DNA of 32,339 nt from Gammaproteobacteria bacterium (lineage in GTDB: Bacteria > Pseudomonadota > Gammaproteobacteria > UWMA-0217), in assembly GCA_027031685.1 (NCBI GenBank), contig JALVPS010000332.1, positions 1 to 32,339 of the forward strand. The letters run 5' to 3'. Of the stretch, positions 1-32,339 are shown in pieces; within the stretch, counting starts at the first letter, position 1, and each line of letters opens with the position of its first letter. The position numbers and the translations under genes are program-made. The notes under the pieces are model-generated. The model was not told the origin of the DNA. It did no database searches and saw only the letters and a list, made by a program, of their open reading frames with translations.

Positions 1-475
1 CCCGCCTGACGGTCCATTGCGGCAAGCGCTGGCAGCAGCGCCATTACCAAAACGACCGTTACCGAAGGCGCTTGCTCTGTCTCAAGGACACCTTCCAACG
101 GGAATTGGAACAGGCCGCACAACGGCACGGCGACAGCAAGACCGGCCGCAGCTGCCGCAAGTTGCTGGGCGACCTTCCCCGGTTCTGGACCTTTCTCAAT
201 CACCCCGGCGTGCCGATGACCAACAACCTGGCCGAGCGGGCGCTGCGCCCCTATGTCATCTGGCGCAAGACGAGCTTTTTCAGTCAATCCCACCGCGGCG
301 ACTGCTTCCGGCCCATGATCCTGTCGGTGGTTGAAACCTGCAAGCGGCTCAGGATCGGCGTCTACCAGACCCTGCGGACCATCTGTGCCCAGGGCATGCA
401 ACAGGGAGAGGTCACCTTCCGGCTGCCAATCCCCGAAAATCAGCCCTTGACAGCGGGAAGGCCGTGAACGGTTAC
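1..475 (+). mobile_element. IS66-family insertion sequence, right-hand portion (the rest lies off the window to the left)
   Basis: It contains the 3' part of an IS66-type transposase gene. The sequence ends ...GGTTAC at 470-475, which is 5'-GTAA on the complementary strand, the terminus I recall as typical of IS66-family inverted repeats. Homology to the interrupted IS256 transposase begins exactly at 476. Confidence 0.6.
3..467 (+). CDS. IS66-family transposase, C-terminal part (5' end truncated by the window edge)
   Basis: The frame is open from the window edge to TGA 465-467. The motif ...FWTFLNHPGVPMTNNLAERALRPYVIWRKTSFFSQS... (TNNxAERxxR) is typical of the C-terminal region of IS66 transposases. 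Confidence 0.75.
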   Translation, partial: RLTVHCGKRWQQRHYQNDRYRRRLLCLKDTFQRELEQAAQRHGDSKTGRSCRKLLGDLPRFWTFLNHPGVPMTNNLAERALRPYVIWRKTSFFSQSHRGDCFRPMILSVVETCKRLRIGVYQTLRTICAQGMQQGEVTFRLPIPENQPLTAGRP

Positions 476-983
476 CCCAGCGGTCCCGGCCCACATCCCG
501 GCGGCACCACTCGGCATACTCCGCCTCCCATGCTCGCTTCAGGCGGCCGATCACCGAGGCCGACAGCCCCTTCGCCTCTTCACCCACCAGCACCTCCAGC
601 GCCGCCTGCATCTGCCCCGTGGCCACCCCCTTCAGGTACAGCCACGGCAGGGCCGCCTCCACGCGCCGCGCCTTGCGCACATACGGCGGCACCAGCGCCG
701 AGCGAAACACCACCGCCTCTCCCGTCCGGCTGCGCACCTTCGGCACCTTCACCGCCACCGGACCCACCCCCGTCAGGATCTCCCGCTCCGGCAGGTACCC
801 GTTGCGCACTACCGCCTTCCGGCCCCCTTCGTCCACTTGCCCCTCGTACCGCCCCAGCAGCTCGGCCAGCTCCGCCTCGATGGCCTGCTCGATCAGCCGC
901 CGCGCACCGCGTCGCAACAGCTCCGTCAGCGGGTCCTCAACCATCCCTGGCTTGCGAAATTCAACTACGCTATCTTTGCCCAT
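476..983 (-). pseudogene. IS256-family (mutator-type) transposase, N-terminal ~169 codons only, cut off by the IS66 insertion
   Basis: It is absent from the ORF track because the frame has no stop before the left window edge. My translation from ATG 983 downward is MGKDSVVEFRKPGMVEDPLTELLRRGARRLIEQAIEAELAELLGRYEGQVDEGGRKAVVRNGYLPEREILTGVGPVAVKVPKVRSRTGEAVVFRSALVPPYVRKARRVEAALPWLYLKGVATGQMQAALEVLVGEEAKGLSASVIGRLKRAWEAEYAEWCRRDVGRDRW. Blocks conserved in IS256 transposases are present (DPLTELLR, VVRNGYLPER, LPWLYLKG, GLSAS.I.RLK). The resemblance ends at 476, before the DDE domain. An RBS GGAGG lies upstream of the ATG. Confidence 0.75.
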
Positions 984-1180
984 GGTGGCGTACCTCCTCT
1001 GCTGTTCAATCAGTTTCGACCATCCGATTCCAGCAGGGTACGCCGCCTCTCTCAATCCCTCCGTACACCACTTTCGAGCATAGCTCGCCTGGGTCGGAAC
1101 TGCGCCGAGCAGGCCGGCGGCGCACAAGGTGGCGCCCAACCCGATTTTTACGAGGGGTTCTTTACACGGCGGTGTCTCCT
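476..1180 (-). mobile_element. IS256-family element remnant (the outer end near 1170-1180 is approximate)
   Basis: It comprises the transposase fragment plus ~190 bp of upstream non-coding DNA. A plausible terminal sequence, read on the minus strand around 1140-1177, is GACACCGCCGTGTAAAGAACCCCTCGTAAAAATCGGG. The exact inverted-repeat boundary cannot be fixed without the other end. Confidence 0.35.
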
Positions 1181-1200
1181 CGGGGGTATTGGTATGGGAA

Positions 1201-1653
1201 TTACGGCTTGATCAGGATGTAGCCCTGGCCGACGAGATCAATGATGCGCACAACGCCGGCCGAGACGCGCACGGCGACGGGATTGAGCTTGGGCGGGTGA
1301 CCTAGTTTTTTGCTCATGTTGCGGATGGTGTTGCCGCAGGCGGAAAAACGCACGCCGCCGTTGTCGATCAGGTTCTTGATGCGACCGGCATTGGCGTTGT
1401 CGGCGAACAGCAGGCGCAGGCCGGGGCCGAAGGCCACGATTTCAATATCGACCTTGTCCGGACCGTAGTGTTTGAGCAGGTTGTTGGCCACATTGAGGAC
1501 CAAGGTCTGCTTGAAGGGGTCGCGGTCCGATATCTGCAGGACCACGCGTTTTTCGGCAAAGGGCTTGGGGTGCTCGCCGGCTGTGGCGGGCAAGGTGCTG
1601 GCCAGCAGGGTGCAGACAATGAGCAGGCTCAGCCAGTTTTCCAGGCGTCGCAT
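1201..1653 (-). CDS. Secreted DsrE/DsrF-like (COG1416-type) family protein
   Basis: I start at the internal ATG 1653 of track ORF 1201..1824, which has an RBS GGAGGAGA upstream. The N-terminus MRRLENWLSLLIVCTLLASTLPATAGE is a signal peptide. The body (VVLQISD...VDIEIVAFGPGL...RFSACGNT...VVRIIDLVGQGYILIKP) resembles DsrE-like fold proteins with the conserved Cys. Confidence 0.7.
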   Translation of the reverse strand: MRRLENWLSLLIVCTLLASTLPATAGEHPKPFAEKRVVLQISDRDPFKQTLVLNVANNLLKHYGPDKVDIEIVAFGPGLRLLFADNANAGRIKNLIDNGGVRFSACGNTIRNMSKKLGHPPKLNPVAVRVSAGVVRIIDLVGQGYILIKP

Positions 1654-1854
1654 CGTCTTCTCCTCCTGATGGTGGAGCGTTGGTGGGGGGCAGCAGTGGC
1701 CGCCTTTGGGAAAGAAGACGCGCCCGCCGGAAAATTTATTCCTTTGTCGCTGTCTTGCATCCAGAACGTCGGCTGTTGCGTATTTCATCCAGGCAGGTCG
1801 CCGCGGGGCGCCTGTTCCAGGCAATCACGGCATATACCAGAGGAGAGGATCACG

Positions 1855-2130
1855 ATGAGCCCGATTCACAAGACCAGTGGGGTGGCCGCGGCCACCCTGG
1901 CCGCCGCCCTGTTGATCAGCGGCTGCGAGACCATGGCCGGCAGCGGCGGCGCCGGTAGCGACGCGGCCCAGGCCAAGGTGCACTGTTACGGCGTCAACGC
2001 CTGCAAGGGGCAGACCGCCTGTGCCACGGCCACCAACGCTTGCAAGGGCCAGAACGCCTGCAAGGGCAAGGGCTGGCTGCCCATGACCAGGGACGAGTGC
2101 GTCGCCAAGGGCGGCACGGTAGAGAGCTGA
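1855..2130 (+). CDS. bufA: Bufferin-type RiPP precursor (DUF2282-like / 6-Cys BufA-like), exported, with a lipobox
   Basis: I start at the internal ATG 1855 of track ORF 1468..2130, with an RBS AGGAGAGG at 1841-1848. The product is 91 aa: [24 protein letters not shown] (signal plus lipobox), then a Gly/Ser/Ala linker, then [45 protein letters not shown]. It lies immediately upstream of the DUF692 and DUF2063 genes. Confidence 0.8.
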
Positions 2131-2137
2131 GCCGTCG

Positions 2138-2170
2138 GGTGGTCCGGGCGGCGTGGCTGCCCGGACCACC
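2138..2170 (+). promoter_or_regulatory. Perfect 12-bp stem-loop between the precursor and the modification genes (attenuator or RNA-stabilising hairpin)
   Basis: GGTGGTCCGGGC (2138-2149), a 9-nt loop, then GCCCGGACCACC (2159-2170), followed by GTTTCCC. It starts 8 nt after the bufA stop codon. Confidence 0.55.
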
Positions 2171-2204
2171 GTTTCCCGCGGCATCCGCGGCAGGAGGGCA
2201 CGCC

Positions 2205-3050
2205 ATGACGCCTCCCCACCAGGCGCGGCCGATGCTGGGCTACGGGCTGGGCCTGCGCAAGGAGCACTACACGGACATCCTGGCCGGCGACCCGCCGGTG
2301 GACTGGTTCGAGCTGCTCACCGAGAACTATCTGGTGCCCGGCGGTAAGCCGCTCCATTTCCTGGATCGCATCAGCGAGCGCTACCCTGTGGTATTGCACG
2401 GGGTGTCGCTGTCCATCGGCGGCAGCGACCCGCTCGATTTCGACTATCTGTGTCAGGTGAAGGCCCTGGCTGCGCGATGCGGCGCGCGCTGGATCTCCGA
2501 TCATCTGTGCTGGACCGGCCTGGACGGCATCAACGCCCACGACCTGCTGCCGCTGCCCTACAGCGAGGCGGCTGTGCGCCACGTGGTGACGCGGGTGCGG
2601 CAGGTGCAGGACTTTCTGGGCCATCGCATCCTGCTGGAGAACGTCTCCACCTACCTGGAATTCGACGTGGGCGAGCTCACCGAGTGGGAATTCGTCCGCG
2701 CCGTGGCCGAGGAGGCCGACTGCCTGCTGCTGCTGGACGTGAACAATATCCACGTCAGCGCCGTCAACCACGGCTTCGACCCGCTGGCCTACCTGGACGG
2801 CATCCCCGCCGAGCGGGTGTGGCAGGTCCACCTGGCCGGCCATAGCGACTACGGCCACTACCTCATCGACACCCACGACGCGGCCATCGTGCCCGCCGTG
2901 TGGGCCCTGTACCGGGCCGCGCTGCGCCGCGTCGGGCCGGTGTCGGCCATGATCGAGCGGGACGACAACATCCCGCGGCTGGACGAGCTGCTGGCCGAGC
3001 TGGCAAGGCTGCGGGCCATCGGCGAGGCGGAGCGCGCCCGTGCCGCGTGA
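2205..3050 (+). CDS. bufB: DUF692-family multinuclear non-heme iron oxidase (MNIO; MbnB/BufB-like)
   Basis: I start at ATG 2205, with an RBS GGAGGG at 2193-2198. Blocks I associate with DUF692 TIM-barrel proteins are present: [71 protein letters not shown]. Confidence 0.9.
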
Positions 3051-3825
3051 GCCGGACCTGCGCGACCTGCAGGCCGCCTTCATGGCCTGGCTGCGCCACG
3101 GCGACCCGGCCGTGACCCCCTGGGTGCGGGAGACGGCCAGCGTGGACCGCGCCACCCGCCTGGCCATCTACGCCAACGCCTACCGCGCCCGGCTGGCCGA
3201 GGCCCTGGCCGACAACTACCCGGCCCTGCACACCCTGCTGGGCGACGAGCGCTTCGACGCCCTGTGCCGCCAGTACCTCGATGCCGCCCCCTCGCGCACC
3301 CGCTCCATCCGCTGGTTCGGCGACGGCCTGGCCGACTTCCTGCGGCAGGCGCCGGACTACCGCTTCCAGCCCGTGCTGGCCGAGATGGCCCGCTTCGAAT
3401 GGGCCCTGCGCGCCGCCTTCGACGCCGCCGACGACCCGCCCCTCGCCGCCGGGGACCTGCGCCGCCTGCCGCCGCCGCGGTGGCCGGAACTGGTGCTGCG
3501 CCCGGTGGCCGCCCTGGCGCGGCTTGACTTCGCCCACAACGTGCCCGCCCTGTGGCAGGCCATCGACCAGGGCGCCGACCCCATCCCCGTCGAGCGCAGC
3601 CCGTCCCCCGTGCCCTGGGTGGTGTGGCGCCACGACGGGCGCATCCTGTTCCGCTCGCTGGCGGCCGACGAGGCCGGGGCGCTGGATGCGCTGTGCGCGG
3701 GGCAGACTTTTACCGAGCTGTGCGCTGGCCTGGGCGAGGGCCGCGACGCGGCGGCCGCCGCCCAACGCGCTGCTGCGCTGCTGCTGGGCTGGGTGGGGGA
3801 GGGCATGCTGGCCGCCCTGGACTGA
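3040..3825 (+). CDS. bufC: DUF2063 domain protein (MbnC/BufC-like partner of the MNIO)
   Basis: The GTG start at 3040 overlaps the bufB stop by 11 nt, which suggests translational coupling. The N-terminal pattern LQAAFMAWL...[17 protein letters not shown]...YPAL..LLGDE.F..L.R.Y resembles the DUF2063 family. It occupies the canonical position after DUF692. Confidence 0.85.
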
Positions 3826-3834
3826 ACGCCCAGC

Positions 3835-3868
3835 GCGGCCGCCCGGCGGCCGGGGCCGGTCCGGCCGC
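3835..3868 (+). terminator. GC-rich compound hairpin after bufC (possible weak intrinsic terminator)
   Basis: GCGGCCG (3835-3841) pairs with CGGCCGC (3862-3868), and an inner CCGGC (3843-3847) pairs with GCCGG (3855-3859). It is followed by TCTGCTATC, which is only a poor U-tract. Confidence 0.3.
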
Positions 3869-3885
3869 TCTGCTATCATCGGCCC

Positions 3886-4440
3886 ATGCCCGACAAGCCC
3901 CGCATCAACCAGCGCCAGGCCATCGCCCGCACCCGCCTGTTCCAGGTGGAGGCGTTGGATATCACCTTCGCCAACGGCACCCGCGTCAACTACGAGCGGC
4001 TGGTCACCTCCGGCCACGGCGCGGTCATCGTCGTCCCCCTGCGCGACCCGCGCACTGCCCTGCTCATCCGCGAATACGCCGCCGGCACCGAGCGCTACGA
4101 GCTGGCCCTGCCCAAGGGGCGCATGGAGGCCGGCGAGACGCCCGAGCAGGCCGCCAACCGGGAGATGATGGAGGAGATCGGCCACGCCGCGCGCCGCCTC
4201 ACCTGCCTCACCGACGTGTCACTGGCGCCCGGCTACATGAGCCACCGCACGCACATGGTGCTGGCCGAGGACCTCTACCCGCAGCGGGCCACCGGCGACG
4301 AGCCGGAGCCCATCGAGGTAGTGCCCTGGCCGCTGGACCGCCTGCTGGAGCTGGCCCTGCGCGACGACTGCACGGAGGCGCGCAGCATCGCCGCCCTCTA
4401 TATGGCACGCGATTATCTGCAACAAAGGAACCCCGCATGA
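3886..4440 (+). CDS. nudE: ADP compounds hydrolase NudE (Nudix family)
   Basis: A Nudix box GRMEAGETPEQAANREMMEEIG is present. The end-to-end resemblance to E. coli NudE as I remember it is good (RTRLFQVE..., AVIVVP, LIREYAAGTE.YEL, GDEPEP). Confidence 0.88.
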   Translation: MPDKPRINQRQAIARTRLFQVEALDITFANGTRVNYERLVTSGHGAVIVVPLRDPRTALLIREYAAGTERYELALPKGRMEAGETPEQAANREMMEEIGHAARRLTCLTDVSLAPGYMSHRTHMVLAEDLYPQRATGDEPEPIEVVPWPLDRLLELALRDDCTEARSIAALYMARDYLQQRNPA

Positions 4441-5270
4441 CTACTGCCGACCCCGCCCGCCTGGCGGCCCTGTTGGCCGACTGCCGCGTCATCGCGCAGG
4501 CCGCCGGCGAGGAGATCATGGCCGTCTACCGTACCGCCTTCACCGTGGACCACAAGGCCGATCGCAGCCCGCTCACCGAGGCCGACCTGCGCGCCCACCG
4601 CCTCATCGCCGCCCGCCTGGCCGAGCTCACGCCGCACTGGCCGCTGCTGTCCGAGGAAGGCGCCGACCTGCCCTACGCCGAGCGTCGCCAGTGGCGCACC
4701 TACTGGCTGGTGGACCCCCTGGACGGCACGCGCGAGTTCGTCAAGCGCAACGACGAATTCACCGTCAACATCGCCCTCGTTCACGACCACGAGCCGGTGC
4801 TGGGCGTGGTGCACGCCCCGGCGCTGGGCCGCATGTGCTATGCGGCGCGCGGCGTGGGCGCCTTCCAGCGCCGCGACGGGGGCGAAGAGCAGCCCCTGGC
4901 CTGCCGCGAGCTGCCCGCCGACGAGCTGGTGGTGGCCGGCAGCCGCTCCCACGGCAAGGCCGCCCTGGCCACGTTCATGGCCCGCCTCGGCCCCCACCAG
5001 GTGATCTCCATGGGCAGCTCCCTCAAGTTCTGCCTGGTGGCCGAGGGGCGCGCCGACCTCTACCCGCGCCTCGGCCCCACCAGCGAGTGGGACACCGCCG
5101 CCGCCCAGTGCGTGGTGGAGACCGCCGGCGGCCACGTCACCGACCTGGACATGCGCCCGCTGCGCTACAACACCCGCGACTCGCTGCTCAACCCCTGCTT
5201 CTTCGCCTTCGGGCGCACCTGGCGCGACTGGTCCGCCCTGCTGCCCGAGCCGCGCCCCGACGCCTGCTGA
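4437..5270 (+). CDS. cysQ: 3'(2'),5'-bisphosphate nucleotidase CysQ
   Basis: ATG 4437 overlaps the nudE stop (ATGA). The inositol-monophosphatase-family motifs SEE, WLVDPLDGTREF and EWDTAAA are present. Confidence 0.9.
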   Translation: MTTADPARLAALLADCRVIAQAAGEEIMAVYRTAFTVDHKADRSPLTEADLRAHRLIAARLAELTPHWPLLSEEGADLPYAERRQWRTYWLVDPLDGTREFVKRNDEFTVNIALVHDHEPVLGVVHAPALGRMCYAARGVGAFQRRDGGEEQPLACRELPADELVVAGSRSHGKAALATFMARLGPHQVISMGSSLKFCLVAEGRADLYPRLGPTSEWDTAAAQCVVETAGGHVTDLDMRPLRYNTRDSLLNPCFFAFGRTWRDWSALLPEPRPDAC

Positions 5271-5300
5271 CCCCATGACCACAACGAGGAGGTCCGACCC

Positions 5301-5648
5301 ATGCGCCGACTGCTCTCTGTACTCGTCTCCCTCAGCCTGCTCTTCGGCACTGGCCTGCAGCCAGTGCGGGCGGCCCTGGTCTCCACCGAGGCCGCCCTGG
5401 CCGGCGCGCCCTTGCCGCCGCGGGTGGACGCCACCCTGCAACGGGCCGACGTGCAGGCCCGCCTGCAGCAGCTGGGCGTGAGCCCCGAGCTGGCCCGCCA
5501 GCGCATCGCCCGTCTCAGTGACGCCGAGCTGGCCCGCCTCGACCAGCTGCCCGCCGGGGCCGGCGTCATCGAGGTGGTCGGGCTGGTGTTCATTGTGCTG
5601 ATCATCCTGGAGCTGGTGGGCGTCACCGACATATTCACCCGCATCTGA
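5301..5648 (+). CDS. PA2779-like small exported protein with a C-terminal hydrophobic anchor
   Basis: An RBS GAGGAGG lies at 5286-5292. There is a signal peptide (MRRLLSVLVSLSLLFGTGLQPVRA) and a C-terminal transmembrane-like tail (VIEVVGLVFIVLIILELVGV). It is paired with the following C39-like peptidase, as in the PA2779/PA2778 families. Confidence 0.65.
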   Translation: MRRLLSVLVSLSLLFGTGLQPVRAALVSTEAALAGAPLPPRVDATLQRADVQARLQQLGVSPELARQRIARLSDAELARLDQLPAGAGVIEVVGLVFIVLIILELVGVTDIFTRI

Positions 5649-5652
5649 GCCA

Positions 5653-6582
5653 GTGGTGATGCGGCCGGCCCTGCTGCTGGCCCTGCTGCTGGCCCTGCTC
5701 CTGGCCGGCTGTGCCGGCGTCCCACCCGCGCCGGAGGGGCCAGACGTGGAGTTGGCCGCGGTGCCCTTCTTCCCCCAGCAGCGCTACCAGTGCGGCCCGG
5801 CCGCCCTGGCCACCGTGCTGCGGCACGCGGGCCGGCCGGTCACTCCCGGCGCGCTGGTGTCCGAGGTGTGGCTGCCGGAACGGCGGGGCAGCCTGCAGCT
5901 GGAGCTGGTGGCGGCCGTGCGCAGCCGCGGCCTGGTGCCCTATCGCCCGCCGCCGCGGCTGGACGCCCTGCTGGCCGAGCTGCGCGCCGGCCGGCCCGTG
6001 CTGGTGTTGCTCAACCTCGGCCTGCGCGCCGCCCCGGTCTGGCACTACGCGGTGGTGGTCGGCTATCAGACGGACCCGCCGCGCCTGATCCTGCGTTCCG
6101 GCACCACCCGGCGGCAGGCGGTGCCCCTGCGCCGCTTCCGCCGCCAATGGGGGCTGGCCGGCCGCTGGGCGCTGGTGGTGCTGCCGCCCGACCGGCTGCC
6201 GGCCGGCGACGATCCGGCCGGCTACCTGCGCGCCGTGGCCGGGCTGGAGGCCACCGGCCAGGAGACGGCCGCCGCCCGCGCCTACCGCAGCGCCCTGCGC
6301 CGCTGGCCGGACCAACCGCCCGCCTGGCTGGGGCTGGGCAATCTGGCCGCCACCGCGGGCCGGTGGGCGGAGGCCGCCGATCACTACCGGCGCGCCCTCG
6401 CCCTGCGCCCCGGCTGGCCGCCGGCCGTCAACAACCTGGCCGAGGCCGAGGCACGCCTCGGCCGGCGCGGCGCCGCCCTGCGCCTTCTGGACGCCGCCCT
6501 GGCCCGGCCCGATCTCGCCCCGCGCTGGCGGGCCGTGCTGCGCCGCACGCGGGCCGAAGTGGCCGAGCCGGCCGCGCCCTGA
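5653..6582 (+). CDS. PA2778-like lipoprotein cysteine peptidase (C39-like domain plus TPR repeats)
   Basis: There is a lipobox LLAGC. The catalytic-type motifs QQRYQCGPAALATVL and HYAVVVGY are present, and the C-terminal half has TPR-like repeats (AYRSALRRWPD..., HYRRALALRPGW...). The start could be GTG 5653 or ATG 5659. Confidence 0.72.
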   Translation: MVMRPALLLALLLALLLAGCAGVPPAPEGPDVELAAVPFFPQQRYQCGPAALATVLRHAGRPVTPGALVSEVWLPERRGSLQLELVAAVRSRGLVPYRPPPRLDALLAELRAGRPVLVLLNLGLRAAPVWHYAVVVGYQTDPPRLILRSGTTRRQAVPLRRFRRQWGLAGRWALVVLPPDRLPAGDDPAGYLRAVAGLEATGQETAAARAYRSALRRWPDQPPAWLGLGNLAATAGRWAEAADHYRRALALRPGWPPAVNNLAEAEARLGRRGAALRLLDAALARPDLAPRWRAVLRRTRAEVAEPAAP

Positions 6583-6620
6583 CGGGCTCGGGGCCGGGCC
6601 CGCGTCCGGCGCGTGGCCGC

Positions 6621-6974
6621 TCAGTCCGGGCAGAGGGTGATCTGCGCCGCGCCGCTGGCCGGGTCCAGGCTCAGCTCGATCTCGCAGGACTCGGTCAGGG
6701 TGTCCACCGGGGTGGGGTCGTCGGCGCAGCTGCAGCCGGCGATGACGCTGGTGTAGAACAGCCGGGCGCGCAGCCACAGGCGGTCGCCGCGCCGTTCGCG
6801 CCGCAGCGGCACCACCGACAGCGGCGCATCCAGGGCGTAGTTGCCGTGCCGCAGCCCGGCCTGCAGCGGCAGGGCCGGCTGGCCCAGCGCGGCCAGGCGC
6901 GCCGCCAGCACGGTGTCGAAGTCGGGGCGGTCCCAGGCGGCGACCAGTTCGGGCAGGTGCAGGGTGTCGGACAT
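6621..6974 (-). CDS. Hypothetical protein, 117 aa, four Cys (CSC...C...C)
   Basis: I start at the internal ATG 6974 of track ORF 6621..7613. The sequence downstream of this ATG is protein-like, whereas the upstream extension is Arg/Gly/His-rich. It is divergent from the PCuAC gene. Confidence 0.5.
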   Translation of the reverse strand: MSDTLHLPELVAAWDRPDFDTVLAARLAALGQPALPLQAGLRHGNYALDAPLSVVPLRRERRGDRLWLRARLFYTSVIAGCSCADDPTPVDTLTESCEIELSLDPASGAAQITLCPD

Positions 6975-7097
6975 GGCGGGGCAGGTCAGGGGGCTCCCGC
7001 CGATTGTAGCGTCTGCCGCGCCTTGCGATTGGGCAAACCGGGGCCCCTGGCGTGGTGCTACACTGCCCATTCCCTTGCAGACATTGAGGAGTTTTCC

Positions 7098-7571
7098 ATG
7101 AAGCGTGCTTTGCTGATCGGTGGGCTGTTGTGGCTGGGCGCCGGCCTGGCACAGGCGGGAGTAACGGTGGTGGATGCCTGGGTGCGGGTCATGCCGCCCG
7201 GAGCGCGCGCCAGCGCCGCCTTCATGACCCTGAAGAACAGCGACGACAGCCCCCACGCCCTGGTGAGGGCGCGCAGCGACGTGGCGCGCCTGGTGGAGCT
7301 GCACACCCACATCCACGACAACGGCGTGATGCGCATGCGGCCGGTCGAGCGCATCGACATCCCGGCCGGGGGCAGCGTGGCGCTCGAGCCCGGCGGCTAC
7401 CACATCATGCTCATCGACCTGCAGCGGCCCATCAAGGCCGGCGACCACGTGGCCCTGGAGCTGGAACTGGACGACGGCACACGGCTCGCCGTGCAGGCCG
7501 AGGCGCGCAGTCCGCGGCGGGGCGCCATGCCGGCCATGCACCACGGACACGAGCACCACGAGGCCCACTGA
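7098..7571 (+). CDS. Periplasmic copper chaperone PCu(A)C (DUF461)
   Basis: I start at ATG 7098, with an RBS GAGGA at 7086-7090. There is a signal peptide MKRALLIGGLLWLGAGLAQA, and the motifs VVDAWVR..., AAFMTLKN and GGYHIMLIDL are present. The C-terminal tail AMPAMHHGHEHHEAH is rich in His and Met. Confidence 0.85.
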   Translation: MKRALLIGGLLWLGAGLAQAGVTVVDAWVRVMPPGARASAAFMTLKNSDDSPHALVRARSDVARLVELHTHIHDNGVMRMRPVERIDIPAGGSVALEPGGYHIMLIDLQRPIKAGDHVALELELDDGTRLAVQAEARSPRRGAMPAMHHGHEHHEAH

Positions 7572-7617
7572 AGCGGGGGCTTGAAACGGCCGCGACCCGT
7601 CCCCATCACCCATCAGC

Positions 7618-7646
7618 GCCGGCGGATGGCGGCGCCCTCCGCCGGC
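7618..7646 (+). terminator. 9-bp GC hairpin after the PCuAC gene (weak terminator candidate)
   Basis: GCCGGCGGA (7618-7626) pairs with TCCGCCGGC (7638-7646) and is followed by TTCCCATCC. Confidence 0.3.
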
Positions 7647-7674
7647 TTCCCATCCACGAAAAGGAGGCTGATCG

Positions 7675-7890
7675 ATGACGGGTACTGCCTACAACAAGCA
7701 TCCCAAGGCCGACACGCTGCTGCATCGCGCCAGCGACACCGGCTACCGCATCGGCTGGAAGCACAAGTACAACTTCCAGCGCGGTCACTTCGACGAGGAG
7801 ATGACCTACGGCGAGGCCAAGAAAAAGGCCGAGGAATTGCAGAAGCAGGAACCGGACAAGGTCTTCTGGCCGGAAATCATTCACGCCTGA
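7675..7890 (+). CDS. Small hypothetical protein, 71 aa, Lys/Glu-rich
   Basis: A strong RBS AAGGAGG lies at 7661-7667 with 7-nt spacing. The composition is clean and protein-like, and a good intrinsic terminator follows. Confidence 0.65.
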   Translation: MTGTAYNKHPKADTLLHRASDTGYRIGWKHKYNFQRGHFDEEMTYGEAKKKAEELQKQEPDKVFWPEIIHA

Positions 7891-7903
7891 TCTTTCCCCT
7901 TCC

Positions 7904-7931
7904 GGGCGGGCCCAGGTCCGCCCTTTCTTTT
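7904..7931 (+). terminator. Rho-independent terminator
   Basis: GGGCGG (7904-7909), an 8-nt loop, then CCGCCC (7918-7923), followed by TTTCTTTT (7924-7931). Confidence 0.65.
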
Positions 7932-7999
7932 GCGCGGATGCCGGCGCGCCCGCCTTGCGCTATGTTTCCTGCAGGAGCGCATGCATCGGAGAGACAGCC

Positions 8000-8716
8000 A
8001 TGAACGCACAGACGTTGTTGGACCAGCTGCTCCGCTCGGGCCGCGAGCTGGTCGAGCAGGGCCGGCAGCTGGCCGGCAGGGGCGAGCGGGCCCTGGAAGA
8101 GCGCCTCGGCGTGCCGGCCGAGGGGCCGGAGCGGCAGGCCATGCTGGACGGCATGAAGAAGGGCGCCCTGGCGGCCGGGGCGCTGGCCCTGCTGCTGGGC
8201 ACCCGCGCCGGGCGGCGCCTGGGCGGCACGGCCCTCAGGCTGGGCAGCCTGGCGGCGGTGGGCGGGCTGGCCTGGAAGGCCTTTCAGGACTGGCAGCGCG
8301 GCCAGGGCGGGGCGGCACAGCCGGCCGGGACGCCCGTGCACCGGCTGGCGGGGCCGGCCTCCGAGCGGCGCAGCCGCCAGCTGCTGCGCGCCATGATCGC
8401 CGCCGCCAAGGCGGACGGCCACATCGACGCCGACGAGCTGGCCCGCATCCGCGAGCAGATCGACCGCCTCGGACTGGGCGGCGAGCTGACCCGGTTCATG
8501 CGTGACGAGGTGGCGCGGCCGCTGGATGTGCAGGCCGTGGCCGAGGGCGTGGAGGATCCGGAGAGCGCCGCGGAGGTGTACCTGGCCTCGCTGCTGGTCA
8601 TCGACACCCAGAACGAGCAGGAGCGTCAGTACCTGGACCGGCTGGCAGACGCCCTGCACCTGCCGCCGGCGCTGCGCGAGCGGCTGGAGCGGCAGGTGGC
8701 CGAAGGCGCGGACTGA
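8000..8716 (+). CDS. TerB-like / DUF533 (YebE-like) membrane protein
   Basis: I start at the internal ATG 8000 of track ORF 7955..8716. There is a central hydrophobic Gly/Ala-rich segment. The C-terminal domain has AMIAAAKADGHIDADELARI and the tail typical of DUF533/TerB-like proteins. Confidence 0.65.
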   Translation: MNAQTLLDQLLRSGRELVEQGRQLAGRGERALEERLGVPAEGPERQAMLDGMKKGALAAGALALLLGTRAGRRLGGTALRLGSLAAVGGLAWKAFQDWQRGQGGAAQPAGTPVHRLAGPASERRSRQLLRAMIAAAKADGHIDADELARIREQIDRLGLGGELTRFMRDEVARPLDVQAVAEGVEDPESAAEVYLASLLVIDTQNEQERQYLDRLADALHLPPALRERLERQVAEGAD

Positions 8717-8900
8717 GACGGCCGGTCCGCCACCCGCGTATGCTGCCGCCGTTGCGCGCCCGCTGGGCCATGGCCAGACCCTGCGGGTGGGTGATAATGT
8801 CCACCTCATGCACGCGGGTCGCTACTGGTCGCAGGATTGGTTGGGCGCAATGCCCATTGACGGCCCGCGGTGAGCGGCCACCAGCCATGGGAGCACCCCC

Positions 8901-9425
8901 TTGAACACCGATCTGGTCATCTCCGCAGTCGGCCGAGACCGGCCCGGCATCGTCGAGCAGCTGGCGGAGGCCATCACCGCCACCGGCTGCAATATCGAAC
9001 AGAGCCGCATGGCTCAGTTGGGTGGTGAATTCGCCATCATCTTGCGCGTCACGGGCACGGCGGAGGCCATCGCCTGCCTGGCCGAAGTCACGGACGAGAT
9101 CGAAGAGGCCACCGGCCTCAGCCTGCTCACCCGCGCCAGCGAGGCGGCCCCCGCGCGCGAGGCGCTGCCCTGCCGGGTGGAGGTGGTGGCCATGGACCAG
9201 CCGGGCATCGTGCACGAGGTGACCGCCTTCTTCGCCCGGCGCGGCATCAACATCGCCGAACTGGCCACCGACACCTACGCCGCGCCCCACACCGGCACGC
9301 CCATGTTCTCCCTGGCCATGACCGTGCAGCTGCCGGCCGGCACCGCGCCCGGCAAGTTGCGCCAGGCCTTCCAGGCCTTCTGCGATGAGCAGGGCATCGA
9401 CGGCACCCTGGAGGCGGTGCGGTGA
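8901..9425 (+). CDS. Tandem ACT-domain protein, glycine cleavage system regulator GcvR-like
   Basis: The start is TTG 8901. There are two ACT-like repeats (VISAVGRDRPGIVEQLAEAI... and VEVVAMDQPGIVHEVTAFFARRGINI...). Confidence 0.72.
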   Translation: MNTDLVISAVGRDRPGIVEQLAEAITATGCNIEQSRMAQLGGEFAIILRVTGTAEAIACLAEVTDEIEEATGLSLLTRASEAAPAREALPCRVEVVAMDQPGIVHEVTAFFARRGINIAELATDTYAAPHTGTPMFSLAMTVQLPAGTAPGKLRQAFQAFCDEQGIDGTLEAVR

Positions 9426-9434
9426 GGCGGGGCC

Positions 9435-9920
9435 GTGGCGCGCGATGAGCGCCTGCCCCGCCCGGCGGCGGAAGGAGAGGGGCGCGCCGGCGCGGTGTGG
9501 CCGGGGCCCGACTACCAGCGCCAGGTGGCCGAGCTGCGCCGCCGCGTGGGGCAGGAGATCTACCTGGCCGAAGTGCGTGGTGACGACCTGCACCTGTCGG
9601 TCAGCTTCGCCCATCGGCCCTACCGCCTGCTGGCGGTGGTGGATTATCCGCTCCCCGACCCGGCGACCCATCTCTACCCCCATATGCTGGTGCTGGACGA
9701 CGGCCGCGGCGTCAATCTGGGACGCATTGCCCGCGTCAGTCTGGAGCGGCCCTTCCAGCCCGCTCCCGAGCAGATCCTGTTTCAGGACGCGCGCCTGAAC
9801 GAGGCCCTGTTGTCCTCGGAGCGCCGCCTGTCGCGCGAGCAGGTGCACCGCCTGTCGCGTGCCCACCTGGGGACGCTGCTGGGCCGGCCGCCGCCGCGCC
9901 GGCTGGAGGGGGAGGACTGA
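9435..9920 (+). CDS. Hypothetical protein, 161 aa
   Basis: GTG 9435 lies 9 nt after the GcvR-like stop, so this is probably the same operon. I recognise no family. Confidence 0.45.
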   Translation: MARDERLPRPAAEGEGRAGAVWPGPDYQRQVAELRRRVGQEIYLAEVRGDDLHLSVSFAHRPYRLLAVVDYPLPDPATHLYPHMLVLDDGRGVNLGRIARVSLERPFQPAPEQILFQDARLNEALLSSERRLSREQVHRLSRAHLGTLLGRPPPRRLEGED

Positions 9921-9934
9921 GCGGAGCGAAATAA

Positions 9935-9951
9935 TGGCGCCCGGGGCGCCA
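9935..9951. terminator. 7-bp palindromic hairpin between convergent genes
   Basis: TGGCGCC, a CGG loop, then GGCGCCA. It is flanked by AAATAA on the plus strand, which reads as ATTATTTC after the hairpin on the minus strand, so it is better placed as the terminator of the minus-strand gene 9979..10353. Confidence 0.4.
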
Positions 9952-9978
9952 CGTTACGTCTGTGGAACAGATGGGACG

Positions 9979-10353
9979 TCAGCGCTTGGCGTGCTTGAAG
10001 GCCTCGTCGCAGGCCTTGCCGTACATGTTGTCCTCGGTGCGCTCCCAGGTCATGGCGTGCCAGTCCACCACCTTGTCCTGGTCGGTGAACAGCAGCAGGC
10101 TGCCGCAGGTGGGTGACTTCATGGGCACCATGTAGGTGTACTTGTTGCCTTCCTTGCGCATGGGGCCGGCGATGCCGTACTCCTGTTTGAGGAAGCTGTC
10201 CACTTGGGCGAGATTCTGGCCGTAGTACTTCTCGATGGAGCGGGCCAGCTTCAGGGCGAGGCCCTCGTCGGTGTCGGCCGTCGCCGTGGCCGCGCCGGTC
10301 AGGGCGGCGAGGAGCAGGGCGCTACCGAGGGCGATGTGGGAGACTGTCTTCAT
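9979..10353 (-). CDS. Secreted hypothetical protein, 124 aa
   Basis: I start at the internal ATG 10353 of track ORF 9979..10632. There is a signal peptide MKTVSHIALGSALLLAALTGAATATA, and an AT-rich promoter-like region lies upstream (10360-10440). Confidence 0.62.
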   Translation of the reverse strand: MKTVSHIALGSALLLAALTGAATATADTDEGLALKLARSIEKYYGQNLAQVDSFLKQEYGIAGPMRKEGNKYTYMVPMKSPTCGSLLLFTDQDKVVDWHAMTWERTEDNMYGKACDEAFKHAKR

Positions 10354-10565
10354 GGCGAGTGTCCTGTCTGAAATAAAAACTCTTTGGAAGTTAGAGGGAT
10401 AGTCCAGTAATTGCAAGTGATGTTTGAATATGGACTGTTGCGTTGCCGTTGCCCCGGCGCAGGGGGGTGTCCCCTGCCGGGAGGCTATTCTGCGGCGCGC
10501 CGGCGCGGCTCCGCAAGGGAACCATCTGCCAAGCCCGGCGCAGTTCAACCCCTCCGGGGCAACCC

Positions 10566-11057
10566 ATGACCTCCACCGCCGATTCCGACTTGCTCGCCGC
10601 CAGTGGCCTGCTCCAGCGCCTGCAGGCGACATGCCCGCGGCGCCTGCTGTGGCTGGCGTCGTTGCCCTGTCCCGCGCTGCCTGGCGTGGCGGTCACCACG
10701 CTGCCCCTGGCGGAGGCCAGGGCCGGGCTGGCCGGGCTGCCGCGCCAGTCGCTGGCCGTGCTGGTGGATCCCCTGGCCGCCCTGCCGCGGCGCGAGGCCG
10801 AGGCCCTGCTGGCGGCCCTGCGCGACCTGCACGCCGAGGCCCTGCTGCTGCTCACTCCGCTGCAGGCGGGAGCGGAAGCGGGCTGGAAGGTGGCCGATCT
10901 GCTGGCCCTGGGCCTGCGGCAAGTGGCCACCACGCGTCACGGGGGGCGCGACTGGTGGCTGTGCCACTTCAATCTGTACGACTACAAGGTCACGCCGGAC
11001 TGGTTCAACCCGCGCTTCTGGGCCCATCCGGAGCGCTGGGACAAGGACTGGTGGTGA
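10566..11057 (+). CDS. Conserved hypothetical protein (I suspect DUF6231-like but am not certain)
   Basis: I start at the internal ATG 10566 of track ORF 10443..11057. The C-terminus (WWLCHFNLYDYKVTPDWFNPRFWAHPERWDKDWW) is Trp-rich. Confidence 0.5.
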   Translation: MTSTADSDLLAASGLLQRLQATCPRRLLWLASLPCPALPGVAVTTLPLAEARAGLAGLPRQSLAVLVDPLAALPRREAEALLAALRDLHAEALLLLTPLQAGAEAGWKVADLLALGLRQVATTRHGGRDWWLCHFNLYDYKVTPDWFNPRFWAHPERWDKDWW

Positions 11058-11079
11058 GGCGGCGCCGCGGCGCGGGCTT

Positions 11080-11108
11080 TTGGCGCGCCGCCGGCCGGCC
11101 GGTAGAAT
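11080..11108 (+). promoter_or_regulatory. Candidate sigma70 promoter for ibaG
   Basis: TTGGCG (11080-11085), a 17-nt spacer, then TAGAAT (11103-11108), 37 nt upstream of ATG 11145. Confidence 0.35.
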
Positions 11109-11144
11109 GGCGCGCCCGCGATCTGGAGGGAGGCACGGAAGATC

Positions 11145-11396
11145 ATGCAACCGGATGAAATCAAGGCCCTCATCACGGCCGGCATCCCCGGCAGCCAGGT
11201 GACGGTCACCGGCGATGGCAGACATTTCGAGGCCACCGTGGTGAGCGACGCCTTCGAGGGGCTGTCCATGCTCAAGCAGCATCAGATGGTCTACCGGGTG
11301 CTCGACGAGCACATCGCCAGTGGGGCCATCCACGCCCTCAGCATCCGTTCCTACACGCCCGCCGCCTGGGCACGGGTGCGGGGTGGTGGCGAATAG
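11145..11396 (+). CDS. ibaG: BolA-family protein IbaG
   Basis: The 83-aa product has the pattern V.V.GDG.HF.A.VVSD.F.G.S.L.QHQMVY..L...I.SG.IHALS..TYTP, typical of BolA/IbaG. Confidence 0.85.
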   Translation: MQPDEIKALITAGIPGSQVTVTGDGRHFEATVVSDAFEGLSMLKQHQMVYRVLDEHIASGAIHALSIRSYTPAAWARVRGGGE

Positions 11397-11480
11397 CCGC
11401 CGCCCCGGCCGTCCGCCGAAGCAATCCTTCCCGCTGAACTTTTTGTCCATTCCCCCCTCTCAACGGGGGCATACGCTGCC

Positions 11481-13031
11481 ATGCCATCAGGAATGGACAG
11501 GAATATAAGACGGATACTCCATCCCGCACACCCCGTGACACGCCGCTGGCTGGCCCTGGCGGCCCTGCTGTGGTTGTGGCCGGCCGTGCTGCTGGCCTTT
11601 GGTTACGACGACGTGGTGCGGCGCGCCGCCGCGCTGGCCGCGCGGCCCTATGAGCCGCCGCCGCAGGTGCCCGAGTTCCTGCGGCGGCTGGATTACGATG
11701 CCCATCGCGACATCCGCTTCCGCCCCGAACACAGCCTGTGGCGCCATCCCGGCACACACTTCGATGTGCAGCTGTTCCACCCCGGCGCGGTGTTCGACCG
11801 CCCCGTGCGCATCAATATCTACGACAGCACCGGCGTGCACCCGCTGCCCTTCCACAAGGACTGGTTCGACTATGGCCGCAGTGCCGCCCTGGTCGAACGC
11901 ATCCCGGACGATCTGGGCTACGCCGGCTTCAAGGTCTACTACCCCCTCAATCGGCCGGACGTGCAGGACGAGGTGATCGCCTTCGCCGGTGCCAGTTATT
12001 TCCGCGCCGTGAGCGCCGGGGCCCGTTACGGCCTGTCGGCGCGCGGGCTGGCCATCGACACCGGCCTGGAGAGCGGCGAGGAGTTCCCCCTGTTCCGCGA
12101 GTTCTGGCTGGAGCGGCCCGGGCCGCGCGCCACGGTCATGGTGGTGTACGCGCTGCTGGACGGGCCGCGCGTCACGGGCGCCTACCGCTTCGTCATCCAT
12201 CCTGGCCGCACCACCTGGGTGGACGTGCGCGCCACCCTGTTCCAGCGCGAGGCCGTAAAGGAACTGGGCATCGCCCCGCTCACCAGCATGTTCTGGTACG
12301 GCGAGGCCCATCCGCGCCCCGCCGCCGACTACCGCGACGAGGTGCACGACTCGGACGGCCTGTTCCTGGTGAACGGCAACGGCGAGCGCCTGTGGCGGCC
12401 GCTGGGCAACGAGCGGCGCCTGCGTCTGAGCCAGTTTCGGCAGGAGAACCCGCGCCTGTTCGGCCTGCTGCAGCGCGACCGCGACTTCGCCAGTTACCAG
12501 GACCTGGAGGCGCGCATGGAGCTGCGCCCCTCGGCCTGGGTGGAGCCGGTCGGTGACTGGGGGCGCGGCTATGTCAAGCTGACCGAGATCCCCACCCGCA
12601 ACGAATTCAACGACAACATCGTCGCCTACTGGGTCATGGACCCCGCACCGCCGGTCGACCATCCCGTGGAGATCGCCTACCGCATCGGCTGGAGCTTGGA
12701 CGAGCCGCTGGCCGATGCCGGCGGCCGTGTCGTCGGTACCCGCTTGGCGGACGGCCATGTAGAGGGCACGCGCCGCTTCCTGGTGGACTTCGCCGGCCCC
12801 GCCCTGGCCGCGCTGGACCCCGACGCCGAGGTGCAGGGCGTGGTGAGCGGCGACCGCAAGGTGGACATCGTGGAGCAGCACGTGACCCGCAACCCGGTCA
12901 CCGGCGGTTGGCGCCTGTCCTTCGCCCTGCGTCCGCCCCGCAAGCGGCCGCTGGTGCTGCGCGCCTACCTGCGCCATGGCGACGACGTGGTGAGTGAGAC
13001 CTGGACCTGGCTGATGGAGCCTGAATCATGA
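11481..13031 (+). CDS. opgG: Periplasmic glucan biosynthesis protein OpgG/MdoG family
   Basis: The 516-aa product resembles MdoG/OpgD throughout (FRPEHSLW, FHPG..F..PV.IN, LYPLNRPD, EFPLFREFWLERP...). The stop overlaps the next ORF (ATGA at 13028-13031). The start could be ATG 11481 or 11493. Confidence 0.88.
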   Translation: MPSGMDRNIRRILHPAHPVTRRWLALAALLWLWPAVLLAFGYDDVVRRAAALAARPYEPPPQVPEFLRRLDYDAHRDIRFRPEHSLWRHPGTHFDVQLFHPGAVFDRPVRINIYDSTGVHPLPFHKDWFDYGRSAALVERIPDDLGYAGFKVYYPLNRPDVQDEVIAFAGASYFRAVSAGARYGLSARGLAIDTGLESGEEFPLFREFWLERPGPRATVMVVYALLDGPRVTGAYRFVIHPGRTTWVDVRATLFQREAVKELGIAPLTSMFWYGEAHPRPAADYRDEVHDSDGLFLVNGNGERLWRPLGNERRLRLSQFRQENPRLFGLLQRDRDFASYQDLEARMELRPSAWVEPVGDWGRGYVKLTEIPTRNEFNDNIVAYWVMDPAPPVDHPVEIAYRIGWSLDEPLADAGGRVVGTRLADGHVEGTRRFLVDFAGPALAALDPDAEVQGVVSGDRKVDIVEQHVTRNPVTGGWRLSFALRPPRKRPLVLRAYLRHGDDVVSETWTWLMEPES

Positions 13032-13411
13032 GCGAAACACCCGTACCCCGCGTGCATTACCCGCTGGCCTGTCACGCGCCGCCCGACCTGCTGGCCGAGG
13101 CGCGCCGTCTGGCCGCCCGCGGCGAGACCTGGCTGCGGGCGGCCGGTTGGCCGCCGGCGCAGGCCAGCCGGCGCGCCCGCGAGCTGGCGGCTGCGACCCT
13201 GGCGACGCCTCGCTGGCTGCGGGGCGAGGACCCTTGGCCGTGGCTGCTGGCGCGCCTGCAGGCAGAGCTGCAGGCCAGCCTGCCGCTGGTCGGGCGCGAG
13301 GCCCTGTATCCGCGCCCGCGTCGCTGCATGGCGCCACGGCCGGCCCCCGCCCGCTGGTGGCGGCGGCTGGCGCGTCGCCTCGGCGGCGGCCAACGCGGAC
13401 TGGCCTCATGA
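13028..13411 (+). CDS. ORF resembling the N-terminal cytoplasmic segment of OpgH, in a different frame from the main opgH body
   Basis: The ATG overlaps the opgG stop, which is the classic opgG-opgH junction. The 127-aa product ends ...RPAPARWWRRLARRLGGGQRGLAS, then a TGA that overlaps ATG 13408 of the main body. See the findings. Confidence 0.5.
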   Translation: MSETPVPRVHYPLACHAPPDLLAEARRLAARGETWLRAAGWPPAQASRRARELAAATLATPRWLRGEDPWPWLLARLQAELQASLPLVGREALYPRPRRCMAPRPAPARWWRRLARRLGGGQRGLAS

Positions 13412-15522
13412 GCGGCGATTGGCGCTGGCGCGCCTGGCGGCGCCGCGTGTTGCTGTTTGGGCTCACCGGGCTGCAGACCTGGGCCGCCGCGCGCACCTTC
13501 GCGCAGCTCCTGCCGGAGCGCGGCGCCAGTCCGCTGGAACAGGCCGTCGTGGCTCTGTTCGTGGTGCTGTTCGGCTGGATCTCACTGGGCTTCTGGACGG
13601 CGCTGGCCGGTTTTCTCGTGCACCTGCTCGGGCGCGGTCGCAGTGCCTTGGCGTCGCTGGTGGGGAACGTGTCCGGCGCACCGCTGGCGCCCACTGCCAT
13701 CGTCATGCCCATCTGCAACGAGGATCCGGCGCGCGTGTTCGCTGGCCTGCGCGCCACCTATGATTCGCTGCGTGCCACCGGGCGGTTGGAACACTTCGAG
13801 TTCTTCATCCTCAGCGACACCGGCGACCCCGACCTGTGGGTGGAGGAGGAGCGCGCCCTAGCCGACTGGCTGGCCGCCGGCGGCGACGCGCGCCGCATCC
13901 ACTACCGGCGGCGCGCCGTGCGCCTGCGCCGCAAGACCGGCAACATCGCCGACTTCTGCCGCCGCTGGGGGGCGCGCTTCCGCTACATGATCGTGTTCGA
14001 CGCCGACAGCATGATGCGCGGCGAGACGCTGGTGCGCATGGTGCAGATCATGGAGCGCCGCCGCCGCATCGGCATCCTGCAGACCGCGCCGCGCACGGTG
14101 GGGCGTGAGTCGCTGTATGCGCGCATGCAGCAGTTCGCCAACCACGTGTACGGGCCGCTGTTTACCGCCGGCCTGGATTATTGGCAGATGGGCGATGGCT
14201 ATTACTGGGGCCACAATGCCATCATCCGCCTGGCGCCCTTCATCGAGCACTGCGCCCTGGCGCGCCTGCCGGGGCGTGGCGCCCTGGCAGGTGAGGTGCT
14301 GAGCCACGACTTCGTGGAGGCGGCCTGGATGCGGGCCGCCGGCTGGGAGGTGTGGCTGGCCCACGACCTGCCGGGCAGCTATGAGGAGCCGCCGCCCACC
14401 CTGCTCGACGAGCTCAAGCGCGACCGGCGCTGGTCACAGGGCAATCTGCAGCACCTGCGTCTGCTGGCGCGCCCGGGCCTGACGCTCACCCACCGCATCA
14501 TGTTTCTGTATGGCATGCTCGCCTACGGCGCCTCGCTGCTGTGGCTGGCCCTGCTGGCCCTGAGCTCCTGGGACATGCTGCGCCACGTGGACAGCGAGCC
14601 GCGCTTCTTCCCGGACCACTACACCCTGTATCCGGACTGGACGCCACTCACCACCGCCGAGCAGGCCTTGGCCCTGTTCTCCGCCACCGCCACCCTGCTG
14701 TTCCTGCCCAAGCTGCTGGGCTGGGCGCTGCGCGTGCTGCGTGGCGGCTGGCGCGACTGGGGTGGCCTGGGCGGGCTCACCGCGGGCGTGCTGCTGGAGA
14801 CGCTGCTGTCGGCCCTGCTGGCGCCGGTGCGCATGCTGTTCCACAGCCGCTACGTCCTGCTGGCCCTGCTGGGACGCGCCGCCGGCTGGGGTGGCCAGCG
14901 CCGCGATGATGCCGAGACCGGCTGGGCGGAAGCCTTCCAGCGCCACGCTGCCGGCGTGCTGCTGGCCGCCGCCTGGCTGGAGGCCTTCTGGTGGTGGGGG
15001 CCGGACTATCTGCCGTGGATCAGTCCCGTAGCGGGGGCGTTGGTGGTGGCGCCGCTGCTGTCGGTGTCCACCAGCCGGGTGCGCTGGGGGCGCGCCCTGC
15101 GCCGGCTGGGCCTGTTCGTCATTCCCGCGGAGGCGCGTCCGGAGCAGCTGTTGCGGGACACCGTCCGCGCCACCGCGCGCCACGCCGCGCGGGTCGCCGG
15201 GCAGCGTTGGCGCGGCTTCGCGGCGGCCGTGCTCGATCCACGCCTGCACCTTGTGCACCTGGCCCGCCTGCCGCGCCGGCGTGTGACCCCGCCGGCCACG
15301 GCGGCCGCCCTGGAGGAACTGGTGGCGCGGACGCTGGCGGAAGGCCTCGAAGTGCTGGATGCCGCCGGGCGCGAGCTGCTGCTGCGCCACCGCGCGCCGC
15401 TGGCGCGGCTGCACACCGAGCTGTGGCGGCAGGGGGCGGCGGCGCGGGTGCGCTGGGCGCAGCGGCCGCCGGATGGGGAAGTGGCCGTGGTGGTGGACGC
15501 CGTCCGGCCGCTGGCTGCCTAG
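13408..15522 (+). CDS. opgH: Glucans biosynthesis glucosyltransferase OpgH/MdoH (transmembrane and GT2 body)
   Basis: From ATG 13408 the product begins MSGDWRWRAWRRRVLLFGL.... The motifs IVMPICNEDP, FFILSDT, RRK.GNIADFCRRWG, MIVFDADS, YWGHNAIIR, SHDFVEAA and LKRDRRWSQGNLQH are present. The frame-1 extension upstream to 13147 is Ala/Gly/Pro/Arg-rich and looks non-coding. Confidence 0.9.
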   Translation: MSGDWRWRAWRRRVLLFGLTGLQTWAAARTFAQLLPERGASPLEQAVVALFVVLFGWISLGFWTALAGFLVHLLGRGRSALASLVGNVSGAPLAPTAIVMPICNEDPARVFAGLRATYDSLRATGRLEHFEFFILSDTGDPDLWVEEERALADWLAAGGDARRIHYRRRAVRLRRKTGNIADFCRRWGARFRYMIVFDADSMMRGETLVRMVQIMERRRRIGILQTAPRTVGRESLYARMQQFANHVYGPLFTAGLDYWQMGDGYYWGHNAIIRLAPFIEHCALARLPGRGALAGEVLSHDFVEAAWMRAAGWEVWLAHDLPGSYEEPPPTLLDELKRDRRWSQGNLQHLRLLARPGLTLTHRIMFLYGMLAYGASLLWLALLALSSWDMLRHVDSEPRFFPDHYTLYPDWTPLTTAEQALALFSATATLLFLPKLLGWALRVLRGGWRDWGGLGGLTAGVLLETLLSALLAPVRMLFHSRYVLLALLGRAAGWGGQRRDDAETGWAEAFQRHAAGVLLAAAWLEAFWWWGPDYLPWISPVAGALVVAPLLSVSTSRVRWGRALRRLGLFVIPAEARPEQLLRDTVRATARHAARVAGQRWRGFAAAVLDPRLHLVHLARLPRRRVTPPATAAALEELVARTLAEGLEVLDAAGRELLLRHRAPLARLHTELWRQGAAARVRWAQRPPDGEVAVVVDAVRPLAA

Positions 15523-16355
15523 GCGGCCAGTCCCGTCGTGTCGGCCGGCGGTGCGTCCTTGCCCAGGAAGATGTCCTTGTAGGACACATATACCGAGGCG
15601 ATGAGGGCCGGCATGACCACCAGCAGGCCCAGCCCCAGGGGGATGAGGCCCACCACGATCAGCACCAGCCCCACCAGACCGTACAGCAGGAAGGGCAGCA
15701 CATTGCGCCAGCAACCGGTCAGACTGGCCTTCATGGCCGCCACCGCGCCCAGATCGTGGAACACCACCAAGGCGGGCGCGAACCACAGGGCCATCATGAG
15801 TGGCACGTACAGGGCCAGTACCACCAGCGCCGCCAGCAGTACGCCCGTCGCCATCATGCTGGCCGTGGCCTCGTCCGGGATGGCCCCTTGCTGGCCCGCC
15901 TGCATGAACGCGAACATGTCACCACCGCCGGTAAGCATGGCGATGAGGCCGCCCACGGCCAGGATGAGGAGGGAACCCAGCAGGTACAGCCCGCCCACGG
16001 CGGCCAGGCTGCCCGTATTGCGCTGAAACCCCTCGAACAAGTGGCCCACCTTCAGTGGCTGGCCGTTGTCCAGGGCGCGGCAGCCCAGCATGAGGCCGCC
16101 CATGAAGATGGGTGAGAGGAGATTCGCCACCAGCGAGACGAGGGGGATCATGCTCAGGATGAGCATGATGGCGAAGAAGATCACCGTGATAATGATCCAG
16201 ATGAGGGGCGCGCGGCCGAAGTAGCGGAAGCCCTCAACGATCCAGCGCCAACCGGCGCCAATGCCGTTGCGGCGCGGCGGATCGAGCAGGGCGCTGTCAC
16301 CACCCCCCTGGGGCGTAACGTCGGAGGCGGGCGGACGGTAGGGGTTGTCGGTCAT
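15519..16355 (-). CDS. Polytopic membrane protein, BPSS1780-like family
   Basis: The N-terminus is MTDNPYRPPASDV. It is followed by GAGWRWIVEGFRYFGRAPLIW, several hydrophobic helices and the block LLSPIFMGGLMLGCRALD.G. Confidence 0.65.
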   Translation of the reverse strand: MTDNPYRPPASDVTPQGGGDSALLDPPRRNGIGAGWRWIVEGFRYFGRAPLIWIIITVIFFAIMLILSMIPLVSLVANLLSPIFMGGLMLGCRALDNGQPLKVGHLFEGFQRNTGSLAAVGGLYLLGSLLILAVGGLIAMLTGGGDMFAFMQAGQQGAIPDEATASMMATGVLLAALVVLALYVPLMMALWFAPALVVFHDLGAVAAMKASLTGCWRNVLPFLLYGLVGLVLIVVGLIPLGLGLLVVMPALIASVYVSYKDIFLGKDAPPADTTGLAA

Positions 16356-16429
16356 GGTGGCGGGCTCCTTTGCTCGGTTGTTTATGGGGATGGCATCGGG
16401 GAGTGTAGCAGCCGCTGGCCTGGCGCGGC

Positions 16430-17020
16430 TCAGAAGCTGTAGCTCAGCCCGATGGACATGATAGGGGTGAGACCTAGCAGGTCGAGGCTGGGCGGCGTGC
16501 GTTTCGCGTTGTCGCGTGCGTCGAGTCTGGCTTCCCCCGAACCGGTGCTGCGGCGGATGCCCAGATCCAGGTTGAGGTCCAGCCGGTGCCGCGCATCTGG
16601 TACCCAGTGCAGGCCGAGGTAGGGGGTCAGGCCGGGATTGCTGAGATCACTCAGCAGATCGGCGTCCGGCGCGAGCGACAGGTGGTAGTGATCGCTGTAG
16701 GTGCCTTTGGCGGCCGGGGGCTGCCAGGCCAGGCCAGCATTGAAGCGCAGCGCCCCGTCGTGTGGTTGCCAGCCCCGTTCCAGACGCAGGGTGTAGCGGG
16801 TGCGCGGTGTATTGCTGGTGTACAGGTCGTCCTGCCAGCGGTGATTGAAGGGAAGGGCGCTGAAAGAGAATCGCTGGTAAAAGCGGCTGGCGGCCTCGAA
16901 GCCGCCCAGCAGACGGGCCGGATCGAAGTCAATAATGCCCTGGGCGAACGCGCCGGTGCCGGTGAGCAGTGTCGTCGCGCACAGCAGCAGGGTGTGGTGG
17001 AAATGTTGCAGTCTGCCCAT
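16430..17020 (-). CDS. Outer-membrane beta-barrel protein (small OMP)
   Basis: There is a signal peptide ...TGTGAFAQ. The body has an alternating amphipathic pattern, and the C-terminus ...GLSYSF has an aromatic last residue. Confidence 0.6.
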   Translation of the reverse strand: MGRLQHFHHTLLLCATTLLTGTGAFAQGIIDFDPARLLGGFEAASRFYQRFSFSALPFNHRWQDDLYTSNTPRTRYTLRLERGWQPHDGALRFNAGLAWQPPAAKGTYSDHYHLSLAPDADLLSDLSNPGLTPYLGLHWVPDARHRLDLNLDLGIRRSTGSGEARLDARDNAKRTPPSLDLLGLTPIMSIGLSYSF

Positions 17021-17182
17021 GACCTCGTCGCATAAAAGACGTCCTCGGTGACGTTTTTTTACATTGATCTTGGGCGGCAGGACTGTCTATTGGTTCCCAA
17101 TGTTTGCATTTTGCCACAATGGGCCGACGAACGGATGGAGTCGTGGGCCGACCGGCGCCCGCGGGCGGGTGGGGCAGGCAGC

Positions 17183-17545
17183 TCATTCGTCTGCGGCGGG
17201 GGTGTCGTGCAGGCCCTTCTGGCTGCTGAACCAGGCGGCCAGATCCTTCAGGTCCTGCTCGCTCAGGTTGGCCACCATGCCGTTCATGATGGGATTCTTG
17301 CGCGCGTTGGATTTGTACTGGCGCAGGGCGTGCAGCAGATAGCTCTCGTATTGCCCGGCCAGGCGTGGGAACTGCGGGTTGGTGGCATTGCCGTCCGCCC
17401 CGTGGCAGGAGGCGCAGGCCTGGGCCTTGGTGCGGCCGGCGTCCGGGTCGCCACCGGCCAAGGCCATGGCGGGCAGCAGCAGGGCCAGGGCGACCAGGCA
17501 GGCTGTCAGGCGGGGGCGGCGCGAGGGGTGCCGTGCGTGCATCAT
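17183..17545 (-). CDS. Monoheme class I c-type cytochrome (resembles a cytochrome c4 half)
   Basis: There is a signal peptide, a heme motif CASCH, PRLAGQ, and a distal Met region NPIMNGM. The ATGA overlaps the upstream cytochrome gene. Confidence 0.85.
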   Translation of the reverse strand: MMHARHPSRRPRLTACLVALALLLPAMALAGGDPDAGRTKAQACASCHGADGNATNPQFPRLAGQYESYLLHALRQYKSNARKNPIMNGMVANLSEQDLKDLAAWFSSQKGLHDTPAADE

Positions 17546-17871
17546 TTGGTCATCTCCTTGAAGTGAGAGAAGAAGGCGGCCAGATCGGCCATGTCCTGGT
17601 CGGACAGGGTGGCGGCTTGGGCGCGCATGGTGGGGTGGGGCCGGTCGCCTCGTTTGTAGGCCTTGAGGGCAGCGATAATGTACTCGGGGTGCTGGCCGCC
17701 CAGGCGCGGCACGCGGTAGGTGGGATAGACGCTGGTATAGCTGGGGATGCCGTGGCAGCCAAGGCAGTTACCCGCCTTGTCGCGGCCTTTGGCGGGATCG
17801 CCGGCCGCTTGCGCGACGCCCAGCGCGGCGCTCAGCACGATGGCGCCCAACCAGGGCAGGGATGCATGCAT
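17542..17871 (-). CDS. Monoheme class I c-type cytochrome
   Basis: I start at the internal ATG 17871 of track ORF 17542..18489, with an RBS AAGGAG upstream. There is a signal peptide, a heme motif CLGCH, PRLGGQ, and HPTMRAQA. Confidence 0.85.
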   Translation of the reverse strand: MHASLPWLGAIVLSAALGVAQAAGDPAKGRDKAGNCLGCHGIPSYTSVYPTYRVPRLGGQHPEYIIAALKAYKRGDRPHPTMRAQAATLSDQDMADLAAFFSHFKEMTK

Positions 17872-18005
17872 GAATTGTGGTCTCCTTTGGTGGTATATCG
17901 GATGGAAATTGACGAATTTCTGGCGGGTTGGGCGACTCATGCCGCTCTTCTGCGCCATGCTTCCAAGTATACACCGGGCTCGCAGCCCGGGGGAGAGGCC
18001 TGATC

Positions 18006-18518
18006 GTGGAAAACCGCATATTGACTTTGGCCGATGTGGGCGAGGCGGTGGTGCGCCGCCTGTTGGCGGCGCTGGGCATGACCCTGGTGGTGGAGCCGGC
18101 CGGCACGGCCATTCCCGGCAGCTACTGGGGCGGGGCGGAGGCCGGCCTGATTCGCGACCGGCTGCATGCCAGGCCCGACACGCCCCTCCATTCCATCCTG
18201 CACGAGGCCTGCCACTGGGTGTGCATGTCGCCGCAGCGACGCGCCACCCTGCACACCGATGCCGGCGGCGACGTGCACGAGGAGAACGCCGTGTGCTACC
18301 TCCAGATCCTGCTGGCGGACCGGCTGGCAGGGTATGGCAGCGCACGTTGCCTGCGCGACATGGATGCTTGGGGCTACAGCTTCCGCCTCGGCTCGGCGCG
18401 TGCCTGGTTCGAACGCGACGCGGCCGACGCACGCCAGTGGCTGGTGGAGCGGGGGCTGCTGGCGCTGGCGGACATGCGTCACGAAACACGCGCCGGAGCG
18501 ACCGACGATGGTTGGTAA
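18006..18518 (+). CDS. Hypothetical protein with an HExxH motif (HEACH)
   Basis: I start at GTG 18006 within track ORF 17928..18518, with GGAGAGG upstream. The motif SILHEACHWVCM is present. I do not recognise the family. Confidence 0.45.
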   Translation: MENRILTLADVGEAVVRRLLAALGMTLVVEPAGTAIPGSYWGGAEAGLIRDRLHARPDTPLHSILHEACHWVCMSPQRRATLHTDAGGDVHEENAVCYLQILLADRLAGYGSARCLRDMDAWGYSFRLGSARAWFERDAADARQWLVERGLLALADMRHETRAGATDDGW

Positions 18519-18595
18519 CTTGAGGTGGTTCAAGTCGCGACGCCGGCCGGATTGGCTAGGGTAGGCCGGTCACCGGCGCCCCGACGGGAGCGTTG

Positions 18596-18601
18596 TATAA
18601 T
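18596..18601 (+). promoter_or_regulatory. Consensus -10 hexamer TATAAT upstream of the FKBP gene
   Basis: A perfect TATAAT lies 33 nt upstream of ATG 18634. I see no convincing -35 element. Confidence 0.3.
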
Positions 18602-18633
18602 GTACGAGCCATCACTGATCTCCAGGTAAGGCC

Positions 18634-19272
18634 ATGTTCGGTTCCCGCAAACGAGCCAAGAAAAGGAAAAGCATCTCTCCATCGTTCCGCGCCGAGCGCG
18701 ATCCGTTCGGTGGCGAGGAGAGTGCCGCGCCACGCGCCTTGCGCCATCCGGTCGAGCGGGGCACAGTGGTCACCCTCGACTACACCATCACCGACGACGA
18801 GGATCAGGTGCTGGATTCCACCGAGGGACGCGGCCTGTTCTCCTATCTGCACGGCGCCGGCAAGCTGCTGCCGGCGCTGGAAGAGGCGCTCGCCGGTCAC
18901 ACGGCGGGTGACAAGGTGATGGTGCGCCTCACCCCCAAGCAGGCCTACGGCGTTCACGACCCGGATGCGGTGCAGGTGGTGGAGAAGCCCCTGTTCCTGG
19001 GAGTGGACGAGCTGCAGGAGGGTATGCTGTTCGAGATGGAGACGCCGCAAGGACTGCGCCCGGCGCGCATCATCGACGTAGACGAGAACACGGTCACCAT
19101 CGACCTCAATCACCCGCTGGCCGGCAAGGCCCTGAACTTCACCGCCACCATCGTCAGCGTGCGCCCGGCCCTGCCGGAGGAGATGGCGCAGCTGGAGGAT
19201 GAAGCTCCGGCCACTTCCACCGCCGCCGCCGACGAGCCGCCCGCCGATGCCGTGGGCAGTGACGCCGCCTGA
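18634..19272 (+). CDS. FKBP-type peptidyl-prolyl cis-trans isomerase (SlyD/FkpB-like) with a basic N-terminal extension
   Basis: The FKBP core (VTLDYTITDDEDQVLDST......HGAG.LLPALEEAL.GH.AGD) contains an inserted flap (...FEMETPQG...ARIIDVDENTVTIDLNHPLAGKALNF.ATIV). It lacks the His/Cys-rich tail of E. coli SlyD. Confidence 0.78.
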   Translation: MFGSRKRAKKRKSISPSFRAERDPFGGEESAAPRALRHPVERGTVVTLDYTITDDEDQVLDSTEGRGLFSYLHGAGKLLPALEEALAGHTAGDKVMVRLTPKQAYGVHDPDAVQVVEKPLFLGVDELQEGMLFEMETPQGLRPARIIDVDENTVTIDLNHPLAGKALNFTATIVSVRPALPEEMAQLEDEAPATSTAAADEPPADAVGSDAA

Positions 19273-19411
19273 GGCTCGTGCCGCGCCCGCTGCGAAGGCC
19301 GCATCGCGCGCCGTCCCGGTGATCCGGTAACTTCTGCCTGTTGCGCAACCATTGCCCGTCGTGGTGCCGGGGCGCCGCTCAGTCCCCTGCGGCGCATGGC
19401 GGAGGGCGCGC

Positions 19412-19855
19412 TCAGCGGTAACGGTGCCCGTCTGCCTCGATCCAGCCTCCGGCCTGGCGGCCGCGCGGATCGCGGTGCGTCCAGTGCAACACCCCGCCAC
19501 GCTCGTTCCACTCGTAGCGTCCGCGCACGGTGACCCGGCTGCCCGGTTGCAGCGGCACATGCGGTGCCAGGTCGATGTTGTGCGCCACCAGCACGGTCTG
19601 GCCATCCGCCAGGCGCAGCAGAAAGCGCTGGTGGCGGTCGCCGCGCCGGTCGTCGGGCAGCACGCGCGCCACCCGGCCGCTGGCCGTGACCCACACGCCG
19701 GAGCGATGGCCGGCGTACAGGGCCGCCAGGCCGTGGCCAGCCGGCGCGGGGGAATGCGCCGCAGGCCGGCGCCAGTCGAGTTGCAGGCCGACCACCCCCA
19801 GCAACAGGGCCAGCAGGGTGAGCAGCAGGGCGCGCTGGCGGGGTGGGTATGGCAT
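19412..19855 (-). CDS. DUF3465-like membrane-anchored protein
   Basis: There is an N-terminal transmembrane segment. The block HQRFLLRLADGQTVLVAHNIDLAP.VP...G..V.V.G.YEWNERGGVLHWTHRDP is as I remember it for DUF3465. Confidence 0.65.
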   Translation of the reverse strand: MPYPPRQRALLLTLLALLLGVVGLQLDWRRPAAHSPAPAGHGLAALYAGHRSGVWVTASGRVARVLPDDRRGDRHQRFLLRLADGQTVLVAHNIDLAPHVPLQPGSRVTVRGRYEWNERGGVLHWTHRDPRGRQAGGWIEADGHRYR

Positions 19856-19944
19856 GGCATCTCCGGGGGTGGCCTTGGACGGGGCGGATTCTGCGGTAAG
19901 ATCGCGGCCGGGACAAACGCCACCCTGCTGGCCCTGCCGATGCC

Positions 19945-20673
19945 ATGAGCCGTCGCGCCGACACCCTGTATGCCGAACCGCGGGATGAGGTGACCCCCTT
20001 CGCCTTCGATGCGGCGGTGGCCGCCGTGTTCGAGGACATGATCAACCGCAGTGTGCCCGGTTACCAGACTGCGCTGGGCATGCTGGGGGTGTTCGCGCGG
20101 CGCCATGTGCAACCCGGCTCGCGCGTGTATGACCTGGGCTGCTCGCTGGGGGCGGCCACGCTGGTCATGCAGCGTGCCTTGGTGGGTATGGACTGTCGTC
20201 TGGTGGCAGTGGACAACGCCCCTGCCATGGTGGCCGCCTGCCGCAACCACTGCGCCGGGCGTGCCCGTCCGCCGGTGGAGGTGCTGTGCGCCGACATCCG
20301 CGAGGTGGCCGTGGAGGATGCTTCCCTGGTGGTGCTCAACCTCACCTTGCAGTTCGTGCCGCCCGCCGAGCGCCCCCCGCTGTTGCGCCGCCTTTACGCC
20401 GGGCTGCGGCCGGGTGGGGCGCTGGTGCTGGTGGAGAAAGTCGTCCACGACGATCCGGCCGAGCAAGCCTTCCGCACCGAGTTGCATCATCGCTTCAAGA
20501 AGGCCAACGGCTACAGCGACCTGGAGATCAGCCAGAAGCGTGCCGCCCTGGAAGAGGTGCTGGTGCCGGAAACGGTGGCGGCGCACGAGCGGCGCCTGCG
20601 CGCCTGCGGATTCGGCACGGTGCACCAGTGGTTCTCCTGCCTCAACTTCGCCGGCCTGCTGGCGGTCAAGTGA
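19945..20673 (+). CDS. cmoA: Carboxy-S-adenosyl-L-methionine synthase CmoA
   Basis: The motifs F.FD..VA.VFEDMI.RSVPGY, the SAM motif YDLGCSLG, and HRFK.ANGYS.LEISQKR.ALE.VL are present. Confidence 0.9.
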   Translation: MSRRADTLYAEPRDEVTPFAFDAAVAAVFEDMINRSVPGYQTALGMLGVFARRHVQPGSRVYDLGCSLGAATLVMQRALVGMDCRLVAVDNAPAMVAACRNHCAGRARPPVEVLCADIREVAVEDASLVVLNLTLQFVPPAERPPLLRRLYAGLRPGGALVLVEKVVHDDPAEQAFRTELHHRFKKANGYSDLEISQKRAALEEVLVPETVAAHERRLRACGFGTVHQWFSCLNFAGLLAVK

Positions 20674-21644
20674 TCGATTTCACCCCCTTCTGGGCGCGAC
20701 TGGAGGGCACGCCCCTGGCGGCCTGGCGTCCCGCGCTGGAGGCGTGCGTGGGCCGGGCCGTGGCCCCCGGTCGGCACGGTCATCTGCCGGCATGGCGCGC
20801 CGTGCTGGACGCCCTGCCGTCCGTCATTGCCCGGCACGTGGACCTTGATCGCGACTGCCTGCTGATCGGTGGCGCCGACGAGCTGGACGAGGGCGAGCGG
20901 GCGCGGCTGCGCGCCCTGCTGCGGCAGCTCATCCCGTGGCGCAAGGGCCCGTTCGAGGTGTTCGGCATCCACATCGATACCGAATGGCGCTCCGACTGGA
21001 AGTGGCGGCGCGTTTCTCCGCACATTGCGCCGCTGGCCGGCCGGCGCGTGCTGGACGTGGGCTGTGGCAGCGGCTACCACTGCTGGCGGGCTGCCGGTGC
21101 CGGCGCGGAGCTGGTGGTGGGCGTTGACCCCTCCCTGCTGTACGTCATACAATTTTTGGCAATCCATCGGCTGCACCCGCTACCGTCCATCATGGTGCTC
21201 CCGGTGGCGCTGGAAGACCTTCCGCAGGGTGGCGGGGCCTTTGATACGGTCTTCTCCATGGGGGTGATCTACCACCGCCGCTCCCCCATCGACCACCTCT
21301 TCCGGCTCCGCGACTGTCTCCGCCCCGGCGGGCAACTCGTGCTCGAGACGCTCGTCGTGGACGGCCCGCAGGGATACGCGCTGACCCCTGCGGGTCGTTA
21401 CGCCAAGATGCGCAACGTCTGGTTCATTCCGTCCCTGCCGACACTGGAGCGTTGGCTCTCGCGCGCCGGATTCGCGCAGGTGCGTTGCGTGGATGTGACG
21501 CAAACGACCGTGGCGGAACAGCGGTCTACCGAATGGATGCCGGGTGAGTCGCTGTGCGACTTCCTCGATCCGCAGGATGCCTGCAGGACCGTGGAGGGAT
21601 ACCCGGCGCCGCAGCGTGCCATCGTGCTTGCCGAGCGGCGCTGA
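20670..21644 (+). CDS. cmoB: tRNA U34 carboxymethyltransferase CmoB
   Basis: GTG 20670 overlaps the cmoA stop. The motifs PWRKGPF..FGI.IDTEWRSDWKW.R, VLDVGCGSGYH and VFSMGVIYHRRSP are present. Confidence 0.9.
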   Translation: MIDFTPFWARLEGTPLAAWRPALEACVGRAVAPGRHGHLPAWRAVLDALPSVIARHVDLDRDCLLIGGADELDEGERARLRALLRQLIPWRKGPFEVFGIHIDTEWRSDWKWRRVSPHIAPLAGRRVLDVGCGSGYHCWRAAGAGAELVVGVDPSLLYVIQFLAIHRLHPLPSIMVLPVALEDLPQGGGAFDTVFSMGVIYHRRSPIDHLFRLRDCLRPGGQLVLETLVVDGPQGYALTPAGRYAKMRNVWFIPSLPTLERWLSRAGFAQVRCVDVTQTTVAEQRSTEWMPGESLCDFLDPQDACRTVEGYPAPQRAIVLAERR

Positions 21645-21766
21645 AGGGCGTAAGAAATGCATGTCACGGAACAGTCGAGGCACGCTGGCCGCCGCCCCGG
21701 CCCTGCGCCGATAATGAAAAAACACCCCCACGGTGCCACCATCAACCCTCAGGCCCGAGAACAAGA

Positions 21767-22108
21767 ATGCGCCTACGCCACCTGCCCCCCTTGCTCCTGC
21801 TGCTCTCCCTGCTGATATATCTGCCGGCTTGCAAGCCGCTCTCTCCCGACCGCTCGGCCGCCGGGCTGCCGCAGTCGCTGACCGTGGTGGATGCCGCCCC
21901 GCAGGCGGCCGCCCGCTGCGGCGGCAGTGCCCTGCGCGTGGTGCATGGACTGGACTACGATCACGACGGCCGCCTGGGTCCCTTCGAGCGGCTGGGGGTG
22001 GAGGTGCTGTGCGTGCCGCCGGGCGGGACGCCCGATCTGGCCGGCGCGCCGGTCGTGACTCGCGCCGATCCGGCACGCCATGCATTGCCTTCCCCGGGGG
22101 GCGGCTGA
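21767..22108 (+). CDS. Hypothetical lipoprotein, 113 aa
   Basis: I start at the internal ATG 21767 of track ORF 21554..22108. There is a signal peptide with a lipobox (LLIYLPAC). Confidence 0.45.
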   Translation: MRLRHLPPLLLLLSLLIYLPACKPLSPDRSAAGLPQSLTVVDAAPQAAARCGGSALRVVHGLDYDHDGRLGPFERLGVEVLCVPPGGTPDLAGAPVVTRADPARHALPSPGGG

Positions 22109-22675
22109 TCAGCGCGGGCCGTCCTCGCTGGCCAGGATGCGTTCCAGCAGGCCGCGGAACTGGTTGTCCAGCCGCTCGCTGAAGAGGGGGTCCGCTCCCG
22201 CTGGATGGCGCGCCGCCACGGCTTGCCAGTCCGCCTCGCCGAAGGCGGTGCGCAGGCGCGGAAACAGCTCCCGCTCCTCGCGTTGTAGGTGGCGGCGCTG
22301 CAGGGCAATGTAGTCGTTCAACTGCCGCAGCAGGGCATCGCGCGGCATCAGCACATCGTTCAGCAACGACTCGATCGACTCGCGCAGCGCATGTGTGGCG
22401 GTGCGCAGGGCAGTGTGTTCGGCCATGGTGTTGCGGAAGCGGGCGGCCACTTCGGCATCCGGGGCATGGTGGGTCAGATAGTGCTCGATGAGGGCGTCCT
22501 CCAGCGGGTGGTGGGACACGTCGGGGTAGCTCTCCATGTACTCGATGATGTCCGCCATGAGCGCCAGATCCTCGTTGCCTCCGGCGTGTATCCGCTCGCC
22601 CTCGGCCTCCAGCAGCCGCAGCAGGCGGTTCAGGTTGGCGTGGTCCCGGTGCAGTCGATCGAGCAAGTTCTCCAT
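22109..22675 (-). CDS. Hemerythrin-like domain protein
   Basis: The product begins MENLLDRLHRDHANLNRLL. His/Glu/Asp ligand-type spacing is present (HHPLED..., H..E...LFP). Confidence 0.75.
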   Translation of the reverse strand: MENLLDRLHRDHANLNRLLRLLEAEGERIHAGGNEDLALMADIIEYMESYPDVSHHPLEDALIEHYLTHHAPDAEVAARFRNTMAEHTALRTATHALRESIESLLNDVLMPRDALLRQLNDYIALQRRHLQREERELFPRLRTAFGEADWQAVAARHPAGADPLFSERLDNQFRGLLERILASEDGPR

Positions 22676-22841
22676 GGCGGCCGGCCGGGTGGCTCAGCAG
22701 CGTTTTGAAATTCGCTCAGGCGGGTGCAAGGCAAGGCGGGAATGACCGAAAAAGCGCGGTTTGCAAACGGTAACCGAGCATGTTGAGGCCATTTTTGAAG
22801 GCCGTCCCACACCGCATGAGTAGGGTTGCACAGCGCTGCTG

Positions 22842-23072
22842 CTAGCGTTCCACGAAGAATTCGGCGTCTGTCTTCAGATCGCGCGTGAGGGTCTCCAGCC
22901 GTTCGACGATACGCTCCTTGGTCTCGAACACGGCCGCGTCGATGGCCGATTCCACCAGCAGGGCCAGCTCGTCGAGATGTTCGTCATTGAAATGCTCGCG
23001 GCACTCCTCGCCCAGCATCTCCTTGAAGCGCGCCACCACCTTGGCGGCGTGGGCGGTTTCGGGTCGTGTCAT
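22842..23072 (-). CDS. Small acidic hypothetical protein, 76 aa, downstream of ppk2
   Basis: I start at the internal ATG 23072 of track ORF 22842..23642, with an RBS GAGGAGA in the 17-nt gap after the ppk2 stop. The composition is helical and acidic. Confidence 0.5.
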   Translation of the reverse strand: MTRPETAHAAKVVARFKEMLGEECREHFNDEHLDELALLVESAIDAAVFETKERIVERLETLTRDLKTDAEFFVER

Positions 23073-23089
23073 GACGGGGTTCTCCTCGG

Positions 23090-24007
23090 TCACTTGAGGG
23101 AAGGCGGGGTGATGCGCTCGTCTTCTTCGTAGATGACCGAGGCCGGTCCCACGATGAGGTGGTCGGGCGGCACCACCACCTTGGGATCCTTGTTGGGATA
23201 GGGCACGTTGACCAGCACGTGACGCATGGCGTTGAGGCGCGCCCGCTTCTTGTCGTCGGACTTGATCACCGTCCAGGGGGCGTCGGCCGTGTCCGTGTAG
23301 AAGAACATGGCCTCCTTGGCCTCGGTGTACTCGTCCCACTTGTCCAGCGAGGCCATGTCGATGGGGCTCAGCTTCCACTGCTTGAGGGGATCCTTCTTGC
23401 GCTTCTGGAAACGGCGGAACTGTTCCTGGCGGCTCACTGAGAACCACAGCTTGAACAGGCGGATGCCGCTGCGCACCAGCATGCGCTCCAGCTCCGGCGC
23501 CTGGCGCATGAATTCCAGGTACTCGGCCGGGGTGCAAAAGCCCATGACCCGTTCCACCCCGGCGCGGTTGTACCAGGAGCGGTCGAACATGACGATCTCG
23601 CCCGCCGTGGGCAGGTTCTCGATGTAGCGCTGGAAATACCACTGACCGCGCTCGCGCTCGCTGGGCTTCTCCAGGGCCACCACGCGGGCCCCGCGCGGGT
23701 TGAGGTGTTCCATGAATCGTTTGATGGTGCCGCCCTTGCCGGCGGCGTCGCGCCCCTCGAACAGGATGACGATCTTCTCGCCCTTTTCCTTGACCCAGTT
23801 CTGCATCTTGAGCAGTTCGATCTGGAGCTTGGCCTTCTCCTTCTCGTACTCCTTGCGGTCCATCTTCTTGGCATACGGGTAGTTGCCCTCCTTGAAGATG
23901 GCCTTGCGCGACAGGCTGCCGCCCTTGGGGGCCTTGCCCTTTTTGTTCTTGCCGGTATCCGCCTTGGCGGGGCTGGCATCGTTCTTGATTTCGATATTGG
24001 CACTCAT
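23090..24007 (-). CDS. ppk2: Polyphosphate kinase 2 (single-domain PPK2)
   Basis: I start at the internal ATG 24007 of track ORF 23090..24088. The motifs ILFEGRDAAGKGGTIKR, WYFQRY, FDRSWYNRAGVERVMGF and KLSP.D are present. Confidence 0.9.
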   Translation of the reverse strand: MSANIEIKNDASPAKADTGKNKKGKAPKGGSLSRKAIFKEGNYPYAKKMDRKEYEKEKAKLQIELLKMQNWVKEKGEKIVILFEGRDAAGKGGTIKRFMEHLNPRGARVVALEKPSERERGQWYFQRYIENLPTAGEIVMFDRSWYNRAGVERVMGFCTPAEYLEFMRQAPELERMLVRSGIRLFKLWFSVSRQEQFRRFQKRKKDPLKQWKLSPIDMASLDKWDEYTEAKEAMFFYTDTADAPWTVIKSDDKKRARLNAMRHVLVNVPYPNKDPKVVVPPDHLIVGPASVIYEEDERITPPSLK

Positions 24008-24288
24008 GGCTGCTCTTGGAAGGTGCTGATGTGTGACGGGCGAGTGCGATGCAAGCAAAAACCCCGCCCCGCGGAGCGGCTCGCCCAAAAATTATAAGTA
24101 TAGTGCACGGGTGGGCCCGTTGATGCAGGTCAAGAAGGGTCCGCGCCGCCGCGGCGACGGTGTGCCCCGAATCTGTGACGGGCGACCTATTGACCCTCAG
24201 GGGAACCTGCTAGCGTGCCGGTCATCCTAACAAGGGCCGGCCGCGCCTGCGCAGACCGGTCCGCCATGATGGGGGCCCTCACCGACTC

Positions 24289-24504
24289 ATGTACAAGGAC
24301 ACCGACTTCGTTTCCCGCCAGTCCCACGAGCTGAACTACATCCTGCAACGGTACGGGCTGCCGCCCGATGCCGCCCACCGCCGGCGCCTGCTGGCCCTGC
24401 TCGACGACTTCCATGCCGCGGCCGACTACGCGCCGCATCACCGCGCCGACTTCTACCGCTATCTGGAGCAGCACCTGGGGCCGGCGGTGGGCGCCGCCGC
24501 CTAG
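24289..24504 (+). CDS. Hypothetical small protein, 71 aa
   Basis: This is supported only by the ORF and its plausible composition. The RBS is weak, and the ORF is convergent with amrA. Confidence 0.3.
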   Translation: MYKDTDFVSRQSHELNYILQRYGLPPDAAHRRRLLALLDDFHAAADYAPHHRADFYRYLEQHLGPAVGAAA

Positions 24505-24511
24505 CCGGGTC

Positions 24512-25102
24512 TCAGGCCAGCTCCCGCTCCGAGAACTCCTCCGTGCGATAGCGCGACACGCGCAGCGTGTCGGACCAGTAGTCGGGCGGCAGGCCGGCCT
24601 TGCGCTTGAGCTGGCGCACGAACTCGCGCGCATTGGGCAGTGACTCCCACACGCTGGGCAGGAAGGTGGCGCGATAGGGGCCGTCCTCCAGGATCAGGCC
24701 ATCGCGCCCCGGCTCCAGCTGCCGCAGCAGGTCGTCCTCGTCCCGCACGGCCATGGGCTCCGGCGCGCCCAGCACCGACACACTGATCTCGATGTCCGGG
24801 AACTCCTCCGGGGTGAGCGGCGGAAAGCGCGGGTCGGAGAAGGCGGCCGCATAGGCGTGCTCGGCCACGTCCTGCACCAGGGGCTGGTAGGCCGACAGGG
24901 CGCCGATGCAGCCGCGCAGCTGGCCGTGCTTCTTGAGGGTGACGAAGCTGGCTCCCTCGCGCTGCAGTTCGGGGTCGAACTTTGAGACGTCCACGCGCAA
25001 CGGCCGGCCGTGCTCGAAGCCGTGGGCGATGGAATCGCGCGCCACGCGCAGCAGCACGGCCCGCTGCGCCGGCGTCAGTTCAGCGGATGGCCCAGGCGCC
25101 AT
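24512..25102 (-). CDS. amrA: AmmeMemoRadiSam system protein A (AMMECR1 domain)
   Basis: The blocks GASFVTLKKHGQLRGCIG and DPRFPPL are present. The gene overlaps the 3' end of the upstream gene by 23 nt. Confidence 0.88.
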   Translation of the reverse strand: MAPGPSAELTPAQRAVLLRVARDSIAHGFEHGRPLRVDVSKFDPELQREGASFVTLKKHGQLRGCIGALSAYQPLVQDVAEHAYAAAFSDPRFPPLTPEEFPDIEISVSVLGAPEPMAVRDEDDLLRQLEPGRDGLILEDGPYRATFLPSVWESLPNAREFVRQLKRKAGLPPDYWSDTLRVSRYRTEEFSERELA

Positions 25103-25895
25103 AGCCCACCACCTGATCCCTGGGTCCGGCCGTGTCGCCGGAGTTGCGCAGGTCCAGCCGCTTCACGCGCAGGCCCTTGCGGCGCGCCACTTCCAGCAGG
25201 CCGCGCACGGGCAGGAAGCCGCAGGCGTTCTCGGAGGCCAGCCGCTCCGGCTGCAGCGACTCGATGGCCTCGGCGGTGGCGGCATCCAGGCGCCGGGCCG
25301 TCTGGTAGTCGTGGTAGTGGCTCAGGTCGGAGCTGACCACGATGAGCGTCTCCGGCCCGTCCCACACGGCCTCCAGCACCTCGGCCACCTCCTCCGGCGT
25401 GGCGGCGCTCACCACCAGCGGCACCAGCTCGAACTCGTCGCCCAAGGTGAGTTGCAGGAAGGGCAGGTGCACCTCCAGGCTGTGCTCGCCGGCGTGGGCC
25501 AGGTCGTAGGCCACCACTTGCGGCAGCCGCTCGAGGGCGGCGATGGTGTCGGTGTCCAGCGGCACCCGGCCCAGGGGGGTGGCGAAGTAGTCCGCGGTGG
25601 GCACAGCGATGCCGCGGAAGCCCACGCGGTGGTCGGGGCCGAGCAGCACGACGCGGCGGATGGGATGGGTGCGGTTGCGCAGGGTGGCGTAGCCGGCGGC
25701 GGCCACGGGTCCGGAATAGATGTAGCCGGCGTGGGGCACGATGAGCGCCTTGGGGGCCGGCTCGTCGGTGCGGGCCGCCTCCAGGAAGCGCAGCACCTGC
25801 TCGCGCAGGGTGTCCGGGTCGTCCGGATAGAAGGTGCCGGCCACGGCCGGCGAGCGGACGCGGGGCGGGGTGGATGACCAGGTGTCTTGTCGCAT
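25080..25895 (-). CDS. amrB: AmmeMemoRadiSam system protein B (Memo-like)
   Basis: The motifs AVAGTFYP, ALIVPHAGYIYSG, EHSLEV.LPFLQ, SSDLSHY and CG. are present. Confidence 0.88.
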   Translation of the reverse strand: MRQDTWSSTPPRVRSPAVAGTFYPDDPDTLREQVLRFLEAARTDEPAPKALIVPHAGYIYSGPVAAAGYATLRNRTHPIRRVVLLGPDHRVGFRGIAVPTADYFATPLGRVPLDTDTIAALERLPQVVAYDLAHAGEHSLEVHLPFLQLTLGDEFELVPLVVSAATPEEVAEVLEAVWDGPETLIVVSSDLSHYHDYQTARRLDAATAEAIESLQPERLASENACGFLPVRGLLEVARRKGLRVKRLDLRNSGDTAGPRDQVVGYGAWAIR

Positions 25896-25936
25896 GGGGA
25901 AATCTGCTCCGGGAATGCCAGGGGTTTCTATCCGAT

Positions 25937-25953
25937 ATGGGGTGCAACCCCAT
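25937..25953. promoter_or_regulatory. Palindrome ATGGGGT-GCA-ACCCCAT in the amrB/amrS divergent region (a third copy of ATATGGGGT lies at 25991-25999)
   Basis: I read it directly from the sequence. The same 9-mer ATATGGGGT occurs at 25935-25943 and at 25991-25999. Confidence 0.3.
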
Positions 25954-26028
25954 CCGCTTCAAGGAATTGAGTTTTGTGCGCCGTGTCACCATATGGGGTA
26001 GGGAGTCCCTGCCCAACGGTGACCGCCC

Positions 26029-27129
26029 ATGACGCAACCCAAGGTTCCCGAATCGCTCCATCCCACCAAGTACTGGCACCGCCTGGAAGACGGCCGCGTG
26101 CAGTGCGACCTGTGCCCGCGCGAGTGCAAGCTGCACGAGGGCCAGCGCGGCCTGTGCTTCGTGCGCGCCTGCCACAACGGCGAGATTGTGCTCACCTCCT
26201 ACGGCCGCTCCAGCGGTTTCGTGGTGGATCCCATCGAGAAAAAGCCCCTCAACCACTTCCTGCCCGGCACGGCGGTGCTGTCCTTCGGCACGGCGGGCTG
26301 CAACCTGGCCTGCAAGTTCTGCCAGAACTGGGACATCAGCAAGTCGCGCGAGATGGACACGCTCATGGACGAGGCGCCGCCGGAGAAGCTGGCCAAGGTG
26401 GCCAAGGCCCTGGGCTGCCGCAGTGTGGCCTACACCTACAACGATCCGGTCATCTTCATGGAATACGCCATCGACACCGCCAAGGCCTGCCACGAGGTGG
26501 GCGTGAAGTCGGTGGCGGTGACGGCCGGCTACATCTCGCCCGAGCCGCGCAAGGAGTTCTTCGCCCACATGGACGCGGCCAACATCGACCTCAAGGCCTT
26601 CACCGAGGATTTCTACTGGAAGATCACCGGCGGACACCTGCAGCCGGTGCTGGACACCATCCACTACGTCTATCACGAGACGGACTGCTGGATGGAGCTG
26701 ACCACCCTGCTCATCCCCGGCGAAAACGACTCCGACGAGGAGATCGACGCCATGACGCGCTGGATCGTCAATGAACTGGGGCCGGACGTGCCGCTGCACT
26801 TCACCGCCTTCCACCCGGCCTGGAAGATGATGGACCACCCGCCCACCCCGCCGGAGACGCTGCGCCGGGCGCGCGAGATCGCCCTGCGCAACGGTGTGCG
26901 CTACTGCTACACGGGCAACGTCCACGACGAGGAGGGGCAGAGCACCTACTGCCACGCCTGCGGCACGCGGCTCATCGGGCGCGACTGGTACGTGATCACG
27001 GAGTGGAACCTCACCGAGGACGGCAAGTGCCCGCAGTGCGGCACGCCCTGCGCCGGCGTGTTCGAGGCCCGGCCCGGCGACTGGGGCGCCCGGCGCCTGC
27101 CGGTGCGCCTGGCCGACTTCGCCGCCTGA
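26029..27129 (+). CDS. amrS: AmmeMemoRadiSam system radical SAM enzyme
   Basis: The radical SAM motif CNLACKFCQN is present. An N-terminal Cys cluster CDLCPRECKL..G.RG.C and a C-terminal Cys cluster YCHACG...CPQCG are also present, as in the family. Confidence 0.9.
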   Translation: MTQPKVPESLHPTKYWHRLEDGRVQCDLCPRECKLHEGQRGLCFVRACHNGEIVLTSYGRSSGFVVDPIEKKPLNHFLPGTAVLSFGTAGCNLACKFCQNWDISKSREMDTLMDEAPPEKLAKVAKALGCRSVAYTYNDPVIFMEYAIDTAKACHEVGVKSVAVTAGYISPEPRKEFFAHMDAANIDLKAFTEDFYWKITGGHLQPVLDTIHYVYHETDCWMELTTLLIPGENDSDEEIDAMTRWIVNELGPDVPLHFTAFHPAWKMMDHPPTPPETLRRAREIALRNGVRYCYTGNVHDEEGQSTYCHACGTRLIGRDWYVITEWNLTEDGKCPQCGTPCAGVFEARPGDWGARRLPVRLADFAA

Positions 27130-27135
27130 GGCGGC

Positions 27136-28263
27136 TCAGTCCGCCGCGGCCGGCAGCTGCGCCGCCAGCGCCTGGCCGGCCACCTGCCAGCGCCAGCCCG
27201 TCAGCAGGGGCACGTCGCGCGCCCCGCGCAGCAGCCGCTCCAGGTCGCGCCGGCTGGCCAGGGCGCCGGGCGGCAGGTCCAGCGCAGCGGCCCGATCGGC
27301 CACGGCCTTCTGCAGCGCCCGCAGCCGCTCCTTCTCCTCCGGCGTGAGAGGCGTGTGCGCCGCCGGCCCGGCCTCGGCGGCCAGGCGCCCGGCCCGCTGC
27401 CGCAGATCCTGCAGGCGGGCCAGCAGTTCGTCGCCCCAGGCCGCCAGCTGCGGGCGGCGCAGGCTGCGCAGCCGCTGCAGCTCGTCGCGTCGGGTGGGCA
27501 GGGCCTGCACCAGATCGAGGATGGCCTCGTCCGACAGCACCCACTTGCGCGGCTTGTCCTCGCGCCGCGCCACCGTCTCGCGCCACACGGCCAGCTCGCG
27601 GGCCAGCGCCTGCTCACGCGGCGGCAGGCGGCGCGCGCCGCGCACCCGGCGCAGCAGGGCGTCCGGGTCCGGCGCCAGGTCGTGCGACTGGAACAGGCGC
27701 CGGCAGTCCTCCAGCACCCAGTCCAGCCGGTTGCGCTCGCGCAGCGCCGCCACCTGGCGCTCGTACAGCGTGGCCAGGTGCACCACGTCCTCCAGCGCGT
27801 AGCGCAGCTGGGCGGGGCGCAGCGGGCGGCGGCTCCAGTCGGTGCGCGCCTGCGACTTGTCCAGCGTCACCCCCAGCGCCTGTTCCACCAGCCGCCCGTA
27901 GCCGATCTGCTCGCCCTGGCCCAGCAGCTGGGCGGCGATCTGGGTGTCGAAGATGGGCTGCGGGATGGTGCCGCTGGCCTGGGCGAGGATCTCCAGGTCC
28001 TGCCAGGCGGCGTGCAGCACCTTGAGCCGCCGTGGGTCGTGCAGCAGGCGAAAGAGGGGGGTGAGGTCCAGCCCGGCCAGCGGGTCGATGGCCACCGCCT
28101 GCGCCGGGGTGGCGATCTGGATCAGGCACAGCCGCGGGTAGTAGGTACGCTCGCGCATGAACTCGGTGTCGAGCGTGAACCAGTCGCTGCCGGACAGGCG
28201 CTCGCACAGGGCTGTCAGCGCATCCTGACTGCGGATCAGCGAGGGATCGGACGGGGCGGGCAC
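27136..28263 (-). CDS. rnd: Ribonuclease D
   Basis: The start is GTG 28263. The DEDDy exonuclease motif block (LDTEF, HAAWQDLE, DTQIAA) and an HRDC-type C-terminal region are present. Confidence 0.88.
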   Translation of the reverse strand: MPAPSDPSLIRSQDALTALCERLSGSDWFTLDTEFMRERTYYPRLCLIQIATPAQAVAIDPLAGLDLTPLFRLLHDPRRLKVLHAAWQDLEILAQASGTIPQPIFDTQIAAQLLGQGEQIGYGRLVEQALGVTLDKSQARTDWSRRPLRPAQLRYALEDVVHLATLYERQVAALRERNRLDWVLEDCRRLFQSHDLAPDPDALLRRVRGARRLPPREQALARELAVWRETVARREDKPRKWVLSDEAILDLVQALPTRRDELQRLRSLRRPQLAAWGDELLARLQDLRQRAGRLAAEAGPAAHTPLTPEEKERLRALQKAVADRAAALDLPPGALASRRDLERLLRGARDVPLLTGWRWQVAGQALAAQLPAAAD

Positions 28264-28267
28264 GGGA

Positions 28268-29608
<1,341 letters not shown>

Positions 29609-29668
29609 GACGGGGGGCAGTTTGTCGGCGCACAGCGCCTCCCGAGGCTCGGGAAGTATCAGATAACG

Positions 29669-29695
29669 GTTGCAAATCGTTGCGCTATTGTTGCA
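29669..29695 (+). promoter_or_regulatory. Three helically phased GTTGC(A/G) repeats, a candidate upstream activator site (a fourth copy lies at 29771-29776)
   Basis: GTTGCA lies at 29669, GTTGCG at 29679 and GTTGCA at 29690, giving 10-11 bp spacing. TGTTGCAGC recurs at 29770. Confidence 0.35.
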
Positions 29696-29814
29696 GACTC
29701 CGCCCCCTACAGGAAGTTGAGGAATGGCGCGCCTTTCCGCCCTTCGGTCCGGCTTTTGCCCGCTGCGCCTGTTGCAGCAATACTTCTCCCGCTCGCAAAG
29801 GGAAATACCATGCC

Positions 29815-29827
29815 AATCAACAGGTTG
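29815..29827 (+). promoter_or_regulatory. IHF-consensus-like site
   Basis: AATCAACAGGTTG matches WATCAANNNNTTR. It lies just upstream of the -24 element. Confidence 0.3.
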
Positions 29828-29833
29828 TGGTGA

Positions 29834-29848
29834 TGGCAGGTTTCTTGC
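29834..29848 (+). promoter_or_regulatory. Sigma54 (-24/-12) promoter
   Basis: TGGCAGGTTTCTTGC compared with the consensus TGGCACGNNNNTTGC has the correct GG-to-GC spacing. It lies 56 nt upstream of ATG 29904 and faces away from the activator gene. Confidence 0.65.
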
Positions 29849-29903
29849 GTGAAAAAATAATGGGGCGAATGTGGCAAGATGATCCTGTCGAGGCGGTTTG
29901 CCG

Positions 29904-30332
29904 ATGAGCGATGATCCCTTTACCGAGCGCTGGCTCACCGCTTTGCGGGAGGAATGGAATCGTCCTGGTGGCCTGGGGGACAGGCTGGAGGAAATAGGCT
30001 TCGACTCGGTGGTGGCCTTCGGGCTGCCCGAGGAGGACGCGCCCCGCGTCTGTCTGGTGATCCGCGCCGGCCACATCGCGGAGGCCAGCGCCGATGGCTG
30101 CCACGAGGCGGAGTGGGACATCCGCGCCTCGCGCGCACAGTGGCTGGCGTGGCTGCGCGAGCCGCCCGGCCTGCTGGCCATCGGCATGGCATTCACCAGC
30201 GGCGTCCTGAGTATCCGGCGCGGCGACTATGCGTCCATGATCAAGGATCCGGTTATGGCGGAGATGTTTGTCACCAGCTTCGCGGTCATGTCGCGCGCCT
30301 ATCGCAACCAGTGTGAACTGCCCACAGCCTAG
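29904..30332 (+). CDS. SCP2 (sterol carrier protein 2)-like lipid-binding domain protein
   Basis: I prefer ATG 29904 to the track start at TTG 29898. The pattern (...VCLVIRAGHI.EA........AEWDIRASRAQWLAWL.......IGMAFTSGVLSIRRGDYASMIKDP) is SCP2-like. Confidence 0.6.
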   Translation: MSDDPFTERWLTALREEWNRPGGLGDRLEEIGFDSVVAFGLPEEDAPRVCLVIRAGHIAEASADGCHEAEWDIRASRAQWLAWLREPPGLLAIGMAFTSGVLSIRRGDYASMIKDPVMAEMFVTSFAVMSRAYRNQCELPTA

Positions 30333-30346
30333 GGGAAGTCTGTACC

Positions 30347-31492
30347 ATGAACCGACGCCAATTGCTTACCCTCCTGCTCAGCGGTTGCGCCGCCCTGTTG
30401 GGCGCCGCTACGGCGCAGGAGAGCCGCATCATCACGGTCGAGGCCGCCAGCGCCTTCAACACGGCCACCGTGAGCGGCACCGTGATTCCTTTCAAGGAGG
30501 TCACGCTCACCGCGCAGCTGCCGGGGCGTGTCAAGATGATCGCCGGCGAGGAGGGGGACTACTTCCCGCAGGGCACGGTGCTGGTGGAGATCGACGATGC
30601 CGCACTGCGCGCCAAGCGCAAGCAGGTGGAGGCGCAGATCGCCAATGCCAGCGCCGCACTGCGCAATGCCCAGGTGCAGTACAGCCGCGAATTGATCTCG
30701 CCGCGCTCGGAGAGCCCCTCGGCCATGCCTGGCTTCGGGCTGCCCATCATGATGGACAATGTGTTCACAAAGAATATGAGTCAGTTCATGGGCATGTCCG
30801 AGCCGGGGCTGGAACGCCACGCCCAGCTCTATTCGGCCTGGACCGGCATCAACCAGGCGCAGTCGCAGCTGTTGCAGGCGCAGTCGGCCCTGCAGGAGAT
30901 CGACACCAAGATCCGTGACGCCAAGTCCATCGCTCCCTTCGATGGCGTCATTCTCAAGAAGATGGTGGAGGTGGGCGATACGGTGCAGCCCGGTCAGCCG
31001 CTCATCGTCTTCGGACATATCAAGTACCTGCGCATCCAGGCCGAGGTGCCGGCGCGGCTGGTGTCCGGCCTGCGCAAGGGCATGTTGGTGCCGGTGCGGC
31101 TCGACAACGGCGTGCACACCAAGGCGCGTGTGGCGCAGATCTACCCTATGGCCGACCCCACCCGCCACACGGTGACGGTCAAGTTCGATCTGCCCAAGGG
31201 GATCAATGCCTCGCCCGGCATGTACGCCGAGCTGAAGCTGCCCGAGCCGTCCGTGGGCGGCGCGCAGCAGGCGGTCATCCCCGTCTCGGCCCTCATCAAG
31301 GGGCGCAGCCTGCCGGCCGTGCTGGTGGTCACCGACGACGGCAGCACCAGCATCCGCCTGGTGCGTCTCGGCGAGCGCATCGGCAAGGACCGGGTGGTGG
31401 TGCTGTCGGGTGTTAGGCCAGGCATGCGCATCGTGGACAATCCGCCGCCCAACGCCCATTCAGGCTGGACGCCGGGCAACATGGCCCGGTAG
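30347..31492 (+). CDS. Efflux RND transporter periplasmic adaptor subunit (lipoprotein MFP)
   Basis: There is a lipobox LLSGC. Lipoyl halves (GTVLVEIDD and APFDGVILKKMVEVGDTVQPGQPLIVF) flank a coiled-coil hairpin. The C-terminal part has beta-barrel and membrane-proximal domains. Confidence 0.88.
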   Translation: MNRRQLLTLLLSGCAALLGAATAQESRIITVEAASAFNTATVSGTVIPFKEVTLTAQLPGRVKMIAGEEGDYFPQGTVLVEIDDAALRAKRKQVEAQIANASAALRNAQVQYSRELISPRSESPSAMPGFGLPIMMDNVFTKNMSQFMGMSEPGLERHAQLYSAWTGINQAQSQLLQAQSALQEIDTKIRDAKSIAPFDGVILKKMVEVGDTVQPGQPLIVFGHIKYLRIQAEVPARLVSGLRKGMLVPVRLDNGVHTKARVAQIYPMADPTRHTVTVKFDLPKGINASPGMYAELKLPEPSVGGAQQAVIPVSALIKGRSLPAVLVVTDDGSTSIRLVRLGERIGKDRVVVLSGVRPGMRIVDNPPPNAHSGWTPGNMAR

Positions 31493-31566
31493 TCCCGGTG
31501 GCACTGCCGGCATGCCGGAGTTTCCCCTGATCCGTATCGAACTGACACAGACGAGCGAGCGCACCC

Positions 31567-32339
31567 ATGGCCAGTGAACCCGAGGTCACCGACAAGCCAG
31601 CCGAGGATCACGTCAACCTGGGGGTGGCGGGGCGCCTGACCCGCACCTTCCTCGATTCCCCGCTCACGCCTATGCTGCTGGTGGCCTTCCTGCTGCTGGG
31701 CGTCGTCGGCCTGATCGCCACTCCCCGCCAGGAGGACCCGCAGATCTCGGTGCCCATGGTGGACATCTTCGTGCGCTATCCGGGCAACTCGGCGGAGCAG
31801 GTGGCCAACCAGATCGCCACGCCGCTCGAGCAGATCATGTCCGAGATCAAGGGCGTGCATCACGTGTACTCGGCCTCGGTGCGCGACCAGGCCATCGTCA
31901 CCGTGGAGTTCCACGTGGGCGAGGAGATGGAACCGTCGCTGGTCAAGCTGTACGACAAGCTGGCCTCGCACATGGACCGCATTCCGCCCGGCGCCAGCGA
32001 GCCGCTGGTCAAGCCCAAGGGGGTGGACGACGTGCCCATCGTCACCCTCACGCTGTGGTCCAACGACGTGGACGACGCCGCCCTGCGCCTGGTGGCGCTG
32101 GACCTGCGCAAGCACATCAAGGCCATCCCCGACACCAGCCAGACCTTCATCGTCAGCGGCCGGCGGGAGCAGATGACCATCCACGTCTATCCCGAGAAGC
32201 TGGCCGGCCACGGCGTGACGCTGGACCAGATCGCGCAGGCCATCCAGGCGGCCAACGCCGAGGCCCGGGCGGGCGAGTCGGAGGCCGGCGGCCAGGTGGC
32301 CACGGTATACACCGGCGCCTTCCTCAAGACCAAGGAGGA
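31567..32339 (+). CDS. Efflux RND transporter permease (AcrB/HAE-type), N-terminal 257 codons; continues beyond the window
   Basis: It is not in the ORF track because there is no stop before the window end. My translation from ATG 31567 is MASEPEVTDKPAEDHVNLGVAGRLTRTFLDSPLTPMLLVAFLLLGVVGLIATPRQEDPQISVPMVDIFVRYPGNSAEQVANQIATPLEQ.... This is the typical TM1 and first periplasmic loop of RND pumps. Confidence 0.88.
   Translation, partial: MASEPEVTDKPAEDHVNLGVAGRLTRTFLDSPLTPMLLVAFLLLGVVGLIATPRQEDPQISVPMVDIFVRYPGNSAEQVANQIATPLEQIMSEIKGVHHVYSASVRDQAIVTVEFHVGEEMEPSLVKLYDKLASHMDRIPPGASEPLVKPKGVDDVPIVTLTLWSNDVDDAALRLVALDLRKHIKAIPDTSQTFIVSGRREQMTIHVYPEKLAGHGVTLDQIAQAIQAANAEARAGESEAGGQVATVYTGAFLKTKE

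Follow-up and report, generated by a model that had tools for sequence, protein, structure and literature searches.

A predicted lipoprotein-type Buf2 bufferin operon in an uncultured gammaproteobacterium

Does a cysteine-rich precursor gene with two linked enzyme genes, lying beside insertion sequence debris, represent an uncharacterised peptide system or a further member of a described family? The locus lies in a 32,339-nucleotide stretch of DNA, referred to throughout as the window, from a high-GC uncultured gammaproteobacterium that is represented by metagenome assemblies only. A preliminary description had proposed a bufferin-type MNIO RiPP cluster there, made up of three linked same-strand ORFs with an 11-nt overlap, and had suggested that it was an uncharacterised variant. 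All three ORFs lie where that description had placed them:

1855-2130, plus strand: bufA (bufA2), 91 codons, exported Cys-rich precursor
2205-3050, plus strand: bufB (bufB2), 281 codons, cytoplasmic MNIO (DUF692) maturase
3040-3825, plus strand: bufC (bufC2), 261 codons with a GTG start, DUF2063/HvfC_N partner

The bufB gene starts 74 nt 3' of bufA and overlaps bufC by exactly 11 nt, an overlap by which bufC is translationally coupled to bufB.

An intact three-gene Buf2 operon

The profile matches agree with the proposed cluster type. The bufA product matched the NCBIfam BufA2 model NF050166 at 89.1 bits (cut-off 60), its residues 10-89 aligning with positions 2-78 of the 79 in the profile, and the bufB product matched the MNIO_BufB model NF050167 over its full length at 364.8 bits (cut-off 310). 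The DUF692 assignment of 2205-3050 was borne out by a full-length PF05114 match of 362.6 bits (cut-off 25), and BufC carries the PF09836 domain of the expected partner at residues 10-101 (89.2 bits; cut-off 27.2). DUF2282 (PF10048), also raised in the preliminary description, was not matched by the precursor at E <= 0.01 in a Pfam search; the BufA2 model was matched instead. As that description had noted, bufABC has no DoxX-like fourth gene beside it: the next gene after bufC is nudE, identified by a profile match. A Buf1 or DUF2282-type cluster (bufABCD) is ruled out by the lack of both PF10048 and DoxX, and identity with methanobactin MbnABC is ruled out by the MbnB equivalog model TIGR04159, where the score was only 54.8 bits (cut-off 325). 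A gene for a PCuAC copper chaperone is present 3.3 kb away.

In an alignment of 84 sequences, 72 columns reach 97% conservation or more, and BufB retains all of them, including H65, H100, E145, D178, H209, D222, H224 and E251; by analogy with MbnB structures, these His, Asp and Glu residues are putative iron ligands. The protein is matched in the PDB by 3bww (E 7e-52) and fell below the cut-offs of the sister MNIO models, namely HvfB (274 against 360), ApyH, ChrH and MbnB. In the case of BufC, the HvfC equivalog model NF050145 gave 57.4 bits, under its cut-off of 142, so that by profile score BufC is a relative of HvfC but not an HvfC equivalog. Its weak match to the HvfC model extends over residues 11-258 and is only suggestive of an RRE-like peptide-binding domain at the C-terminus; a PDB-type sequence search found no solved relative. 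Neither BufB nor BufC has a signal peptide.

The gene order is widely shared. Among 84 related buf2 loci collected around bufB (six DsrE-containing loci, L085-L090, were counted separately), bufA lies 5' of bufB in 76, bearing out the expectation that the small ORF would be kept beside the MNIO gene, and a BufC homologue lies 3' of bufB in 81. This recurrence of the A-B-C order indicates that the operon is more than a chance arrangement. The 11-nt overlap is found also in L001, L002 and L085, and no DoxX gene recurs 3' of bufC among the related loci. In blastn, L085 is 83.5% identical to the window over positions 1087-5270; dN/dS between the two is 0.14 for bufA, 0.27 for bufB and 0.63 for the fast-evolving bufC, values that show the buf genes to be under purifying selection.

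These data bear on a reading in which the cluster is decaying or silent and yields no product, a suspicion prompted by the IS-ridden stretch on which it lies, where the porin gene remnant and the nested pieces of IS elements come within 700 bp of the operon control region. However, the three ORFs are intact and keep every conserved residue, each dN/dS is below 1, identity with L085 in the BufA core is 100% in spite of the nucleotide divergence, and the Shine-Dalgarno sequences and conserved promoter boxes are intact. We consider a silent cluster hardly credible.

Judged from its sequence, then, the locus is an intact three-gene Buf2 operon, bufA2-bufB2-bufC2, of the lipoprotein-signal subtype, in a family described between 2024 and 2026. 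The genes nudE and cysQ, the DsrE-like gene described below and the IS fragments are neighbours that stand outside the buf system.

The BufA2 precursor and its lipobox

The mature part of BufA2 contains six Cys residues, at positions 44, 50, 56, 63, 69 and 82, and three NACKG motifs; the six-Cys/Cys-Lys-Gly pattern is the same across 120 homologues. A seventh Cys, Cys24 (codon 1924-1926), belongs to a lipobox, so that the six core Cys and lipobox Cys of the preliminary description are indeed present. The n-region of the signal peptide includes Lys6, the h-region runs from V10 to I21 and the lipobox is I21-S22-G23-C24 (ISGC). The rule that we applied, of the PROSITE PS51257 kind, looks for [LVI][ASTVI][GAS]C whose Cys falls within residues 15-35 and which is preceded by an n-region with charge and an h-region with none; BufA2 satisfies it with Cys at position 24. 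By this rule the signal peptide, of the lipoprotein type, comprises residues 1-23; a Gly/Ser/Ala tether follows at residues 25-41. Because the signal is of the lipoprotein (SPII) type and not of the signal peptidase I type, we expect the product to be tethered to a membrane. The residue at +2 from the lipobox Cys is Glu, so placement in the inner or the outer membrane is not predictable.

A soluble periplasmic bufferin, cut by signal peptidase I after Ala28 and with Cys24 an incidental part of the signal peptide, would be the main alternative at this step. A possible signal peptidase I site, T-M-A|G, is retained at residues 26-29, on the C-terminal side of the lipobox. A sequence search found 2546 homologues of BufA2; in close ones at 62-66% identity (P0007, P0009 and P0010) the lipobox Cys is replaced by Gly and an AxA-type site follows shortly after, an exchange which indicates that the two kinds of signal interconvert easily. 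Lipidation has been demonstrated for the MNIO peptides DybA and NedA, but for no bufferin yet (PMC13056109). Against this, 18 of 75 related loci have the lipobox, Leucothrix and Cocleimonas MAGs among them, its position does not shift in the 38 of 120 homologues that share it, and L-I-S/T-G-C is kept in L085 and L089 amid flanking n-region and tether sequences that vary. The lipoprotein rule is satisfied, and at a canonical lipobox Lgt and LspA normally take precedence. On balance we regard a soluble product as improbable and a lipoprotein as the better prediction.

Neither the signal nor the rest of the architecture makes the locus an uncharacterised variant. The three-gene layout without DoxX is that of the founding Caulobacter buf2 (PMC11626156); six Cys define the BUF_6/12Cys family, and lipoprotein signal peptides are reported on about 16% of Buf2 precursors (PMC12452194), a group taken up again in a survey of RiPP lipoproteins (PMC13056109). 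That suggestion fails because the architecture, the Cys count and the lipoprotein signal have all been described already, and because the DsrE-like gene that had been cited in its favour is absent from the 84 related loci.

The DsrE-like neighbour and the control region

Upstream of bufA, and in the spacer between bufA and bufB, the window holds the following features:

72-467, plus strand: C-terminal fragment of an IS66-family transposase gene, abutting and truncating the IS256-family fragment
471-983, minus strand: IS256/Mutator-family transposase fragment, N-terminal 171 codons only
1087-1170, minus strand: 5' remnant of a porin gene, read by eye; homology with L085 ends at 1087
1201-1653, minus strand: DsrE-like gene, 150 aa, signal peptide, periplasmic product, outside the buf system
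1717-1742, minus strand: candidate ECF-type promoter of the DsrE-like gene, GGAATAA-N15-CGTC(T)
1756-1783, plus strand: candidate ECF (sigmaF-like) promoter of bufABC, TGCATCC-N16-CGTAT
2138-2170, plus strand: hairpin in the bufA-bufB spacer, with arms of 15 bp around a 3-nt loop and lacking a T-run

The divergent DsrE-like gene and the IS debris of the preliminary description are thus real, but a link between them and the buf system did not hold up. The DsrE-like protein matched 1l1s (MTH1491; E 2e-8) and 2pd2 (E 2e-3) in the PDB; PF02635 did not match it even at E <= 10, but a few of its 3083 homologues carry a precomputed PF02635, and some sources name them as DsrE/DsrF family. In L085-L090 the DsrE-like gene is followed by a porin gene. 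L086 and L087 have this pair in the company of no buf genes; there an ECF sigma gene, together with a second gene of unknown family, stands divergent to the pair, at the position which the buf operon occupies in the window, L085, L089 and L090. L088 has only a partial gene on the DsrE-like side. The DsrE-like gene therefore appears, from its gene neighbourhoods, to head a conserved DsrE-like/porin module that is separate from buf, and it adjoins buf only in close relatives of the host. In the window the porin partner has been cut off by the nested fragments of the IS256 family (PF00872, E 7.7e-17, profile positions 23-156 of 379) and the IS66 family (PF03050 positions 210-281 of 284; NF033517 positions 283-385 of 387), and tblastn with the L085 porin found no further porin sequence in the window.

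It might be argued that the system is larger, with the DsrE-like protein and the porin cooperating with the bufferin in sulfur or persulfide handling or as a co-regulated envelope stress unit. The divergent adjacency and a shared control region of about 200 bp are kept in the window, L085, L089 and L090, both promoters are ECF-type in appearance, and the PCuAC gene is close by. Yet a DsrE-like homologue was found within 5 kb of bufB in none of the 84 related buf2 loci, at L001, which of the other BufA2 loci is the closest, the upstream gene is unrelated, and the module exists elsewhere with no buf genes, in L086 and L087. Here IS elements have destroyed the porin gene of the module but left bufABC intact; the DsrE-like gene (GC 0.61) has a GC3 of 0.82, against 0.91-0.95 for bufABC; the two promoter motifs are unlike each other; and BufB and BufC suffice for Buf biosynthesis (PMC11626156). 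We judge this enlarged system highly improbable. One could also picture a single co-regulated envelope response, directed at metal and reduced-sulfur stress in combination, to which the tethered thiooxazole peptide and the periplasmic DsrE-like protein both belong. In our estimation this is a very long shot; if true, the bufferin would gain a partner from outside the BufBCD set.

The promoter motifs can be followed across the related loci. GGAATAA-N15-CGTC(T) is unique in the window, with none expected by chance, and the form GGAATAA-N14-16-YRTCT precedes the DsrE-like gene in all six of L085-L090 and occurs in none of the other 84 loci. TGCATCC-N16-CGTAT, whose single match within the window ends 72 nt 5' of the bufA ATG, keeps both boxes in L085, L088, L089 and L090, although its spacer has diverged in L085. 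GCATCC-N15-17-CGTAT also precedes bufA in L030, L032, L049, L061, L066 and L080, and 12 of the 77 regions upstream contain a degenerate form, where shuffled sequences give 0.6. The motif resembles the Caulobacter sigmaF site GTAACC-N16-CGAA (PMC3511200), and we regard it as a candidate sigmaF-like ECF promoter; there is no sigF/nrsF pair in the 32-kb window. GCATCC-N16-CGTAT is found with Buf2 operons of several orders, none with a sigma factor gene adjacent, and may aid studies of bufferin regulation.

The 86-nt spacer between bufA and bufB folds at -52 kcal/mol (z -3.4), a stability equalled by none of 200 shuffles, and in 31 of 76 related loci this spacer contains a perfect stem of 8 bp or more, where shuffling gives 0.95. 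The hairpin is a candidate mRNA stabiliser or partial attenuator that would raise the ratio of precursor to enzyme, and its recurrence after the precursor gene could also help investigations of bufferin regulation.

Predicted function and relation to known systems

Taken as a whole, we think it likely that this is a lipoprotein-type Buf2 operon whose peptide is modified at Cys, lipidated and active in copper buffering. The chemistry, the choice of modified Cys, the lipidation, the copper binding and the regulation proposed here are drawn from work on Caulobacter Buf1 and Buf2, DybA and NedA. The operon would be transcribed from the ECF (sigmaF-like) promoter, and the hairpin after bufA would probably tip the mRNA towards precursor over enzyme. 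In the cytoplasm BufB, as a multinuclear iron oxidase, would act with BufC to oxidise Cys50, 56, 63 and 69 of BufA2 to 5-thiooxazoles, each with the loss of 4 Da. The modified precursor would be exported by Sec, whereupon Lgt would place diacylglycerol on Cys24, LspA would take off residues 1-23 and Lnt would N-acylate the new N-terminus; Cys44 and Cys82 would form a disulfide. The result would be a 68-residue lipopeptide, hung from a membrane on its flexible Gly/Ser/Ala tether, with thiooxazoles that sequester excess periplasmic copper. Among bufferins, thiooxazole formation and copper binding are known only for the Caulobacter members. In Caulobacter Buf2, CysI and CysVI escape modification and are probably joined by a disulfide, and the four central Cys each lose 4 Da; the peptide absorbs near 305 nm and its operon is induced by copper via SigF (PMC11626156). 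Triacylated, MNIO-modified DybA and NedA have been isolated (PMC13056109).

A genuine Buf2 peptide might instead have a ligand or role other than copper: Hg, Au, Ag, Cd, or the scavenging of redox species or sulfide. MerC-bufferin fusions, links to gold-induced genes and roles with other metals have been discussed (PMC12452194; PMC11626156), and no copper efflux or cop genes adjoin bufABC in the window. However, Cu induces the two Caulobacter bufferins, whereas Fe, Zn and Mn do not, and both peptides confer protection against Cu (PMC11626156); related thiooxazole peptides are likewise tied to copper (PMC13097082). A non-copper role is therefore unlikely in our view, and copper remains the favoured ligand. 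The host may also be confronted by metals other than copper.

The locus is one more intact example of the lipoprotein-type Buf2, a subgroup that has been predicted but of which no member has been isolated, and has little import beyond annotation. Bufferin lipidation, the target membrane and the effect of tethering on copper buffering could all be studied with it.

Among known systems, Caulobacter vibrioides buf2ABC (CCNA_03001-02999; PMC11626156) shares with the window the precursor-MNIO-DUF2063 order, the lack of DoxX, six core Cys, an N-terminal Sec-type signal, passing scores with the NCBIfam BufA2 and BufB models and a likely ECF-type promoter, and both belong to the Cys-Lys (NACKG-type) group (PMC13097082). 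The differences are that the signal is lipoprotein-type (SPII, ISGC) in the window but signal peptidase I-type in Caulobacter, that the putative boxes are TGCATCC/CGTAT rather than GTAACC/CGAA, and that the window has no sigF-nrsF pair in view and a gammaproteobacterial host. The predicted lipoprotein-type Buf2 bufferins (PMC12452194; PMC13056109) are of the same subtype, with a BufA2 core behind a lipobox, and differ in no substantive way. DybA (ChrH-type) and NedA (oxazolin/EGKCG-type) follow the route proposed here, with a cytoplasmic MNIO step, Sec export and Lgt, LspA and Lnt acting at the lipobox Cys (PMC13056109). NedA is, like Buf2, a copper-binding peptide with Cys-derived heterocycles made by an MNIO and a DUF2063-type partner. 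However, these two peptides carry CPACGMG or EGKCG repeats in place of the folded, disulfide-containing six-Cys domain of Buf2, and DybH requires no partner protein. Bufferin 1 (BufA1, buf1ABCD) and the gig operons share the conversion of Cys to 5-thiooxazole by MNIO/DUF2063 chemistry, Sec export and a role in copper stress; Buf1 differs in its four Cys, DUF2282 signature, DoxX gene and often adjacent sigF/nrsF. In MbnABC and in the oxazolin/fontiphorin systems HvfABC/FonABC, too, an MNIO and its partner modify Cys residues of a copper-binding ribosomal peptide, although the precursors and the leader logic are different and, in the case of methanobactin, so are the export route and the chemistry.

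The bufferin operon and its conservation

The system consists of three genes.

1855-2130, plus strand: bufA (precursor BufA2), 91 codons, with the Shine-Dalgarno sequence GGAGAGGA ahead of it
2205-3050, plus strand: bufB (DUF692 MNIO maturase), 281 codons, with AGGAGG ahead of it
3040-3825, plus strand: bufC (DUF2063 partner), 261 codons, with a GTG start and an 11-nt overlap with bufB

These are exactly the positions at which the preliminary description had placed three co-oriented reading frames in the window, whose G+C content is approximately 70%, and every particular of that observation was confirmed. It had recognised correctly a bufferin-type system, and the profile searches that it called for support this assignment: the 2205-3050 product matches DUF692/MNIO models, the small reading frame encodes BufA2 and the third encodes a DUF2063 protein. 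The BufA2 precursor passes the NCBI curated equivalog model NF050166 (89.1 bits against a cut-off of 60) and had no match to DUF2282 in the profile search. The 281-amino-acid BufB protein passes the BufB MNIO model NF050167 (364.8 against 310), scores 362.6 bits with PF05114 and stays under the cut-off of each sister model (HvfB, ApyH, MbnB and ChrH); among solved structures, the DUF692 protein 3bww is closest to it. The 261-amino-acid BufC protein has a DUF2063/HvfC_N domain (89.2 bits) and matches the HvfC model weakly (57 against a cut-off of 142). Searches of PDB sequences with BufA2 and BufC found no relatives, and no second copy of bufA or of an MNIO gene was found in the window. When BufB was aligned with 83 BufB proteins from related loci, it kept all 72 of the columns that are at least 97% conserved, including the His/Asp/Glu set H65, H100, E145, D178, H209, D222, H224 and E251, which we take to be the putative iron ligands by analogy with MbnB.

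At E <= 1e-3, 2546 homologues of the precursor were found. A BufB scan of GTDB species genomes was used to collect the best 80 loci (58-71% identity), which belong mostly to Gammaproteobacteria with some Beta- and Alphaproteobacteria, and four more from contig look-ups brought the set to 84. The small gene is indeed kept beside the MNIO gene: of the 84 loci, 76 have a BufA2 homologue immediately 5' of bufB and 81 have a BufC homologue immediately 3' of it. The gene 3' of bufC varies by locus (DsbB-like, cystathionine beta-synthase-like and many others) and no recurrent fourth gene was seen downstream of bufC across the related loci. For the region as a whole, the locus that we call L085 is the closest relative, with 83.5% nucleotide identity over 1087-5270 of the window. 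In comparison with L085, dN/dS is 0.14 for bufA, 0.27 for bufB and 0.63 for bufC, and the BufA2 core is 100% identical, with all of the differences lying in the n-region or the tether. We conclude from this that the operon is intact and subject to selection. We also observed that bufC evolves much faster than its partners, with 74% amino acid identity to its L085 counterpart (2404-3189) compared with 91% for bufA and 84% for bufB; dS is similar across the three genes.

The lipobox precursor and its predicted product

BufA2 begins with an n-region carrying positive charge and an h-region of 12 residues, which lead into the lipobox I-S-G-C24; a Gly/Ser/Ala tether comes next, and then a core with six Cys residues (44, 50, 56, 63, 69 and 82). 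A lipobox occurs at the same position in 38 of the 120 top homologues and in 18 of 75 non-redundant loci; a PROSITE-like lipoprotein rule is satisfied by 37 of the 120, and by BufA2 itself with the Cys at position 24. Among homologues that are 62-68% identical to BufA2, one (P0006) reads LSGC|ES where another (P0007) reads LSGGQALA|G, from which it appears that SPII and non-lipobox signal types interconvert readily. There is no clear trend for BufB to co-evolve with lipobox precursors, which are found at 8 of 24 loci with at least 65% BufB identity and at 10 of 51 below that value. Residue +2 of BufA2 is Glu, as it is in 8 of the 38 lipobox homologues, and so we make no confident call between the inner and the outer membrane. 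Duplicated 12-Cys cores, a form of the bufferin core that has already been published, were seen among P0015, P0019, P0020, P0025, P0064, P0089, P0073 and P0111, some of which also have a lipobox; P0073 and P0111 have 10 core Cys, with extra CK(G/T) repeats apparently inserted in the loop.

In Caulobacter, maturation requires both BufB and BufC, which together suffice for it, and recognition does not depend on the signal peptide (PMC11626156). The first and last Cys of the Caulobacter Buf2 peptide are unmodified and probably disulfide-bonded, while each of the four central Cys is lighter by 4 Da; the mature peptide has an absorbance near 305 nm and binds copper through its thiooxazoles (PMC11626156). 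5-Thiooxazoles have been assigned across the BufB enzyme clade, in which BufA2 belongs to the 'Cys-Lys' (NACKG) substrate group (PMC13097082). By analogy, BufB and BufC would modify Cys50, Cys56, Cys63 and Cys69 of the window's BufA2, with a predicted disulfide between Cys44 and Cys82. As signal peptides are absent from both BufB and BufC, BufA2 would be expected to be modified before it is exported. This is the order seen for the lipidated MNIO peptides DybA and NedA, of which triacylated species were obtained from E. coli membranes (PMC13056109). Taken with that precedent and the lipobox, the expected order points to a predicted product that would be a 68-residue lipopeptide, beginning at an acylated Cys24 and tethered through residues 25-41.

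The DsrE-like neighbour and the surrounding genes

The operon is bordered by the following features.

72-467: C-terminal fragment of an IS66-family transposase, cutting the IS256-family fragment
471-983, minus strand: N-terminal fragment of an IS256/Mutator-family transposase, left of the DsrE-like gene
1201-1653, minus strand: DsrE-like gene, 150 amino acids with a signal peptide, divergent from bufABC
3886-4440: nudE, downstream of bufC
approximately 4470-5270: cysQ-like phosphatase gene, after nudE
5301-6582: DUF6627 gene and C39-like peptidase/TPR gene, a pair missing in L085
between the C39-like/TPR gene and the PCuAC gene, minus strand: unknown ORF
7104-7571, plus strand: PCuAC copper chaperone gene (PF04314, 142.9 bits)

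The DsrE-like protein resembles DsrE-like folds (PDB 1l1s, E 2e-8), and sources name its homologues DsrE/DsrF. The preliminary description had counted this neighbour among the marks of an uncharacterised variant, a reading that the comparison of loci does not sustain. No DsrE-like homologue was found within approximately 5 kb of bufB at any of the 84 loci, the gene upstream of the next-closest BufA2 locus is unrelated to it, and at the loci reached through its own homologues (L085-L090) it belongs to a separate conserved module in which it is followed by a porin gene. On these grounds we rejected the DsrE-like protein as a component of the system. At L086 and L087 an ECF sigma gene and a second gene, not buf genes, lie opposite the module, which stands back-to-back with bufCBA only in the window's close relatives L085, L089 and L090. 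Its GC (0.61) and GC3 (0.82) are like those of the IS fragments, and GC3 in bufABC, nudE and cysQ is 0.91-0.97. The DsrE-like gene is a lineage-specific neighbour. A side observation concerns this periplasmic DsrE-like/porin(/DUF302) module: the second gene at L086 and L087 encodes a 238-249-amino-acid protein of no Pfam family, possibly an anti-sigma factor.

Homology of the window to L085 ends at 1087, which leaves approximately 27 codons of the porin gene; in place of the remainder stands the IS256-family fragment, which the IS66 fragment has cut in turn. The IS debris, which had also been offered as a sign of a variant, therefore damaged the DsrE-like/porin operon and not the bufferin operon. 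The porin remnant seems to have lost its start codon within this nested damage (72-1170).

The DUF6627/C39-like pair forms a 1.35-kb block (5271-6617) after cysQ that reflects either an insertion here or a deletion in the collinear L085. The PCuAC gene, for a periplasmic protein with a likewise copper-related role, lies 3.3 kb downstream of bufC with housekeeping genes between, and L085 has this gene too. Elsewhere the window has a housekeeping look, with DUF533/TerB, BolA, MdoG and a family-2 glycosyltransferase of glucan synthesis, c-type cytochromes, PPK2, RNase D, a sigma-54 activator, a HlyD-type protein and a trio of AMMECR1, Memo and radical-SAM genes. The trio at 24512-27129, with AMMECR1 and the Memo-like gene on the minus strand and the radical-SAM gene on the plus strand, matches the widespread AmmeMemoRadiSam trio.

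Putative control signals and relation to known bufferins

Alignment with L085, L088, L089 and L090 showed that two pairs of boxes are constant in the divergent region of approximately 200 nt, with spacers that diverge in L085.

1717-1742, minus strand: GGAATAA-N15-CGTC(T), ahead of the DsrE-like gene
1756-1783, plus strand: TGCATCC-N16-CGTAT, ahead of bufA

The first motif, a candidate ECF-type promoter, is present at all six DsrE-like loci (L085-L090), where it takes the form GGAATAA-N15-YRTCT, and at none of the other 84; at L086 a similar GGAATAA-N15-CATCC, read by eye, also faces the ECF sigma gene. The second recurs as GCATCC-N15-17-CGTAT upstream of bufA in Steroidobacteraceae, Dokdonella and Burkholderiales (L030, L032, L049, L061, L066 and L080), and a degenerate form was found in 12 of 77 upstream regions (shuffles gave 0.6, and the opposite strand 2). 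In shape, this candidate promoter is like the Caulobacter sigmaF site mapped by experiment, GTAACC-N16-CGAA, from which both buf operons are driven (PMC3511200). Because Buf2 clusters have been reported without adjacent sigma genes, an unlinked SigF-like ECF factor may widely control them; no ECF sigma gene was found among the window ORFs scanned. A possible sigma-54 element at TTGCA (1755-1759) was dismissed on inspection by eye, since the upstream TGGCAC-like box is wrongly spaced and not conserved in L085. A plus-strand GGAAAAT-N15-TGTCT mirroring the DsrE-like promoter was also rejected, because L085 does not conserve it.

The 74-nt bufA-bufB spacer holds a hairpin (2138-2170) with 15-bp arms. 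The 86 nt around it (2125-2210) fold at -52 kcal/mol (z -3.4), and 0 of 200 shuffles were as stable. In this spacer, 31 of 76 related loci have a perfect stem of 8 bp or more, compared with a mean of 0.95 for shuffled spacers. The hairpin has no T-run and was thus rejected as a canonical terminator. RiPP operons commonly have a stem-loop after the precursor gene that raises the precursor:enzyme ratio, and by analogy the bufA-bufB hairpin fits an arrangement that would act in this way. A scan of 1100-4600 found neither a sigma-70 promoter nor an intrinsic terminator, and the whole window gave no Rfam matches at gathering thresholds and no tRNA by ARAGORN. We found no mention of a hairpin after the precursor gene in the bufferin papers that we consulted.

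The remaining grounds for an uncharacterised variant were the missing DoxX gene and the combination of six core Cys with a lipobox Cys, and neither distinguishes the locus. The founding buf2 operon of Caulobacter vibrioides (CCNA_03001-02999) also has three genes and 'lacks a bufD1-like gene', and DoxX is dispensable for Buf1 anyway (PMC11626156); with the heterogeneity of the genes downstream of bufC, this rules out the missing DoxX as a novelty. Six Cys define the Buf2 (BUF_6/12Cys) family, and the lipobox is ruled out as a novelty by reports of the lipobox subtype (PMC12452194, PMC13056109), the first of which gives lipoprotein signals for approximately 16% of Buf2 precursors, while the second, a 2026 paper on RiPP lipoproteins, describes a subset of bufferins with SPII signals. 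What value remains in the locus is its use for testing bufferin lipidation, together with the observations on the hairpin and the promoter motif; in itself it adds an ordinary member to the published Buf2 family, of the already-predicted lipoprotein subtype.
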